A stretch of DNA of 64,000 nucleotides from Verrucomicrobiota bacterium (lineage in GTDB: Bacteria; Verrucomicrobiota; Verrucomicrobiia; Limisphaerales; JACQFS01): positions 143-64,142 of the forward strand of contig JACQFS010000170.1 of assembly GCA_016199935.1 (NCBI GenBank), given 5' to 3'. This document shows positions 1-64,000 of this stretch, one piece after another (within the stretch, counting starts at the first letter, position 1; each line of letters begins with the position of its first letter). The translations under genes were made by a program, and so were the position numbers. The notes under the pieces are model-generated. The model was not told the origin of the DNA. It saw only the letters and a program-made list of their open reading frames with translations, and ran no database searches.

Positions 1-71
1 GAAGGCCTGATAGTGACGCCGCTCCAGCCTCGGGAGGTTGTGGCGTGGCGGGTTGTCCATGGGAAAAGTTT

Positions 72-206
72 GCCGCGCTCTCACGAGCGCGGCCACTCAA
101 AATTGTGACACTCAAAATTGTGGCCGTGCTCGTGAGAGCACGGGTGACTAGGTCGGCCGTCAAGCACCAGAGTTTTGAAGTCCCGCGTTCTTACGAACGC
201 GGCCAC
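72..206. repeat. Cluster of REP-like palindromes with a duplicated spacer
   Basis: Three related hairpins (GCCGCGCTCTCACGAGCGCGGCCAC type) in alternating orientation; CACTCAAAATTGTG repeated at 94-107 and 109-122. Confidence 0.55.
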
Positions 207-248
207 GAACACTGGCGCGGCCTCGCGCGCTGTGTTTCAATTCCACCC

Positions 249-2222
249 ATGACGTTGAACGAACTGCTCGGCGGCGGCAGCGCTGACATTTTCTCCGTGC
301 GCTCGAAGGCCGCGGGGCCGGCGGGCAGTCTGCCCATTGATGAAAATTTTCTGCTGAACCGGCCGAGCGGCGATGTCTTCGGACTCACGCAGAACGTCGG
401 CATGGGCTGGAATCCCGCCGAGGTGGGGCGCAAGGCGTTTCTGATTTTAAGCACGCAGGGCGGGCTGCGCGCGGAGGACGGCTCGCCGATCGCGCTCGGC
501 TATCACACGGGGCATTGGGAAATCGGCCTGCTCGTGCGCGCGGCGGCGGAGGAGTTGAAGCGGCTGAAGACGGTGCCCTTCGCCGGCGCGTGCTCGGACC
601 CGTGCGACGGGCGCACGCAGGGGACGCCGGGGATGTTCGACAGCCTCGCGTATCGCAACGACGCCGCGATCATTTTCCGCCGGCTCATCCGCTCGCTGCC
701 GACGCGCGCGGGCGTGCTGGGCGTGGCGACGTGCGACAAGGGGCTGCCCGCAATGATGATGGCGCTCGCCGGAATGCGCGACCTGCCGTGCGTGCTGGTG
801 CCGGGCGGCGTGACGTTGCCGCCGACGAACGGCGAGGACGCGGGCGCGGTGCAGACGATCGGAGCGCGGTTCGCGCACGGGATGCTGTCGCTGGAAGAGG
901 CGGCGGACCTCGGCTGCCGCGCGTGCGCGAGTCCGGGGGGCGGGTGCCAGTTTCTCGGCACGGCGGCAACGTCGCAGGTCGTCGGCGAGGCGCTCGGGTT
1001 GTCGCTGCCCCACAGTGCGCTCGCGCCATCGGGCGAGCCGGTATGGCGCGAACTGGCGGTGAGTTCGGCACGGGCGCTGGTGGAGTTGGAAAAGGCGGGC
1101 GTGACGACGAAGCAAATCCTCACCGACGCGGCGATCCGCAACGCGATGGTGGTGCACGCGGCGTTCGGCGGCTCGACGAATCTGCTGCTGCACATTCCCG
1201 CCATCGCGCACGCGGCGGGGCTGCGCCGACCGACGGTGCAGAACTGGATCGAGGTGAATCGCACCGTGCCGCGGCTCGTGAGCGTGCTGCCCAACGGGCC
1301 GGTGCATCACCCGACGGTGCGGGCGTTCCTCGCGGGAGGCGTGCCGGAGGTGATGCTGCATCTGCGCGCGCTCGGCGTGCTCGACACAAGCGTGATGACG
1401 GCGAGTGGAAAAACTTTGGGTGAAGTGCTGGAGTGGTGGGCGAAGTCGGAGCGGCGCGCGCGGTTCCGGAAAATTTTGCAGGAACAGGACGGCGTGGATG
1501 CCGACGACGTCATCATGTCGCCCGCGCGCGCGAAGGAGCGGGGGCTGACGAGCACGGTCACATTTCCGCGAGGCAATCTTGCGCCCGAGGGCGCGGTCAT
1601 CAAGAGCACGGCGCTAGACCCGAAGGTCGTGGATGCCGACGGCGTGTATCGCAAGGAGGGGCCGGTAAAATTTTTTGCACGAGAGAAGGACGCCATCGCC
1701 GCGATCAAGCAGGTCCGCATCGAGGCGGGCGACGTGCTCGTGGTCGCGGGCATCGGCCCGATGGGCACGGGGATGGAGGAGACGTATCAGCTCACGTCGT
1801 CGCTCAAGCACCTGCCGTTCGGCAAACACGTCGCGCTCATCACCGACGCGCGCTTCAGCGGCGTAAGCACCGGCGCGTGCGTCGGCCACGTGGGACCGGA
1901 GGCCCTCGCGGGCGGGCCGATTGGCAAGCTGCGCGATGGCGATGTGGTGCGGATCGTCGTTGATCGCAACACGAACACCGGCACGGTGGACTTCATCGGC
2001 GACGGCGCGCGGAAATTTTCACCGGAGGAGGGCGCGAAGATTCTCGCGGCACGGACGACGCGGGAAGATCTCGCGCCGGACAAGAACCTTCCGGCGGACA
2101 CGCGGCTCTGGGCGGCGTTGCAGGCGGTCAGTGGTGGAACGTGGGGCGGGTGTGTGTATGATGTGGAGAGCGTGCTGGCCATTATCGAAGCCGGACGAAA
2201 CGCGATCGCGAAATCCAAATGA
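249..2222 (+). CDS. YjhG/YagF-family sugar-acid (D-xylonate) dehydratase, IlvD/Edd superfamily
   Basis: Motifs [50 protein letters not shown]; ATG at 249 preferred over the ORF-track start, which lies in REP DNA. Confidence 0.9.
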
Positions 2223-2932
2223 GCCTCCTCGAAATCTCAACGCGACGGGTGGCGCCGGAAATCCTCGACGGGCTGGCGGCCGTGGACCAGCGGGCGGTCC
2301 GTTCGCGCGCCGATCTGGTGCGGGTGAATGCGCGGCTCGGCAATCCGTCGCTGCTCGCGCGACATTTGCAGGCGGCATTTCCCCGCGCGAAACCGCTGCG
2401 GCTCGTCGAACTGGGCGCGGGCGACGGACAATTCCTGCTGGCCGTGGGTGCGCTGCTCGGGCCGGCGTGGAAGGATCTGGAAGTGGTGCTGGTGGACCGG
2501 CACCGGAGCGTGAGCCCCCAGACGCGCATCGCGATGACGCAACTCGGCTGGACGGTGCGCATCGCCGGCGCGGACGTGTTCGAGTGGTTGCGCGCGAATC
2601 CGCTGCGCCCGACCGATGCGGTCGTGGCGAACCTGTTCCTGCACCATTTTCAGTGGGAGGAACTGCGGGATTTGCTCGGACTGCTCACGGCGGGTGCGGG
2701 GCATTTTGCGGCGTGCGAACCGCGCCGCTGGCATCCGGCGTTGCTGGCCACGCGGTTCCTGTGGGCGCTCGGCTGCCACGCCGTCACGCGCCACGACGCG
2801 CGGGTGAGCGTGCGCGCCGGATTCGCCGGCCGGGAGTTGTCCCGGCTCTGGCCCGGGGCGCAGCGGTGGGAAATGTCCGAGTGCGAGGTGAATCTCGGGC
2901 TGCACTTTTTCGCCGCGCATTTCAAACGGTGA
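2219..2932 (+). CDS. Class I SAM-dependent methyltransferase domain protein
   Basis: LVELGAGDG motif I and ANLFLHHF motif; ATGA overlap with upstream gene. Confidence 0.8.
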
Positions 2933-3037
2933 CGACGGGACAGAATGGCGTCCGGCCTGTTCCGAATCAGGACAGGCCCGGGGCGTCCGGATGCGAGCGG
3001 ACGGGGAGTTCTCGTTTTTGTGGAAGACTTGTCAGCG

Positions 3038-3052
3038 TGGCACATGCGTTGC
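3038..3052 (+). promoter_or_regulatory. Sigma-54 (-24/-12) promoter
   Basis: TGGCAC-ATGCG-TTGC, exact match to the TGGCAC-N5-TTGC consensus, 16 nt before ATG 3069. Confidence 0.7.
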
Positions 3053-3068
3053 TGAAAAACGGTCACGT

Positions 3069-3344
3069 ATGGCCACTACACCGAAAGCTCCTTCGATCAC
3101 CGACTGGTTTCTGACGCGCTGGTTGGGCGACTGCGAGAAGTCTCCCAAGTCCGACGCGCCCTCCGCTTCGGCGAAAGCCGCGGAAGCGCGCGCGCTGCCG
3201 GTGCGGTTCATGTTCGGCATAGATGGGAAAAATGCCATCGTGCCGATCCTGCATCGCTCGACGTCGCTCCGCCGCCACGCGGACGCCGCGCCCGCGCGGG
3301 AAGCCGCGCGGTTGGAGAAACCGCCCGGCAAACCGGGCCGCTGA
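3069..3344 (+). CDS. Hypothetical protein (91 aa)
   Basis: ATG just downstream of the sigma-54 site; ends 30 nt before the kinase gene. Confidence 0.5.
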   Translation: MATTPKAPSITDWFLTRWLGDCEKSPKSDAPSASAKAAEARALPVRFMFGIDGKNAIVPILHRSTSLRRHADAAPAREAARLEKPPGKPGR

Positions 3345-3374
3345 ACGCGCGCCGCGAAACCAGCCATTCAACTC

Positions 3375-5642
3375 ATGGGAGAACATTTCTCAGGACTCGA
3401 TCTCACCTTCCCGGTGGAATACCTGAAGGCGGCGGTGGTGCTGTCACTGCTGACTGTCTGGGTGCTCGTCGGTTTGTTTTCGTATCTCAACCTCTACACG
3501 CGGCGGCGTTACTTCACGTTGTGGACGTGTGCGTGGTTGTTTTATGCGCTGTGGTTGACGCTGTGCATCGGCAGCGCGGGCCACGGCACCCAGGAGTCGT
3601 CACTGGTGATGATGCTCAAGCAATGGTGCGTGAGCGCCTCGGCGGTGTGTTTGTTGTGGGGCAGCGCGGTGTTCCACAACCTCAAGCCGCGGCAGACGAT
3701 GTTCGGCCTGTTCATTCTGTTCCTCTTCGTCTGGAGCTACGTCGGCGCATATCATCTGGAGGATGCGCTGCACATCCAAGTGCCGATCTTCACGCTCATC
3801 GGTCTGTCGAGCGCGATGACGGCGTGGGCCTTCTTCAAATTCCGGTTGCGCCGCGGCTACATCGGCGCCGGGCTGCTCTCGGGTGGATTTTTCTTCTGGG
3901 GATTTTACCTCGCGGGGTATCCGTTCATCCAGACCTCGGAGGCGATGATCAGCTCGGGCTTTCTCGCGTCGGCGGTGCTGCAACTGTTCATCGCGGTGAG
4001 CATGATCATCCTCGTGCTCGAGGAGGTGCGCAGCTCGAACAAGCTCGCGTTCCAGCAGCTCCGTTCGCAGAAATCCGAGAAGGCGGTGCTCCAGCAGAAG
4101 GTCGCCTCGACCGAGGAGCGTTACCGCGACCTGTTCGACAAGGCGCACGAGGGCATCATCATCGTGTCGGCGGAGGACCTGCAGATTCTGGAAATGAACC
4201 AGACCGGGCGGAAACTGCTCGGCATGCAGAACTCGGCGCTGAAAAATCCGAGCCTGCGCCAGTTCGTGCGCGATGTCGCGGACAAGGAACCCGCGCCCGC
4301 CGGCGGACAGGAATGGTTCCTGTGGATCAAGAAAGTCCAGCAGGTGACGCTGGTCCGTTTCGACGGCAGCTCATCCCAGGTGGAGATTGACGGTGCCGGG
4401 GTCGAGTATGACGGGCGGAGCGCCTTCCAGTTTTTCATCCGCGAAGTCACGGAACGCGCGCGGCTGGAGCAGCAGTTGCGGCAGGCGGAGCGGCTCTCGG
4501 CGCTCGGCCAGATGATCTCCGGCGTGGCGCACGAGTTGAACAACCCGCTGGCGGTCGTCATGGGGTATGTCGAACTCATCCTGAAGCGGCAGGGGTTGAC
4601 CGACCAGATCCGCGGCGATTTGCAAAAGGTCGCGCTCGAAAGCCAGCGCGCCGCCAAGCTCGTGAGCAACTTTCTCTCGTTCGCCCGCGGTCATTCCACC
4701 CATCGGGTGGGCGTGGACCTCAACCAGCTCATCGAGCGCGTGGTGGAGCTGCGCCAGCCGGAGATCCGCCTCATCGGCATGGAGGTCTCGACCAGTCTTG
4801 ACCGGGCGATTTCCTGCGCGATGGCCGATCCGGACCAGGTGCAGCAAGTTCTCGTCAACCTCATCAGCAACTCCCTCCACGCGATGCTCGACAGGCCGCT
4901 GCCCGGCCGCATCCGCATCCGCACCGCGCAGGAAGGCGCGTCCCTCTTCATCCGCGTCGAGGACAGCGGGCCCGGCATTCCGGCGGAGATCCAGCCCAAG
5001 GTATTTGAACCGTTCTTCACCACCAAGGATGTCGGCATCGGCACCGGGTTGGGTTTGTCGATTGCGCACGGCATCATGTCCGAACACAACGGCCGCATCA
5101 CCTACGAACGCTCCCCGGAGTTGGGCGGTGCCTGCTTTGTGCTGGAGTTTCCGCTGGTCGAGGTGAAGGAAGAGCCCGTGAAGGAAGCCGCCGCCGGGGC
5201 CGTCGCCAAGCCCGAAAATGCACCCGCCGCCCCACCCCAGGCGAAACGTTCCGCCCGCGTGCTCGTGCTCGACGACGAGGAGATGATCGCCACCTTGTTG
5301 AGCGAAATGCTCTCCCTGCTGGGCTTTCAACCGACGGTGTGCCTCACCGGCCAGGAGGCCTTGGAGAAACTCAAGGGCGAGGAGTTTGACGTGGTCCTGT
5401 CCGACTTCCGCATGCCCGGCATGGACGGAAAAAAATTCTTCACCCTCGCGGTCGAACAGCAGGCGGATGTGGCGCGCCGCATTATTTTCCTGACGGGCGA
5501 CACGGTGAACGAAGAAACCCAGGCGTTCCTGAAATCCATCGGGGCACCTTGCGTTGGCAAGCCGTTCCGGTTGGAAAAAATCGAGCAGGCGGTCACCGCC
5601 ATCTTGGAGAACCGCAGGGAAGCTGTGCCGGCACTGAACTAG
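3375..5642 (+). CDS. Hybrid sensor histidine kinase (about 7 TM, PAS, HisKA, HATPase, REC)
   Basis: Hydrophobic N-terminus; H-box SGVAHELNNPL; QVLVNL; DSGPGI; FEPFFTTK; GTGLGL; receiver VLVLDDE..DFRMPGMDG..KPF. Confidence 0.93.
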   Translation: MGEHFSGLDLTFPVEYLKAAVVLSLLTVWVLVGLFSYLNLYTRRRYFTLWTCAWLFYALWLTLCIGSAGHGTQESSLVMMLKQWCVSASAVCLLWGSAVFHNLKPRQTMFGLFILFLFVWSYVGAYHLEDALHIQVPIFTLIGLSSAMTAWAFFKFRLRRGYIGAGLLSGGFFFWGFYLAGYPFIQTSEAMISSGFLASAVLQLFIAVSMIILVLEEVRSSNKLAFQQLRSQKSEKAVLQQKVASTEERYRDLFDKAHEGIIIVSAEDLQILEMNQTGRKLLGMQNSALKNPSLRQFVRDVADKEPAPAGGQEWFLWIKKVQQVTLVRFDGSSSQVEIDGAGVEYDGRSAFQFFIREVTERARLEQQLRQAERLSALGQMISGVAHELNNPLAVVMGYVELILKRQGLTDQIRGDLQKVALESQRAAKLVSNFLSFARGHSTHRVGVDLNQLIERVVELRQPEIRLIGMEVSTSLDRAISCAMADPDQVQQVLVNLISNSLHAMLDRPLPGRIRIRTAQEGASLFIRVEDSGPGIPAEIQPKVFEPFFTTKDVGIGTGLGLSIAHGIMSEHNGRITYERSPELGGACFVLEFPLVEVKEEPVKEAAAGAVAKPENAPAAPPQAKRSARVLVLDDEEMIATLLSEMLSLLGFQPTVCLTGQEALEKLKGEEFDVVLSDFRMPGMDGKKFFTLAVEQQADVARRIIFLTGDTVNEETQAFLKSIGAPCVGKPFRLEKIEQAVTAILENRREAVPALN

Positions 5643-5710
5643 CGCGTTGGGCGCACCTCGCGCTTGCGCGCGTCCGGCGAACCTGATATGCCACACGCCG
5701 TTCTCAGCGA

Positions 5711-5784
5711 GCGGGTGTGGTTCAATGGTAGAATGTGGGCTTCCCAAGCCTGAGACGAGGGTTCGATTCCCTTCACCCGCTCCA
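5711..5784 (+). tRNA. tRNA-Gly (CCC)
   Basis: Acceptor stem GCGGGTG/CACCCGC, anticodon loop TTCCCAA, T-loop TTCGATT, encoded CCA. Confidence 0.97.
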
Positions 5785-5860
5785 CTTCATTTTCTCACCT
5801 TATCCGGTGCGGTCTCCGTGGACAAGTTGCTGCCGCCATGGCAATCATCGTCACGCCTCA

Positions 5861-6547
5861 GTGAAGACCCGCAAGGCCAACGGTCCGCTGTCCCGCCGCT
5901 TCGCTGCCGCGAGCGCGTTCGTCGAACGCTACTTCATCACCGCGGCGTTCGCGCTGATCGTGCTCGTGCTCGCGTATCACCAGCCGTGGATCGGGGCGCT
6001 CGCCGCCGGGTTGGGCGCGCTCTACGCGTGCGCGTATCTCGATCCGCTCACGCGGCTGCACGGCGGACACACGCTGCGCGCGCACTACGGTCCGTTGCGC
6101 GCGGTGGATTTTTCCGGTGACGGCCGGATCGTTCGCGCGGTGTCAGCGGAAAGGGTGCTCATCGAGTGGGATGCCGGGACGCGCGCAATGCAGCGGGTCA
6201 GGATCGGTGAACTGCACGTCGCCTCGCCGCCGATCCCCTCGCCCAACGGCCGGCTGTATGCGCAACTGGCCGGCGGTTCGGCGAAGGTCTGCGATGCGGT
6301 CAGCGGCGAGCCGCTCCCGGCATTTTGCGGCGGGCTGCGCGGGATTGAATGTGTGGCGTTCTCCTGCGACAGCGCGCGCGTGGCCATGTCCGCGGGCCGC
6401 ACCGTTTCCGTCTGGGAGCTCGCGACGGGCCGGCGGGTGCGCGTTCTGCGCGGGCACCGCCGGCGGGTGACGGGCCTCGCCTTCGCCCCGGACGGCGGGT
6501 TGGCTTCGACGAGCGCCGACGGCACGGTCAAGTTGTGGCGGATCTGA
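5861..6547 (+). CDS. Membrane-anchored WD40-repeat protein
   Basis: Two hydrophobic segments, then WD40-like repeats (LRGHRRRVTGLAFAPDG..SADGTVKLW); GTG start inferred. Confidence 0.7.
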   Translation: MKTRKANGPLSRRFAAASAFVERYFITAAFALIVLVLAYHQPWIGALAAGLGALYACAYLDPLTRLHGGHTLRAHYGPLRAVDFSGDGRIVRAVSAERVLIEWDAGTRAMQRVRIGELHVASPPIPSPNGRLYAQLAGGSAKVCDAVSGEPLPAFCGGLRGIECVAFSCDSARVAMSAGRTVSVWELATGRRVRVLRGHRRRVTGLAFAPDGGLASTSADGTVKLWRI

Positions 6548-6600
6548 GGAGCGTGCGCCTTGACCCCCGCTGAACACCGCGCTATCCAAGCGCGTCCATC

Positions 6601-7899
6601 ATGCACCAAATTATGCGCCTCACCTGTCTCGCCGCCGTTTCGCTCGCCGCGATTTCCACCAACCTCTCCGCCGCCGACTGGCCGCAATGGCGCGGGCCGC
6701 AGCGCGATGGCGTGATCCGCGGCGAGAAGCCGCTCGACAAGCTGCCCAGCGCGCCGAGAAAAATTTGGGAAATCCCCGCCGGCTCCGGCCACAGCGCCGT
6801 GGTCATCAGCGGCAACCGCTTCGTCTATATTGACCAGGGCGGCGAACCGGCCGGCACCAAGGAAGTCGTCCACCTGTGCGACCTCGCGACGGGCAAGGAA
6901 CTCTGGAAGAACGCCTACGCCGAGATGGCCGACTACTACAATTACGGCACCGGCCCGCGCACGACGCCGGTGATTGATGGCGACCGCCTTTATGTCCAGT
7001 CGGGCCGCGGCGAATTTCAATGCCTCAAGCTGGCGGATGGAAAAAAAATCTGGAGCGTGAACTTCGAGAAGGACTACGGCGCAAATTACTTCGGCAACAA
7101 AGGCTCCGACCCCGCCGCGAAAGAGACCGCCGCCCGCCGCCACGGCAACAACGGCGCGCCGGTCATTGACGGCTCTCGCGTCTTCGTCCCCGTCGGCAGC
7201 CCGGAGAAGGGCACGCTCGTCGCGTTCGACAAACTGACCGGCAAGGAACTCTGGCACGCGGGCAGCGACAACACCGCCTATTCCTCGCTCATGGTCGGCA
7301 CGCTCGCCGGCACGCGGCAGGTCGTCCACTTCACCGCCGATGCGCTCATGGGAGTGGACGCCGAGAAGGGAAAAGTCCTCTGGCGCGTGCCCATCAAGAC
7401 CGGCGCGAAGCGGCACACGTTCACGCCGCTCATCGTCGGCGACACCGTGACCATCGCGTCGCAGACGGTGGGCTTGATCCGCTACCAGATCGCGAAGGCC
7501 GGCGCGGCGTTCACCGCCACGCCGATGTGGGAAAACAAGGAGACGAAGGTGAACATCTCCTCGATGGTGCTCGTGAACGGCAAGCTCTACGGCATCGGCG
7601 CGGGCGGAAACAAAACCGATTTCACCTGCGTGGATTTCGCCACGGGCAAGACGCTCTGGACGCACCCCGGCTTCGCCGACTACGCCTCGACGCTCGCGCT
7701 GGGCGACAAGCTGCTCGCGCTCAATTCCGACGGCGAACTCCACCTGATTGCCGCCGACCCCACGGCCTACAAGGAGATCAGCCGGATGCAGCCGTGCGGC
7801 AAGACCTACAGCTTCCCCGCCTACCTCAACGGCGTGCTCTACGTGCGCGACGAGAAGACCATACGCGCGCTGGCGATGGGCGAAGCGCCGCTGCCGTGA
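6601..7899 (+). CDS. PQQ-binding-like (BamB-type) beta-propeller protein, secreted
   Basis: Signal peptide, DWPQWRGPQRDG start motif, repeated D..TGKELW motifs. Confidence 0.9.
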   Translation: MHQIMRLTCLAAVSLAAISTNLSAADWPQWRGPQRDGVIRGEKPLDKLPSAPRKIWEIPAGSGHSAVVISGNRFVYIDQGGEPAGTKEVVHLCDLATGKELWKNAYAEMADYYNYGTGPRTTPVIDGDRLYVQSGRGEFQCLKLADGKKIWSVNFEKDYGANYFGNKGSDPAAKETAARRHGNNGAPVIDGSRVFVPVGSPEKGTLVAFDKLTGKELWHAGSDNTAYSSLMVGTLAGTRQVVHFTADALMGVDAEKGKVLWRVPIKTGAKRHTFTPLIVGDTVTIASQTVGLIRYQIAKAGAAFTATPMWENKETKVNISSMVLVNGKLYGIGAGGNKTDFTCVDFATGKTLWTHPGFADYASTLALGDKLLALNSDGELHLIAADPTAYKEISRMQPCGKTYSFPAYLNGVLYVRDEKTIRALAMGEAPLP

Positions 7900-7935
7900 G
7901 GCCGCGTCCGGCGGCGCTTGAAACGGGCTCCGGCT

Positions 7936-8250
7936 TGCGACGATCTGAACTCAAATCGTGGCTGGTCAGACTCAAGCGACGGTGATCTGAACCCAACCTG
8001 CCGCGGTCTGAACTCAAACTGCCGCGTTTCGAACTCAAACCGCGGCAAGTTGGATTCAAACTGTGACGATCTGAACTCAACCAGCCGCAAGTTGGATTCA
8101 AACTGCCGGAATCTGAACTCAAACTGCGGCGATTTGGACTCAGATCGCGGTGATTTGGACCCAGATCGTGACGATTGGGACCCAGATTGCGACGATTTGG
8201 ACCCAGATTGCGACGATTTGGACTCAGATCGCGACGATCAAAGTCTGAAT
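7936..8250. repeat. Degenerate 21-bp tandem array A, about 15 units
   Basis: Units such as TGCGACGATCTGAACTCAAAT and TGCGACGATTTGGACCCAGAT at an exact 21-nt period with no indels. Confidence 0.9.
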
Positions 8251-8578
8251 TCCACGCACTTTAGACCAGTTATCCACTTCCAAACACGATATTTACGTCG
8301 CTTTACGTCAGCTTCAGCCTGCCGCCCCACGTCCGGTGTCCAGCCAGAACCGGCGTTTCCCCGGGCTTTGAACCGTGCTTATCCGGTTTGTTGGCATTGA
8401 AGGAATTTAGCTCCTAAAGCGCATCGCGAGACCGCGCGATCCCTCCGTCTTGCCGCCACGGGGCGCGCTGCCGAACGGCGGGGAGGTTGTTCATTGTATT
8501 ATGGAAACGCGCCCCCCCCCACTCGATCAAAGCGAACCGCGGAGCAAGCACGAGTTGGGCTACCAATTCGATGTCTGC

Positions 8579-8604
8579 AAAAAAAACCCCCGCCGAAGCG
8601 GGGG
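8579..8604 (-). terminator. Intrinsic terminator of the cargo operon
   Basis: Minus strand CCCCCGC-TTCG-GCGGGGG followed by T8, 20 nt after the stop at 8625. Confidence 0.85.
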
Positions 8605-8624
8605 GTGAATTTCAATCGAGAAGT

Positions 8625-8834
8625 TCAGGCGGGAATTGCCTTCTTGTCTGGTTCGGACGCTCGAACTTCCGCCTCAGCATTGGAGCCAAATCCGATGCCT
8701 TGTTGTTCCTGACCAAGCCTTACCAAGTTCTCAAGGAACTCGATGTCAATGGACCCATTCACCCGCGTCACTCGGACAGTCGAGTGATCATTACCAGGGT
8801 CGGCGTTCTCGCCACTTGTTTTGTTATCACTCAT
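8625..8834 (-). CDS. Hypothetical acidic protein (69 aa)
   Basis: ATGA overlap with upstream gene; followed by terminator. Confidence 0.6.
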   Translation of the reverse strand: MSDNKTSGENADPGNDHSTVRVTRVNGSIDIEFLENLVRLGQEQQGIGFGSNAEAEVRASEPDKKAIPA

Positions 8835-9772
8835 TTGTTTGTTACGCCCTCTGTTGCCTTGGGTTTAACTTTGCGCGACTCACCACCTATGTAGCAAGCC
8901 ACACTCACAACATCGGTGAAACAGGCAAGGATTTCACCAAAATTCTTGTCATACATGTTTGGCTCTTTCCAATCAAAACACAGGACTCCCACTACGGTTT
9001 TGTTGGTGATCACGGGGCAGGTTACGACTGTCCGGTAACGAGCGCCATAACTTTGTTTCTGCTCCTGTGGCCAGAACCGTGAATCTGTCAGGATGTCGTT
9101 CGTCCATGCAATTTTCTTCGTGATTAACGCCTCCTGCGCGATCCCTTGGTTGGTTGGAAGAGTAGTCGAGTTCTTCCTTCGTTCCAGTGGAGTTGATGGG
9201 CTGTATGCGCAAGTGACCAAACCGGGTTCGCCAGTGTTCGGGTCTGGCTTCAGCACTTTGAAGACGATTTGGCAGTCCGCTCCGGAAATTGCGCGCATCG
9301 CTCTCTCCAGCATTCCGAGTTGCGCGCTGATTGTGTCGAAAACATGTTTGGTCGCGGTGGCTACGTCGCTTTGGTCAGCAAGCCGAAGAAAAGCGCCGTC
9401 CGAAAGCAAGGAATCACGGGTTTGGTGAATGACACAATGGAGGCTGGCATAAACATCGTAGTGTGACGTTACGACCTGCTCCAGATGTTGAACCTTCTCC
9501 GCCTGTGCCCCAGCGTTCTCACCGATAATAAAAAACGCCCGCACCGCAAAAGCCCCTACGATCACGTAAGCCAATTGCAACGCGGTCACCACTCCTTCGG
9601 AAATGAGCTTCAGATCGAGCGCCTGCTTGTGCAGCTTCATCACAAAGTCTGCCAAGGCGATTACGGAAACCCAACTGAATATCTTGATCGTCAAACTCCC
9701 CTGGATACCGCTCCAAAAATGTCCGAGGCGGCGCAGCCACTGGGGCTGGGTGTTTTTTCGTGGTGCAGACAT
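8831..9772 (-). CDS. Two-TM protein with C-terminal GAF-like domain
   Basis: Two hydrophobic helices, then GAF-like motifs (NDILTDSRF, RTVVTCPVITNKTVVGVLCFD); alternative start 9802. Confidence 0.75.
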   Translation of the reverse strand: MSAPRKNTQPQWLRRLGHFWSGIQGSLTIKIFSWVSVIALADFVMKLHKQALDLKLISEGVVTALQLAYVIVGAFAVRAFFIIGENAGAQAEKVQHLEQVVTSHYDVYASLHCVIHQTRDSLLSDGAFLRLADQSDVATATKHVFDTISAQLGMLERAMRAISGADCQIVFKVLKPDPNTGEPGLVTCAYSPSTPLERRKNSTTLPTNQGIAQEALITKKIAWTNDILTDSRFWPQEQKQSYGARYRTVVTCPVITNKTVVGVLCFDWKEPNMYDKNFGEILACFTDVVSVACYIGGESRKVKPKATEGVTNK

Positions 9773-9777
9773 GATGC

Positions 9778-10050
9778 CTACCGAATATTGCGTTTCATCC
9801 AATCCACCACTTCCTTCACAACATTAAGGGAGTTCCATCCGCCCGTAAGTTCGACAACCAAAATCTTGTCGTTTTCATCCACGAGCGCCATCAGGGAATC
9901 CCGCACCTGAGTTGTGTTCTGCGACGTCACTAACAACCAGGTGGATTCCAACGGCCTTGCCCATAACTCGAAAGTTTTGAGTGCGGTGATCAGCTTGGAA
10001 TAGTCCCGATGTGGTGCCTTTAAATCATAGCTGACGAGGATTTTGTTCAT
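9778..10050 (-). CDS. Small Cas2/VapD-like ferredoxin-fold protein (family often labelled SinR-like)
   Basis: ILVSYDL start, LESTWLL, VRDSL..VDENDKILVV, terminal DWMKRN; 90 aa. Confidence 0.7.
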   Translation of the reverse strand: MNKILVSYDLKAPHRDYSKLITALKTFELWARPLESTWLLVTSQNTTQVRDSLMALVDENDKILVVELTGGWNSLNVVKEVVDWMKRNIR

Positions 10051-10223
10051 GGCGACGCTCAGATTTGTTTAAGCATCTGCGGCAGCAGTGATAAGAGAGG
10101 AATGGTTTGCATGAAGCAAAAGGAAAATTTCACTTTGTCAGCGAACCGGATAAGCGTGCTTTGAACTTTGAGCTTTGAACTTTCCCCCGGCGTCTCTAGC
10201 GTCCGCCCGCAAAACCACGCGCC

Positions 10224-12362
10224 ATGCCTGCATTCGCCCTCGCCATCTTTACCGGCGCCTTTCTCATCTTCCTCGTCCAGCCGCTCATCGCGAAGTTCAT
10301 CCTGCCGTGGTTCGGCGGGACGCCGGCGGTGTGGAGCACGTGCGTCCTTTTTTTCCAACTGCTCCTGCTCGGCGGCTACGCTTACGCGCACCTGAGCATC
10401 AGCAAGCTGACGCCGCGCCGGCAGGTCATCCTGCATCTCGCGCTGCTCGCGGTCGCGCTGCTCTGGCTGCCCATCGTGCCGGGCGAGCAGTGGAAGCCGG
10501 CGGACGGGACGAATCCCTCCGGGCGCATCCTGCTGCTGCTGCTCGCCACGCTCGGCCTGCCGTATCTCGTGCTCTCGGCCACCGGGCCGTTGATGCAGGC
10601 GTGGTTCGCGGAGGCGCGGCCGGGTGTATCGCCGTATCGGCTGTATGCGCTTTCAAATGTGGGCTCGCTGCTCGCGCTCGTGGCGTATCCGTTCATCGTG
10701 GAACCCAACCTCTCGCGGCGCGCGCAGGCGTGGGCGTGGTCCGGCGGGCTGCTGTTGTTCATCGGCTTCGCGGTGTGGTGCGGCGTGCTCGTGTGGAAGG
10801 CGGCGGGGCAGACGAAACCGGCCAGCACACCGGAGATGGCGGCCGCGGATTCTGCCGCCGAAGACAAGGGTGGTCCCAAATGGCTGTGGTTCATGCTCCC
10901 CGCGTGCGCCTCGGTGCTGCTGCTCGCGGTGACGAACAAGATTTGCCAGGACATCGCGGTCATCCCGTTTTTGTGGGTCGTGCCGCTGAGCCTTTACCTC
11001 GTCACGTTCATCGTGAGCTTCGACGGCCCGCGGTGGTATTGGCGGCCGTTCTGGATTCCGCTGTTCGTGATCTCCATTGGTGCGCTGCTCTGGATGCTCG
11101 CGGGGCCGGACCTCACCGAGCCGACTTCCAAAACTCTCAAGCCGCTCGCCTGGCTCATTGAAAAATCCAACGGCCTGTCCATCCTCACGATCATCGGCAT
11201 CTACGTCGGCACGATGTTCGTGTGCTGCATGGTCTGCCACGGCGAGCTCTACCGGCTCCGGCCCGGCGCGAAAAAACTCACGGGCTACTTCCTCACCATC
11301 TCCGCCGGCGGCGCGGCGGGCGGTCTGTTCGTCGCGCTCGTCGCGCCGTTCATCTTCCGCCATTTCCTGGAAATGCAGGTTGGTTTCTTCGCCGTGTGCG
11401 TGCTCGTGGTGACCGTGCTCTGGGTGGACAAGAATGGCTGGCTGCGTCATCCGCGCCACGCGTGGTCGTGGTTCGTCGTGCTGCCGGCGCTCGGCGGAGT
11501 GGGCGGGCTGTTTTACTTCGACGCGCGCGAGGACATGCGCGGTGCCTCCGAGCTGGCGCGGAACTTCTACGGTGTGCTCAAGGTTTACGAGTCCTGGCCC
11601 GACAATCCGGATCTGCACAAATTCATGTTCCAGCACGGCGGCACCACGCACGGGTTGCAGTTTGTGGATGACGCCAAGCGCCGCCTGCCGACGACGTATT
11701 ACACGAGCAGCAGCGGCGTGGGGTTGGCGATGAAAAATTTCCCGCGCAAGGAGAACCGCCGCATCGGCCTCGTGGGCCTCGGCGCGGGCAGCCTCGCGGT
11801 ATATGGCAAAGCGGGCGACACCATGCGCATCTACGAGATCAACCCCGAGGTGCCGCGCATCGCAAACAAATGGTTCACCTACCTCAAGGACTCCGCCGCG
11901 AAGATTGAGCTCTCGATGGGCGACGCGCGCCTCTCGCTGGAACGCGAGCCGTCGCAGCAGTTCGACATCCTCGTGCTCGACGCCTTCAGCAGCGACGCGA
12001 TCCCGGTGCACCTGCTCACGCGCGAGGCCATCGAGATTTACCGGCGGCACCTGAAGCCGGACGGCGTGATCTGCGTGCACATCTCCAATCGCCACCTGAA
12101 TCTCCAACCCGTCGTGTTCGACCTCGCCAGGCATTTCAACTACAAGGCCATCCTCTTTCGCGACGACGACGTGGACGAACGGCAGGAGGACGAGGAAACC
12201 GGCGGCGCCTACACGACCGACTGGGTGCTGCTGACGAACAACGAGGAGTTCGCGAACCTCCCCGCCATCCACGGCGGCAAGGGCGAGCGGGACGAGTTCA
12301 AAAAGAAAATGCCGATGTGGACCGACGAGCGCAGCAGCCTCTCGGAGATTTTCATTTTCTGA
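10224..12362 (+). CDS. Fused MFS/spermidine synthase family membrane protein
   Basis: Multi-TM N-terminus (PWFGGTPAVW, YRLYALSNVGSL); C-terminal GLVGLGAGS, YEINP, GDAR, LDAFSSDAIPVHLLT. Confidence 0.9.
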   Translation: MPAFALAIFTGAFLIFLVQPLIAKFILPWFGGTPAVWSTCVLFFQLLLLGGYAYAHLSISKLTPRRQVILHLALLAVALLWLPIVPGEQWKPADGTNPSGRILLLLLATLGLPYLVLSATGPLMQAWFAEARPGVSPYRLYALSNVGSLLALVAYPFIVEPNLSRRAQAWAWSGGLLLFIGFAVWCGVLVWKAAGQTKPASTPEMAAADSAAEDKGGPKWLWFMLPACASVLLLAVTNKICQDIAVIPFLWVVPLSLYLVTFIVSFDGPRWYWRPFWIPLFVISIGALLWMLAGPDLTEPTSKTLKPLAWLIEKSNGLSILTIIGIYVGTMFVCCMVCHGELYRLRPGAKKLTGYFLTISAGGAAGGLFVALVAPFIFRHFLEMQVGFFAVCVLVVTVLWVDKNGWLRHPRHAWSWFVVLPALGGVGGLFYFDAREDMRGASELARNFYGVLKVYESWPDNPDLHKFMFQHGGTTHGLQFVDDAKRRLPTTYYTSSSGVGLAMKNFPRKENRRIGLVGLGAGSLAVYGKAGDTMRIYEINPEVPRIANKWFTYLKDSAAKIELSMGDARLSLEREPSQQFDILVLDAFSSDAIPVHLLTREAIEIYRRHLKPDGVICVHISNRHLNLQPVVFDLARHFNYKAILFRDDDVDERQEDEETGGAYTTDWVLLTNNEEFANLPAIHGGKGERDEFKKKMPMWTDERSSLSEIFIF

Positions 12363-12475
12363 AAGGCGGCGTGACGCCGCGCTCCGACACCCACGAGGTC
12401 CAGATGCGTTTCGCCCTGAAGTTTTTCCCCGAACGCCCGTTTGACTTTGCCCCGGCCGCTGGCATTCTGCGCCCC

Positions 12476-13024
12476 ATGAAATTTGTCCTCCTCGCCGCCG
12501 TGGCCGCGCTCGTCGCGGGCAGCGTGGGCGCGCGCGCCGCGGGACTGCTCGACATCCCGCTCAAGGACATCCACGGCAAGGACACGTCGCTCAAGGCGTG
12601 GAAGGGCAAGGTGCTGCTCATCGTCAACGTCGCGAGCGAGTGCGGTTACACGCCGCAATACGCCGGCCTCGAGGCGCTCTACCAGAAGCACAAGGACGCC
12701 GGCCTCGTGGTGTTGGGTTTTCCGTGCAACCAGTTCGGCGGACAGGAGCCGGGCGGCGAGGCGGAGATTTTGAAATTCTGCACCGGCAACTACCACGTCA
12801 CGTTCCCGATGTTCAGCAAGGTCGAGGTCAACGGCCCGGGCGCGCACCCGCTCTTCGCCGCGCTCACGGGCAAGGACTCGCCGGCGCCCGGTCCGGTGGC
12901 GTGGAATTTTGGAAAGTTTCTCATTGGCCGCGACGGCAAGATTGTGAAACGCTTCGACTCCGGCGACGAACCGGAGTCGCCGGAGGTGGTGTCCGCCATC
13001 GCGGCGGCACTCAAAACCAAATAA
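12476..13024 (+). CDS. Glutathione peroxidase (Cys-type) with signal peptide
   Basis: NVASECGYTPQY, LGFPCNQFGGQEPG, WNFGKFLI. Confidence 0.93.
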   Translation: MKFVLLAAVAALVAGSVGARAAGLLDIPLKDIHGKDTSLKAWKGKVLLIVNVASECGYTPQYAGLEALYQKHKDAGLVVLGFPCNQFGGQEPGGEAEILKFCTGNYHVTFPMFSKVEVNGPGAHPLFAALTGKDSPAPGPVAWNFGKFLIGRDGKIVKRFDSGDEPESPEVVSAIAAALKTK

Positions 13025-13088
13025 ACTCGTCGGAAAAATTACGGCCGGCGGGCGCCGAATGCGCCGCGCGGGCCAGAGCGAAAAAATT

Positions 13089-13391
13089 ATGTCCAAGATC
13101 AACCACGTCGTCCTCCTGAAGTTCAAAGAGGGAACCACCGAAGAAACCGTCACGCAGATTTTCGACCAGGTGCTCGAACTCTCCGAGAACGTCCCCGGCA
13201 TCGAGAACTACACCGGCGGCCCGAACAACAGCCCCGAGGGGCTTGCGCAGGGCTTCACCCACGCGTTCGTCATCACCTTCAGCGATGCCGCCGCGCGCGA
13301 CGCCTACCTCACGAACGCCGACCACGGAAAGTTCAAGGACGCCGCGCTGCCGCACGTGGAGAACGTGGCCATCGTGGATTTCGAGGTTTGA
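13089..13391 (+). CDS. Dabb (stress-responsive A/B barrel) protein
   Basis: HVVLLKFK, GPNNSPEG, GFTHAFVITF..RDAYL..H, VDF end. Confidence 0.88.
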   Translation: MSKINHVVLLKFKEGTTEETVTQIFDQVLELSENVPGIENYTGGPNNSPEGLAQGFTHAFVITFSDAAARDAYLTNADHGKFKDAALPHVENVAIVDFEV

Positions 13392-13394
13392 GTC

Positions 13395-13462
13395 GGAGCG
13401 CGGAGCTCCGGCTCCGCGTGTCCCGGTCCGTTCGAACGCGCAGAGCTGGAGCTCTGCGCTCC
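13395..13462. repeat. Inverted REP pair between convergent genes
   Basis: GGAGCGCGGAGCTCCGGCTCCGCG ... CGCGCAGAGCTGGAGCTCTGCGCTCC. Confidence 0.6.
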
Positions 13463-14569
13463 TCATTTTTCCCCGAGCGCCTTCACGACCCGCTGGCGCT
13501 CGTCCTTGTCCTTCCGGCCGAGCTTGCGGACTTCCTTGTAGAATTTTTCCGAGTCGCCGTCCTGTTGCTTGAGCAGCGCGGCGAAGCCGGGGACGAGTTC
13601 GTAGTAAGTTGAAATGGTGTTGAGCCGTGCGTTATTCAGCTCCTTGGCGAACCACCGGTCGTATTCGCCGCGGCCGCCCCACGTTTCCTTCAGCCCGCCG
13701 TAGCTTGCGCGCAGACGATCGAACGCGGCGGCTTTCTCCGCGCGCATCGTCTCGGGCGGGAGGTTCGTGCGCGCGTAGAGCGCGGTCAGTTCGTCGCGCG
13801 TGCGGAAGATGAGGTGGGAAAAATCGGTCTCGTGGCCGAGGCCGGCCTCATACTTCGCGAGCGCCTCCGGTTTTTTCTCCGCGCGAAACCAGCGGCGCAC
13901 GCCCTCCTGCGCATTGGCGGTGGCGAAGGCCTCGTTGAAATCCGTGTCGCCGGAAATGAAGACCTTCTGGTGCGTGAGTTCGTGGAAAAGCACCTCGGCG
14001 AGATCGTCCTCGTCGCGGTTGATGAAAGTGTTGAGCACCGGATCGGGAAACCAGCCGAGCGTCGAGTAGGCCTCCACCCCGCCGACGAAGACATCCTGCC
14101 CCTCGGTTCTTATTTTCGCCGCGTAGTCGCGGGCGCTCCGCTCGTTGAAGTAGCCGCGGTATTTCAAACTCCCGACCAACGGATACCACCAGCTCCGCGC
14201 TTCAAGCGAAAACTCCGGCGCGGCGTAAATGGTCCACACGGCGTAGCGCCGGCCGAGGTCGGCGTAGTTGAGGTAATGGCGATGCGCGGAGAGATGCAGC
14301 TCGCGCTCGGCGAAGGTGCGCACGCGCAGGACGAATTCGAGCTGGGCGCGGAGCTTGGGCGGCGTGTTGGTGCTCGCGAGAAAATCCGCGATGGGCTTGG
14401 GCGCCGTGAGCATTTGCCATTGCCCGCGCGCGGCCTGGCCGTAGAACCGGCACGACTCGCACCCGCACAGCGCGAGCAGCAGCGCGAGCAGCAGCGCGAG
14501 CGAGGCGAACAGGAAGGTGAGTTTTCTGGCGCGCTTCTTTCGCGATTTGGCGGCGGGGGCGTCGGGCAC
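13463..14569 (-). CDS. Putative zinc aminopeptidase (predicted lipoprotein)
   Basis: AYSTLGWFPDP, HELTH zinc motif, DTDFNEAFA, NNARL. Confidence 0.85.
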   Translation of the reverse strand: MPDAPAAKSRKKRARKLTFLFASLALLLALLLALCGCESCRFYGQAARGQWQMLTAPKPIADFLASTNTPPKLRAQLEFVLRVRTFAERELHLSAHRHYLNYADLGRRYAVWTIYAAPEFSLEARSWWYPLVGSLKYRGYFNERSARDYAAKIRTEGQDVFVGGVEAYSTLGWFPDPVLNTFINRDEDDLAEVLFHELTHQKVFISGDTDFNEAFATANAQEGVRRWFRAEKKPEALAKYEAGLGHETDFSHLIFRTRDELTALYARTNLPPETMRAEKAAAFDRLRASYGGLKETWGGRGEYDRWFAKELNNARLNTISTYYELVPGFAALLKQQDGDSEKFYKEVRKLGRKDKDERQRVVKALGEK

Positions 14570-14774
14570 GGCGGGGTTTGTAATTCAGAACCGGCGCGGT
14601 GTCAGCAAGCCAGTGCCGCAGGCACGAAAGAAAATAGCCCCGGTTTTCAAGCCGGGGTTTGCAGCGGGAGAGTGCGAGTCCCGTCAGGGACGAGAGAAGG
14701 ATGAACGAAATTTTTCTGCCGGCCCTTCGGGACTCGGGGCCGGAACTGCCGGCAGGATGCCGGCGGCACGTTGG

Positions 14775-15911
14775 TCAATGATGCGTGCAGACGAGGTCGC
14801 GCGCCGGCTCGATGCCCCAGCGTTTGCCGGTGGCTTCGAGGTCGGGTGTGAGCGACCAGCGGTCGGGCAGGGGCTCGCCGGCGTAACCGGGATTGCCGCC
14901 CTTGAGTTCCATGCAGCCCTTGTTGTCGCCGATGCGCGCGATGGCTTCGATTTCCTCCGCGCTCAACTTCACGTCGGGCAGCGCGGCGAGTTCGTCCACC
15001 TTGGCCTCGTAAGTTTTCGCGCCGTCGCCGAGCTCCTGGACGAAGGTGGGGATGACGCTCTGCACGGGCGATTGCGCGAGGGTCCAGAGGCACGCGAGTT
15101 GGAGCGGGGTGAGGCCGTGCTTCTGCGCGATGGGGCGCATTTTTTCCAGCTTCTCGTTGCCGGCCTCGACCCAGCCGGCGGGGCGATGCGCGCGGTGATC
15201 GTGCGAGCCGAACTGGTGGCCGGGCTTCACGTCGTCGTGAAAGATGCCGCCGTAGTCCACGACGCGGGCCATGAGTTTCACGTTGTGTTTGCGCGCGGCG
15301 GGGAGGGCGAGGTTGCCGGGCCACGGCTCCATCGGGCCGAGGATGATCATCGCCCAGTCAATGAGTCCGTCGAAGCGCTCGAAGCAGTTGATGAGGTCGA
15401 GCGAGAAGCCGTTGGCCGGTCCGGGCGCGACGCCGAGGAGGCTCGTAAGCTTGGACTCCTTGAGTTTCTCCATGCCTTTCCACACAACCTCGTTGGCGTA
15501 GCCGATGGAGTCGGGGTTGTGCAGCATCACGACGTCGAAGTGGTCGGTGCGGCAGCGTTCGAGGCATTTCGTCGCGGCCATTTCGAGGTAGCCGGCGTAG
15601 TCGGCGGGCTGGCGCAACGTGGAGCTGGTGAAGCGCGGGAAGCCTTTCGAGCCGTCGCGTTTTCCGGAATAAATGTCGTGCCCGAGCACGCCGACGAGGC
15701 AGTAAGTGTCGCGCGGCACGCCGGCGAGCGCGCGGCCGAGCATCGTGTCGGCCTCGCCGTTGCCGTAAACGTCGGAGGTCATGAAGGTGCGGATGCCGCG
15801 GTCGTAGGCGCGGCGCAGGGCGGCGAGGTAGCGTTCCTCGGTGAGCGGTTCGCCGAAGTGCATGTAGCGTCCGCCGCTCCAGGTTCCGTAGGCAGTGCGA
15901 GTGGGTTGCAT
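14775..15911 (-). CDS. Aldo/keto reductase
   Basis: YGTWSGG, TSDVYGNGEAD, DVVMLHNPD, TPLQLACLWTL. Confidence 0.88.
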   Translation of the reverse strand: MQPTRTAYGTWSGGRYMHFGEPLTEERYLAALRRAYDRGIRTFMTSDVYGNGEADTMLGRALAGVPRDTYCLVGVLGHDIYSGKRDGSKGFPRFTSSTLRQPADYAGYLEMAATKCLERCRTDHFDVVMLHNPDSIGYANEVVWKGMEKLKESKLTSLLGVAPGPANGFSLDLINCFERFDGLIDWAMIILGPMEPWPGNLALPAARKHNVKLMARVVDYGGIFHDDVKPGHQFGSHDHRAHRPAGWVEAGNEKLEKMRPIAQKHGLTPLQLACLWTLAQSPVQSVIPTFVQELGDGAKTYEAKVDELAALPDVKLSAEEIEAIARIGDNKGCMELKGGNPGYAGEPLPDRWSLTPDLEATGKRWGIEPARDLVCTHH

Positions 15912-16000
15912 AAATTTTAGCGGGGCGAAATCTAGAAGCGCGGCCGGGCGGGGGCAAACCTGTTTTTGTCAGCGTTCACCCGGATGTTGCGGCGGGGTTT

Positions 16001-16115
16001 TAACGCAAAGGCGCAAAGGCGCAAAGACGCGAGAGGAATCTCAGATCGAGTCTGGCCCGCCAAGCGGAAGTCGTTTGTATTCCTCGCGCCTTTGCGTCGT
16101 TGCGCCTTTGCGCTA
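16001..16115. repeat. Palindromic intergenic element (ACGCAAAGGCGCAAAG type)
   Basis: 8-mer iterations at the left arm and their complement at the right arm. Confidence 0.6.
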
Positions 16116-16126
16116 AAAAGAAAACC

Positions 16127-17485
16127 TCACGCCACCCGCCAGATCCCGCGATACTCGCGGTCGAGCCACTTCGCGTTGCCGGTGCCGTTGATGAATTCGT
16201 GCTTCGCCGGGTTCCACTGGATTTTCTTCCCGTAGCGGTAGGCGAAATTCACGAGGTGGCAGACGGTGACGGTGTGTGCGCCAACATCCACGTCCGTGAT
16301 CGGCCGCTTGCGGTTGCGAATGCACGCGATGAAATCCGCCTTGTGATCCGTGCTGGCGTAGAGCTTCACCTTGGCCTTCGCGAGATACTCCTTTTCCACG
16401 CCGTCCAGGATTTGCTGCAAGCCGGCCTTGTCCTTGGCGAGCGAACTGGCCGCGTCCTTGCCGCCGAGTTCCATCCCGAACTTGCCCCGGTTCACATAAA
16501 TTTTCCCGCCGCTGCCGAAGAACGTCACACCGTTCTCGCTGATGTGCTCGACCTCGATGCCGTCCGCGTAGCGGTAGCGCACGCCGCTCTGCGCCGTCGC
16601 CACGTCGGCGGGCGGGGTGATCTCGACGGGACCGCTGGCGTCCATGCCCAGGCCCCATTGCGCGATGTCGAAATGGTGCGCGCCCCAGTCGGTGACCATG
16701 CCGCCGCCGTATTCCCAATAGTTGCGCCACGCGGGGAAATGAGTGTGGACGCCGCGCGGGCTGAGGATCGAGTTGTAGGGCCGCATCGGCGCGGGGCCGA
16801 GCCACATGTTCCAGTCGAGGCCCGGCTCCATCGGCTCCTCGGGCAGGTCGCACGGTTTGCCGGGGCCGCCGACGCCGACGGTGACGCGGGAAATTTTTCC
16901 GATGACGCCATTGCGGACGAGTTCGCACGCGACGCGGAACTCGCGCGAACTGCGCTGCATCGAGCCGGTCTGGAACACGCGCTGGTTCCGGCGCACGGCG
17001 GCCACCATGGCGCGCGCTTCCTTGACCGTTTCGGACAGCGGCTTCTCGCAATAGATGTCCTTGCCCGCGTAGGCCGCGGCGACGCTGATGATCGCGTGCC
17101 AGTGGTCCGGCGTGGCGATGCAGACGGCGTCAATGTCCTTGCGCGCGAGCACCGCGTGGAAGTCGGTGTAAGCGTCGCAGCCCTTGAACGTGCCGCCGGG
17201 CGTCTTCTTCGCGTAGTAAGCCTCGACCGTTTTCTTCGCGGCCTCGCGGCGCGTGGTGTCCACGTCGCACACGGCGACGACCTGCGTGTCGGCGCGATTG
17301 AGGAAGCCGCCGAGGAGCCCGCCGGCCTGTTTGCCGTTGCCGATGAAACCCATCGTGAGGCGGTCGTTCGCGCCGAGGCGGCGGTCGGTCGCGCAACCGC
17401 CGGAAAGAATCAGCGGCGCGGCGAACGCGGTGGCGGCGGAGGCGTGGAGGAAATGGCGGCGGGAGACGTTGGCGGGGTTGGTCAT
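16127..17485 (-). CDS. Gfo/Idh/MocA oxidoreductase with Tat signal
   Basis: SRRHFL Tat motif, ATPDHWH, DIYCEKPL, DWGAHHFD. Confidence 0.92.
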   Translation of the reverse strand: MTNPANVSRRHFLHASAATAFAAPLILSGGCATDRRLGANDRLTMGFIGNGKQAGGLLGGFLNRADTQVVAVCDVDTTRREAAKKTVEAYYAKKTPGGTFKGCDAYTDFHAVLARKDIDAVCIATPDHWHAIISVAAAYAGKDIYCEKPLSETVKEARAMVAAVRRNQRVFQTGSMQRSSREFRVACELVRNGVIGKISRVTVGVGGPGKPCDLPEEPMEPGLDWNMWLGPAPMRPYNSILSPRGVHTHFPAWRNYWEYGGGMVTDWGAHHFDIAQWGLGMDASGPVEITPPADVATAQSGVRYRYADGIEVEHISENGVTFFGSGGKIYVNRGKFGMELGGKDAASSLAKDKAGLQQILDGVEKEYLAKAKVKLYASTDHKADFIACIRNRKRPITDVDVGAHTVTVCHLVNFAYRYGKKIQWNPAKHEFINGTGNAKWLDREYRGIWRVA

Positions 17486-17735
17486 GCGGCTGTTATGCGC
17501 CGCGAGGAAAGCGGCGGCAAGTTTTTCTATTTCCATCCGCGGCCGGGCAGGCCGGCGAAAAATCGTAACACCCCCCGCCGTAAAGTTCCGCCCGTGAGGG
17601 CAGGGTGGTTCAACGGCGGGCGGGGGCGCGCAACGGCTGGGAAGAGCGCCACCGCCGCAGACGACGAACCCTCGTTCCAACAAGGGAACGACAGCGGGCG
17701 AGGGGTGTTAAATCCAAAAGCATTTCGGTGCCGGT

Positions 17736-18203
17736 TCAGAGGCGCCCCTGCGCGATGCCCAATTGGGTGTCGCGGTAGGTGCGCAAAAAAAGATTCGTCT
17801 CGGCGACCTGCTGCATGATGAGCGCGCCGAGGCTGTCAATGTCGTCCTTGTGGACGACGGCGTTGACGCTGTGCTGGAGGGCGTGGAGCGTGTTGAGCGT
17901 CGCGAAATTTTCGCCGAGGAGGAAAATCACCGAGTGCCGGCGGCGGCTCATCGGCATCTGCTGGAGCGTGGTGAGCGCGCGGTTGTCAACCGGGAGATCG
18001 CAGAGAAACTTCTCCTCGATGATCACCAGTTCGTATTGGACGTGGACGTAGTTGTTGAGGAAGTCGTCGTGGTGCGCGGCCTCGTAGGGTTTGTAGCCGA
18101 GCGCCTTGAGGACGTCCTTGGCGACGCCGAGATACTCGGGCGAACTGAGGCCGAGCAGGGCGGGTTTGCCCTCGGCGCTGCCAAAATCAATTTCGATGGC
18201 CAT
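17736..18203 (-). CDS. Hypothetical protein co-transcribed with pilT/pilU (possible degenerate receiver-like fold)
   Basis: 3 nt downstream of the ATPase gene; alternating alpha/beta pattern; fold is inference. Confidence 0.7.
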   Translation of the reverse strand: MAIEIDFGSAEGKPALLGLSSPEYLGVAKDVLKALGYKPYEAAHHDDFLNNYVHVQYELVIIEEKFLCDLPVDNRALTTLQQMPMSRRRHSVIFLLGENFATLNTLHALQHSVNAVVHKDDIDSLGALIMQQVAETNLFLRTYRDTQLGIAQGRL

Positions 18204-18206
18204 GCG

Positions 18207-19460
18207 TCACTTGAGTTTGAGCGCGAAGCCCGGTTGGGGCGCGCGGCGTAGTCCAGGTTCGGCCGCGCCGCGCGGGGCGGGGGCGCCCTTCGCGGGGCCG
18301 CCGGCCGCGGGCAGCGACGAGAGGTTGAGTTTCACGAGGTCCTCGGCGGAGAGGCCCTGCTTCTTGCGGATCATGTCAATGCCGCGCGAGACGTGGCCGC
18401 GCTTGGTCGCGTAGCGCAATGCGATCTCCTCGCTGATGACGCCGGACTCGTAGGCTTCGAGGCACGAGTAATCAAACGTGCGCCAGCCGAAGGTGGTGCT
18501 CGCCTCGATGATCTCGTAAAAACTTTTCCCGTCGCTCTCGCCGTGGATGACGCTCTCGTTGACGCGGAGGTTGGTGCCCATGATTTCGAGCAACGGCATG
18601 CGCCCGCCGGATTGCTTGGGGACGAGCCGCTGGCTGATGACCCAGCGGAGCGTGTCGGCGAGCCGGTAGCGCACCTGTTCCTGCTCCTCGGGGTCGAACA
18701 TGCCGAGGATGCGGTTGACCGTCTGGCCGGCGTCGATCGTGTGCAGCGTGCTGAAGACGAGGTGGCCCGTCTCCGCGGCGGTGAGCGCGATCTCGACCGT
18801 GAGGCGGTCGCGCATTTCGCCCACGAGGATGATCTTCGGCGCCTGGCGCAGCGCGGCGCGCAGGCCGTTGGCGTAGGTGTCGAAGTCGTTGCCCATCTCG
18901 CGCTGGTTGAAGGTGGAGAGCACCGGCGTGTGGACGAACTCGACCGGGTCCTCGAGCGTGATGATGTGGCAGGCGCGCTTGTTGTTGATCTCGCCGAGCA
19001 TGGCCGCGAGCGTCGTGGATTTGCCGCTGCCCGTGGCGCCGGTGAGGAGGACCAACCCGGTCTTTTCGTCCGTCGGTTTGGAGAGGACCGTCGGCAGGCC
19101 CAACTCGGCGAGGGTGGGGATGGCGGTGTTGAGCTTGCGCAGGACGATCGAGTAGTTGCCGCGCTGCGAGAAGATGTTCACGCGGAAACGCGCGCGGTCG
19201 CTGACGCCGTAGGAGCAATCGCACGAGCCGGTGCGCAGGAGGTCCTCGGTGAGGCGGCGGTTGCCGGCGATGATCTTCAGCGCGAGATGCTCGGTCTGGA
19301 AGGGCGTGAGCGCGCCGATGGGCGGGTCGGTGATGATGGGGACCAACTCGCCATAAACCTCCACCTGCAACGGCCGGCCGGGGGTGAAGTTCAAGTCGGA
19401 GATGTCCGGATACGAATCCATCATCGCCGACAGGAAGTAATCAAGTTCGTTGATCCGCAT
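18207..19460 (-). CDS. PilT/PilU family type IV pilus retraction ATPase (second paralog)
   Basis: TGATGSGKSTT, TLEDPVEF, LRQAPKIILVGEMRD, TGHLVFSTLHT. Confidence 0.92.
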   Translation of the reverse strand: MRINELDYFLSAMMDSYPDISDLNFTPGRPLQVEVYGELVPIITDPPIGALTPFQTEHLALKIIAGNRRLTEDLLRTGSCDCSYGVSDRARFRVNIFSQRGNYSIVLRKLNTAIPTLAELGLPTVLSKPTDEKTGLVLLTGATGSGKSTTLAAMLGEINNKRACHIITLEDPVEFVHTPVLSTFNQREMGNDFDTYANGLRAALRQAPKIILVGEMRDRLTVEIALTAAETGHLVFSTLHTIDAGQTVNRILGMFDPEEQEQVRYRLADTLRWVISQRLVPKQSGGRMPLLEIMGTNLRVNESVIHGESDGKSFYEIIEASTTFGWRTFDYSCLEAYESGVISEEIALRYATKRGHVSRGIDMIRKKQGLSAEDLVKLNLSSLPAAGGPAKGAPAPRGAAEPGLRRAPQPGFALKLK

Positions 19461-19505
19461 GGATTGAAAGCGTCGTTGGCGCGCGCCGCCTGCTTCGCCG
19501 GGTTT

Positions 19506-20600
19506 TTACAACTCGTCGTCTTCGGGCGGGTGCGCGAGGAACATTTTGAATTTCTTCTTGTCGAGCGCCCGGTCGAACGCGTCCTCCGGCGAGATGCGCT
19601 TCATGCGCAGGTGCTCCATGATCGAGTCGTCGAACGGCTGGTTGCCCAGCTTCTTGCCCACCTGGATCATGCCCGGGATCTGGTGCGTCTTGCCCTCGCG
19701 GATGAGGTTGGCGACGGCGGTGTTGATGACGAGAATCTCCAGGCCGGCCACGCGGCCCTTCTTGTCGATGCGCTTGAAAAGATTCTGCGCGATGACGCCC
19801 TTGAGCGCCTCGGAGAGCGTCTGCCGGATCTTGTTCTGCTGGTCGGCGGGGAACACGTCGATGATGCGGTCCACCGTCTTGGCCGCGCTCGCCGTGTGCA
19901 GCGTGCCGAACACGAGATGGCCCGTCGCCGCGGCGGTGATGGCGAGTTCGATGGTTTCCAAGTCGCGCATTTCGCCGACCATGATGATGTCCGGGTCTTC
20001 GCGCAGGGAGCCGCGCAACGCCGAGGCGAAGGACTTGGTGTGGACGCCGACCTCGCGGTGGTTCACGAGGCAGTTCTTCGACTCATGCACGAACTCGATC
20101 GGGTCCTCGACGGTGATGATGTGGTCCTTCCGATTCTTGTTCGCGTAATCCACCATCGCCGCGAGCGTGGTGGATTTGCCGGAGCCGGTCGGGCCGGTGC
20201 AGACGACCAGGCCGCGGTGCAGCATGGCGAACTTCTTGAGCACCGGCGGCAGGGGCGCGTCGAACTTTTCGAAATCCTCGAAGGAGAGCACCTTCGTCGG
20301 AATCTGGCGGAACACCGAGCCGATGCCGTTTTTCTGGTTGAAGAAGTTCACGCGGAAGCGCGCGAGGTTCGGGATTTCGTAGCCGAAGTCCACGTCGCCG
20401 GTTTCCTCGAAGATTTTGATCTTATACTCCGGCGTGATTTCGTAGAGCATCGCCTTGAGCGAGTCGTGCTCGAGCGCGGGGTAGTCAATGCGCTGCATCT
20501 CGCCGTTGATGCGCAACAGCGGCGGGTTGCCCGAGGCCATGTGAAGGTCCGACGCCTTCTGCTCGAACATCAGATTGAAGAACGAATCAATTCTAGCCAT
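19506..20600 (-). CDS. pilT: Type IV pilus twitching motility ATPase PilT
   Basis: ASDLH, GPTGSGKSTT, EDPIEF, REDPDIIMVGEMRD, AVANLIREGK. Confidence 0.93.
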   Translation of the reverse strand: MARIDSFFNLMFEQKASDLHMASGNPPLLRINGEMQRIDYPALEHDSLKAMLYEITPEYKIKIFEETGDVDFGYEIPNLARFRVNFFNQKNGIGSVFRQIPTKVLSFEDFEKFDAPLPPVLKKFAMLHRGLVVCTGPTGSGKSTTLAAMVDYANKNRKDHIITVEDPIEFVHESKNCLVNHREVGVHTKSFASALRGSLREDPDIIMVGEMRDLETIELAITAAATGHLVFGTLHTASAAKTVDRIIDVFPADQQNKIRQTLSEALKGVIAQNLFKRIDKKGRVAGLEILVINTAVANLIREGKTHQIPGMIQVGKKLGNQPFDDSIMEHLRMKRISPEDAFDRALDKKKFKMFLAHPPEDDEL

Positions 20601-20651
20601 AGGATTCGCAAAGTTGACTCACCCACGCCGGCGTGACCGGACCGTTGGCGA

Positions 20652-21806
20652 ATGCAGCCGTTGCACATGACCCTCCAAAAGCAAATCGCCCGCCAAGGCG
20701 CGATCCCCTTTGGGCACTTCATGGAGCTCGCCCTCTACTGTCCCGCTCTTGGATACTACGAGCGTGACACTGCCTCGACCGGGACCGTCGGCCGCGCCGG
20801 CGATTTCTTCACCTCCGTCAGCGTCGGCAGCGCCTTCGGTGAACTGCTCGCCCACCGCTTCGCCACGTGGCTCCGCGAGGCCGACGGGAGCGCGGAGCCG
20901 TCGGCTGAAAAAGGTGGGCGCCTCACCCTCGTCGAGGCCGGCGCGCATGACGGCCGGCTCGCCGCCGATGTCCTTACCGAACTTCAGTCCGCCCACGCCG
21001 ACCTTTTCGCGCGGCTGGAATACTGGATCGTCGAGCCGTCGGACGCGCGCCGCGTGTGGCAGCGCGAACGGCTCGCGCCCTTCGCCGGGCGAGTGCATTG
21101 GGCCGCCGGTTGGCCGGAACTGGCCGCGCGCGGCGTGCGTGGCGTCATCTTTTCCAATGAACTGCTCGACGCCTTTCCCGCGCGGCGAATCGGCTGGGAT
21201 GCGGCGCGCCGCGCGTGGTTCGAGTGGGGTGTCGCCACGCAGGACGGGCATTTCGTGTGGACCTGCCTGCCGCTGCGCGCGGGCGATGGCGACGCGTTTC
21301 CCTTCGCCGACTGCGGCCTGCCGCTCGACGCGCCGACGCGTGCCGCACTGCTCGACGTGCTGCCGGACGGCTACACCATCGAGGTGAATCCCCGCGCCGC
21401 CGCGTGGTGGCGCGAGGCCGCGCGGGCGCTGCGCGCCGGCGTGCTCGTGACGTTCGACTACGGCCTGCCCGCGGCCGAGTGGTTCCGGCCCGAGCGCCCG
21501 CGCGGCACCCTGCGCGCCTACCGCGACCATCGCGCGAGCGACGACCTCCTCGCCGCGCCGGGCGAACAGGACCTCACCGGCCACGTGAACTTCACCACGC
21601 TCCAGCAGGCGGGCGAGGCCGAGGGCCTCCGCACGGTCGCCTTCGAGACGCAGGAAAAATTCCTCGCCGACACGCTTGCCTCGCTCTCCGCCGCCGGCGC
21701 GCTGTCCCGCAACTGGACGGCTGCCCGCGCGCGCCAGTTGCAAACCTTGACACACCCGCAGCACCTCGGCCGCGCCTTCCGCGTCCTCGCCCAGTCCCGG
21801 CCGTGA
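20652..21806 (+). CDS. SAM-dependent methyltransferase, MidA/NDUFAF7 family
   Basis: FMELALY..GYY, GDFFTS, EAGAHDG, SNELLDAFP, DYG, QDLTGHVNF. Confidence 0.9.
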   Translation: MQPLHMTLQKQIARQGAIPFGHFMELALYCPALGYYERDTASTGTVGRAGDFFTSVSVGSAFGELLAHRFATWLREADGSAEPSAEKGGRLTLVEAGAHDGRLAADVLTELQSAHADLFARLEYWIVEPSDARRVWQRERLAPFAGRVHWAAGWPELAARGVRGVIFSNELLDAFPARRIGWDAARRAWFEWGVATQDGHFVWTCLPLRAGDGDAFPFADCGLPLDAPTRAALLDVLPDGYTIEVNPRAAAWWREAARALRAGVLVTFDYGLPAAEWFRPERPRGTLRAYRDHRASDDLLAAPGEQDLTGHVNFTTLQQAGEAEGLRTVAFETQEKFLADTLASLSAAGALSRNWTAARARQLQTLTHPQHLGRAFRVLAQSRP

Positions 21807-21818
21807 CGGGCGTTCCCC

Positions 21819-22146
21819 GGAGCGCGGCCTTTAGGCCGCTTCATCGTTCGGACGCCCACCGGCCGGTCGTTTCATCCCTGCCCGTCGAACGCTGAAGCGA
21901 CCTGAACCGGGACGATGCAGTTGGAAATGGGGAGCGCGGGCACCTCGCCCGCTGTTTCCGGGGAGCGCGGGCGCCCCGCCCGCTGTTTCCGGCGCCCTCG
22001 CCGGAAACTTCGGACGCCGCGAGCGTCCACCAAACCGTGACCGCTCCTCGCGCCCGGCCAACCGGCGAGGGCGCCGGTTGGCAACGCCCGGGGCGGGCGT
22101 GCTCCCCATTTCCTACTGCGTCGTTCCCGCTAAAGGCCGCGCTCCG
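21819..22146. repeat. Nested REP-like elements with a local tandem duplication
   Basis: Outer arms GGAGCGCGGCCTTTAG / CTAAAGGCCGCGCTCC; inner GGGGAGCGCGGGC..CGCCCGCTGTTTCC duplicated near 21929-21990. Confidence 0.55.
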
Positions 22147-22173
22147 CGCCTTTCCCCTTCTCAATCCTGCTCA

Positions 22174-22188
22174 TGGAACGCGCTTTGC
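22174..22188 (+). promoter_or_regulatory. Probable sigma-54 promoter
   Basis: TGGAAC-GCGCT-TTGC (one mismatch to consensus), 12 nt before ATG 22201. Confidence 0.55.
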
Positions 22189-22200
22189 TAATTAAGGGAG

Positions 22201-23187
22201 ATGAGTTCCGCGTTGGACCAACCCAGGACTGGGCGGGCCGTGAGCGGGTTCGTTCTCCTGATTACCTCAGAACGGGAGAATGGCCGCAAACTAACCGTCC
22301 GGCTTGCGCCCCCCATGATCGTGGGCCGCGCCCTCGAAGCGGACATCTCCCTCGCCGATCATCTCACCTCCCGCCGCCATGCCCAGCTCAGCGTCCACGG
22401 CGACCAGGTCGTCATCGAGGACCTCGAATCCACCAACGGCACCTTCGTCAACAGCCAGAAAATCCGCCGTGCCGTCGTTCGTCCCGGTGACCGCATCCTC
22501 ATCGGCGTCACCACCCTCGAACTTCAGACCCAGTCCCAGTCCATCACCCTCCCCTCCGGCCAGGCCGCGGCGCCCCGCGCCGGGGCCGCCCCCGCCCCCG
22601 TCCCCGGCAAGACCCTCGCCGTCACCACCATGGTGGACGCCGCCAAACTCATCAGCGGCTCCGTCAAGGAAATCCCCATCGCCGACCTCCTCCAGCTCCT
22701 CAACCACATGCGGAAAAGCGGCATCCTCATGATCCGCAACGCCAGCGACACCGGGAAAATCTACCTGCGCGAGGGGCAGATCTGCGGTGCCACCATCAAC
22801 GGCAGTTGCGCCGTCGAGCCGCGCCGCACCTTCTACCGCCTGCTCCGGTGGCAGAAGGGCTCCTTCGAGCTGCGCCCGGCCGAGGACGAGCCGTTGCGCG
22901 CCGACATTTCCGACGCCACCGATTCGCTGCTGCTCGAGGCCGCGTGGCAGCACGACGAACTCATCCAGTTGGAATCGCAGCTCCCGCCCTTTGAATCCCT
23001 CCTCGCCCTGGCCAACCCGCTCCCCGGCCCCCTGCGCGACCTGACCCAGAGCGAGATGGACATCTGCCAGCTCGTGATGGAGCACCGCACCCTGCTGGGC
23101 GTGATTGACCACTTTCCCGGCACCGACTTCGAGGCCTACAAGGACCTCATCCGCCTCATCCAGCGCAAATACGTGGTGGTGAGCTGA
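22201..23187 (+). CDS. FHA domain + DUF4388 protein
   Basis: FHA motifs VGR, SRRHA, DLESTNGTFVN; DUF4388-like ISGSVKEIPIADLLQLL..KSGIL..GKIYLREGQI..W..GSF. Confidence 0.88.
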   Translation: MSSALDQPRTGRAVSGFVLLITSERENGRKLTVRLAPPMIVGRALEADISLADHLTSRRHAQLSVHGDQVVIEDLESTNGTFVNSQKIRRAVVRPGDRILIGVTTLELQTQSQSITLPSGQAAAPRAGAAPAPVPGKTLAVTTMVDAAKLISGSVKEIPIADLLQLLNHMRKSGILMIRNASDTGKIYLREGQICGATINGSCAVEPRRTFYRLLRWQKGSFELRPAEDEPLRADISDATDSLLLEAAWQHDELIQLESQLPPFESLLALANPLPGPLRDLTQSEMDICQLVMEHRTLLGVIDHFPGTDFEAYKDLIRLIQRKYVVVS

Positions 23188-23277
23188 GGCGTGCGGGCGG
23201 GGCGGACGGGGAAAAGGGGCGGCGGGCTTCCGTAAAACTCGAACGCGGTTTTGCTTCGGGGAAAAGTTTCCTGCTCG

Positions 23278-23334
23278 CGCTAACGATCCAAGCTGAGCGG
23301 CCGCGGAGCCGTTCGCGGCAGCGCATGGTCAGGG
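23278..23334 (-). other. attC site (short, degenerate) ending cassette 2
   Basis: Minus strand CCCTGACCATGCGCTGCCGCG...GCTCAGCTTGGATCGTTAGCG; arms homologous to the attC at 23965; toxin stop codon lies in the inverse core. Confidence 0.7.
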
Positions 23335-23688
23335 GACGGTTCGTTCACCAGCGGCTTCCTGAAGGTAGCTGGCTAGACGACGCAGCAAACGGGTGTGCCG
23401 CTCGGATGAGATGGAGCCGATGTCGCCCAAGAATTCATCGGCAGGTAACAGCGCGAGAAAACCCAGGCGGATGAGTGATGTGCTCGTCAAGCCGCTCGAC
23501 GGAAAATCGGAGTCGGTCGGAGAAATAATCTCGTCGAAGTCGGCGACTTGGTGACGCAACTGGCGGCTGATGCCGCAAATGAGCAGGTCGCCAAACGGAC
23601 GCATCACCCGCAAAACGATTGCCGGTCGGTTCTTGGTCTTGCCGTCGGCCTGCTCGAACGCGGTGAGCACTACATCGCCCTCTTTCAT
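23329..23688 (-). CDS. PemK/MazF-family toxin
   Basis: MKEGDVVL..QADGKTKNRPAIVL..DLLICGIS..SGL..SLIR. Confidence 0.85.
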   Translation of the reverse strand: MKEGDVVLTAFEQADGKTKNRPAIVLRVMRPFGDLLICGISRQLRHQVADFDEIISPTDSDFPSSGLTSTSLIRLGFLALLPADEFLGDIGSISSERHTRLLRRLASYLQEAAGERTVP

Positions 23689-23915
23689 TTGGCGGCGGGC
23701 GTCCGCACCAGGCTCGCCGGATAATCTGGCTCGTCGTCCGAATACGCGCGCGCCAGACCCGCTTTGGAGAGCGCATACCACTGCTGCCGCTCGGCGTCGG
23801 ACAAGGTCTCGGGCAGAATCGTTACGAGCAGCCGGGCGTCGGCAGGTAGCACGAACGGCTCGTCGAGTTGGATGTGGTCGCCGTTGACGTGGGCGGTAAG
23901 AGTGACGGCCTTCAT
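23685..23915 (-). CDS. Putative antitoxin (76 aa)
   Basis: Upstream of the toxin with ATGA overlap; beta-rich N-terminus and acidic tail LARAYSDDEPDY. Confidence 0.75.
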   Translation of the reverse strand: MKAVTLTAHVNGDHIQLDEPFVLPADARLLVTILPETLSDAERQQWYALSKAGLARAYSDDEPDYPASLVRTPAAK

Positions 23916-23964
23916 GGGGGGCACTGTATTCGGTGGGCTCGTCGCGGGCAAGCACGTAAAGTCG

Positions 23965-24057
23965 GCCTAACGACCCAAGCTCAGCGACCCGGCACACGGG
24001 ACGCAACGATTGCAACCGCGACGCTCCCGCCGGGTTCGCTGCAGCGCATGGTTAGGC
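23965..24057 (-). other. attC site ending cassette 1
   Basis: 93-bp imperfect palindrome bounded by GCCTAAC and GTTAGGC (RYYYAAC/GTTRRRY). Confidence 0.9.
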
Positions 24058-24075
24058 CACGGTGTCGTCATAATC

Positions 24076-24246
24076 TCATCTCCCGTCTGAGCGCAATGCG
24101 ATGAGCATCCCAATGGCAGATGCCAGCATCACAACTGCATAAACTGTCTGCTTCACAGAAAACTGAAGGTAGATAAGCCCCCAAATCTTCAGGACACCGA
24201 GAAGCCCGAACACTATCACGCCGAAGATCAAGAGTGCCTTCTTCAT
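24076..24246 (-). CDS. Small two-TM cassette protein (56 aa)
   Basis: MKKALLIFGVIVFGLLG...; fills the space between the attI core and attC. Confidence 0.7.
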   Translation of the reverse strand: MKKALLIFGVIVFGLLGVLKIWGLIYLQFSVKQTVYAVVMLASAIGMLIALRSDGR

Positions 24247-24264
24247 GTCAAAGCGGGTCGAGTG

Positions 24265-24300
24265 GTCTAACAGGTATTCGACCGCATTTTGCAGTCTAGC
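24265..24300 (-). other. Putative attI site
   Basis: Minus-strand core GTTAGAC (24271-24265) with a GCTAGAC repeat upstream; GTTAGACCAC is 9/10 complementary to GTGGCCTAAC of the cassette 1 attC. Confidence 0.6.
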
Positions 24301-24378
24301 AAAGTGGGGGCTGGGGCGGTCATGCCGGCAGTTTATTGACGAAACAGGCCGTGTCGAGCAGGATTCCCGCTTCCCGGC

Positions 24379-24486
24379 ATGACTCAGGGCGAAAATATTG
24401 AACCGACAAAAACCGCACCGTTTGAACGGATGATTCCGAATCCGAAGGCGCGCTTGCAGGATCAGTTGCACGCCGCAGGCAGGTAG
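24379..24486 (+). pseudogene. intI: Truncated integron integrase N-terminus
   Basis: FERMIPNPKARLQDQLH resembles the start of integron integrases; divergent from the cassettes; cut by the repeat element at 24481. Confidence 0.6.
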
Positions 24487-24622
24487 GGACTCAGCCGCCG
24501 GCTGGTCCCCGTCGCCGAGCGCAGCGTCAGGCGACGGAATCCCCGGGCTCGCGGTCGCGCCCCCGGCCTCCGTTCCGCCCGCTGCACGCGGCCGGGGACC
24601 ACCCGGCGGGTCGTCCTTACCT
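24481..24622. repeat. REPIN-like element (GTAG-type ends), copy 1
   Basis: AGGTAGGGAC...GTCCTTACCT with terminal hairpins; inverted homolog at 26794-26934. Confidence 0.8.
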
Positions 24623-24710
24623 GCCCGTTCCCTCGCCGAAAAGTGTCCCAACGGGACATTCTGTCGTAAATCCCTCATTGCAAGCGGCTTAACATGTTAA
24701 TCACGCGCCT

Positions 24711-24962
24711 TTTCCCTCCTCGGAAGCGTCGTTTCCCTCCTCGGGAACGACGTTCCCGTCCACGGAGACCACGTTTCCGACCACGGGAACGACGTTTCCG
24801 AGGAGGAATGCGTCGTTTCCACGCCGGGAGTCGGCGGCTCCTTGGAGGGGCGCGCCGCTTCCCTGCGGAGCAGCGAGGCGTCCCTGCATGGAAACCGGGC
24901 TTGTCTGCGGGGTGGTCGCGTCACCTTGGAGGGAAGAGGCGCGACTGCGGAGGGTGACGCAG
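24711..24962. repeat. Degenerate 21-bp tandem array B, about 12 units
   Basis: TTTCCCTCCTCGGAAGCGTCG, TTTCCCTCCTCGGGAACGACG, TTTCCGACCACGGGAACGACG...; decays rightwards. Confidence 0.85.
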
Positions 24963-25034
24963 CGTTCGTGGTGGGAGGCTCCGGCTTGCTGTCCTCAGCG
25001 AGTCGCAAAACCATCTTCCGCGTTTGGTCGGCCC

Positions 25035-25168
25035 GCCCTCACCCCGGCCCTCTCCCGGGGGGAGAGGGAGAATCGTTCCGCAGCCGTGGAGGTTCCGAAC
25101 GCGTCCGGCCTTCGCCGAAGCTGAGTGCGTTTCCCCCTCTCCCGCCGGGAGAGGGCAGGGGTGAGGGC
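25035..25168. repeat. Inverted REP pair (CCCTCACCCCGGCCCTCTCCC family)
   Basis: Left arm with GGGAGAGGG hairpin and the complementary right arm. Confidence 0.7.
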
Positions 25169-25399
25169 GGAATTACCAAGGGCGTCCGGTCTGGTCGGGG
25201 TGCGCTGAGGACGGTGCCCCCTGCCTTCCCGCCCTGCACCCGGCCGGGCCGCGCGGCGCGCGGTGAACAACCTGTGAATACTTTCCAATAACTTTGCGTT
25301 GGCTTTTTTCCAGGCTTCGGGGAAAACGCTCCCGTTCACCGCACCCACAGGAGGAGCAGTGCATTCATCCCCAAACCAGCAACCAGTCCGGCCACGGCC

Positions 25400-26107
25400 A
25401 TGCAACTGTTTTACGACTCCGCGACGCCCGTTTTCTACGACGCGCCCACGAGCCATTACGACAGCGGTGCCGCGGAGCCGATCCTACGTAAAATGAAAAA
25501 AATAAAAGCTGACAGCCGCAACCTCCCCGTCCCGAACAAAGTCCTCAAGGGCCAGGAGGTCGCCGGCAAACTCGCGGCCAACGCGGCGCTCCCGCAAATG
25601 GCCGCCTTCTCCGCCACCCTCCTGACCGCCACGACGCTGATGGACAACGACTACAAGGCGGCCGTCGCCGCCGCCGACACCGCCAAGCAGCTCTTCAACG
25701 CCGCGCGCGTCTCCGAGTCGGCGTGGGACACGCTCTACGTGCAGGGCGCGGCGGACGTGAACAAATTCGGCACCACCGAGGCCGTCCGCCTCAGCAGCGG
25801 CTACCCGCTCGAATCCGACCGCACGCCCATCGGCCCGCTGCCCGCCCCGGCGAACTTCACCGTCACCTTCGGCGACATGCCGGGCACGCTCTCCTTCACC
25901 ATGGACCCGGTGAAGGGCGCCAAGACGTATCTGATCGAGCTCGCCACGGCGGCCACCGGCCCCTTCACGCAGGTGCTGGTCAGCACGTCGTCCGACGGCG
26001 TGGTGCCGGGCCTGACGAGCGGCACGGTTTATTATCTGCGCGCCAAGGCCGTCGGCGCCGCGGGCACCGGCGCGGCGAGCGACATCGCCATGAAGATGGC
26101 ACCCTAG
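25400..26107 (+). CDS. Helical-bundle + C-terminal fibronectin type III domain protein with aromatic leader
   Basis: Ala-rich helices, then PAPANF..GTLSFTMDPVKGAKTYLIE..GLTSGTVYYLRAKAVGAAGTG..SD (FN3 pattern); alternative start 25493. Confidence 0.85.
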   Translation: MQLFYDSATPVFYDAPTSHYDSGAAEPILRKMKKIKADSRNLPVPNKVLKGQEVAGKLAANAALPQMAAFSATLLTATTLMDNDYKAAVAAADTAKQLFNAARVSESAWDTLYVQGAADVNKFGTTEAVRLSSGYPLESDRTPIGPLPAPANFTVTFGDMPGTLSFTMDPVKGAKTYLIELATAATGPFTQVLVSTSSDGVVPGLTSGTVYYLRAKAVGAAGTGAASDIAMKMAP

Positions 26108-26380
26108 AATCCGGGCGGACCCAGCGGCCGGCGAGAATCCTCCCGCCGTCACCGCCGTCCGCCCTCCAAGGAGGCGGGACGGGACACCACGGTGCCGTGA
26201 AACAAAACCCCGCCCCACCAAACAGACGGAGCGCGGCACGTTGGCCGCGACGGGACTTGGAGAGGTCTTATGAATCTCCAGCCGGTATGAAATGAAGACC
26301 CGTCGGGCGTCCGCGCCCGCGCTCCGTCCCCTGACGAAACACTTTCCGCCTTACCTCTTACCGCCCACCCCTTGCCGCCT

Positions 26381-26794
26381 ATGCCCTTCGATCCCACCAA
26401 GCCCGCGACCGACGCCCCGCTGCTCTCCGCCGAACTGCGCGCGCAGTTCAACGGCCTGCGCGACGACCTCCACGCCGAAATCACCACCATCCCGCAGGGC
26501 CCACCCGGCAACGACGGCGCGGACGGCCTTCCCGGCGACAAGGGAGACAAAGGCGACAAGGGCGATTCCGGTGACAAAGGGGACAAGGGCGACCCGGGGA
26601 ACACTGGCGCGACCGGCGAGGTGACGACCGTGCAGTTGAACGAGGCGCTCAACACGGCCATCGCCGGCACGAGCAGCAACACGAACGCCGTGCCGACGCT
26701 GGACACGCCCTTCGTCAACGACCCGCCCACGCTCGCGGACATGGAACTGATGCGCGCGGCGTATAACGCGCTCGTGCTGGCGATGCGTCGGTAA
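26381..26794 (+). CDS. Collagen-like (Gly-X-Y) protein, copy 1
   Basis: About 14 GXY triplets (GDK-rich); termini homologous to 60679-61200. Confidence 0.85.
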   Translation: MPFDPTKPATDAPLLSAELRAQFNGLRDDLHAEITTIPQGPPGNDGADGLPGDKGDKGDKGDSGDKGDKGDPGNTGATGEVTTVQLNEALNTAIAGTSSNTNAVPTLDTPFVNDPPTLADMELMRAAYNALVLAMRR

Positions 26795-26934
26795 GGTAGG
26801 GACAACCCGCCGGGTTGTCCCCGCCCGCGTTCAGCAGCGGGCGGAACGGAGGGCGGGGGCTCACGGTGCGTCCCAATTCCGTCGCCTGACGCTCCGCTCG
26901 GCGACGGGGACGAGCCGGCGGCTCGTCCTTACCT
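26794..26934. repeat. REPIN-like element, copy 2 (inverted relative to copy 1)
   Basis: Reverse complement aligns along its length with 24481-24622. Confidence 0.8.
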
Positions 26935-27013
26935 CGGCGCGAGGTTGCCGCAAAAGAAAAAGCGCGGGCCCGAGGCCCGCGCTGGAAATACCGGGAGGGG
27001 TGACGACGCCGGC

Positions 27014-27945
27014 TCAGGCGACGGAGAGCTTGGCGAGGAGTTCGTCGTTGGTCTTGTGCTTCTTCAGCGCGGCCAGGAGCGTCTCCATCGCCTCGACGGG
27101 GTTGAGGTCCACCATGGTGCGGCGGAGTTTGCGGATGGCGTCGAGGTTCTTGGCGGCAAAAAGTTTCTCCTCCTTGCGCGTGCCGGACTTCGGGATGTCG
27201 ATGGCGGGGTAGATGCGGCGCTCGGCGAGTTTGCGGTCGAGGATGAGCTCCATGTTGCCGGTGCCCTTGAACTCCTGGAAGATGAGCTCGTCCATGCGGC
27301 TGCCGGTGTCCACCAGCGCGGTGGCGATGATGGTGAGGGAGCCGCCATTTTCGATCTTGCGGGCGGAGGCGAACATCTTGCGCGGAATCTCCAGGGCGCG
27401 CGCGTCCACGCCGCCGGTCATCGTGCGGCCGGAGCCGCCGTGGACGGAGTTGTAGGCGCGGGCGACGCGGGTGAGACGGCGTTGGCGAGCTGCTTGAGGA
27501 TGGTGGTCTTGCCGGTGCGCGGCGGCGCGACGATGATGCCGCGGGTGCCCTTGCCGATGGGGGTGACGAGGTCAATGACGCGGGTCTCGAGGACGTCGGG
27601 CGTGGTCTCGAGCTTGAACTTCTCGATGGGGTCAATGGTGACGAGGTTCTCGAAGCGGTTGGACTTGGTGTAGTCGTCGAAGGTCATCCCATTGACCGTG
27701 AGCACGGTCTTGAGCTGCGGGCTGGAGCCGCGGTGGGGCGGCTGGAGGGCGCCGGTGATGAGCGCGCCCTCGCGGAGGAAGCTCTTCTTGATGGTGTCGG
27801 GCGTGACAAAGATGTCGGCCGGCCGGGGCTGGAACTTGTGCTCCGGCGAGCGGAGGAAGCCGAAGCCCTTCTCGGAGATTTCAAGGAAACCGGAACCGCT
27901 GTCCGGGGTGGTCGCCGGGGGAGCGGCGTGAACGTGCTGACTCAT
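27014..27945 (-). pseudogene. rho: Transcription termination factor Rho, internal deletion with frameshift
   Basis: GFGFLR, Walker A APPRTGKTT, then a jump to [33 protein letters not shown] in another frame; junction near 27475. Confidence 0.88.
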
Positions 27946-28119
27946 AGTTTTGTTTGCCGTGGCGCGGCGCGGATTGCATCCCGCGTCGCGAACCTGAATT
28001 GTGATGTCTGGGAAACCGCGACCCTGAAAAAGCGCAGCAGAAACATACTGCGGTAGGGAGGAGCGGTTGAACCGTGCGCGGTTTGTTTAACCCAACGCCG
28101 CGTGATTGCAACTTCTATT

Positions 28120-29322
28120 TTACCGGCTGGCGAACAAGGCCGGAACTCCGGGCACGTCCACCAAGTCAAGTTCGAGCCTCGTTTCGCCCTCGTCTGTAAC
28201 AGCTCCGACGGTGAACGCGCCCCAGCCCAGTCGGTCCAAGGACGCGATACCGTTGACCGGATTGGCAGACACCATGGAAGGATGAAACGTCGGATGCAGG
28301 TGGAAAGTTACCGGCGAAGCCAGCGGCTTCCCGCCCGTGGTCGCAACTTCGAGATGGATGAGAAAGTAGTCGTCATCAATGTTGTCCGCCTTGGTGACCT
28401 TCGCCGTCAGGCGCCGCCCGCCCGCCTCGGCTTTCCCGCCGAATTTTCCTTTGTGAGGATCCGCGTCATCGCCGGAGGGGACGGCGACGGCGGAAAGGCT
28501 GGTCAGGTTTTTCAACTTCTGCACCAGCGCGGCGCCCACGCCCTTGGCCGGCAGCGGCTCCGAGTCAACGGTTCCCGCGAGCTTGGCGGCCTCGAGCTGC
28601 TTGTCCCAGATGGCCCGCGCATCCTTGTCGGCCTCGGTCAGGGCGATGCGCCAAAACAGTTTCGTCAACAAGTAGGCCCCGAGGAATCCGACGATAAGAT
28701 AGTAGATGATCAGCAGGACGATGAAGGCAACGCAACCGTCATTGCCCAGACACTTCGCCAGATACTCCGCGAAGCGAACGAGGCTGCTCCGGATCTCCTT
28801 CATCTGGACGAGGCCGGCGCCTAGGAGCAGTTTGACCAGCCAGTCGGAAACCTGTTCCAAGTTGGTGCTGTCCCGCAGTCCCGGAGACTCCTTGGCCCCG
28901 GCCGCGTTGGGCGCGGGCTTTGATTCCGGCTCACCATGTGGAATGCCGAACAAAAACCCGAACAGCACGCCCGCCGCGCAACAGCCCAGCGCGGCCATGA
29001 AGTAAATCGCCAGCCCGCGGGCCGGGCTGACGGGCGAATGCATCAAGCCCGTGGACGGGGCATTGGTGGCCGTGACGGCGCTGGTCCCGCCGCCGGCGAC
29101 GGGCTGATGAGCGACGTTGGTTCCTTGGGTCGTAAGGGCTTGCGGACTGGAGTCGGCGGACTGGGTCAGCAGCCACGCCGGAACGATCCCAATCAGCAGT
29201 GCGACTACCACGGCCACGGCAATCGTGTGGATGTTCTTTTGATTTCCCGAATTGGCGGTTGCAGAATTCGGCATATCCGTTGCGGGCTTCTTTTTTAGCG
29301 CTCCGCTGCCGACCAGCGGCAT
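28120..29322 (-). CDS. Membrane protein with C-terminal prokaryotic YEATS-like domain
   Basis: GFLFGIP..TNLEQVSDWLVKLLLG TM region; C-terminal VTFHLHPTF..GWGAFTVG..LELDL. Confidence 0.7.
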   Translation of the reverse strand: MPLVGSGALKKKPATDMPNSATANSGNQKNIHTIAVAVVVALLIGIVPAWLLTQSADSSPQALTTQGTNVAHQPVAGGGTSAVTATNAPSTGLMHSPVSPARGLAIYFMAALGCCAAGVLFGFLFGIPHGEPESKPAPNAAGAKESPGLRDSTNLEQVSDWLVKLLLGAGLVQMKEIRSSLVRFAEYLAKCLGNDGCVAFIVLLIIYYLIVGFLGAYLLTKLFWRIALTEADKDARAIWDKQLEAAKLAGTVDSEPLPAKGVGAALVQKLKNLTSLSAVAVPSGDDADPHKGKFGGKAEAGGRRLTAKVTKADNIDDDYFLIHLEVATTGGKPLASPVTFHLHPTFHPSMVSANPVNGIASLDRLGWGAFTVGAVTDEGETRLELDLVDVPGVPALFASR

Positions 29323-29343
29323 GTTGAGATTGATTGACCCATA

Positions 29344-30327
29344 TCAACCGCCCACTTCCTTGCGCGCCTCTTCCGCCAGCGCGGTGCTGAGGTAACGCTC
29401 GCCGGTCGAGCACGCGATGGTGACGATCAGCTTGCCCTTGTTCTCCGGCCGGCGCGCGACTTCGAGCGCGGCCACCACATTCGCGCCGGTGGAGATGCCG
29501 ACGAGCAAACCCTCTTCCTTCGCGAGCCGCCGCGCCATCGCGAAGGAGTCGTCGTTGGACACCTGCACGCACTCGACGATCTGCGGATTGCCGGCGGCGT
29601 CCTTGAGGTGGAGGTTCTTCGGCACGAAGCCCGCGCCGGTGCCCTGAATCTTGTGCGGCCCCGGCTTCAACGGCTGGCCGGCGAGCGTCTGGGAAATGAC
29701 CGGCGAATCCTTCGGCTCGACGGCGATGGCCTTGAAGCTCGCCTTGCGCGCATGAATGACCTCGTAGCAGCCCGTGATCGTGCCGCCGGTGCCGACCGCC
29801 GCGACGAGGATGTCCACCTTGCCGTCGGTGTCGTCCCAGATTTCCACGGCGGTGGTCTTCTTGTGGATCTCGGGGTTGGCCGGATTCTCGAACTGCTGCG
29901 GGATCCACGCGCCGGGGGTGCTCGCGGCGATTTCCTCCGCGCGCTTGATCGCGCCCTTCATGCCTTCGGTGCCGGGCGTGAGGACGAGCTTCGCGCCGAG
30001 CATCGCCAGCAAAGTGCGGCGCTCCACCGACATCGTCTCGGGCATGGTGAGGATGAGTTTGTAACCCTTCGCCGCCGCGACGAACGCCAGCGCGATGCCA
30101 GTGTTGCCGCTGGTCGGTTCGACGATGACGGTGTCCTTCTTGAGCACGCCGCGCTTCTCGGCGTCCTCGATCATGCTCAGGCCGATGCGGTCCTTCACGC
30201 TGCCGAGCGGGTTGAAGAACTCGCACTTGAGCAGGATGGTGGCGTCCACGCCGGCGGTGACCTTGTTGAGTTTGACCAGCGGGGTGTGCCCGACGGTTTC
30301 GACGATGTTGTTGTAGATGCGGCCCAT
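29344..30327 (-). CDS. cysK: Cysteine synthase A
   Basis: [44 protein letters not shown]. Confidence 0.95.
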
Positions 30328-30414
30328 GGTGAGATCAGGTGAAAGGTTGTTCGGTGCCGATGAAATAGCGCGGGCGCGGCGCAGGCGGCAAGCAAACAAT
30401 TCGCGGGGTGCGAT

Positions 30415-30540
30415 GTAGGGCAGGCATCTTGCCTGCCGGTCAGCCGGGCATCCTTGCCCGGCGAAGTTGGACGCACCATCTGCTCCGGCGAACACGGGGC
30501 AGGATGCCCCGTGAACCGGCAGGCTGGAAGCCTGCCCTAC
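30415..30540. repeat. GTAG-type REPIN
   Basis: GTAGGGCAGGCATCTTGCCTGCC ... GGCAGGCTGGAAGCCTGCCCTAC. Confidence 0.75.
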
Positions 30541-30566
30541 CTTCCGCGCGCAGCGCGATCCCCCGC

Positions 30567-31112
30567 TCACTCCAAGCCCAGCACGCGCCGCCCGTCCGCC
30601 GTGATCATGGACTGGTGCCACGGCGGGTCCCACACGATGCTCACCTCCGCCTCCTGCACGCCCGGCAGGTCGAGCAGCTTCGTCTGCGCGTCGCGCGCGA
30701 TCACCGTGCCCATGCCGCAGCCGGGCGCAGTGAGCGTCATCTTCACGTTCACGCGCCGGTTGCCGTTGGGCAGCGGCTCGACCACGAGGTCATATACCAG
30801 TCCGAGGTCCACGATGTTCACCGGGATTTCCGGATCGAAGCAGCTCTTCAAAGTCTCCCACACCGCCCGTTCGTCCGCCACCGGGCCGGTTTTCGGCGCG
30901 ACGCTCCCCTGCTCTGCCGCGAGGCCCAGCGCATCCGCATCTTTCGGGGCGATCTGGAACAACCCCTGTGCCGTGCGCAGCGTGTGGTTGCCGCCCAGGC
31001 TCTGCGTGATGTCGAACTCCGTGCCCGCCGCGAGCGTCACCACCTCGCCGCTGGGAATCCGCACCGCGGCGCACTCGCGCCGGAGACTGGTCGCCGTCGT
31101 TTCGTTCTGCAT
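30567..31112 (-). CDS. sufT: Fe-S cluster assembly protein SufT (DUF59)
   Basis: [39 protein letters not shown]. Confidence 0.88.
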
Positions 31113-31211
31113 GACGCAAACCGTAGCGGAGACGAAATGAAAAGCAACGCGCGCATGACTCCGCGATTCGCGAGCGCGGCGGAATGGCTCGCGATCCCCG
31201 GCACACCGCCC

Positions 31212-32027
31212 TCACCCGCGCTGCCGCGCCGCTTCGTAGAGGAACACCGCCGTGGCCGCGGCGACGTTGAGCGAGTTCATGTGCGAGGGCATCGGGATTT
31301 CCACGGCGGCATCGCACGCGATCACCGCCGCTTCGCTCAGGCCTGGGCCTTCCGCGCCGAACACGAGGCAGCGATCGCCCCGCAGGTCCACGGCGGAAAG
31401 TTTTTCCGCGCCCGGCCGCGGATGCGCCGCGAGGCAGCGCACGCCACGCGCGCGCAAGTCCGCCAGCGTGGCCACCAGGTTTTCCACCTGCACCACCGGC
31501 TGATCGAAGATCGTGCCCATTGACCCGGAGACCGCGCGGCGCTGAAAAGGACTACCGCACGTTTCGCCCACGATCAGGAAGGAGACGCCGAAGGCCGCGC
31601 AACTCCGCACGATCGCGCCTAGGTTTTCCGCGCTGGCAATTCCCTCGACGGCCGCGAGCAGGAGCGGACGCGGCGTGGTTTCGATCAAGAGCGCGAAGCC
31701 CCGTTGCGGCGGGATGCGCGCGACCGCGAGCGCGCCCTGATGAAGCTGGTAGCCGGTGATCGTTTCCAGCAGCGCCTTGTCGCCGACGTAAACACGGATT
31801 TCTTCCGGACGCGCGCGCAGCCGGGCTTCGAGGCGCTCGAACCACGCGGGCGTGAGCAGCACGGAGACGACGGGGAACCGGCTCGCGAGCAATCGCTGCA
31901 CGACTTTCTCGTTGGTGGCGACGAGCACGCCGGCGCGCTCGTGTTCCTCGGGGCGCTTGAGCGTGCGATACAACGCCAACTCCGGAGCGTCGAGCGAGAG
32001 GATGGTTTCGATGTGCAGCGTGGCCAC
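31212..32027 (-). CDS. TrmH/SpoU family RNA methyltransferase
   Basis: ENLGAIVRS, VFGAEGPGL, IPM..SLNVAAA. Confidence 0.92.
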   Translation of the reverse strand: MATLHIETILSLDAPELALYRTLKRPEEHERAGVLVATNEKVVQRLLASRFPVVSVLLTPAWFERLEARLRARPEEIRVYVGDKALLETITGYQLHQGALAVARIPPQRGFALLIETTPRPLLLAAVEGIASAENLGAIVRSCAAFGVSFLIVGETCGSPFQRRAVSGSMGTIFDQPVVQVENLVATLADLRARGVRCLAAHPRPGAEKLSAVDLRGDRCLVFGAEGPGLSEAAVIACDAAVEIPMPSHMNSLNVAAATAVFLYEAARQRG

Positions 32028-32090
32028 GCGCGAATTAGAGCGGCCGGCGCAGCGAATGAAAAGCCCGGCGCACGACGTGAAGGGAGCAAT

Positions 32091-33161
32091 TCATTTCCGC
32101 GCGGCCCTCGGCGGCTCGACCGCGTGGAGCCAGAGGGAGGTGCCGATGCGCAGGCAGAACGCGTCTCCGGCCGGATGCCACATCAGCGCCGGGTTCGCAC
32201 CGCGCGAGCCCCAGCCGTCCCAGACCGCATCGGGAATGGATTCCATCAAGGTCGCGCTCCGGCCGTCCGGCGCGGCCGCCCAGAAACCAATCCAGCGACG
32301 CGAGTCCAGGCTGACCCACGGGAAGATATCCATGCGCGTCACGCGCGGCAGCGCATATTCGTGGACGGTGAAGAGCAGGAGCTGGTCGCCAGCCGGCGAC
32401 AGTTGGATGTTGCCGCCGACGTAAGGCAGCGGCAGGTCCAGCCGCCGGGGTTCCGGCGATTGGCCGGCGGGATCAGGATTCAACGGCACGAGATCGCGCT
32501 GGCGCGGGTCGCCCATGAGGCTTTCGCGTGAGCCGAGCAGCAAGCCATCGCGCCCGACGCCGTGGAGTGTGGTGTTGGGTTGGTTCGTGTGCAACGCGAC
32601 GCTCACCTCGCGACCGGTCCGGTCGAAACGCCGCAGGTTCATGCCGCCCGACTCGGCCGGCTCGACGGAGATCCAGCCGCTCGAATCGGGATACCAGAAA
32701 GTGTTCCGCAACGACATGGGCCGCAGGAGGCGCACTTCGCCATCGGGCAACGAAACGAGCCGGACCGGCCCGCCACCGGAACGATTCGTGGCCGTGCTCA
32801 CGAGGAGAAGGCGACCATCCGGCGAGGGCCGCGCGGTCCAGCGAACCGTGTCCCGACCGCCGGGCGGAAACACTCCGCGCAACGGGGTGAAAATTTTTTC
32901 CGAGCCGGTCGCGACGTTGAGCACGCAAGCATCGGGCGCGCGGACGAACAGGATTTCGTTCGTGTTGAGCCAGACGAACCGCTGCAACTCCGGCCGCGAC
33001 CAATCAACGGCCAGGCCGATGCGCCGCGCGTGCGGGAACGCCTCCCCACTCGGCCGGCGCAATCCAAGCGCCAGCGCGAACGCGAGCAGCACCAGCAGCG
33101 CGGCCACGACGGCGAGGGAGGCTTTGCGGATCGAGGGCACAGAGGCGGAGGAGAAGGTCAA
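32091..33161 (-). CDS. Hypothetical exported beta-propeller-like protein
   Basis: N-terminal hydrophobic segment; SPDG/WYPDS/LSPAGD/WHPAGD spacing; start uncertain. Confidence 0.6.
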   Translation of the reverse strand: MTFSSASVPSIRKASLAVVAALLVLLAFALALGLRRPSGEAFPHARRIGLAVDWSRPELQRFVWLNTNEILFVRAPDACVLNVATGSEKIFTPLRGVFPPGGRDTVRWTARPSPDGRLLLVSTATNRSGGGPVRLVSLPDGEVRLLRPMSLRNTFWYPDSSGWISVEPAESGGMNLRRFDRTGREVSVALHTNQPNTTLHGVGRDGLLLGSRESLMGDPRQRDLVPLNPDPAGQSPEPRRLDLPLPYVGGNIQLSPAGDQLLLFTVHEYALPRVTRMDIFPWVSLDSRRWIGFWAAAPDGRSATLMESIPDAVWDGWGSRGANPALMWHPAGDAFCLRIGTSLWLHAVEPPRAARK

Positions 33162-33253
33162 AACTCAAAGTCTAAAATTCAAACGGTTGAGCATTGAAGG
33201 TTGGAGCTTCCGTTGAGCCTTCGCTTTGGAAGTTGTCCCTCGGCCGTCGCGCT

Positions 33254-34144
33254 TCACTTCGGCGCGACGGCGGGCGGCACGGGCGCCGGGGCCGGGGTGG
33301 GCTCGGGCGCGAGCAAGTCCTCCGGCGGATTGGGCGGGAGATCGTCCGCCGTCAGGCGGCGCGCGCCCCCGGCGACGAGGAGGTTGCCGTCAGGATCGGT
33401 CGTGAGCACAGGACGCGTGCCGGCGTATTCGAAGATCTGGCGCTTGAGCATTTTTCCCTCATTATCCATTTGCGTGAAAAGAAAAGAACGCGCGCCATTC
33501 TGGTAGAGCACGTGCAGATTCCCCGCGCGATCAATCTGCGCCTCGGGCTTGCTGAAGGAAATCAGGCCGCCCAGCGGATAGATGGCAAAGATGCGCGCCT
33601 CGCTCGGGTCGGTGAGGCGGAAGTAGAGCTTCAACTCCTTGCGGTGATTGGACTGGATGAGCGCGTAGCGCCGCATCTCGGGCTGCGCGCCGCCACGCGG
33701 AACGCCGAAGTCCGCCTCCCAGATTTTGCTGCCGGGAACAATGTTGAAGCCGATGGGTTTGCTGGTCCAGTCCTGCTCCCACGGCGAAACTTTCATCGAC
33801 GCGGTGACGAAATAACGCCCCGGCCGGTCAAAGGAAAAACACGGGCCGAGGTTCACGAGCTTGGTGCCGATGGTGGCGTTCTGGAGCTGGAACGGCGCCC
33901 GCACCGGCGGTTTCTCCAACTGCCGGACGAAGCGGTGCTGATCCGTCTCGATGCGGAAGGTGAGCCAGTCGTCATTCCCGCCGAACTGAACCACCTGGCC
34001 GGAGACATTTGAGATGCGGACCTTGAGCGGCACACTCTCGCCGGGGAGGAACTGCTCCTGATCGAAACGCAGTTCCACTTCGAGTTGAGCCCACGCCGGC
34101 AGAGCGAGCAACACCAGCGCGGCAAGGGCGAGGAGATTCTTCAT
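33254..34144 (-). CDS. Hypothetical secreted protein
   Basis: Signal peptide MKNLLALAALVLLALPAWA; Pro-rich tail. Confidence 0.75.
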   Translation of the reverse strand: MKNLLALAALVLLALPAWAQLEVELRFDQEQFLPGESVPLKVRISNVSGQVVQFGGNDDWLTFRIETDQHRFVRQLEKPPVRAPFQLQNATIGTKLVNLGPCFSFDRPGRYFVTASMKVSPWEQDWTSKPIGFNIVPGSKIWEADFGVPRGGAQPEMRRYALIQSNHRKELKLYFRLTDPSEARIFAIYPLGGLISFSKPEAQIDRAGNLHVLYQNGARSFLFTQMDNEGKMLKRQIFEYAGTRPVLTTDPDGNLLVAGGARRLTADDLPPNPPEDLLAPEPTPAPAPVPPAVAPK

Positions 34145-34248
34145 GACGGACGCAAGGCTAAGCGCCCGGGCGACGCCGCGCAAATGGGAACTGGCGGGGA
34201 AAATCTCTGAAATCACCGGGGGCGGAACGATGGCGACCAAACGCAAGT

Positions 34249-35283
34249 TCAGGATGCCGGCACCGTAACCCCGCGCAGCATCGCCGCCACGCGTTGCGCC
34301 ACCACCGCGGGCGTGATCGCGCGCAGGCACTCCCTCGGCTTCTCGTAGGCGCAGCTTCCCTTCATGCACGGCACGCACGGCAGCGAGAGCTGAAGACAAT
34401 TCGCCAATTGTCCGTAAGGCCCCGTGCGGCGCGGCTCGGTCGGCCCGAACAGGCCGACGAGCGGTTTGCGCAACGCGGCGGCCACGTGCATCGGCCCGGT
34501 GTCGTTCGTGACCACGACTTCCGCGAGCCGGATCCACTCGACCATTTCCATGAGCGAAGTCTGACCGGCGAGATTCAGGCATCGTTCCGGCAACGTCGCG
34601 GCGATCTGTTCCGCGAGCGGTGCGTCCTCGCGTCCGCCGAGGATGGCGAAGCGGACGTTCGGAAATTCGCGCGCCAGCAGGCACACGGCCGCGGCGAAAT
34701 GTTCCGCGGGCCAGCGCTTGTTCAGCCAGCGCGCGCCCGGATTCAAAATCACCCAGCGATGCGCGCCAATGGACCACTTCTCCGCCATCACTTCCTCGAC
34801 CACGGGCCGCTCCGGCAGCCACTCGAACGCCGCATCGGTCGGGATGCCGGCCGCGCGCGCGACCGCGAGATACCAATCCACCGCGTGCGAGAGCCGGCCG
34901 GGACGCGCCACGGCCGCGTCGTAAAACGCGCGCGCGCCTTCGCGCAAATCATCCACGCCGATCGTCCGCGCGCCGCCCGCGAGCCACGCGAATCCGCCGC
35001 TGCGCAGGAGACCTTGCAGATCGAGCACGAGATCGAAGCGGTGCGCGCGCATCTCGCGAATGCTCGCGATCATCTCCGGCCAGTGCCACGGCTTGCCCCA
35101 GCGTTTGCGGCGAAAAAGAAAAAGCCCGGCGAGATCCGGGTCGCCCCGGAGCAGGTCGGCGATGCCTTCATCAATCCACCAGAAAATTTCCGCCGCGGGC
35201 CAGCGCCGCTTGGCGAGCCGCAACACCGGCAGCGCTTGCACCACGTCGCCAAGCGAACTGGGTTTGAGGATGAGGATCTTCAA
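34249..35283 (-). CDS. LPS heptosyltransferase, GT9 family
   Basis: KILILKPSSLGDVV, DLQGLLRS, PGARWLNKRWP, NDTGPMHVAAA, LFGPT; TTG start inferred. Confidence 0.92.
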   Translation of the reverse strand: MKILILKPSSLGDVVQALPVLRLAKRRWPAAEIFWWIDEGIADLLRGDPDLAGLFLFRRKRWGKPWHWPEMIASIREMRAHRFDLVLDLQGLLRSGGFAWLAGGARTIGVDDLREGARAFYDAAVARPGRLSHAVDWYLAVARAAGIPTDAAFEWLPERPVVEEVMAEKWSIGAHRWVILNPGARWLNKRWPAEHFAAAVCLLAREFPNVRFAILGGREDAPLAEQIAATLPERCLNLAGQTSLMEMVEWIRLAEVVVTNDTGPMHVAAALRKPLVGLFGPTEPRRTGPYGQLANCLQLSLPCVPCMKGSCAYEKPRECLRAITPAVVAQRVAAMLRGVTVPAS

Positions 35284-35341
35284 GCGGGTGCGAAGTGAAT
35301 GACGCCGTGCGACCGTCCCGCGTGGGAAAAATCGCCGCGGC

Positions 35342-36064
35342 TCACTTGCCGTAAGAGAGTCGGTCCGCGAGCCGCTCGGGCAGGCCGGCGGCGCGGATTT
35401 TCGCCTGCGCGGCCGCGATGTCGTAATCGAGACGGCGCAGTTCGACCGAGCCGGTGTCCACGTCGTAAACCACATACGCGGCCTTGGGATTGCCGTCGCG
35501 GGGCTGGCCAACGCTGCCGCAGTTGATGAAATATTTCCGCCCGCCCTCGATGCGGAACTTCGAGTAGGTGCCGCCGCGCACCACGCTGTCGCGGATGAAC
35601 GCCAGCGGCAGATGCGTGTGGCCGAAGAAGCACACCGGCGTGTTCTGGTAGGTGAAGCTGGCCGCCGCCGCGAGCTTGTCCGCGACGTAGCCCCACGTCT
35701 GCGGGCCGTCGAGCGTGGCGTGGACGATGGAGAAGTTCGCGACGAGCCGCATGTATTTCAGCTCGCGCAGCCATTTGCGATCTTCCTCGGTGAGATGCGC
35801 CTTGGTCCACTCCACGGCCTCGGCGGCGTGGGGATTGAAGCCCTCGAGTTCGCGTTCGCCGGAGCAATACTCGTCGTGATTCCCCTTCACGCAGGGCATG
35901 CCCATGGAGCGGACCAGGTCGAGGCACGCCTTCGGGTCGGCACCATAGCCGACGACGTCGCCGACGCAGGCGTAGTGCGTGCAACCTTGCTGGCGGGAGT
36001 CCTCCAACACAACCTGGAAGGCCTCCAGGTTGGAGTGAATGTCCCCGATGATGGCGTATCTCAT
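35342..36064 (-). CDS. Metallophosphoesterase family protein
   Basis: DIHSN, GDVVGYG, GNHD, GHTH, GSVGQPRDG. Confidence 0.92.
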   Translation of the reverse strand: MRYAIIGDIHSNLEAFQVVLEDSRQQGCTHYACVGDVVGYGADPKACLDLVRSMGMPCVKGNHDEYCSGERELEGFNPHAAEAVEWTKAHLTEEDRKWLRELKYMRLVANFSIVHATLDGPQTWGYVADKLAAAASFTYQNTPVCFFGHTHLPLAFIRDSVVRGGTYSKFRIEGGRKYFINCGSVGQPRDGNPKAAYVVYDVDTGSVELRRLDYDIAAAQAKIRAAGLPERLADRLSYGK

Positions 36065-36069
36065 GTCGG

Positions 36070-36348
36070 CTACCGAATAATCTCAAATCCCCGGAAGCGG
36101 TTTTCCGCCGGCCGCCACGTCACGTGCTCGTTCTGAACGAACCGGCCCACTTCCGAGTCCTGTATCGCTTTTTGAAACTCAACCAACTCCGCGCGCGCGC
36201 CCTCGATCACCAATTCCACCCGGCCATCCGGGAGATTTTTCACCATGCCCGTGACGTCGAACCCCGCCGCCAGTGACTTCACCGTGTAGCGGAACCCGAC
36301 GCCCTGCACGCGGCCCGTGTATAAAATGTGCAACTGGCAGCGTTCCAT
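36070..36348 (-). CDS. acyP: Acylphosphatase
   Basis: GRVQGVGFR, GMVKNLPDGRVE. Confidence 0.92.
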   Translation of the reverse strand: MERCQLHILYTGRVQGVGFRYTVKSLAAGFDVTGMVKNLPDGRVELVIEGARAELVEFQKAIQDSEVGRFVQNEHVTWRPAENRFRGFEIIR

Positions 36349-36485
36349 GCCGCACCATGCCCGAAGTTCCCCGCTCGCGCGAAGAGATAACGGCACGGTT
36401 TGAAAATGTAGCCACAACCGGCGCACGCGAGGCAATGTTTAAGTTCGCGCTTGCCACTTGCCCGCGCGCCCGAAATTCTCGCCGC

Positions 36486-36866
36486 ATGAATCAACCCGAC
36501 CAGTTGCGCGAACTTTTCCGGATGCAGCAGGCCCTCAACGAGCGCATCGGCGTGCGCACCGACGGCATGAGCGAGGAGGAGAAGACCAAGTGGATCCTCA
36601 ATTACTGCCGCGCCATGTCGCAGGAGATGGCCGAGCTCACCGACAGCGTGCCGTGGAAGTGGTGGGCCAAGTATCAGAAGTTCGACGAGCAGAACGCGCG
36701 TGTGGAGGTGGTGGACCTGTTCCATTTCCTGATCTCGATGGCGCAGGTGCTCGGCATGAGCGCCGACGACGTGTTCGCCGCCTACGTGAAGAAGAACGAG
36801 GTGAACTTCAAACGGCAGGACTCGGGCTACACGACCAAGGACCACGAGGACTCGAAGCACATTTAA
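36486..36866 (+). CDS. Dimeric (all-alpha) dUTPase family protein
   Basis: QEMAELTD..WKWW, EVVDLFHFLIS, YVKKNEVNFKRQDSGY. Confidence 0.85.
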   Translation: MNQPDQLRELFRMQQALNERIGVRTDGMSEEEKTKWILNYCRAMSQEMAELTDSVPWKWWAKYQKFDEQNARVEVVDLFHFLISMAQVLGMSADDVFAAYVKKNEVNFKRQDSGYTTKDHEDSKHI

Positions 36867-36998
36867 TTTTTCAACCTCACCCTCCTTGTCTCAATCCTTG
36901 TCTTCATCTCTGTCCTTGCTGTCTTCTTTGTCCCTGGAAGCTAGCCATGGGGGCTGAAATCGCGCGACAAGGATTGAGACAAGGATGAGGATAGTCGG

Positions 36999-37463
36999 AT
37001 GCAACTCGTCCACGCCACCACTCCCGAACACCTTGTGACAATCCGCGAGTTGTTTCAGGAATATGCCATCGGCATGGGAATGAATTTTCATTTCCAGGGT
37101 TTCGCCGAAGAACTCGCCACGCTCCCCGGCAAATACGCGCCGCCCAGGGGCCGCCTGCTGCTCGCCGTGAACGACGAGCAGGCGGCCGGATGCGTGGCGC
37201 TGCGACCGTTGGCGGAAGGCGTCTGCGAAATGAAGCGTCTCTTCGTGCGCCCGCAATTTCGCGGACAAGGCGTCGCGCGCCGAATGGCGGAGACGATCCT
37301 CGCCGAGGCCCGCGCCCTCGACTACCGGGTGATGCGGCTCGACACCCTGAAGACCATGCGTCCGGCGATGGCGCTCTACCAGTCGTTGGGTTTCGAGGAG
37401 ATTCGGCCCTACTATGACAACCCGTTGCCCGACGTGGTTTACTTCGAGCGCAAACTGTGGTGA
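36999..37463 (+). CDS. GNAT N-acetyltransferase
   Basis: GCVALR, CEMKRLFVRPQFRGQG, RLDT, LYQSLGF. Confidence 0.92.
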   Translation: MQLVHATTPEHLVTIRELFQEYAIGMGMNFHFQGFAEELATLPGKYAPPRGRLLLAVNDEQAAGCVALRPLAEGVCEMKRLFVRPQFRGQGVARRMAETILAEARALDYRVMRLDTLKTMRPAMALYQSLGFEEIRPYYDNPLPDVVYFERKLW

Positions 37464-37571
37464 ATTGGTGGGAACACTCGATGACCAAACCAGACAGTTC
37501 GCAACGCGCACAGGCAACCCGCCGGCACCGCCTTCACGCAAGGCCCGCCTGGCTCGACTCGTGGCGATGAC

Positions 37572-40500
37572 GTGAGAATCGTTTCCGTCCATCGCGCACG
37601 AGCCGTTCAAGCCTTTGTGCTCGCGCTGGCTTTGCCGCTCACCGCGGCGGAGTCAGGCCGCCTGGCCGACCACACGCTCCGGCAGATCGAGGCGCTGCAT
37701 CAGGAAAAACTCGCGCGCACGCCCGCGCAGCAGAAGCTCGACTCGCAACTCATCTACGGCGCGAAGGGCGCGCGCGGCGAACTCATCGCCGCCGGCATTA
37801 CGAACCTGCAGGTGGATCTCCAGTTCGCCCCGGACGGCCGCGTGCTGGTGGATCTCGACGCCTTGGTTTCCGATTCCCTGCTCGCGCAAATCCAGTCGGG
37901 TGGCGGCCAAGTCCTCCACAGTTCGCCCCGGTATCAATCGATCCGCGCGCTCGTGCCCGTGACGCTGGTGGAAACCCTGGCCGCGCGCGCGGATGTCCGC
38001 TTCATCCGCCGCGCCGCGCTCGCGCGCACGAACCGCCTGCCCGGGCCCGGATCGCCCGTCCTCAACGCCTCGGGCGGCGGCGTGATCGCCAACGCCGGCA
38101 GCGTCACGTCGCAAGGCGACATTGCGCACAATGCCAACCTCGCCCGCAGCACGTTCAACGTGGACGGCACCGGGGTGAAAGTCGGCGTGCTTTCGGACAG
38201 CGCGGATTACTACACGAACTCCCAGGCCACGGGCGACCTGCCCATCATCACCATTTTGCCGGGCCAATCCGGCATCGGCGCGGGCAACGCCGGCGAGGGC
38301 ACGGCGATGATGGAGATCGTCCACGACCTCGCGCCGGGCGCGCAACTTTTCTTCGCCACCGCGTTCACCAGCGACACGAGCTTCGCGCAGAACATTCGCG
38401 ATCTCCGCACCGCCGGGTGCGACATCATCATCGATGACGTGACTTACTTCAACGAGTCGCCCTTTCAGGACGGTGCCATCGCGCAGGCCGTGAGCGACGT
38501 GTCCGCCAGTGGCGCGCTCTACTTTTCCTCCTCGGGAAATTCCGGCAGCAAAGATCACGGCACGGCGGGAACGTGGGAGGGCGATTTCCTCGACGGCGGC
38601 TCGGCCGCCATCGGCCGCGGCGGACGGTTGCACGATTTCGGCGGGCTGACCTACGACACCGTGACCTCGGCATCGAGCGGACGCGCGGATCTGTTCTGGG
38701 CCGACCCCGCGGGTGGCGCGACCAACGACTACGATCTCTACATCGTCAATTCGAGCGGCACCGTGCTGCGCAGTTCGACCACCACGCAGAACGGCTCCCA
38801 AAATCCTTACGAAAGCGTCAGCAGCCTCAACACCGGCGAGCGCATCGTCATCGTGAAATTTTCCGGCGCCGGCCGCTTCCTGCATCTGGACACGGGCCGG
38901 TCCGCGATTTCGTTGAGCACCTCGGGCATGACCCGCGGGCACAACGCCTCGGGCGCGAGCAACGCCTTCTGCGTCGCCGCGGTTCCCGTGCCCATTCCCA
39001 CCGCGCCGTTCTCGGGCGGAGCCGCGAATCCCGTCGAGACCTTCAGTTCGGACGGACCGCGGCGGATGTTTTTCAACGCGAACGGCACGGCCCTCACGCC
39101 GGGAAATTTTTCCTCCACCGGCGGGCAGTTGTTTCAAAAGCCGGACCTCACCGCCGCCGACGGCGTGGCGACGACGGTGCCCGGGTTCAGTTCTTTTTTC
39201 GGCACCTCCGCCGCCGCGCCGCACGCGGGCGCGATCGCAGCGCTGGTCAAGTCGTTCAACCCGTTGCTCACGCCGGCGCAGATCCGCGCGATCCTCACCG
39301 GCTCCGCGCTCGACATCGAAGCGGCCGGCGTGGATCGCGACTCGGGCGCGGGCATCGTGATGGCGCTGGCCGCGCTCCAGATCACGCCGCCGCCGGACAT
39401 TCCGCGCCTCGTGCTCACCGGGGCCGCGCTCGCGGCGGAAAGTTGCACGCCGACGAACGGGGTGATTGATTCCGACGAATTCGTCACGGTGAATTTTTCC
39501 ATCGCCAACACCGGCTGGAAAAACACCTCCAACCTCGTCGTGACGCTGCTCGCGACCAACGGCGTGAGCTTTCCCAGCGGCCCGCAAAATTTCGGCACCA
39601 TCGTGACCAACGGCCCGGCGATCACCCGGCCGTTTTCGTTCGTCGCCAGCGCCACGTGCGGCGCGACGATCTCGTGCGTGCTCGATCTGCAGGACGGCAC
39701 GAACTCACTCGGCCAGTTCACGAACACCTTTCTGCTGGGGGTCGCCATCACGAATGTGGTCAGCCTCACCAACAACAACCTGATCACCATCCCGACGAAC
39801 GGCGCGACCGCCGGCGCCGCCACGGCCTACCCCTCGGTCATCAGCGTGTCGAACTTCGCGGGCACCGTGACCAAGATCACCGTCACGCTGCGGAATCTTT
39901 CGCACACCTTTCCCGACGACCTCGACATCCTGCTCGTCGGACCCGGGGGACAGAAGGTGGTGCTGCTGTCCGACGTGGGTGGCGGCAATGATCTGGTCAA
40001 TGTCACCCTGACACTCGACGATTCGGTCGCGGCGCTCCTGCCCAATACGAGCCAGATCACCAATGGCACTTATCGCCCGACGAACGTCGGCACCACTGAC
40101 ACGTTCAATTCGCCCGCGCCCGCCGGTCCTTACGGGACGAACCTGAGCGCGTTCGCCGGCGTCAACCCCAACGGGAACTGGTCGCTCTACGTCATGGATG
40201 ATTCTTCCTCCGACATCGGATCGCTCGGCAGTTGGTCGCTCAACATCATCTCCACCAATCTTTCCTGCTGCAACGGCGTGGGCATCTCCGACCTCGCGGC
40301 CGGCGCGGGGCCGCCACCGCCCGTAACCGTCACCGGAAGCAATTTCACTTTTGCGCTCATGATCACGAACCTTGGCTCGGACCCGGCGACGACCATCACC
40401 GCAACCGACCAGCTTCCGCTGGGCGCAAACTTCGTCAGCGCCATCGCGAGCCAGGGCGGATGGACGAACGTCGGCACCAATGTCGTTTTCACCTTCACCA

Positions 40501-42215
40501 ATCTCGGCATCGGCGGCGCGGCGACCGGCAGCGTCACCGTCGTCGCGGCGAGCGCCGGGCTGTTCACCAATCTGGTCAGCGTGAGCTCCTCGTCCATCGA
40601 TCCGATCCCGGCGAACAACACGGCGACCGTCGTCGCCACGGTGCTGCCCGCGCCGCCGGTCGCCAGCTTCACCGGCAGCCCGCTCGCCGGCGCGCATCCG
40701 CTGCTGGTGGCGTTCACGGACACTTCGACGGGCACCATCACGAATCGTGCTTGGAATTTCGGCGACGGCGTCGTGACGAACGCCAGTTCCACCAACGTCG
40801 CCCACACCTACGCCTCCACCGGGACCAACACCGTGAGCCTCACCGCCAGCGGGCCCGGCGGGACCAACACGCTCGTCCGCACGAACTACATCTCGGTCAC
40901 CAACCCGCCGCCGCCGCTGTTGAGCGTCAGCCCGGCCAGTCTGAACTTCGGCAACGTGCTCACCGGCCAGGTCGCGCAGGCGAGTTTCGTGGTGAGCAAT
41001 CTCGGCGGCTCGCTGCTCACCGGTTCCGCAACGGTCGTGACCGGAGCGTTCGCCGTTTTTTCCGGCGGCTCGTTCGCCGTCGCGGCGGGCGGCTCGACGA
41101 ATGTGGTGATTCATTTCACGCCAGCCGGCGGAGGCGGTGCGAGCAACGCGGTGGTGTTCGCCAGCGATGGCGGCGACTCGACCAATGCCGTGAGCGGCAC
41201 CGGCGTGCTCGCGCCGATGGCCGACTTCAACGGCACGCCGACCAATGGAACCGCGGCGTTGACCGTGACGTTCGCCGACCTCTCGACCGGCACGATCACG
41301 AACCGCTTGTGGGTTTTCGGCGACGGCTTCGCGACCAACACGACCGCGACGAATCTCGCCCACACCTACGACGCGGCGGGCACCAACACCGTGAGCCTCA
41401 CCGTCAGCGGGCCGGGCGGGACGAACACGCTCGCCCGCACGAACTACCTCAACGTCACCAATCCGCCCGCAGCCGATCTCGCGGTGGCGGCCAAGGCTTC
41501 ACCGGAGCCGATGGTCGTGAGCAATCAACTCACCTGCACCATCGCGATCACGAACCGCGGGACGCTGGACGCGAGCGCGGTCACGTTGAGCAACGACCTG
41601 CCGGCGGGCGTGTTCCTCATCTCCGCCACGAGCAGTCAGGGAACGTGCACCAATCTCGGCAGCGTCTTCGCGTGCGATCTCGGCGCGTTGACGAATGGCG
41701 CGGCGGCGACGGTCACGCTCATCGTGCGGCCGACGATTCCAGGTCTGCTCACGAACCATTTCCGCGTGACCGCCGCGGAGTTCGACGGTGATCTTGCGAA
41801 CAACACCGCGACCGTGATCACCACCGTCCTCGCCGACAGCGATGGCGACGGGATTCCGGACGTTTGGGAAATTGCGCACGGCCTGAATCCCAACGACCCC
41901 ACGGACGCTGCGCGCGACAACGACGGCGACGGCCTCACCAACTTGCAGGAATATCTCGCGGGCACCGATCCGAACGACGCGCAAAATTATCTGCACATCG
42001 TCGCGGTCGCGGCGGCGGGCGGGGACACGCTCGTCTCCTTCAGCAGCGTGACGAACAAAACCTACCGCGTGGAAAACAGTGATGACTTTCCGCCCGGCGC
42101 GACGTGGCAGACGCTCTTCGACAATCTCGCCGGCACGGGTGGCACGCTGACGATGACGAACTCCAACACCATCGCCCTGCCCCGGCGCACGTATCGCGTG
42201 CGCCTGCTGCCGTGA
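37572..42215 (+). CDS. Large secreted subtilase (S8/S53-like) with P-domain, DUF11, PKD and Ca-binding repeats
   Basis: GVKVGVLSDS, EGTAMMEIVHD, FFGTSAAAPH; HTFPDDLDILL P-domain; WNFGDG PKD repeats; DSDGDGIPD/DNDGDGLTNLQEY. Confidence 0.88.
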   Translation: MRIVSVHRARAVQAFVLALALPLTAAESGRLADHTLRQIEALHQEKLARTPAQQKLDSQLIYGAKGARGELIAAGITNLQVDLQFAPDGRVLVDLDALVSDSLLAQIQSGGGQVLHSSPRYQSIRALVPVTLVETLAARADVRFIRRAALARTNRLPGPGSPVLNASGGGVIANAGSVTSQGDIAHNANLARSTFNVDGTGVKVGVLSDSADYYTNSQATGDLPIITILPGQSGIGAGNAGEGTAMMEIVHDLAPGAQLFFATAFTSDTSFAQNIRDLRTAGCDIIIDDVTYFNESPFQDGAIAQAVSDVSASGALYFSSSGNSGSKDHGTAGTWEGDFLDGGSAAIGRGGRLHDFGGLTYDTVTSASSGRADLFWADPAGGATNDYDLYIVNSSGTVLRSSTTTQNGSQNPYESVSSLNTGERIVIVKFSGAGRFLHLDTGRSAISLSTSGMTRGHNASGASNAFCVAAVPVPIPTAPFSGGAANPVETFSSDGPRRMFFNANGTALTPGNFSSTGGQLFQKPDLTAADGVATTVPGFSSFFGTSAAAPHAGAIAALVKSFNPLLTPAQIRAILTGSALDIEAAGVDRDSGAGIVMALAALQITPPPDIPRLVLTGAALAAESCTPTNGVIDSDEFVTVNFSIANTGWKNTSNLVVTLLATNGVSFPSGPQNFGTIVTNGPAITRPFSFVASATCGATISCVLDLQDGTNSLGQFTNTFLLGVAITNVVSLTNNNLITIPTNGATAGAATAYPSVISVSNFAGTVTKITVTLRNLSHTFPDDLDILLVGPGGQKVVLLSDVGGGNDLVNVTLTLDDSVAALLPNTSQITNGTYRPTNVGTTDTFNSPAPAGPYGTNLSAFAGVNPNGNWSLYVMDDSSSDIGSLGSWSLNIISTNLSCCNGVGISDLAAGAGPPPPVTVTGSNFTFALMITNLGSDPATTITATDQLPLGANFVSAIASQGGWTNVGTNVVFTFTNLGIGGAATGSVTVVAASAGLFTNLVSVSSSSIDPIPANNTATVVATVLPAPPVASFTGSPLAGAHPLLVAFTDTSTGTITNRAWNFGDGVVTNASSTNVAHTYASTGTNTVSLTASGPGGTNTLVRTNYISVTNPPPPLLSVSPASLNFGNVLTGQVAQASFVVSNLGGSLLTGSATVVTGAFAVFSGGSFAVAAGGSTNVVIHFTPAGGGGASNAVVFASDGGDSTNAVSGTGVLAPMADFNGTPTNGTAALTVTFADLSTGTITNRLWVFGDGFATNTTATNLAHTYDAAGTNTVSLTVSGPGGTNTLARTNYLNVTNPPAADLAVAAKASPEPMVVSNQLTCTIAITNRGTLDASAVTLSNDLPAGVFLISATSSQGTCTNLGSVFACDLGALTNGAAATVTLIVRPTIPGLLTNHFRVTAAEFDGDLANNTATVITTVLADSDGDGIPDVWEIAHGLNPNDPTDAARDNDGDGLTNLQEYLAGTDPNDAQNYLHIVAVAAAGGDTLVSFSSVTNKTYRVENSDDFPPGATWQTLFDNLAGTGGTLTMTNSNTIALPRRTYRVRLLP

Positions 42216-42216
42216 C

Positions 42217-42900
42217 TCAGCCCTGCTCGCGCAGCAGCAACTCCACGTAGGGCAGATCCGCGGGCACCGTCACCTTCGGGTTCGGCGTCGCGCTCTCCAC
42301 CAATCGCACGGGTTGGCCGATGAGTTCGCACGCCGCCGTGTCGTCGGTCAGCACCAACCCGCGCTCGCGCGCGGTGGCCAGTGCGCGGCGGATGATGGAC
42401 ACGCGAAACGTCTGCGGCGTCTGCACCGCCCACAATTTTTCCCGGTCGAGGTGGCGCGCGATGGTGCGGCCGTCGGCGGATTCCTTCACCGTGTCGGTCA
42501 CGCGCATCGCGGCGACGGCGGCGCCGGATTCGCGCGCCGCGTCCATCGTGGCGCGGATGAGCGCCTTGGTGGTGCAGGGCCGCGCGCCGTCCTGAATCGC
42601 GACGATCTCCGTCGCGGGCGCGAGCGCGTCGAGACCGTTGGCGACGGAGTCCTGTCGCGCCGCGCCGCCGAGGACGAGCCGCCACGGAAGCTGCACGTCG
42701 AGTTCGATGGCGAGTTCCTCGAACGCCGGCCGCAAATCTTCGCGCGTGACGATCAGGATTTCATCAATCTCCGCCACGCCGTCGAACCGCTGCCACGTGT
42801 GGCCCACGATGGGGATGCCGCCGATCTCGAGGAAGAGCTTGTCCACGTTCGGCCCCATGCGGGTGCCGCGCCCGGCGGCGACGATGATGGCGGAGTTCAT
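42217..42900 (-). CDS. ispD: 2-C-methyl-D-erythritol 4-phosphate cytidylyltransferase
   Basis: AAGRGTRMG, GGAARQDSV, QDGARP, VQTPQ, TDD, NPKVT. Confidence 0.95.
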   Translation of the reverse strand: MNSAIIVAAGRGTRMGPNVDKLFLEIGGIPIVGHTWQRFDGVAEIDEILIVTREDLRPAFEELAIELDVQLPWRLVLGGAARQDSVANGLDALAPATEIVAIQDGARPCTTKALIRATMDAARESGAAVAAMRVTDTVKESADGRTIARHLDREKLWAVQTPQTFRVSIIRRALATARERGLVLTDDTAACELIGQPVRLVESATPNPKVTVPADLPYVELLLREQG

Positions 42901-43060
42901 GGCGCGAGGTTTGAAGTTCGGCGCGCAAAGCGCAAGGTTCGAGTGGCGAGGAGCCCGGACGGTCCCCGTCTGCAGCGGCTCCGCAACGAAGAACGCGCCC
43001 GACAACCCTCAACCGCTTCGCGATCCCACGCGCTGCGGCCCGGGACGGGCCGCGCTCCGC

Positions 43061-44788
43061 TCACTTCCCCGCGCGCCAGTCGAGCAGCTTCAACTGGAGC
43101 GACACGCGGCCGTTGTATTCGTTGCGCTCGGGCGCGAAGGCAAGGTCGAAATTTCCCTCTGGCATCTTCGAGTCGCCGCAGCGCCACCACACGACCTCGT
43201 GCGTGACGCCGTCGCCAGTGACGAACAGTTTTGCGTGCTGCTGCTCGCGGCCCATGCGCTGCGGCGGGCGCGCGAGGCGCAGGCCGCGCATCAGGAATTG
43301 CAACGGCGGGTTGCCCTGACCGAAGGGGTTGAGTTGTTCAAGCTCGTCCAGCAGGCCGAGCGTAAGGTCGCGCGCCGAAAGCTCCGCGTCGAGCCGAAGC
43401 ACGGGGCGAAGCTGGTCGGGCGAGAGCGAGCGTTGGACGAGTTCGTTCAGGCGCGTGCGCAGCGCGTCCACGTTTTTCGGATGGATCGAGAGACCCGCGG
43501 CCATCGCGTGGCCGCCGTGGCGCAACAGCAAATCGTCACACGCGCGCAGTCCGGCGGCGAGGTCGAAGCCCTCGATGCTCCGACCCGAGCCGCGCCATTC
43601 GTGACCGTCGCCGCCGAGGACGATGGTCGGCCGGTAAAATTCGCGAAGCACGCGCGAGGCAACAATGCCGACGACACCGACGTGCCACATCATCTCGCCC
43701 TCGACGATGGCGAAGTCGCGCGCGGGGTCGAAGCTCTGGCGCAACCGCGCGGTGAGATTGTCGGCGATGCCGCGCTCGATGTCCTGCCGCTCGCGGTTCC
43801 GAGCATCAAGTGAGTGCGCGATGGGCAGCGCGTCTTCGAGCGAGCGGGCGAGGACGAGATCGAGCGACTCCTCGGCGGTTTCGAGGCGGCCGGCGGCGTT
43901 GAGGCGCGGGCCGAGTTGAAAACCGACTTCATACACGCCCACGTCGCCTTTCACTGCCGCGACTTCCTTCAGCGCCACGAGGCCGGGGCGCGTCGTGCTC
44001 GTGAGCCGGAGCAGGCCGGCGTGGACGAGGATGCGGTTTTCTCCGACGAGCGGCACGAGATCGGCGACGGTCGCAAGCGCGACGAGGTCGAGCAGCGGCT
44101 TGAGATCAAAGGCGTCGGCGCCCGCGAGGCCGGTGGCGCGTCCGTGTTTGAGCAGGGCGTGGGCGAGCTTGAAGGCGAGGCCGGCGGAGCAGAGTTCCGT
44201 GAAGGAAGTTGAGGGTTGAGAGTTGAGAGTTGAGAGCTGCGGATTCACGAGCGCCACGGCGGCGGGCGCGGGTGAGCTGACCTGGTGATGATCGAGCACG
44301 ATGACATCCACGCCGCGTTCGCGGAGCCACGCGATGGTCTCCACGGCGGTCGAGCCGCAGTCCACGGCGAGCAGCAGCTTCACCGGAAATTTTTGCAGGC
44401 ACTTCTCCACGCCGTCGCGCGTGAGGCCGTAGCCCTCGGCCATTCGGTGCGGGAGATATTGGTGAACCTTCCAGCCGAGCGCGCCGAGCACCTCGGTGAG
44501 CAGCGCGGTGGAGCAGACACCGTCCACGTCGTAATCGCCGAAGATGACGAGCGGCTCATCCGACGCCCGCGCGCCGAAAAGACGCTCGACGGCGGCGCGC
44601 ATATTCGGAAGCAGGAACGGGTCGGCGAGATTTTTCAGGCGCGGCGCGAGGAAGGCGGCGGCGGACTCGACCGAAGTGTGACCGCGGTTGACGAGGCATT
44701 GCGCAAGCAGGGGCGGAAGCGCGAGCGGTGTGGCGAGCTGGTTCACGAGCAACGGCTGCGGGGCCGCAAGTGACCAGCGGAATTTCAT
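43061..44788 (-). CDS. recJ: ssDNA-specific exonuclease RecJ
   Basis: GDYDVDG, VDCG, DHH, GPRLNAAGR, GSGRS, GGHAMAAG. Confidence 0.96.
   Translation of the reverse strand: MKFRWSLAAPQPLLVNQLATPLALPPLLAQCLVNRGHTSVESAAAFLAPRLKNLADPFLLPNMRAAVERLFGARASDEPLVIFGDYDVDGVCSTALLTEVLGALGWKVHQYLPHRMAEGYGLTRDGVEKCLQKFPVKLLLAVDCGSTAVETIAWLRERGVDVIVLDHHQVSSPAPAAVALVNPQLSTLNSQPSTSFTELCSAGLAFKLAHALLKHGRATGLAGADAFDLKPLLDLVALATVADLVPLVGENRILVHAGLLRLTSTTRPGLVALKEVAAVKGDVGVYEVGFQLGPRLNAAGRLETAEESLDLVLARSLEDALPIAHSLDARNRERQDIERGIADNLTARLRQSFDPARDFAIVEGEMMWHVGVVGIVASRVLREFYRPTIVLGGDGHEWRGSGRSIEGFDLAAGLRACDDLLLRHGGHAMAAGLSIHPKNVDALRTRLNELVQRSLSPDQLRPVLRLDAELSARDLTLGLLDELEQLNPFGQGNPPLQFLMRGLRLARPPQRMGREQQHAKLFVTGDGVTHEVVWWRCGDSKMPEGNFDLAFAPERNEYNGRVSLQLKLLDWRAGK
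44208..44235. repeat. Heptamer repeat (GTTGAGR x4) inside recJ
   Basis: GTTGAGG GTTGAGA GTTGAGA GTTGAGA, encoding LSTLNSQPST. Confidence 0.8.
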
Positions 44789-44792
44789 GCGG

Positions 44793-45431
44793 TCAGTTGG
44801 CGGAGTGCCCCGCGCGTTTCAAGAACTCAAAGACCATGACGATCGCCTTCTCGCCGAAGAACGCGAGCATCGTGAACCATGCGGCCGTCACGAGCGCGAG
44901 CGCGTAGGCAAACCAGACGAGCACGCCGTCCTCCTCCATCATCGCCAGCGCGAGCAGCAAAATGGAAAAGCCGGGCGGCTGGTTGGTGAACGGAATCGGA
45001 ATCGGCAGCGCGAGCAGCGCCGCGAGCACGACGATGAGGAGCGCGTTGAAGGCGCGCGCCGGCCGCGTCTGGAGCCAGACGGTGCGGCGCGGGCGGACGA
45101 CCTTTTCCACCCAGCGCAGAAACCTGATGCTGCCGTTGACCACCCGGATCTGGAAGCCCGGCGGAAGCACGCGGTCGCCGATGAAGCGCGGCAGCCCGCG
45201 CGGTTCGGGGAACACGAGGCGATACGCGAGGAAGATGATGACGACGCCCAGCACGGTGCTGAAGCCGGGCAGCGGAATCGGCTGCACGAACGGCAGGCAG
45301 AGCAGCACGATCAGGAGATAGACCCCGCGGCCCTCGGTGCGGCGGATCAGATCATTGAGGGTGAGTCCGCCCGGCGGCACCTCGGCGCGCACGACCGCTT
45401 CGAGATCCTTGGAGAGCGGGGTGTGGTGCAT
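44793..45431 (-). CDS. ExoD-family exopolysaccharide synthesis protein
   Basis: LPFVQPIPLPG, LPIPIPFTNQPP, EEDG. Confidence 0.88.
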   Translation of the reverse strand: MHHTPLSKDLEAVVRAEVPPGGLTLNDLIRRTEGRGVYLLIVLLCLPFVQPIPLPGFSTVLGVVIIFLAYRLVFPEPRGLPRFIGDRVLPPGFQIRVVNGSIRFLRWVEKVVRPRRTVWLQTRPARAFNALLIVVLAALLALPIPIPFTNQPPGFSILLLALAMMEEDGVLVWFAYALALVTAAWFTMLAFFGEKAIVMVFEFLKRAGHSAN

Positions 45432-45467
45432 CGCGCGGCGGGAGAGTGGACGCGGCGGTGTCTGAAC

Positions 45468-46460
45468 TCAAGCCGGCGGCGGAGTTTTCCGTTCGCGCGC
45501 CGCGGCGAGGAGCGAGACAACCACGGAGAGCACGATGATGCCGATGACAACACCGAGCGAGTAGCCGGTCGGGATCGTCCACCAATTCGCCACGAGCATC
45601 TTGATGCCGATGTAGGCCAACACGACGGCGAGGCCGTATTTCAAATAGCGGAACAGCGCGATCGCGCCCGCGAGCACGAAGTAGAGCGAACGCAGGCCGA
45701 GAATGGCGAAGACGTTCGAGGTGAAGATGACGTAGGAGTTGGTGGTGACGCCGAAGATCGCCGGGATGGAATCCACCGCGAAGATCAGGTCGGTGGTCTC
45801 GACCATCAGCAGCACGAGCGCGAGCGGCGTCAGCGCGAGCGTGGGCGAGGAGGCAATGCCGGCGTGGCTCCCGCCAGTGGGCAGGTGCGTGAAAAATTTC
45901 TGGCCGTCAAATTCCGCCGAGACGGGGCAGAGTTTCCGCGCGAGGCGAATGGCGAGGTTCCGTTCGGGGTGAACCTCCGCTTCGCCGCCGAAGCACATCT
46001 TGATGCCGGTGACGACGAGGAACACGCCCAGCGCGTAGAGCAGCCAGTGGAACTGCTGCACGAGCGCGACGCCCGCGCCGATCATCAGGCCGCGCATGAC
46101 CAGCGCGCCGAAGATGCCCCAGAACAGCACGCGGTGCTGGTATTCCTGCGGCACGCGGAAGTAGGAGAAGATGAGCGCGATGACGAACACGTTGTCCATC
46201 GAGAGCGACAACTCGAGCACGTAGCCGGTGACGAACTCGTTCGTCTCCTGCAATCCCCAGCCGTCCACGAGTTGCGGCGCCACGGTCCACGCGAAAGCCA
46301 TGGCCGCAAGGAACCACACCGTCGTCCACCCGAGCGCCTCGCGGAAGCGCACCACGTGCGCGCGTCGATGAAACACGCCGAGGTCAAGCGCGAGAAAGAA
46401 AATGACCGTGCCGAGAAAGCAGGCCCAGCGGGCCGAGAAGATTTCCGCCAGGGCGATCAT
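45468..46460 (-). CDS. TerC/Alx family membrane protein
   Basis: ELSLSMDNVFV, QHRVLFWGI, ETTDLIFAVDSIPA, TSNVFAILGLR. Confidence 0.94.
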   Translation of the reverse strand: MIALAEIFSARWACFLGTVIFFLALDLGVFHRRAHVVRFREALGWTTVWFLAAMAFAWTVAPQLVDGWGLQETNEFVTGYVLELSLSMDNVFVIALIFSYFRVPQEYQHRVLFWGIFGALVMRGLMIGAGVALVQQFHWLLYALGVFLVVTGIKMCFGGEAEVHPERNLAIRLARKLCPVSAEFDGQKFFTHLPTGGSHAGIASSPTLALTPLALVLLMVETTDLIFAVDSIPAIFGVTTNSYVIFTSNVFAILGLRSLYFVLAGAIALFRYLKYGLAVVLAYIGIKMLVANWWTIPTGYSLGVVIGIIVLSVVVSLLAAARERKTPPPA

Positions 46461-46478
46461 GCGGGCGGCCGCGCGCGC

Positions 46479-48989
46479 TCAGACGCGCGCCGCGTCTTTG
46501 GCCCGTTCCTGCATCACGACCTGCGAGCCACCGAAGCTGCTCGTGGGCCGCTGGCCCTTGTGCCACCAAAGCACCAGCGCGCTGGCGATGTAGATGGAGG
46601 AGTAAGTGCCGGTCACGATGCCGACGAGGAAGGTGAAGGCGAAGTCCTTGATCGCGCCGCCGCCGAAGACGTAGAGCGCCATCGTCGAGAGGAACACGGT
46701 GCCGGAGGTGATGAGCGTGCGGCTCAGGGTCTGGTTGAGCGCGGTGTTCAGCACGTCCTTGAACGAGCCGCGCACGCCCAGCTTCAGGTCCTCACGGATG
46801 CGGTCGAAGATGACGATGGTGTCGTTGGTCGAGAAGCCGATGATGGTGAGGAACGCCGCGACGATGGGCGAACTCAACTCCAGCCCCGCCAGCGAGAAGA
46901 TGCCGAAGGTCATCAGCAGATCGTGGATGATCGCCAGCACCGCGCCGACGGCGAAGGAGAACTCGTAGCGGAACGCCACGTAGATGAGGATGCCGAAGAG
47001 CGAGAGCAGCGAGGCGAGCACGGCGGAGCGCTGGATTTCGCGGCCGACCACCGGGCCGACGCGGTCCTGGCCGAGCGGCTTGAGCCTGGCCTCGGGGAAA
47101 TCCTGCTGCAACTTCGCGATCACGTTGGAGCCTTTCTCGAAGGCGGTGGTGACGGCGAGGAACTCGGAGTTGTTGCCGATGTTGCGCTGATACTGGATCG
47201 TCGGGTCGCCGAAGCCGAGGCTCTGGACGGACTCGCGCACCTTGTCCACGCCGACGCGTTTCTCGAAGCCGAAGGTCACCGCGTCGCCGCCGACGAAATC
47301 CACGCCGAAGAGGTCGCCCTTGTAGGCGCGCATCCCGCCGTAGGTGCAGCCGACGATGATGAGGAGCCACGTGGCGGCGAAGGCGGGCTTGGCCACCTTC
47401 ATGAAGTCAATGTGCGAGCCCTTGATGAACTGGAGCATCGAGAGCGAGTTGAGCCAGCCCCGGCCCAGCAGCCAGTCGAAGATCAGCCGCGTGACGAACA
47501 GCGCCGTGAACATCGAGACGCACAGGCCGATGGTGAGCGTGACACCGAAGCCCTTCACCGAGCCGGTGCCGAGGAAAATCAGCAGCACGGAGGAGATGAG
47601 CGTGGTGAGGTTCGAATCGAAGATGGTGCCGAACGCCTTGTCGTAGCCCGCGGCCAGCGCGCCGCGGATGGATTTGCCGGCGGCCAGTTCCTCGCGGATG
47701 CGCTCGTAGATGAGAACGTTCGCGTCCACGGCCATGCCGATGGTCAGCACGATGCCCGCGATACCCGGCAGAGTGAAGGTGCTGGGCAGCGCGCACATCA
47801 CGCCGATCAGGATCAGGAGGTTCAGCAACAGCGCCACATTCGCCACCACGCCGGCGCGGAGATAATAGACGAGCATGAACAGGGCGACGGCCGCCGTGCC
47901 GATGAGCGAGGCCATCATGCCGCTCTTGATCGAGTCCGCGCCGAGCGACGGGTCCACGCCGCGTTCCTCGATTATTTTCACCGGAGCCTCGAGCGGATTC
48001 TCCATCACCTGCGCGAGCTGGATGGCTTCCTTGATGTCAAAGCTGCCGGTGATGCGCCCGCTGGCGCTGATTTCGCTCTGGATGACCGGGGCGGAATAAA
48101 CGACGCCGTCCAGCACGATGGCCATGCGCTCGCGGATGTGCTCGCGGGTGAGCGCGCCCATGAGCGAGGCGCCCTCGCTATTCATCTCGAAAAGAATTTC
48201 CGGCTCGCCGGTGGTCATGTCCGTGGTGGGCATGGCGCGCTTGAGATACTTGCCGGTCAGCTCGGCCTTCTTCTTCACGAAGATCGGGCGCTGGACCTTC
48301 TCGCCATTGGCCGCCTTGGTTTCCTCGAAGAGCCGCTCGTAAAGCGGCTCGCGCTCGACGCTCTGGGCGATGAGTTCATCGTTGTTGGGATGAACCATGC
48401 GGAATTCAAGGAAGGCCGCCTTCTGGAGCGTGATGCGCGCATCCTGCTTGGCCGACTCAGAAAGGCCGGGAAGCTGGATCAGGATGCGGTTGCCGCCCGC
48501 GGGCTGGAGGACGGGTTCGGCCACGCCCATCTTGTCCACGCGTTTACGGAGCACCTCGATGGCCTGGGCGATGGACTGATCCAACTGCGCGCCGGAACTG
48601 AGCTTGGTCGTGTCCAACTCCACGAGGAACGACTGGCCGCCCTGCAAATCGAGGCCGAGGTGGATGCGGCCGGCGGCGTCGCGCTGGAGTTTGTTGAGGA
48701 TGGTCCGCGTGGGATTCGGATCGGTGGGCGGCGCGAACTTCGGGAAATAACCGGCGATGGGGTTGGTGCCGATGGCCGCGACGAGGTTGCTGTAGGAGTT
48801 GCCGGGGAGTTGTTGCTCCAGCGCGTGCGCGCGGCCGACGATGGCGGTGAAGTTGGTGTCGAGGACGCCCGCGGCGCGGTGCTCGAATTCGCCCACGAGA
48901 TTGCGCGCCGTCGGCGGGCTCATCTCATAGATGGACCAGACGACCACGAGCGAGACGAAGAGGAACTTCCACAAAAGGTTCTGCTTCAT
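46479..48989 (-). CDS. secDF: Protein translocase subunit SecDF (fused)
   Basis: LGLDLQGG, GMAVDANVLIYERIREE, GVDFVGG, NDTIVIFDRIRE. Confidence 0.96.
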   Translation of the reverse strand: MKQNLLWKFLFVSLVVVWSIYEMSPPTARNLVGEFEHRAAGVLDTNFTAIVGRAHALEQQLPGNSYSNLVAAIGTNPIAGYFPKFAPPTDPNPTRTILNKLQRDAAGRIHLGLDLQGGQSFLVELDTTKLSSGAQLDQSIAQAIEVLRKRVDKMGVAEPVLQPAGGNRILIQLPGLSESAKQDARITLQKAAFLEFRMVHPNNDELIAQSVEREPLYERLFEETKAANGEKVQRPIFVKKKAELTGKYLKRAMPTTDMTTGEPEILFEMNSEGASLMGALTREHIRERMAIVLDGVVYSAPVIQSEISASGRITGSFDIKEAIQLAQVMENPLEAPVKIIEERGVDPSLGADSIKSGMMASLIGTAAVALFMLVYYLRAGVVANVALLLNLLILIGVMCALPSTFTLPGIAGIVLTIGMAVDANVLIYERIREELAAGKSIRGALAAGYDKAFGTIFDSNLTTLISSVLLIFLGTGSVKGFGVTLTIGLCVSMFTALFVTRLIFDWLLGRGWLNSLSMLQFIKGSHIDFMKVAKPAFAATWLLIIVGCTYGGMRAYKGDLFGVDFVGGDAVTFGFEKRVGVDKVRESVQSLGFGDPTIQYQRNIGNNSEFLAVTTAFEKGSNVIAKLQQDFPEARLKPLGQDRVGPVVGREIQRSAVLASLLSLFGILIYVAFRYEFSFAVGAVLAIIHDLLMTFGIFSLAGLELSSPIVAAFLTIIGFSTNDTIVIFDRIREDLKLGVRGSFKDVLNTALNQTLSRTLITSGTVFLSTMALYVFGGGAIKDFAFTFLVGIVTGTYSSIYIASALVLWWHKGQRPTSSFGGSQVVMQERAKDAARV

Positions 48990-48995
48990 TGCGGG

Positions 48996-49352
48996 TCAGG
49001 ATTCGGAGGAGGAGGCTTCGGTGATCTCGGCGATGGTGCTCTTGAGGACTTCGAGCTTGGCCTCGCCGGAACGGATGGTGACGGTCTTGTCCTTCACGGA
49101 GACGACGATGCCGACGAGGCCGCTGGAGGTGAGCACCTTGTCGTTGGACTTGAGCTTGGAGAGGAGGTTCGTCTGTTCCTTCGCCTTCTTCTGCTGCGGG
49201 CGGATGAACATGAAGTAGAACATCACGCCAATGATGGCGAACATGCCGATCATCTGGACCATCTGGCCCGTGGGATTGGCCTGCTGGCCGGGTTGGGAAG
49301 GCGGCGGCGTGAGCGCAAGCAGGGCCGTGAAATGGTTAAATAGCGTTGTCAT
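48996..49352 (-). CDS. yajC: Preprotein translocase subunit YajC
   Basis: FYFMFIRPQQK, DKVLTSSGLVG; directly upstream of secDF. Confidence 0.95.
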   Translation of the reverse strand: MTTLFNHFTALLALTPPPSQPGQQANPTGQMVQMIGMFAIIGVMFYFMFIRPQQKKAKEQTNLLSKLKSNDKVLTSSGLVGIVVSVKDKTVTIRSGEAKLEVLKSTIAEITEASSSES

Positions 49353-49491
49353 CAGAAAACAAGAGGCGCAAATCTAGGGAGCAAGAGGGTTTTGGCAAGC
49401 TTTACGTTGGCCGGAACGGAAATCACCGCGGAGCGACACTCGCGCCCGCGATGATTTTCGCCTTGAGCCATCCCCCGCCCGCCCGCGCGCG

Positions 49492-51564
49492 TCACGCGGG
49501 AACCTGCTGCCGGTGGTAATACTTCGTGTATTTGTATTGGTAGTAGCCGGGGAACTGCGGGTCGGCGCGATTGAGGATGCAGCCGAGCACGTTGACCTTG
49601 CGCTGGCGCAGGAGGTCCAGCGCGCTGCGCGCCAGGCGCGTGGCGGTGAAACCGGAGCGCAGCACGAGCAGCACGCCATCGATCTTGGGCGCGAGGCTGG
49701 TCGTGTCCGCCGTGGCAAGCACCGGGGCACTGTCGAAAATGACGAAGTCATAATGCGGACAGACTTCGCTGATGAATTTCTCCGTGTTCGGGTGGAGGAA
49801 CAGCTCGCCGGCGATCAGCGCGGGCTTGCCGCACGAGATGAGACTGAGGTTGGGCGTGCCCGTCTGTTTGATGATCTCGGAGTGGTGGACCTGGTCGGTG
49901 AGCGCCTCGTGCAGGCCGGGCTCGGCGGCGACGCCGAAGTGTTTGTGCAGCGTGCCGCAGCGCAGGTCGGCATCCACGAGCAGCACGCGGGAGCCGGAGA
50001 TGGCGAGCGTGACGGCGAGGTTGGCCGAGACGGAGGACTTGCCTTCATTCGGAACGGCGCTGGTGATGAGGATCGTCTTGGGCAACGCATCCCTGGGCGT
50101 CGAAAACAGGATGGCCGAACGAATGTCGCGGAAGGCCTCGACGAACGAGTGGCGCTCATCGTGTGAATGCACCAGCTCGAGTTCGCCCTTGCGTCCGCGC
50201 ATTTCCGGAATGAGGCCCATCGTGGGCAAATCAAAGGCCTCCATGAGATCACTCACCCCGGTGATCCGGTCGTCGTTGCGGTCCACAAACCAGATGATGC
50301 CCACGCCCAGCGCCAGGCCAATGAAGAAAGCCGTCAGGATGCGCTTGATCACGCTGGCCTTGACGGGTGCCGCGGTGGAGGCGTTCTCCATGACCGAGAC
50401 GTTTTCCTGCTCGAGATTTTTGCTGGTGCCAATGCTCTGCGCCATGTTCAGCAGCTTCTCGAACAGGGCGCGCTGGCGATCCTCGCCGGCCTTGAGCTTT
50501 TCATAATCCGCCATTTTGCGATTGGCCTCCTGGGCCTTGGTCGTCCATTCGGCGACCGCCTGCTGGACACTTTGGATCTGAACCTTCACGGAATCACGGG
50601 CATCCGTGAGTTGCTCGCGGCTCTGCTGGCGGTAAATCTCGAGCAACTGCTCCAGCCGGCTGATGTCCAGATCCATCTTCATGATGCGGGGATGACGCGG
50701 CTTGAGGTAGCGCGCCCAGTCGGCCCGCTCGGCCCGGGCGAGCTGGAGCTGTTCCTTCGCCTTCTGAAAGCCCGTCAGCGCGGCGGTGTCCACCTTGCTT
50801 TTCGTTTCCGGGCTGGCGGAGCTTTCGATCATCTTGGCGGCATCACGGTCGGAATTGGCGATGAGCAACTCGAGCAACTGCAACTCGGAGCGCAGGTCGG
50901 CGAGCCGGGTTGTGTTTTTGCCGAGTTGGGCGGCCGCGCTTCCCCCCTGATCGTTGAGCGAGGTCATGTCGTTCTGGCGGGCGAACTCCAGTTTCTTCTC
51001 CGTCGCATCCTCCAGTTCCTTGCGCGGGGCGTAGAGCTGTTCGGTGATGCCCTTGAGCGCCTCCTCGGCGGACAGGTTGCGCAGTTCCTTTTTGTAATTG
51101 AGATACTCCGACATATGCTGGTCGAGAAACGCCTTGGTGTATTCCGGTTCACTGCCGATGACCATCAGGACGAAGACGGCGGTGCGCGGGAGCACATTGA
51201 CGCGGAAATCCACGGCGCCGGGCGCGAGATTGGGCTTCAGAATCCGGAGACGTTCACGGGTGCGCCCCTTTAACCTATCGCTGCGCAGCAGCTCGGACTG
51301 CGTGCCGAAAAAGTTTTGCAACTCTTCGCGCCAGCTCGAGGCTTCCGGGACGGCGACCTTGCCGCTGACCCACATCTTGGCGTCCGACCGGTAGGACGGT
51401 GCCTCGCCGTAAATGGCGTAGGATTGCCAGCACACGGCGCCGATGACGCACAGGGCGACGACCCACCACGTGCGGCGCAGCAGGCGCAGGTAACGATAAA
51501 CGCGCGCCTGGAGGTTGAGCCCCGGAGCAGCGGCGGCTGGAATCAGTCCCTTGGGTTGGTCCAT
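49492..51564 (-). CDS. Polysaccharide co-polymerase / tyrosine autokinase (Wzc type)
   Basis: Two TMs flanking a coiled coil; SAVPNEGKS, VDADLR, IFDSAP; Tyr-rich tail. Confidence 0.92.
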   Translation of the reverse strand: MDQPKGLIPAAAAPGLNLQARVYRYLRLLRRTWWVVALCVIGAVCWQSYAIYGEAPSYRSDAKMWVSGKVAVPEASSWREELQNFFGTQSELLRSDRLKGRTRERLRILKPNLAPGAVDFRVNVLPRTAVFVLMVIGSEPEYTKAFLDQHMSEYLNYKKELRNLSAEEALKGITEQLYAPRKELEDATEKKLEFARQNDMTSLNDQGGSAAAQLGKNTTRLADLRSELQLLELLIANSDRDAAKMIESSASPETKSKVDTAALTGFQKAKEQLQLARAERADWARYLKPRHPRIMKMDLDISRLEQLLEIYRQQSREQLTDARDSVKVQIQSVQQAVAEWTTKAQEANRKMADYEKLKAGEDRQRALFEKLLNMAQSIGTSKNLEQENVSVMENASTAAPVKASVIKRILTAFFIGLALGVGIIWFVDRNDDRITGVSDLMEAFDLPTMGLIPEMRGRKGELELVHSHDERHSFVEAFRDIRSAILFSTPRDALPKTILITSAVPNEGKSSVSANLAVTLAISGSRVLLVDADLRCGTLHKHFGVAAEPGLHEALTDQVHHSEIIKQTGTPNLSLISCGKPALIAGELFLHPNTEKFISEVCPHYDFVIFDSAPVLATADTTSLAPKIDGVLLVLRSGFTATRLARSALDLLRQRKVNVLGCILNRADPQFPGYYQYKYTKYYHRQQVPA

Positions 51565-51582
51565 AATGGAAATTTAGCGGGG

Positions 51583-52485
51583 CTAGAGGTTGATCAGCCG
51601 TTGCGGCACGAAAATCATGTCGTCGGCCTGCACGTCGAGATCCAGATCGGAGCGCCCCTTCTCCAGCACCTCAGTGCAATCGATCACGTAGATCACGTTC
51701 AGCCCGTCGGCCCCCTTGCGCGTGACGCGCACTTTGCGCTTGTTCGCGAAATCCGCGAACCCCTGCGCGCGCAGGATGAGCTTGCTGACGGTGAGCACCT
51801 CGTCGGTCGGCAGATCCAGGGCGCCGGGAGTGCGCACCTGGCCGTAGAGGTAAACCTTGCCCCGCGTCTTGGCGAGCTGGTCCACGCCGATGACGACGGT
51901 GGCGCGGTGATAAAAATCCTTTTCCAAAACCGTCTTGATCTCCTTGGCCAACTGCGCGCAGGTCTTGTCCGTCGCCTTGATGCGTCCGGCCAGCACCACC
52001 TCCACTTCGCCCGAGTCCGTCACGAACAACGGCCGCGCGTCTTCGCGGTCCTCATACACGCGATAGCTGAGTTTGTCGCCCATGCTCAACTTGCGCTTGT
52101 CATCAAGGGACTTCATGAGTTCCGCCGCCTCCCCGTCACTCAGACCCGTGCTCAAAAACCCGCCGCCGCCTTCGATGCCCGCCGCCATCATCTTTGAAAT
52201 GGTGGTCGCCGACGGTTTGCCGAGGGACGCGGGCGGGGCGGGCGCAGGTTCCACAACCGCAGTGGCCGCGGCCGGGATGATCGTCGCCGCCGGAGCCGGA
52301 GCTGGCGTCGGCGGCGCCACGGCATTGAGCGACTGCAACTGCTCCATCAACTTCTGGCGGGTGCGCGAAAATTCATCATCCGGTGCGGGAGCGGGTGCCT
52401 GCTGCGCGCGCAGCGGCAGGACGGCCGTGCACAGGCATAGCGCCAGGCCGGCCAAAGGGCGGAAGGTTTTCATTTTGGTGAACAT
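51583..52485 (-). CDS. Polysaccharide export protein (Wza/SLBB type)
   Basis: LSMGDKLSYRVYED, VYLYGQVRTPG, DDMIFVP; upstream of the wzc-like gene. Confidence 0.85.
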   Translation of the reverse strand: MFTKMKTFRPLAGLALCLCTAVLPLRAQQAPAPAPDDEFSRTRQKLMEQLQSLNAVAPPTPAPAPAATIIPAAATAVVEPAPAPPASLGKPSATTISKMMAAGIEGGGGFLSTGLSDGEAAELMKSLDDKRKLSMGDKLSYRVYEDREDARPLFVTDSGEVEVVLAGRIKATDKTCAQLAKEIKTVLEKDFYHRATVVIGVDQLAKTRGKVYLYGQVRTPGALDLPTDEVLTVSKLILRAQGFADFANKRKVRVTRKGADGLNVIYVIDCTEVLEKGRSDLDLDVQADDMIFVPQRLINL

Positions 52486-52625
52486 GGGTTGGGTTCAAAA
52501 AGACTGGAGATATTTGGGTCATCAAAAGGCAAAAGTCAATTTTTATGCCCCGGCAACTGGCTCACGAAGCAATGCAGAAGTCGGGGCACCGGCATCTGAC
52601 CGGCGAACCGAAGCAAAGTTCAAAG

Positions 52626-52778
52626 CGTGCTTGTCCGGTTGGTTGACAAAGTATGACGCGAATTGCGCGAATTGGCACGAATTGGAGAATCTGTTTTTGA
52701 ATTCGCGCCAATTCGCGCAATTCGCGTCACCGGTCTTTTTTGGTTTCTTCGTTTTTGTCAGCAAACCGGATAGGCATG
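52626..52778. mobile_element. 153-bp MITE with the same TIRs as the 8374-10158 element
   Basis: TIRs CGTGCTTGTCCGGTTGGTTGACA / revcomp CATGCCTATCCGGTTTGCTGACA; flanks GTTCAAAG and ATTCAAAG; internal palindrome near 52655-52730. Confidence 0.72.
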
Positions 52779-52819
52779 ATTCAAAGTTCGCGGTTCAAGC
52801 GAGGCCCTCCGTCCCGCCC

Positions 52820-54361
52820 TCACGGCCGCGCCTTCAGCCGCGGGTCCGCCAGATCGAGCCGATACATGATCTGGTTGTAGTCATACCGCGGCGTGTGGAC
52901 CGCGTTGCCGGAAAACTCCTGCGTGTAAGTCCCCTCGAAAAAAATAAACCGCCCGCCCGCCGCGTCGAGGAACGCGTGCTGCGCCGGGTTGTAAAATGTG
53001 TAGCGCTGATGCGTGACGATCCGGTGCGGATTTCGCCACGGCCCCGTCGGCGCGTCCGCCTCCGCGAACCAGATCTCCCCGCCGAACGACGGCCCGCCGA
53101 ACAACTGCTGCCCGATCAGAATCCACTGCTTCCGAAACGCATTCCAGTTCACGCCGGAAGCGTGGATCGCCACCGGCTTGCCCGAGTCCGGGTCGCTCAA
53201 CTGCCACCGCGCCTCCGACGCCTTGAGTTTGCCCGCGCCGATCAGCGCGAGTTCTTCCTTCGCACCGACCGGCTCCGCGCCCTTTTTCCACGACCAACGC
53301 GGGCGGCCGTCGGCGCCGAGGTCCGGCTTCGCGCTCTTCGCGGAAAATTTCGCCGAGCCCGCGACGCACGTGAAGCCTTCGTAGCTCGCCGGGGTTTTCA
53401 AATCCTCCAGCGTCGCGCGCACGCGGACGTTCGCGAACGGCGCGGGGAAAAGAAAATAATCCCCGCCCTCCTCGTGCACGCGCACCGGGTGGCCGCGCGG
53501 GCAGCGCCAGTCGTCGTTCAAATCAAACTGCGCGACCTTTTCGAACTCCTCGCGTTCGTCGTTGTAAATCACCAACCCGTGTTCGAGCCGTTCACCGAGC
53601 GACTTCATCCGCGAGTAATGCGCCACCAACCGCTCGCGGCCCGCCGCGTCGGCGACGGTGAGCAGGCCGTCAATCCAGATCGGCCCCTCCGCCTTGAACG
53701 GCACCATGCGTTTGGAGAATCCCTCGGCGTCCTTGAAGTAAGTCAGGTTCACGCCCACGGCCGGGTCGAGGCCGCCGTGGCCGGGCAGTTCGGACGTCGC
53801 GCCGCTGGTTTGATAATGGCCGAGCGGATAGCGCGCGCGCATCGTGTCGCCCCAGAACCAGAAAATTTTCCCGCGATACACCGCCGTCTCCACCGTGTCC
53901 TGGCCGACCACCTGCGCGTTGAGCAACGGCTCGGCGATCGGGGGCGTGTGCCCGAGCAGCACGGTGTCGCGATAGATGCCCTCGCCGGTGATGCGGTAGA
54001 GGCGCTCGGCGAGGTTCACGCGCTTGAGCTTGATCGTCGCGCTGCCGCCGGGCTTCACGTCGAGCGCCTTGCCGATGTAGCCGAAGCCGTCCTTCGACAT
54101 TTCGTAGCCGTGACTGCGGACATGAAAATAAACCGCGCGGCTCATCAGGCCCGGCTCGTGAAACGCGACGCGCCCCGCGCTGTCGGTCACGAAGAGCAGA
54201 TGGTTCACGGTTTCCAACTCGACCAGCGGCACGCCGCGGCCGGTCGCCTCGTCCACCACGCGGATTTCAAAATAATCGGCGGGTGCGGCCAGGCCACGCA
54301 ACGCCGCGAGCAGGAGCAGGCCGGACAGGAGGGTGATTGAAAATCGGAGCGGGCGCATCAT
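52820..54361 (-). CDS. Hypothetical secreted protein
   Basis: Signal peptide; long ORF with host-like codon usage; no family recognised. Confidence 0.75.
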   Translation of the reverse strand: MMRPLRFSITLLSGLLLLAALRGLAAPADYFEIRVVDEATGRGVPLVELETVNHLLFVTDSAGRVAFHEPGLMSRAVYFHVRSHGYEMSKDGFGYIGKALDVKPGGSATIKLKRVNLAERLYRITGEGIYRDTVLLGHTPPIAEPLLNAQVVGQDTVETAVYRGKIFWFWGDTMRARYPLGHYQTSGATSELPGHGGLDPAVGVNLTYFKDAEGFSKRMVPFKAEGPIWIDGLLTVADAAGRERLVAHYSRMKSLGERLEHGLVIYNDEREEFEKVAQFDLNDDWRCPRGHPVRVHEEGGDYFLFPAPFANVRVRATLEDLKTPASYEGFTCVAGSAKFSAKSAKPDLGADGRPRWSWKKGAEPVGAKEELALIGAGKLKASEARWQLSDPDSGKPVAIHASGVNWNAFRKQWILIGQQLFGGPSFGGEIWFAEADAPTGPWRNPHRIVTHQRYTFYNPAQHAFLDAAGGRFIFFEGTYTQEFSGNAVHTPRYDYNQIMYRLDLADPRLKARP

Positions 54362-54476
54362 GAGTCAGGTGGTGAACAGCGGATCAGGCGCGAACCGTAT
54401 CGGAACGGATTCCCGTTTCAAGCCTGCTCCAGCCGGTCGCTTCCACGTCGGTGGAAAAGCCGGTTCACCCGCCCAC

Positions 54477-54885
54477 GGACCGCGAGCCGTCCCGGCTCGC
54501 AGCGGCTTCGCGGCGAGGAACGGGTCCGGCAAATCCGGAATTCCGAAGTGGGAATCTGGAAACCACGGATGGACAGGGATCAACACGGATGGAACCCGGA
54601 CCGGAGCCGGGGGATTTTTTCCCGCGTCGAAAAATGCGCGCCCGACGCGCGCCGGCTTGGCTCCCCAACCATCCGTGTCCATCCGTGGTTCAATTTCGGA
54701 GTTCGGGTAAATCTCAACGCGCGCCGGCCGCTCTGGCCGCTGCGGGCCGGGACGGCCCGCGCTCCCTTCCACGCGGAGCGCGGACGGTCTCCGTCCGCAG
54801 CGGCTCCGCAACGCGGCGCGGGTTCGATCAATCGCCGCGCCTTCTCGCGGCCGTGGCCGCTGCGGGCCGGGACGGCCCGCGGTCC
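54477..54885. repeat. Cluster of nested REP-like palindromes
   Basis: GCCGCTGCGGGCCGGGACGGCCCGCG copies and an AACCACGGATGGACA...TGTCCATCCGTGGTT pair. Confidence 0.65.
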
Positions 54886-54937
54886 GCCCGCGCACCTTGC
54901 GCTTGCACTTTGGCCCGCGCGCCGGAGACTCCGCCCC

Positions 54938-56332
54938 ATGTTCATCCAGTTCCTCGGCGCGGCCCGCACGACCACCGGCTCGATGTCGCTGATTCAAATC
55001 AACGGCGCGAAGCTCCTGCTCGAATGCGGCCTCTTCCAGGGCCACCGCGGCGAGTCCATCGAGCGCAACTGCTGCTTCCCCTTCAAGCCCGCCGAGCTTG
55101 ACGCCGTGATCCTCAGCCACGCGCACATTGACCATTGCGGCAATCTGCCGAATCTCTGCAAGCAGGGTTTTCGCGGGAGCATTTACTGCACGTTCGCCAC
55201 GCGCGACCTCGCGGCGATCATGCTCGAGGACTCGGCGGACATTCAGAAGGACGACGCGGCATTTGTCTCCAAGCAGCGCGCGAAAAAAGGTCTGCCGCCC
55301 GTCCAGCCGCTCTACACGGCGGAGGACGCGCGGCGCGCGATCGAGCAGTTTGTCTCGATCAATTACGACCGCCCCTTCCCCGTCGCCGACGGCGTGAAGG
55401 TCACGTTCCGCGACGCGGGCCACATCCTCGGCTCCGCGCAGGTGGTGCTCGACGTGCAGGAGGGCGGCCGGAAATTTCGCCATCTCTTCAGCGGCGATGT
55501 CGGCCGCGGCGGCGACGAAATCCTCCGCGACCCGCAGCCGGTCGAGAACGTGGACTCGCTCCAGATCGAGAGCACCTACGGCAACCGGCTCCACGCCGAG
55601 CGCCAGCTCTCGAAGGAAACGCTCGCGCAACTCGTGAACGAAACGATCGCGCGCCGCGGCAAGGTGATCATCCCGGCGTTCAGCGTCGGGCGCACGCAGC
55701 AGATTGTCTATGTGCTCAACCAACTCACCGAGGCGGGCAAGCTGCCGCGCGTGCCGATCTTTGTGGACTCGCCGTTGAGCGTGAACGCGACGGAGGTCCA
55801 CCGGCTGCACCCGGAATGTTTCAACGCGGAGATTTACCGCTTCCTGCGCGACGTGAAGAATCCCTTCGGCATGGAGAACCTCACCTACATCCGCGAGGTC
55901 GAGGGCTCGCGCAAGCTCAACGAACTTCAGGAGCCGGCGATCATCATCAGCGCGTCGGGCATGGCCGAGGCCGGGCGCATCCGCCACCATCTCAAGAACA
56001 ACCTCGGCAATCCCGCCAACCTCATCCTCTTCATCGGCTTTTGCGCGGAGCACACGCTCGGGGCGCAGATTCTGGCCGGTCACAGCCCCGTGAACATCTT
56101 CGGCGAGCCGCAAGAAGTCCGCGCGCGCGTCGCCTCGGTGGACGCGTTCAGCGGTCATGCGGACAAAAACGAACTGGTGCGCTACGTGCAGCAGCTCACC
56201 GGCAACATTAAAAAAGTGTTCGTCGTCCACGGCGAGGAATCGCAGAGCCTCGCCTTCGCGGAGACGCTGCGAAAACTCAAGCCGAAGGCCGAGGTGAACG
56301 TGCCGGTGTATCTGCAGAAGTTCGAGATGTGA
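54938..56332 (+). CDS. MBL-fold beta-CASP ribonuclease family protein
   Basis: LSHAHIDHCG, AGHILGS, FSGD, ESTYG, SASGM, FSGHAD. Confidence 0.93.
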   Translation: MFIQFLGAARTTTGSMSLIQINGAKLLLECGLFQGHRGESIERNCCFPFKPAELDAVILSHAHIDHCGNLPNLCKQGFRGSIYCTFATRDLAAIMLEDSADIQKDDAAFVSKQRAKKGLPPVQPLYTAEDARRAIEQFVSINYDRPFPVADGVKVTFRDAGHILGSAQVVLDVQEGGRKFRHLFSGDVGRGGDEILRDPQPVENVDSLQIESTYGNRLHAERQLSKETLAQLVNETIARRGKVIIPAFSVGRTQQIVYVLNQLTEAGKLPRVPIFVDSPLSVNATEVHRLHPECFNAEIYRFLRDVKNPFGMENLTYIREVEGSRKLNELQEPAIIISASGMAEAGRIRHHLKNNLGNPANLILFIGFCAEHTLGAQILAGHSPVNIFGEPQEVRARVASVDAFSGHADKNELVRYVQQLTGNIKKVFVVHGEESQSLAFAETLRKLKPKAEVNVPVYLQKFEM

Positions 56333-56377
56333 CGCGGAGCGAAGCGGGCGCATCCGCGCACTACTACCGATGTCTTC

Positions 56378-56530
56378 TCCCTCTCCCCCGCGCGAAGCGC
56401 GGGGGAGAGGGCTGGGGAGAGGGGGTGAAACAAAAGAGCAGGCACGGTTCAGGCAGCAGTCGCAGTTTTCACCACGAACAAGGCACCTCCTCTCCCCGGC
56501 CCTCTCCTCCACTTCGTGGAGGAGAGGGAG
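56378..56530. repeat. Inverted REP pair (CCCTCTCCCC family)
   Basis: Same family as 25035-25168. Confidence 0.65.
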
Positions 56531-56638
56531 TCCGCCCGCGTGCAATTCGGTCAATGCCCGGACGCGCCCGACTTGGACTTGTGTTCACGGGTGCGGCTGA
56601 CATAGCTTTCCCGCGCACGACACTCTCGACAACACACC

Positions 56639-58708
56639 ATGCACTGGTGGCACCTGCAAAAACTGAAGTTCAAAGACGCCAAGGCCCGCCTTGAGGCGTT
56701 GAAGAAACTTTCCAGCCAGGAGGATCCGGACAATTTGGAAATCATCCTCAGTCTCTTCATCGACGAGGACACGGAGATCCGCAAAATCGCCGCGCTGGAG
56801 GCCGGCAAGTTCCGCAACGAACAGGCCACCCGCCCGTTGCTCAAACTGCTCAGTGACCGCGAGCCGGCCGTGCGCGAGGCGGCCATCAGTTCACTGCGCC
56901 GCATCGCCGACCCGCTGGTGGTGGATGCGCTGGAGCCGATGCTCAAGGACCCGGACAGCGCCGTGCGTTATCGCGCCGCGTCCGCGATGGAGTCGCTCAA
57001 CTGGACGCCCAAGTCGCCGGAGCTTTCCGCCTACCACGCCGTCGCGCTGGGCAAGCCCGAGCGCGCCGCCTATCACGGCAGCGCCGCGGTGGAGGCGCTC
57101 GTCTTCGCGCTCCAGTCCAGCGTCGGCTACAAGCGCCAGGAGATCATCGACGTCCTGAGCAAGATTGAAGACCCGCGCGTGGTCAAGCCGCTCATCGCCG
57201 TGCTGCGCGACAACGACTCGAACGTCCGCGCCAACGCCGTCGAGGCGCTCGGCCGCGTGGGCGATGCGCGCGCGACCGAGCCGCTCATCGCCTCGCTCAA
57301 GGACAAGGACAACCGCGTGCGCGCCGCCGCCATCGAGGCGCTCGCGCGCATCGGCGACGCGAAGTCGGTCCCGCCGCTGGCGAAGCTGCTGAAGGATTCC
57401 GCGTGGGAGGTGCGCATTGCGGCCGTGCAAAGCCTCGGCAAGTTCAAGGACGCCTCGGTCATTGATCCGCTCGTGGGTTGCCTCAAGGACAAGGACCGCG
57501 ACACGCGGCAGGCGGCGTGCCTTTCGCTCGGCATGATCGGCCACCCGCGCGCGATCCCGGCGCTGGTCATTTCCATGGCCGACGAGCAGGAGTCCGTCCG
57601 CAACGCCGCCGCGATGGCGTTGCGCATGATTGATCCGGAGTGGGAAAGTTCGGACCTGGTCAAGATCGCCATCCCCGGGCTGCGCGAGGCGGCGAGGTCG
57701 AGCGTCTATTGGGTGCGCCAATCCGCGCTGGCCGTGCTGGCGCGGCTCGGCGAGACGGAGGGACTGTCAGGCAAACAGGATGCGCCGGACATTTCCGACC
57801 CCGCTCAGGTGCGGCGGATGTTCGCCTTCGACGTGCTCACCGCGGTGTTGAAGGAAACGGACCGCGATCTGCGCCAGGCCGGCGCGGAGGCGCTGGGCCG
57901 CTTCGGCGACCGCCGCGCCACGAAAGGGCTCGCGACCGCGCTCGACGACAATGATGAATGGGTCCGCGTCGCCGCCGCCAATTCGCTCCAGTCACTCCAG
58001 TGGGAACCGGCGGACACCGAGCAGCAGGCCAAACACATCGTCGTGCTCCACCACTGGGACGAGGCGGTGCAGTTGAAGGCGGCGGCCGTGGACCCGCTCA
58101 TCCGCGCGCTCAAATCCGCGGCCCACGCGGATCGCTCCGCCGCCGCCACGGCCCTGGCCCGGATCGGCGACAGTCGCGCGAAAGTTCCGCTGCAGCCGTT
58201 GCTGCGCGATCCGCACCCGAGCGTCCGGCTGGCCGCCGCCAAGGCGCTCAAAACCCTGCGCTGGGTCAGCCCCGATCCGCTGCTGCGCGCCATCTGGCAC
58301 GTCGAACTCGGCGAATGGGAGCAGGTGCTCCCGCTCGGGCCCGCGGCCGTCGAACCGCTCGCCAACGCCGCCGCCAACCCGCAGGAGAATGCGCAGAACG
58401 CCGAGATCGCGCTGGCGCTGCTCGCGCGCGTGGACAACCCCGCCGCCGTCGGGAAGCTGCTCGTGCAGGTTTACAACGAACGGCTGGCCGCCGCGATCGT
58501 GCCCGCCCTCGAACTCATTCTCACCAATCGCGCCGCGGACGTGTCCGACGACAACCTCCGCGCCGTCCTGACCATGATCAATCCGCACGTGACACCGGGC
58601 TCGCTCAGCGACGAGCCCGTGGCGCCCCAGGAACTCGACTGCGATCCCCTGCGCCAGCTCGCGTTGATTGAACTCAACCGACGCGAAGATGAGGTCCGGG
58701 CGGAGTGA
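56639..58708 (+). CDS. HEAT-repeat (PBS lyase-like) protein
   Basis: Many L.D.D..VR..A..ALG.IGD.RA..PL repeats. Confidence 0.92.
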   Translation: MHWWHLQKLKFKDAKARLEALKKLSSQEDPDNLEIILSLFIDEDTEIRKIAALEAGKFRNEQATRPLLKLLSDREPAVREAAISSLRRIADPLVVDALEPMLKDPDSAVRYRAASAMESLNWTPKSPELSAYHAVALGKPERAAYHGSAAVEALVFALQSSVGYKRQEIIDVLSKIEDPRVVKPLIAVLRDNDSNVRANAVEALGRVGDARATEPLIASLKDKDNRVRAAAIEALARIGDAKSVPPLAKLLKDSAWEVRIAAVQSLGKFKDASVIDPLVGCLKDKDRDTRQAACLSLGMIGHPRAIPALVISMADEQESVRNAAAMALRMIDPEWESSDLVKIAIPGLREAARSSVYWVRQSALAVLARLGETEGLSGKQDAPDISDPAQVRRMFAFDVLTAVLKETDRDLRQAGAEALGRFGDRRATKGLATALDDNDEWVRVAAANSLQSLQWEPADTEQQAKHIVVLHHWDEAVQLKAAAVDPLIRALKSAAHADRSAAATALARIGDSRAKVPLQPLLRDPHPSVRLAAAKALKTLRWVSPDPLLRAIWHVELGEWEQVLPLGPAAVEPLANAAANPQENAQNAEIALALLARVDNPAAVGKLLVQVYNERLAAAIVPALELILTNRAADVSDDNLRAVLTMINPHVTPGSLSDEPVAPQELDCDPLRQLALIELNRREDEVRAE

Positions 58709-58840
58709 GGGGAAAGCCCGCATCCACTTCACATTTGATTTGCTTCGCCGGAGCGCTTCCCTGAAATAATCCGCACAAGCAACCGCGGATGAACGTGGGC
58801 AGCAAACTCAGGCTCCTCCACCGTCATCCGCGCAAGCCGA

Positions 58841-59932
58841 ATGAGCAACGACGCCGCCAAACGCAACCGCATCCTCTTCGTGGACGACGACGAGGCCTTC
58901 CTCTCCACGGTGCGCGACCTGTTCGACGCGTTCAGCAACGGCGACTGGGAGGTGCATGGCGCGCTCAGCGGAGCCAAGGCGATGGCCCTGCTCCAGGAAT
59001 CACCCGTGGACCTCGTCGTCACCGATCTCCAGATGCCGGTGATGGACGGCGTGCAACTCATCCAGTTCCTCAAGAAAAATTATCCCGCCATCCCCAAGGC
59101 CGTGCTCAGCAGCCGCACCGACCCGAGCGCGCGCGACTCGTGCATGCAGGCCGGCGCGGATCTCTTTTTCATCAAGCCCACGGACATCAACGTGTGGGAC
59201 GAAATCTTCGCGAGCCTCCGGCAGCTCGTCTCCGTGCAGCCCAAGGAGGGCTTCCGCGGCGTCATGCGCCGCATCGGCCTCCAGGAAGTCATCCAGCTCG
59301 AATGCCTCGGCACGAAATCCTCCGTGCTCGAGGTCAAGGCCGGCGACATCGTCGGCGAAATTTTCATCCGCGACGGCCGCATCATCCACGCGCGCGTCGG
59401 CGACCGCGAGGGCCTCGAGGCGTTCAACCGGATCATGGCCTTCAACAGCGGCGAGTTCGGCCTGAAGGCCTTCGCCGAGCCGCCGGTCGAGACGATTTCC
59501 GGCTCGTGGGAAATGCTGCTGATGGAGGCCGCGCGCGTGCGCGACGAGGCCGCCCAACCCTCGGCCACCGGCGAACCGCCCACCGCGGCGGAAGTCGCCG
59601 TGACCGCCCAGGCCAGGGCCGCCGCGAGCGACGCCGCCGAAGCCGTGCTCGCCGGCGAGCAGGGGCCGCAGGTCGAGGAAATCCTCATTTGCACCACCAA
59701 GGGCGACGTCGTTTACGAGTGGCAGTCGCCGCAGGCCGACGCCCGCATGGAGATCATCTCGTTCATCAAGAAGTGGACGCAGCAGTTGAACCGCAAACTG
59801 CCGCTGGGCCGCCTGCGCGACACCGAGTTTGTCAACCAGGGCGACCGGCTCGTGTTCAAGCTCGCCGACGATTGGACCATGCTGGTCCGGACCCGGCGGG
59901 TCGCGACGCCCTCCGGTCGCCAGGCATCATGA
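58841..59932 (+). CDS. Response regulator with DUF4388 domain
   Basis: ILFVDDD, TDLQMPVMDG, KP; GFRGVMRRIGLQEVIQLECL..GEIFIRDGRIIHA. Confidence 0.9.
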   Translation: MSNDAAKRNRILFVDDDEAFLSTVRDLFDAFSNGDWEVHGALSGAKAMALLQESPVDLVVTDLQMPVMDGVQLIQFLKKNYPAIPKAVLSSRTDPSARDSCMQAGADLFFIKPTDINVWDEIFASLRQLVSVQPKEGFRGVMRRIGLQEVIQLECLGTKSSVLEVKAGDIVGEIFIRDGRIIHARVGDREGLEAFNRIMAFNSGEFGLKAFAEPPVETISGSWEMLLMEAARVRDEAAQPSATGEPPTAAEVAVTAQARAAASDAAEAVLAGEQGPQVEEILICTTKGDVVYEWQSPQADARMEIISFIKKWTQQLNRKLPLGRLRDTEFVNQGDRLVFKLADDWTMLVRTRRVATPSGRQAS

Positions 59933-60276
59933 AGGAAACCTTCAATCTCTGGCTCGAGGACAACACGCAGTTGTCCGTCATCCTCGCGTGCGCGCTGCGG
60001 CACCCTGATCGCGAGATCCACAGCCTGAGTTACGCGCCGGAATTTCCCCAACCCGCGTGCGAGGAGGCCTGGGCGTGCATGGCCGAGGCGCAGCGGTTGA
60101 TGGACAAACTCAAGATGCCCCGCGGCCGGTTCTGCTGGAGCTTCCAGTCGGCGCGATTTTATTTCGGCGCGCGCCGCGACGGCGTCTGCCTCGGCTTGAT
60201 CACGATGCCGAACCCGCCCGCCGAGCAGATTGAGAAAATCTTCGCCGACTTCCAGGCGATCCCCGCCGCCGCATGA
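59929..60276 (+). CDS. Hypothetical protein (possible roadblock/longin-like fold)
   Basis: ATGA overlaps on both sides; MKETFNLW...; fold is inference. Confidence 0.7.
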
Positions 60277-60662
60277 GCGCCGATCCGCTGCCCAAGCTCG
60301 TCGAGGAACTCGGCATCCATTCCTACCGCCGCCACATTTTTCTCTGTGCGGATCAGACGGAGGCGAAATGCTGCGCGAAGGAAGCCGGCCTCGCCTCGTG
60401 GGAATTTCTCAAGCGCCGGCTCAAGGAACTCGGCCTCGCCGGGCCGAACCCGCTCATCTATCGCTCCAAGGCCAACTGCCTGCGCGTCTGCACGCGCGGT
60501 CCCGTGGCCGTCGTCTATCCCGAGGGCGTCTGGTATCACGGCTGCACGCCGGAAGTTCTGGAGCAGATCATCCAGTCGCACCTCATCAAGGGCAAACCCC
60601 TCGCGACGCACGCCTTCGCCGAGAACCCGTTCTTCGCCGGCATCGTGCGGCGGGGAAAATAG
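60273..60662 (+). CDS. Thioredoxin-like [2Fe-2S] ferredoxin
   Basis: [27 protein letters not shown]. Confidence 0.9.
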
Positions 60663-60678
60663 CTTCCGAGGAAATGTT

Positions 60679-61200
60679 TTATCGCCGCGCGGCAGTGATA
60701 AACTCGTTGACCTTGTCAATCAGCGCTTGGACCACGGGGTCTGAATGCGTGTCTGGGATAAGATCAACAGCGTTTGTATTGTTGCTTGTTCCATTCACGG
60801 CGTTGGCGAGGGCATCCGTCATCTGCTGATTCGTGACTTCGCCGGGCAGACCCTGCGTCCCGTCGTGCCCGCGCGGGATGCCGAAGGTGAAATGCACGTT
60901 GCCGTCGAAACTGACCGCCACGGTCGCGGGATCGTCGGGATTGAGAGTATTCACCCCGTCAACAAACGCGTTGGCAAATGGCGGCCCTTGCGTTCCAGGC
61001 GTGCCATCGTTGCCCGGATCACCCTTGTCGCCTTTGTCGCCGCCATCCCCTTTGTCTCCCTTGTCGCCTTTTTCGCCTGGGTCACCTTTGTCACCTTTTG
61101 GAATGGCGGTGAGGCCGTCGTTGAGCGCGTTCAGTTGGGCGCGCATTCCATCGCCATCCAGTGGATCGCCGTTCTGCGGATAATTCGGATTGAAGGGCAT
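60679..61200 (-). CDS. Collagen-like (Gly-X-Y) protein, copy 2
   Basis: GDK-rich triplets; shared MPF.P, RAQ.N.L, GEVT, GTS.NTNAV and terminal A.RR with 26381-26794. Confidence 0.87.
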   Translation of the reverse strand: MPFNPNYPQNGDPLDGDGMRAQLNALNDGLTAIPKGDKGDPGEKGDKGDKGDGGDKGDKGDPGNDGTPGTQGPPFANAFVDGVNTLNPDDPATVAVSFDGNVHFTFGIPRGHDGTQGLPGEVTNQQMTDALANAVNGTSNNTNAVDLIPDTHSDPVVQALIDKVNEFITAARR

Positions 61201-61240
61201 AATTTAGAGTGGTTGAAGTTGTGGTGGGCGGGTTTCAGAT

Positions 61241-61576
61241 CGGTTTGGACAGGTTTCCATCCGGTTCGAAAACATTTCTAATCGGTTTAAACACATTTCT
61301 TTTCTCGTCGGAAGGGTTTCCAAACGGTTTGGAAACCCTCCTTTTCGGTTTGGACACTTTTCCCACGGCTCGGAACACGTTTCCCATCGGTTTGGAAGGC
61401 TGCCTTTTTCATTTGGAAACCCTTTCCATCGGCTGGGAAGGCTGTCGGAAGCGTTTGGAAACTCTCCTTTTTCGTTTGGAAATCCTTCCAACCGGTTTGG
61501 ACGCCTGCTTTTTGACTTCGGAACGCTGTCCAAAGTGTTTGGGCAGGCGCCCAAACGGCCGGAAGACCCTTTTCAG
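61241..61576. repeat. Degenerate 21-bp tandem array C, about 16 units
   Basis: CGGTTTGGACAGGTTTCCATC, CGGTTTGGAAACCCTCCTTTT, TCATTTGGAAACCCTTTCCAT... at an exact 21-nt period. Confidence 0.9.
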
Positions 61577-62049
61577 GGGTTCGGCGGGGTGGGCGGAGTG
61601 TTGTCGCCCCCGTTGTTCGGGCCGCGACCGCGGAGGGACTTGCGGATGCGGGTGCCTTCCTTCGCTTCCACCGAGCGGGAGCCGAGCTTGCTGATGGCCG
61701 TGGTGAGCGCATCGCTACCGTCCATGTAGCCGCCGTCGCAGGCCGCGTTGACAGCGGTCGTCTTGTTGGCGAGGTCGGTCTTCAACTTCTCCTGATCGGA
61801 GTCGAGCTTGCTCAGGGCCGTGGCGGCAGCGCGGGCGGTCGCGATGTCGTCGGTGGGGTCATACTTCTTCGCCTGAAGCTGAACTTTATACTTGTCCAGA
61901 AAGTCGGCGACCTCGTTGAGGAAGCCGATACACTGCGTTACATTAACGGCAGCCATATGCTTTTTCCTTTCATTTTGTTGTTCCTGCCCACCCCATGTAA
62001 GCCCGCGCTGTCCCCAGCGCCGGGAAGGCTTCCATGTCAAGGTTGGCAT
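61573..62049 (-). CDS. Small helical-bundle protein with Trp-rich leader and Pro-rich tail
   Basis: MPTLTWKPSRRWGQRGLTWGG leader, amphipathic helices, TPPTPPNP end; alternative start 61956. Confidence 0.8.
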   Translation of the reverse strand: MPTLTWKPSRRWGQRGLTWGGQEQQNERKKHMAAVNVTQCIGFLNEVADFLDKYKVQLQAKKYDPTDDIATARAAATALSKLDSDQEKLKTDLANKTTAVNAACDGGYMDGSDALTTAISKLGSRSVEAKEGTRIRKSLRGRGPNNGGDNTPPTPPNP

Positions 62050-62062
62050 GGCTGCCAAGAAG

Positions 62063-62077
62063 GCATAACGCGTGCCA
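62063..62077 (-). promoter_or_regulatory. Probable sigma-54 promoter
   Basis: Minus strand TGGCAC-GCGTT-ATGC, 13 nt before ATG 62049. Confidence 0.55.
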
Positions 62078-62217
62078 ACTCAGAATTGAGAAATGGTTTC
62101 CAACCTGCTAGCGATGTCTATAGCGAAGGCAACCGTCCCTAACGGAAGTCTGAATAGCACCGCGTCATTCACCTTGGATGGAAGCCGGACTGATGTCGTC
62201 GCTCAGTCCAAAAACCT

Positions 62218-63297
62218 TCATTCTGGTCCGGATCGCTTGAGTTCAAGCGCTGGATCAAATTCGAGATTTCTAGAACCCCTGGGGTTAACATAGGCAAGTA
62301 TTCCAAAATGCGCGCGATCATTGGCTGTCACTAGCATCTTCACGTATCCAAATTTCCCGCTTTTGAGTCGAAAATAATAGCTCTGCTCCACTTGGTCAAA
62401 CCAGCGCGAGTCGTTTGCCGTCCTGATTATCTCCATTGCTGGTTTATATCCTTGCTCTGGGGCTTGGAAAGGAAATTCCTCGAGAGCTTCGACAAGTCCG
62501 CCACCAAGCACGCTGATTTTAACCTGCCAATCGTATTTGAGCCGGAAATCCAGCTTTCCGAGCGGAGCGATGAGTTCGACACGCATATCGCCCATTCCCA
62601 GCACCGTTTGTTTTCCCGTTTCCAATGATATTTCAATCGGGTTGCCATCTCGCGGCAACGGATATGTTAGCCATTTTCCGATCCCTGGCTGTTTCAAGAC
62701 AACGAGCGGCTCCGCTTTACCCTTCTTTCGAAGGCGAAAGATCACAGGCTGAGAGACGTCCGGGTGAAACGGCCCATCCGGGTCACCATAAGTAAATCCT
62801 CGTGGGTTGTCACGATACGGGTAGTAACCCTCCTTTGAGACACTCACTCCAAGATCATAGCCCTTAGCCCCGGAAAGTTGGAAAAACCCGTCTCCATTCG
62901 ATTTTGCAGCTTGCCGCGAAGTTCCATCCGCGGATAAGTCTGTCCAGATAAATACGACATCAGCCTCGGCGATTGGGTTTTCATTTTCATCCACTACTTT
63001 GCCGAAGAAATCAATCGGCGTGCGCCATCTTTCTGCCATCTGTTCAGGAGCCGCATCTCGCGCGGCTTTGCGCAAGGCCAGCCATTCTGGCACGGAATTA
63101 CTATTAAGAAGGTGCCTGGGCGTGCCCGACGATTGCGGAAATGTTGGAGGGCGAAGCGCAGGAGGGTTGCTTTGTAGGCAAACGCTAGAACTAATTCTGG
63201 GTTCTGGAACGTATCGTTTGGCACGTAAATCGACAAACCACCAAGCCGCACAAAACAAAACCAGCGCGCATCCAAATAAAATTGTTCTCCGTCTCAT
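62218..63297 (-). CDS. Exported protein with carboxypeptidase-regulatory-like beta domain
   Basis: N-terminal TM/signal; PIDFFGKVVDENENPIAEADV..DGFF..VSKEGYY; low GC. Confidence 0.75.
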   Translation of the reverse strand: MRRRTILFGCALVLFCAAWWFVDLRAKRYVPEPRISSSVCLQSNPPALRPPTFPQSSGTPRHLLNSNSVPEWLALRKAARDAAPEQMAERWRTPIDFFGKVVDENENPIAEADVVFIWTDLSADGTSRQAAKSNGDGFFQLSGAKGYDLGVSVSKEGYYPYRDNPRGFTYGDPDGPFHPDVSQPVIFRLRKKGKAEPLVVLKQPGIGKWLTYPLPRDGNPIEISLETGKQTVLGMGDMRVELIAPLGKLDFRLKYDWQVKISVLGGGLVEALEEFPFQAPEQGYKPAMEIIRTANDSRWFDQVEQSYYFRLKSGKFGYVKMLVTANDRAHFGILAYVNPRGSRNLEFDPALELKRSGPE

Positions 63298-63299
63298 AG

Positions 63300-64000
63300 C
63301 TAAAAGGGTGAGATTCCGAAGCTGCTAAGCACCTGCTGCCAGTATGGGCCAGCGCCCTGAATAGGATAAGCAAACTGAGCACTATGTTCCGTCCGTTCTC
63401 TGCCAAAATTGAATGGCGGCGCATTGAGGTTCACCGAAGCCTGTATCACTCCCGCCATGTTGTCCTGCGCCCCGACCGCTCGCGAGCGGCTTCGCGCAAC
63501 AAATGATTTGGCTATATGCAAGTCTGTAACAAAATTGGAAACTGTAACCAATGGTGTGCTCTGTAAATACCATGATTGCCGCGTGTTTGTATTAAAACCC
63601 CATGAATCGATTACACCTCCGTAAGTGTAATATTCTGGTTTGTAATTCTCTTGGTTGGCTTCCCAATTAGTTTCGAGAAATTCAGTGCAAAAACCCTTTG
63701 CTAACGCATAATCGTTTGTGTTGTAAAAGCTAATGATTCTTCCCGTCAAATTCGTAAAACACCCGTGATAACCGCCCTCTTGATATGTAAATGGGGTCTG
63801 TTGACCAGCCTCGGACTCTTTATTCAGAAATCGCTGCAAAAATGGTGCATTTGTTGAATAGCAGTGCGCAGGCGCTGCGGCTTGAGAAAGAATAAAGTCA
63901 TCAAACGGTGCACCTTGCCTGAGCGCCTCGCTTACAACAATGTTTCCTTGGCTGTGGCCGAGGATGTGAATTGAGTAATCTTTCAAGCGAGATGTCGTCC
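63300..64000 (-). CDS. C-terminal part of an alpha/beta hydrolase (runs off the window edge)
   Basis: HILGHSQGN nucleophile elbow, QAA, YNTNDYAL, terminal HSA; frame open to the window end; low GC. Confidence 0.8.
   Translation of the reverse strand, partial: TTSRLKDYSIHILGHSQGNIVVSEALRQGAPFDDFILSQAAAPAHCYSTNAPFLQRFLNKESEAGQQTPFTYQEGGYHGCFTNLTGRIISFYNTNDYALAKGFCTEFLETNWEANQENYKPEYYTYGGVIDSWGFNTNTRQSWYLQSTPLVTVSNFVTDLHIAKSFVARSRSRAVGAQDNMAGVIQASVNLNAPPFNFGRERTEHSAQFAYPIQGAGPYWQQVLSSFGISPF

What the first reader, a model, noticed from the sequence alone, without database searches (positions are those of the whole stretch)
60679..62077. Recurrent module: helical protein + 21-bp dyad array + collagen-like protein (complete copy)
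Seen: on the minus strand, a sigma-54-like promoter precedes a helical protein. About 16 x 21-bp units start at its stop codon and fill the gap up to a collagen-like gene. The same three component types recur at 24711-26794. The two collagen proteins share non-collagen termini (MPF.P..P....PL, RAQ.N.L.D.L, GEVT..Q...AL..A..GTS.NTNAV, terminal A.RR). Neither has a signal peptide. This copy also has a TL.P..PATV....FTFGIPRG segment reminiscent of phage-fibre collagens. Inference: a dispersed multi-copy system, possibly a fibre or assembly protein plus a structured RNA or phased DNA-binding array. I do not recognise a described pathway with this architecture.
Basis: partly seen in the sequence, partly recalled or inferred. 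Interest (0 to 1): 0.78.

Follow-up and report, generated by a model that had tools for sequence, protein, structure and literature searches.

The report
Multi-copy repeat-array and collagen-fibre cassette
This locus is one copy of a small gene cassette, repeated about 25 times in a groundwater verrucomicrobial genome, in which a strictly 21-bp-periodic array of short palindromic DNA units precedes genes for an unknown helical protein and a short collagen-like fibre protein; the arrays look like multi-site docking platforms for small DNA-binding regulators, and no described system matches it.

Summary
Sixteen 21-bp units (61560-61225, minus strand) fill the gap between a helical-protein gene and a collagen-like gene. 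Lag-21 identity is 0.49 against 0.26 in shuffles.

It is one of about 25 collagen-like loci in this 5.03-Mb MAG. The genome holds 62 non-coding 21-bp arrays and almost none at neighbouring periods. Of 22 collagen genes, 15 have an array within 2.5 kb, always upstream (p about 6e-13). Five of the seven misses lack upstream sequence.

The same layout recurs in three other verrucomicrobial genomes and in 52 metagenome loci (17 arrays upstream, 0 downstream).

Unit sequence differs between arrays, but the period, an internal dyad and phased A-tracts persist. Small HTH genes lie beside 10 or 11 arrays (XRE-type just 5', ArsR-type just 3'). Arrays form sequence families without shared flanks.

Best reading (about 0.45): phased operator arrays for small dimeric HTH regulators that gate expression of paralogous fibre genes. 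Rivals are REP-like RNA hairpins, selfish minisatellites and phase variation.

The proteins match no characterised family. No phage or viral-contig match was found with the queries tried. No binding or expression data exist.

The parts
60679..61200 (-). Collagen-like protein gene, 173 aa. Layout: conserved N-terminal helix (MPF.P...MRAQLNAL), G-X-Y run, three-strand insert (PPFANAFVDGV...FTFGIPRG), second short G-X-Y run, C-terminal helical domain (GEVT...NTNAV...ARR).
   Evidence: ORF. Pfam Collagen 31.6 bits against cut-off 27.2. 14-paralogue alignment A2. Low-confidence monomer model, pLDDT 60, with helices 16-32, 124-138 and 155-172 and strands 78-108.
61225..61560 (-). Array of 16 head-to-tail 21-bp units. 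Consensus is about AACCG...GGAAA....TTTCCA, with a 63-bp higher-order period, 50.7% GC (400-nt window 61200-61599) and an internal dyad. The best example is AGGGTTTCCAAACGGTTTGGAAACCCT at 61313-61339.
   Evidence: (lag-21 identity 0.489; shuffles 0.256 +/- 0.024). ORFs across it have no Pfam hit and were not called by my codon-usage caller.
61573..62049 (-). 'Leader + helical' protein gene, 158 aa from the ATG at 62049. Layout: N-terminal leader with three aromatic-[D/N/G] motifs (TLTW..RWG..LTWGG), a basic stretch plus internal Met (KKHM, preceded by an AGGA-type SD-like sequence), a helical domain and a basic/Pro-rich tail.
   Evidence: The public collection holds it as 127 aa from the internal Met. 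Paralogues lie on C12 and C185. No Pfam, PHROG, NCBIfam or PADLOC family.
62063..62077 (-). Sigma-54-like -24/-12 motif TGGCAC-GCGTT-ATGC, 14 nt upstream of the leader ATG.
   Evidence: Sequence. The strict pattern occurs 23 times on both strands of the genome; a looser pattern is present upstream of only 2 of 30 leader genes. No sigma-70-like site was found in 60600-62300.
24680..24844 (.). 21-bp array of the second cassette in the window, about 5-8 units (unit TTTCCCTCCTCGGAAACGACG).
   Evidence: TRF 24711-24820. Autocorrelation detector C5:24822-24986, which is window 24680-24844.
25400..26107 (+). Leader + helical hairpin + FN3 protein of the second cassette, 235 aa.
   Evidence: AF2 model pLDDT 77: residues 1-43 disordered, helices 44-123, beta domain 150-235. 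Foldseek hits cover the FN3 part only. PHROG 6977 'minor tail protein' at 3.7e-6.
26372..26794 (+). Collagen-like protein of the second cassette, 140 aa. The likely start is the MPFDP Met, three codons inside the listed ORF.
   Evidence: (Collagen 34 bits against 27.2).
7957..8266 (.). Third, 'orphan' 21-bp array (about 12-15 units) between convergent genes, with no cassette beside it.
   Evidence: TRF 7984-8238. Detector C5:8099-8408. Neighbours.

Best explanation
What it is. The locus is one member of a family of about 25-30 small cassettes. The general layout is: an optional small HTH regulator gene, then a 21-bp dyad array, then a 'leader + helical (+/-FN3)' protein gene, then a collagen-like protein gene.

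What is shown. The cassette recurs. The array is always on the 5' side of the collagen gene. The period is fixed at 21 bp, about two turns of B-DNA. Each unit carries a short dyad and a phased A/T tract. Unit sequence is specific to each array or small array family. Small HTH genes abut a subset of arrays.

What is inferred. The arrays act at the DNA level as phased, multi-site operator arrays. Dimers of small HTH regulators would bind one dyad per unit on one face of the helix and polymerise cooperatively. XRE/Cro-type regulators are encoded just 5' of arrays; ArsR-type regulators just 3' of arrays. Binding would switch transcription into the fibre genes on or off.

This copy. The array sits between the helical gene and the collagen gene, with no room for a separate promoter or terminator. 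An occupied array would therefore gate read-through, or initiation within the array, for the collagen gene. No HTH gene lies beside this copy. Its units share the core CAAAC(C/G)G.TGGGA with the array in front of an ArsR-type gene on contig C255 and with the paralogous C185 cassette, so control in trans is proposed.

The proteins. They are inferred to form a trimeric collagen-stalk fibre plus a partner or adaptor. Their cellular role is unknown.
For: Period.
- 65 arrays at lag 21, against 0-3 at lags 17, 19, 20, 22, 23 and 25.
- TRF gives 173 rows of period 21, against 10 of period 20 and 13 of period 22.

Association with the collagen genes.
- 15 of 22 collagen genes have a non-coding array within 2.5 kb, against 7.1% of all genes (binomial p 6e-13). 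All 15 arrays are upstream.
- Five of the 7 misses have only 32-1447 bp of upstream sequence before the contig end. The other two have arrays that my filter masked.
- About 20 of the 61 regex matches are recognisable leader genes; nearly all lie 5-556 bp downstream of an array.

Other genomes.
- Arrays at lag 21 or 42 occur in 9 of 18 loci fetched from G001, G003, G056 and G317. None occurs at lags 17, 19, 20, 22, 23, 25 or 26.
- In 52 metagenome loci there are 16 arrays at lag 21, 2 at lag 22 and 0 at eight other non-multiple-of-3 lags. After merging, 17 are upstream and 0 downstream. Ten of the 22 loci with at least 1.5 kb of upstream sequence have one.

Dyad.
- Arrays fold far better than shuffles on both strands (mean z -5.8 and -6.1) with no strand bias: the sense strand is lower in 10 of 24.
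- Best-centre complementarity is 0.50 against 0.42 for column-permuted arrays. It reaches 0.5 or more in 30 of 54 arrays against 15 of 162 controls.
- The orthologous C168 and G003-L163 arrays are 22/42 identical in phase. Both keep a hairpin-capable dyad through different stem sequences (my reading).
- A-tracts are clustered: AAAA in 13 arrays against 1.8 expected, GGAAA in 8 against 0.3.

Regulator genes.
- All 4 members of an ArsR-type wHTH family lie 76-204 bp downstream of an array. Pfam HTH_5 scores are 28.0 and 23.1 against cut-off 22; the other two fall below cut-offs.
- About 100-aa ORFs lie just 5' of arrays on the cassette strand and are XRE-type. HTH_3 scores are 35.9 and 23.4 against cut-off 23 for C2 and C236; C188 and C168 are weak.
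- A local profile finds 9 such ORFs genome-wide. Six lie within 400 bp of an array (p 3e-10), and a seventh lies beside the masked C177 array.
- The same layout occurs in metagenome locus L225 (HTH_3 29 against 23). It occurs weakly at the orthologous place in G003 (19.1, below cut-off).

Array families.
- Arrays share units without shared flanks. Examples: C185 cassette with the C255 ArsR array (28 shared 10-mers), and C168 cassette with the C193 ArsR array (26).
- The finding's array shares 10 with C255. In the background, 4 or more are shared in 60 of 1240 comparisons.
Against: - No binding or expression data exist. No RNA run holds the locus.
- Only 10-11 of 62 arrays have a recognised HTH gene beside them. 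This copy has none within the window.
- Many orphan arrays lie between convergent genes or at 3' ends, where an operator has no obvious target.
- The XRE genes are co-oriented upstream of the array, not divergent from it as in classical autoregulated switches.
- The G003 orthologue of the C185 array has no partner array in that 90%-complete genome. A dedicated trans regulator site is therefore not universal.
- In G001-L157 and G003-L162 I saw no HTH-like ORF upstream of the array by eye; no family scan was run on them. Candidates in L218 and L264 got no Pfam hit.
- In this copy and in C12 and C185 the array lies inside a probable bicistronic transcript. That fits an RNA role equally well.
- The dyad excess over permuted controls is moderate (0.50 against 0.42).
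- Gene calls come from my own ad hoc codon-usage caller.
Confidence: 0.45

Rival explanations
1. RNA-level element, like REP/BIME. The array is transcribed as a 5' UTR or intercistronic spacer. It folds into tandem hairpins that set mRNA stability, attenuate read-through or control translation of the downstream fibre gene.
For: - In this copy, C12 and C185 the array fills the gap between two co-oriented genes. No sigma-70-like promoter and no minus-strand terminator lies between them.
- Arrays often end only 5-90 bp from the next start codon.
- Folding is strong (mean z about -6; finding's array -5.1).
- Orphan arrays sit at 3' ends and between convergent genes, as REPs do.
- Only 13.8% of 1482 genes have an SD-like motif, so unusual leaders may matter.
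- Tandemly reiterated REPs, and GTAG-type REP repeats in the verrucomicrobium O. terrae, are described in PMC3733652 (passages read).
Against: - No strand preference in folding: sense lower in 10 of 24.
- No GTAG or CGTC tag: 0 arrays against 2.0 expected, and 7 against 4.8.
- Each unit sequence occurs in only 1-3 arrays, not in hundreds of copies.
- No Rfam match.
- An RNA role does not explain the adjacent HTH genes, the strict two-turn period or the phased A-tracts.
Confidence: 0.2
2. Selfish or neutral minisatellites. The arrays arise and spread by local amplification and ectopic copying, and merely ride next to the cassettes without a function of their own.
For: - Partner arrays share 78-84% identity over 130-312 bp, with similarity ending at the array borders.
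- Both whole-array duplication and within-array homogenisation are seen. C58/C256 are 70% identical in register against 58-61% within each array. C171 and C245 reach lag-42 identity of 0.89-0.90 within each array but about 0.70 between them.
- The genome also holds 205 non-coding heptamer arrays.
- Four Y1-transposase genes exist.
Against: - Arrays are always 5' of the cassette genes: 15 to 0 in this genome and 17 to 0 in metagenomes.
- An array is kept at the orthologous, syntenic position across GTDB families (C168 and G003-L163) with the dyad preserved.
- The period is exactly 21 in every lineage examined.
- The 21-bp arrays show no lag-7 or lag-14 signal, so they are not built from the heptamers.
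- No array lies on the Y1 contigs near those genes, going by the lists.
Confidence: 0.15
3. Contingency (phase-variation) locus. Gain or loss of 21-bp units by slippage changes promoter geometry and switches individual fibre cassettes on or off within a population.
For: - Tandem repeats lie upstream of a large paralogous family of putative surface-fibre genes.
- Unit number ranges from about 4 to 25 between loci.
- Heptamer repeats lie immediately before many collagen start codons.
Against: - In four groundwater runs (one study) every contig piece over the array is identical to the window, with 0 gaps. This is low power: contigs only, and probably the same population.
- Units are only about 50-80% alike, which disfavours frequent slippage.
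Confidence: 0.08
4. The array is protein-coding: a heptad-repeat peptide or an extension of a neighbouring gene.
For: Several frames are open across the array. One example is 61204-61554(-), 116 aa with a 7-aa repeat.
Against: - Several frames on both strands are open at once, as expected for a stop-free repeated unit.
- No Pfam hit.
- Not called by codon usage in most arrays.
- By eye, variable columns show no 3-nt pattern.
Confidence: 0.02

Closest known systems
Tandem operator, iteron or centromere arrays bound by small dimeric DNA-binding proteins (plasmid R1 parC/ParR, F sopC/SopB, pBtoxis tubC/TubR, pSM19035 omega heptads). These examples are recalled from memory, not checked in a call.
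   Same: Head-to-tail arrays of short units with dyad elements sit next to, and usually upstream of, a small operon. A small HTH-type gene lies adjacent. Sequence is specific to each locus while the architecture is shared. Helical phasing suggests cooperative coating of one DNA face.
   Different: This is chromosomal, with about 60 arrays per genome. No partition NTPase lies beside them, and module genes have no Pfam ATPase hits. The downstream genes encode collagen-like and helical proteins. Many arrays lack any adjacent binder gene. Binding has not been shown.
REP/BIME extragenic palindromes, including tandemly reiterated REPs (PMC3733652; passages read)
   Same: Short extragenic palindromic units occur in clusters, in intercistronic and 3' positions. 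The arrays are capable of hairpins on both strands. Y1 transposase genes are present in the genome.
   Different: No GTAG or CGTC tag. Each sequence occurs in 1-3 arrays rather than as a genome-wide family. The period is a strict 21 bp with contiguous units. The arrays have a systematic 5' position relative to one gene family.
Bacterial and phage collagen-like proteins (Scl1/Scl2, Lcl, BclA, phage tail-fibre collagens)
   Same: G-X-Y triple-helix repeats (Pfam PF01391 above cut-off) are flanked by non-collagen N- and C-terminal domains. PHROG tail-fibre families hit at 1e-9 to 1e-12.
   Different: The proteins are very short (126-206 aa). By inspection they have no signal peptide or LPXTG. NCBIfam Scl/Lcl scores are 17-35 bits against cut-offs of 325-500. 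No tblastn match in 50,697 phage records and none in viral contigs. There are about 25 dispersed copies, none with phage neighbours in the maps.
Mycobacterial MIRU-type intergenic minisatellites (recalled from memory)
   Same: Tandem repeats fill the spacer between genes of an operon, starting near one stop codon and ending near the next start.
   Different: The MIRU unit is 40-100 bp, belongs to one sequence family and has no dyad or two-turn phasing. No link to HTH genes is known to me.

Membership tests
Collagen triple-helix repeat proteins (Pfam PF01391) | Uninterrupted G-X-Y repeats scoring above the family cut-off | tested here: met
   31.6 bits (60679-61200) and 34.0 bits (26372-26794) against cut-off 27.2.
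Scl1/Scl2/Lcl surface collagen-like adhesins (NCBIfam) | Whole-protein score above the curated cut-off (includes signal peptide, V domain or anchor) | tested here: not met
   Best scores 25.7-35.1 bits against cut-offs of 325-500. The matches cover only the G-X-Y part.
Phage tail fibre or prophage remnant | Homologues in phage genomes or viral contigs, and phage genes alongside | tested here: not met
   PHROG tail-fibre hits are driven largely by the collagen run. No tblastn match in 50,697 phage records for either protein. No relative in IMG/VR viral contigs. The neighbours of the 22 copies are unrelated genes.
REP/BIME (GTAG- or CGTC-tagged) palindromic repeats | Conserved terminal GTAG or CGTC tag, and one sequence family in high copy | tested here: not met
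   GTAG in 0 arrays against 2.0 expected; CGTC in 7 against 4.8. Unit sequences are shared by at most 2-3 arrays.
REP/BIME | Imperfect palindromic unit able to form a stem-loop | tested here: met
   Mean folding z about -6 on both strands. Dyad complementarity of 0.5 or more in 30 of 54 arrays against 15 of 162 permuted controls.
CRISPR array | Repeats separated by unique spacers of similar length | tested here: not met
   Units are contiguous with a 21-bp period and no spacers.
Plasmid partition centromere (parC, sopC, tubC type) | Adjacent partition NTPase gene (ParA, ParM or TubZ) | tested here: not met
   Cassette and flanking small genes give only HTH or no Pfam hits. The whole genome was not searched for partition NTPases.
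XRE/Cro-type repressor with operator | HTH_3-family gene next to dyad-symmetric sites | tested here: inconclusive
   Met for the C2 (35.9 against 23), C236 (23.4 against 23) and L225 (29 against 23) cassettes. Weaker for C188, C168, C80, C228, C177 and G003-L163. No HTH gene lies beside the finding's own copy.
XRE/Cro-type or ArsR-type operator | Demonstrated sequence-specific binding of the regulator to the units | not testable with these tools
   Needs EMSA, footprinting, DAP-seq or a protein-DNA structure model.
ArsR/SmtB winged-HTH regulators (Pfam HTH_5) | Score above cut-off | tested here: met
   28.0 and 23.1 bits against cut-off 22 for two of the four array-linked proteins. The other two are below all cut-offs (HTH_20 at 23.1 and 18.6 against 27).
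Sigma-54 promoter | GG and GC elements spaced as in TGGCAC-N5-TTGC upstream of the gene | tested here: met
   TGGCACGCGTTATGC at 62077-62063. As a family feature it is not met: 2 of 30 leader genes. Presence of rpoN was not tested. The consensus is recalled from memory.
Fibronectin type III domain (second cassette's protein) | FN3 fold | tested here: met
   Residues 150-235 of the AF2 model (pLDDT about 90) match FN3 structures at Foldseek E 1e-7. The Pfam fn3 score is below cut-off (14.3 against 25). The finding's own helical protein has no FN3 domain.

The most novel reading that the evidence does not exclude
The roughly 60 arrays form an addressable silencing network. Each array family is a private 'barcode' on which a cognate small HTH protein polymerises into a long, phased nucleoprotein filament. 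This keeps most of the 25-30 alternative collagen-fibre cassettes off and lets one or a few be expressed at a time. It would be a bacterial, repeat-array-based analogue of mutually exclusive surface-gene expression. The orphan partner arrays would act as titration or hand-over sites.
Probability: 0.12. Interest if true: 0.85.

Novelty: new variant of a known kind. Interest (0 to 1): 0.7.

Why it matters
If the arrays are phased operator platforms, this is an unusually large and regular cis-regulatory architecture for a bacterium. There are tens of loci per genome. Each has 4-25 two-turn-spaced dyads with its own sequence, and all are tied to one family of unknown fibre genes.

It would offer a natural system for three questions: how cooperative HTH filaments form, how regulator and operator co-evolve, and how a family of about 25 paralogous fibre genes is controlled.

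It also defines three uncharacterised protein families in Verrucomicrobiota. These are the short collagen-like protein with conserved termini, the 'three-aromatic-motif leader + helical' proteins, and a small array-linked ArsR-type group.

The arrays break assemblies, since many cassettes sit at contig ends. Gene callers also start the helical proteins at an internal Met. Both matter for annotation of these MAGs.

Tried and rejected
- The search of protein representatives with the helix+FN3 alignment returned only giant multi-FN3 proteins and was uninformative.
- The search for homologous proteins found only the protein itself for the helix+FN3 protein. It found one relative for the helical protein.
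- The search for related loci in genome contigs first failed for lack of a conserved stretch. With a closer alignment it was swamped by the GDKGDKGD pattern and returned generic collagen genes from many phyla. I discarded all 80 loci.
- ESM Atlas gave only 'hypothetical protein' clusters.
- Foldseek against PDB and BFVD matched only the FN3 domain.
- The monomer model of the collagen-like protein had pLDDT 60, so no fold search was run on it.
- Complex prediction (three collagen chains plus the helical protein) gave weak support: score 0.34, best control 0.08. That mark was reached by 58 of 80 solved complexes and 2 of 110 mismatched pairs. At 0.60 or under it was reached by only 7 of those 80, and by both mismatches that passed. 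Runs agree in at least 90% of contacts and partner pLDDT is at least 66. I do not build on it.
- No RNA holder was listed for the locus. Contigs of four DNA runs from one study showed no array-length difference.
- Rfam gave nothing in the locus.
- PADLOC gave only generic HTH hits.
- Piwi (PF02171) was not found in the genome, so I dropped a 21-nt guide-RNA idea.
- CsrA-sponge (GGA motif) idea: GGAA/GGAAA is enriched, but I did not test it further.
- Sigma-54 as a family promoter was rejected: 2 of 30.
- Heptad substructure of the 21-bp units was rejected: lag-7 and lag-14 identity 0.256 and 0.259 against a background of about 0.25.
- A 363-kb sample of G005, a same-order genome without collagen hits, held only heptamer-based arrays and one 4-unit 21-bp array. 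A 322-kb sample of G003 held four true arrays. The sample is too small to show co-distribution.
- Literature: five term searches found no description of such arrays or cassettes. PMC4210602 was read in passages and is irrelevant.
I could not scan all small ORFs beside every array for other HTH types.
Full report
**1. The observation**

On the minus strand the window holds three features in a row:
- a helical-protein ORF with its stop at 61575-61573;
- a 336-bp stretch, 61560-61225, that reads as 16 head-to-tail 21-bp units;
- a collagen-like ORF with its ATG at 61200.

Lag-21 identity over the array is 0.489. In 2000 shuffles the mean was 0.256, sd 0.024 and maximum 0.34. Lags 19 and 23 give 0.24 and 0.23, and lag 63 gives 0.56, so three-unit super-repeats exist. 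TRF reports the same array, plus arrays at 24711-24820 and 7984-8238.

The collagen ORF passes Pfam Collagen (31.6 against 27.2). The helical ORF and the ORFs that run through the array have no family.

The second cassette consists of the array, a helix+FN3 gene at 25400-26107 and a collagen gene at 26372-26794.

**2. It is a genome-wide system**

The window lies on contig C5 of a 5.03-Mb, 260-contig assembly with 64% GC. TRF on the whole genome gives 173 rows of period 21, plus 47, 18 and 12 rows of periods 42, 63 and 84. Periods 20 and 22 give 10 and 13 rows.

An autocorrelation detector finds 65 arrays (12.4 kb) at lag 21. It finds 0-3 at lags 17, 19, 20, 22, 23 and 25. Multiples of 3 such as 18, 24 and 27 give 11-23, mostly coding repeats. 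After merging the two detectors and removing arrays inside genes, 62 non-coding arrays of at least 84 bp remain.

tblastn with the two collagen proteins finds about 25 loci. My gene calling and clustering gives 22 collagen genes.

Fifteen of the 22 have a non-coding array within 2.5 kb, against 7.1% of all called genes (binomial p 6e-13). In all 15 the array is upstream. Five of the seven misses have only 32-1447 bp of upstream sequence before the contig end. The other two (C212, C177) have arrays that my filter masked.

**3. Anatomy of the cassette**

The usual order on one strand is: array, then a 'middle' gene, then the collagen gene. The middle genes fall into several BLAST families, with lengths from 158 to about 364 aa, but share one layout:
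- an N-terminal leader with three aromatic-[D/N/G] motifs, for example MPTPLTWNG...PLRWGDPGLVWGG; in this copy PTLTWKPSRRWGQRGLTWGG;
- a basic stretch ending in a nearly invariant internal Met;
- a helical domain;
- often a C-terminal FN3 domain.

AF2 on a 12-paralogue alignment gives pLDDT 77. The leader is disordered, residues 44-123 form a helical hairpin, and residues 150-235 form a confident beta domain. Foldseek matches that domain only to FN3 domains.

The leader seems to be translated. A 63%-identical homologue keeps TLTW, WGQ and GLTWGG in frame while neighbouring residues change. The aromatic and D/N/G positions also vary in ways that conserve residue class rather than nucleotides. 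The public collection, however, holds the window's protein from the internal Met, at 127 aa.

Three cassettes have the order helical gene, array, collagen gene: this one, C12 and C185. C247 is divergent, with the array in the middle.

Between the middle gene and the collagen gene there are often pyrimidine-rich heptamer repeats such as CTTACCY or TTCATCC.

The collagen proteins share four parts:
- an N-terminal helix (MPFDP..P...MRAQFNALHDEIT.IP.G);
- one or two G-X-Y runs;
- an optional insert (PPFANA.VD.VNTLNPDDPATV..FDGNVHFTFGIPRG) in 8 of 14 aligned paralogues;
- a C-terminal domain (GEVT..QL...AGTS.NTNAV..LDTPF..DPPTLAD.E.MR.AYN.LVLA.RR).

**4. What the arrays are like**

Each array has its own unit sequence. 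Several properties are nonetheless common to them:
- Both strands fold much better than shuffles (mean z -5.8 and -6.1). There is no preference for the sense strand, which is lower in 10 of 24.
- Best-centre dyad complementarity averages 0.50 against 0.42 for column-permuted controls. It is 0.5 or more in 30 of 54 arrays against 15 of 162 controls.
- A/T bases cluster into tracts once or twice per unit. AAAA occurs in 13 arrays against 1.8 expected, CAAA in 14 against 1.6, and GGAAA in 8 against 0.3.
- There is no heptad sub-period.
- There is no GTAG or CGTC tag.

Arrays form small sequence families of two or three members. Within a family, similarity of 78-84% over 130-312 bp stops at the array borders. 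Some pairs are colinear copies: C58 and C256 are 70% identical in register against 58-61% within each array. Others have been homogenised separately: C171 and C245 have lag-42 identity of 0.89-0.90 within each array and about 0.70 between them.

**5. Other genomes**

With the whole collagen protein, 2 of 30 relatives had matches: G001 (same family, 14 matches) and G003 (another family of the order, 7 matches). With a profile of the C-terminal domain, 2 of 400 further genomes of the phylum matched, both from one genus.

In 18 loci fetched from these genomes, arrays of period 21 or 42 occur in 9. None occurs at lags 17, 19, 20, 22, 23, 25 or 26. Three of these loci stand out:
- G003-L161 is the orthologue of the C185 cassette, with the helical protein 59% identical. 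It has the same order as the finding: helical gene, array, collagen gene.
- G003-L163 is the orthologue of the C168 cassette, with the middle protein 71% identical. It is syntenic on one side, where a neighbour is 79% identical.
- The 42-bp units of L163 are 22/42 identical in phase to those of C168. Both keep a hairpin-capable dyad through different stem sequences (my reading).

A pattern scan of metagenome contigs gave 52 loci encoding the C-terminal domain. Together they hold 16 lag-21 arrays, 2 at lag 22 and none at eight other lags. After merging there are 17 arrays upstream and 0 downstream. Ten of the 22 loci with at least 1.5 kb of upstream sequence have one. Seventeen of the 18 arrays lie upstream of the collagen ORF rather than inside it.

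Neither the 50,697 phage records nor the viral contigs hold relatives. Named database relatives are 'hypothetical' or 'collagen-like' proteins of Verrucomicrobiota MAGs, including Prosthecobacter.

**6. The clue to mechanism: HTH genes beside arrays**

A four-member family of small ArsR-type winged-HTH proteins is the first clue. Pfam HTH_5 scores are 28.0 and 23.1 against cut-off 22 for two members; the other two are below cut-offs. Every member has an array 76-204 bp upstream. A G003 array is likewise followed by such a gene.

The second clue is a set of about 100-aa ORFs directly 5' of the arrays of the C2, C236, C188 and C168 cassettes, on the cassette strand. These are XRE/Cro-type: HTH_3 scores are 35.9 and 23.4 against cut-off 23, and the other two are weak.

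A local profile finds nine such ORFs in the genome. Six are within 400 bp of an array, where 1.3% of the genome lies (p 3e-10). A seventh sits beside the masked C177 array.

The layout XRE, array, leader gene, collagen gene recurs in metagenome locus L225 (HTH_3 29 against 23). It recurs weakly at the orthologous place in G003 (19.1, below cut-off).

Two ArsR-linked arrays share units with cassette arrays: C255 with C185 (28 shared 10-mers) and C193 with C168 (26). The finding's array shares 10 with C255. In the background, 4 or more are shared in 60 of 1240 comparisons. An alignment shows the common core CAAAC(C/G)G.TGGGA.

**7. Reading**

Five features fit phased operator arrays for small dimeric HTH regulators best:
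- a fixed two-turn period;
- one dyad per unit;
- locus-specific sequence that changes while the dyad is kept;
- no strand bias in folding;
- small dimeric-type HTH genes encoded beside the arrays.

In this copy an occupied array would gate transcription from the helical gene into the collagen gene. No sigma-70-like promoter and no minus-strand terminator lies between them. A sigma-54-like motif sits 14 nt before the helical gene's ATG, but that is peculiar to this copy.

I give this reading about 0.45. Several results count against it:
- Only 10-11 of 62 arrays have a recognised HTH neighbour.
- This copy has none.
- Many orphan arrays lie between convergent genes.
- The G003 orthologue of the C185 array has no partner array.
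- No binding or expression data exist.

An RNA role like that of REPs (0.2), selfish minisatellites (0.15), phase variation (0.08) and coding (0.02) remain as rivals.

**8. The proteins**

No characterised family fits either protein. The collagen protein is most simply a short trimeric fibre with an N-terminal helix and a C-terminal helical head. PHROG hits to tail-fibre families (1e-9 to 1e-12) and PHROG 6977 'minor tail protein' for the helix+FN3 protein (3.7e-6) hint at a distant phage-fibre ancestry.

A complex prediction for three collagen chains plus the helical protein gave only weak support: 0.34 against a best control of 0.08. At such scores a pass is more often wrong than right. What the fibre does, and how a protein without an obvious signal peptide would reach the surface, is open.

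**9. Limits**

- Gene calls are from my own codon-usage caller.
- Array borders depend on thresholds.
- The assembly is fragmented, and many cassettes touch contig ends.
- The dyad statistics are moderate.
- The compensatory-change statement rests on one orthologous pair read by eye.
- Kin genomes are not independent.
- Literature searches cover only the held library.
- Supplementary files were not consulted.

Noticed in passing
whole genome; in the window e.g. 44207-44236 (AGTTGAG x4.3) and 10159-10183 (CTTTGAA x3.6): Heptamer (7-bp) tandem repeats are strongly over-represented. TRF gives 352 rows of period 7, against 36 of period 6 and 93 of period 8. There are 205 merged non-coding arrays with many different units, and 120 of them lie within 120 bp upstream of a start codon. 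They recall cyanobacterial STRR heptamers (recalled from memory). The 21-bp arrays show no heptad sub-period.
   Followed up: partly
spacers before collagen start codons, e.g. G000 contigs C97, C2, C149, C238, C237: The 40 nt before most collagen ATGs are G-poor pyrimidine-rich heptamer repeats such as CTTACCY or TTCATCC. G content is 13.9% against 25.4% for all genes. Only 13.8% of 1482 genes have an SD-like motif, so the organism seems largely SD-independent.
   Followed up: partly
7984-8238: A third 21-bp array (about 12 units, with 42- and 84-bp higher-order repeats) lies between convergent genes, with no cassette or HTH gene beside it.
   Followed up: partly
G000 contigs C81:6994-7323, C193:4552-4893, C255:2962-3351, C256:112507-112917: A four-member family of small ArsR-type winged-HTH proteins. 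Each has a 21-bp array 76-204 bp upstream. Two of the arrays share units with cassette arrays elsewhere.
   Followed up: yes
62000-64000: A low-GC stretch (44-52% against 64% for the genome) lies directly beside the cassette. It encodes a CarboxypepD_reg-like protein (62218-63297, minus strand; Pfam 26.7 bits, below cut-off) and a further ORF at 63300-63986. My codon-usage caller did not call these genes. Possibly acquired DNA.
   Followed up: no
61573-62049 (-): The public protein collection holds this protein from the internal Met (127 aa). The upstream three-aromatic leader is conserved in frame in a homologue. The same internal basic+Met junction is nearly invariant across 12 paralogues. 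Two alternative starts, or a cleaved leader, are possible.
   Followed up: partly
14612-14657 (-) and 5711-5781 (+): Rfam Acido-Lenti-1 sRNA (45.2 bits against gathering score 37) and a tRNA.
   Followed up: no
23329-24015 (-) and 23685-23951 (-): Two overlapping minus-strand ORFs upstream of the second cassette's array look by eye like a PemK/MazF-type toxin and a small antitoxin. No family search was run; the names are recalled.
   Followed up: no
G000 contigs C260:28053-28397, C171:20597-20941, C184:15627-15962, C16:6972-7190: Four Y1 (IS200/RAYT-type) transposase matches above the Pfam cut-off. None lies beside a 21-bp array according to the array lists.
   Followed up: partly
21929-21992: A 31-bp unit repeated 2.1 times with 93% matches (GGGGAGCGCGGGCACCCCGCCCGCTGTTTCC). 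Not examined.
   Followed up: no
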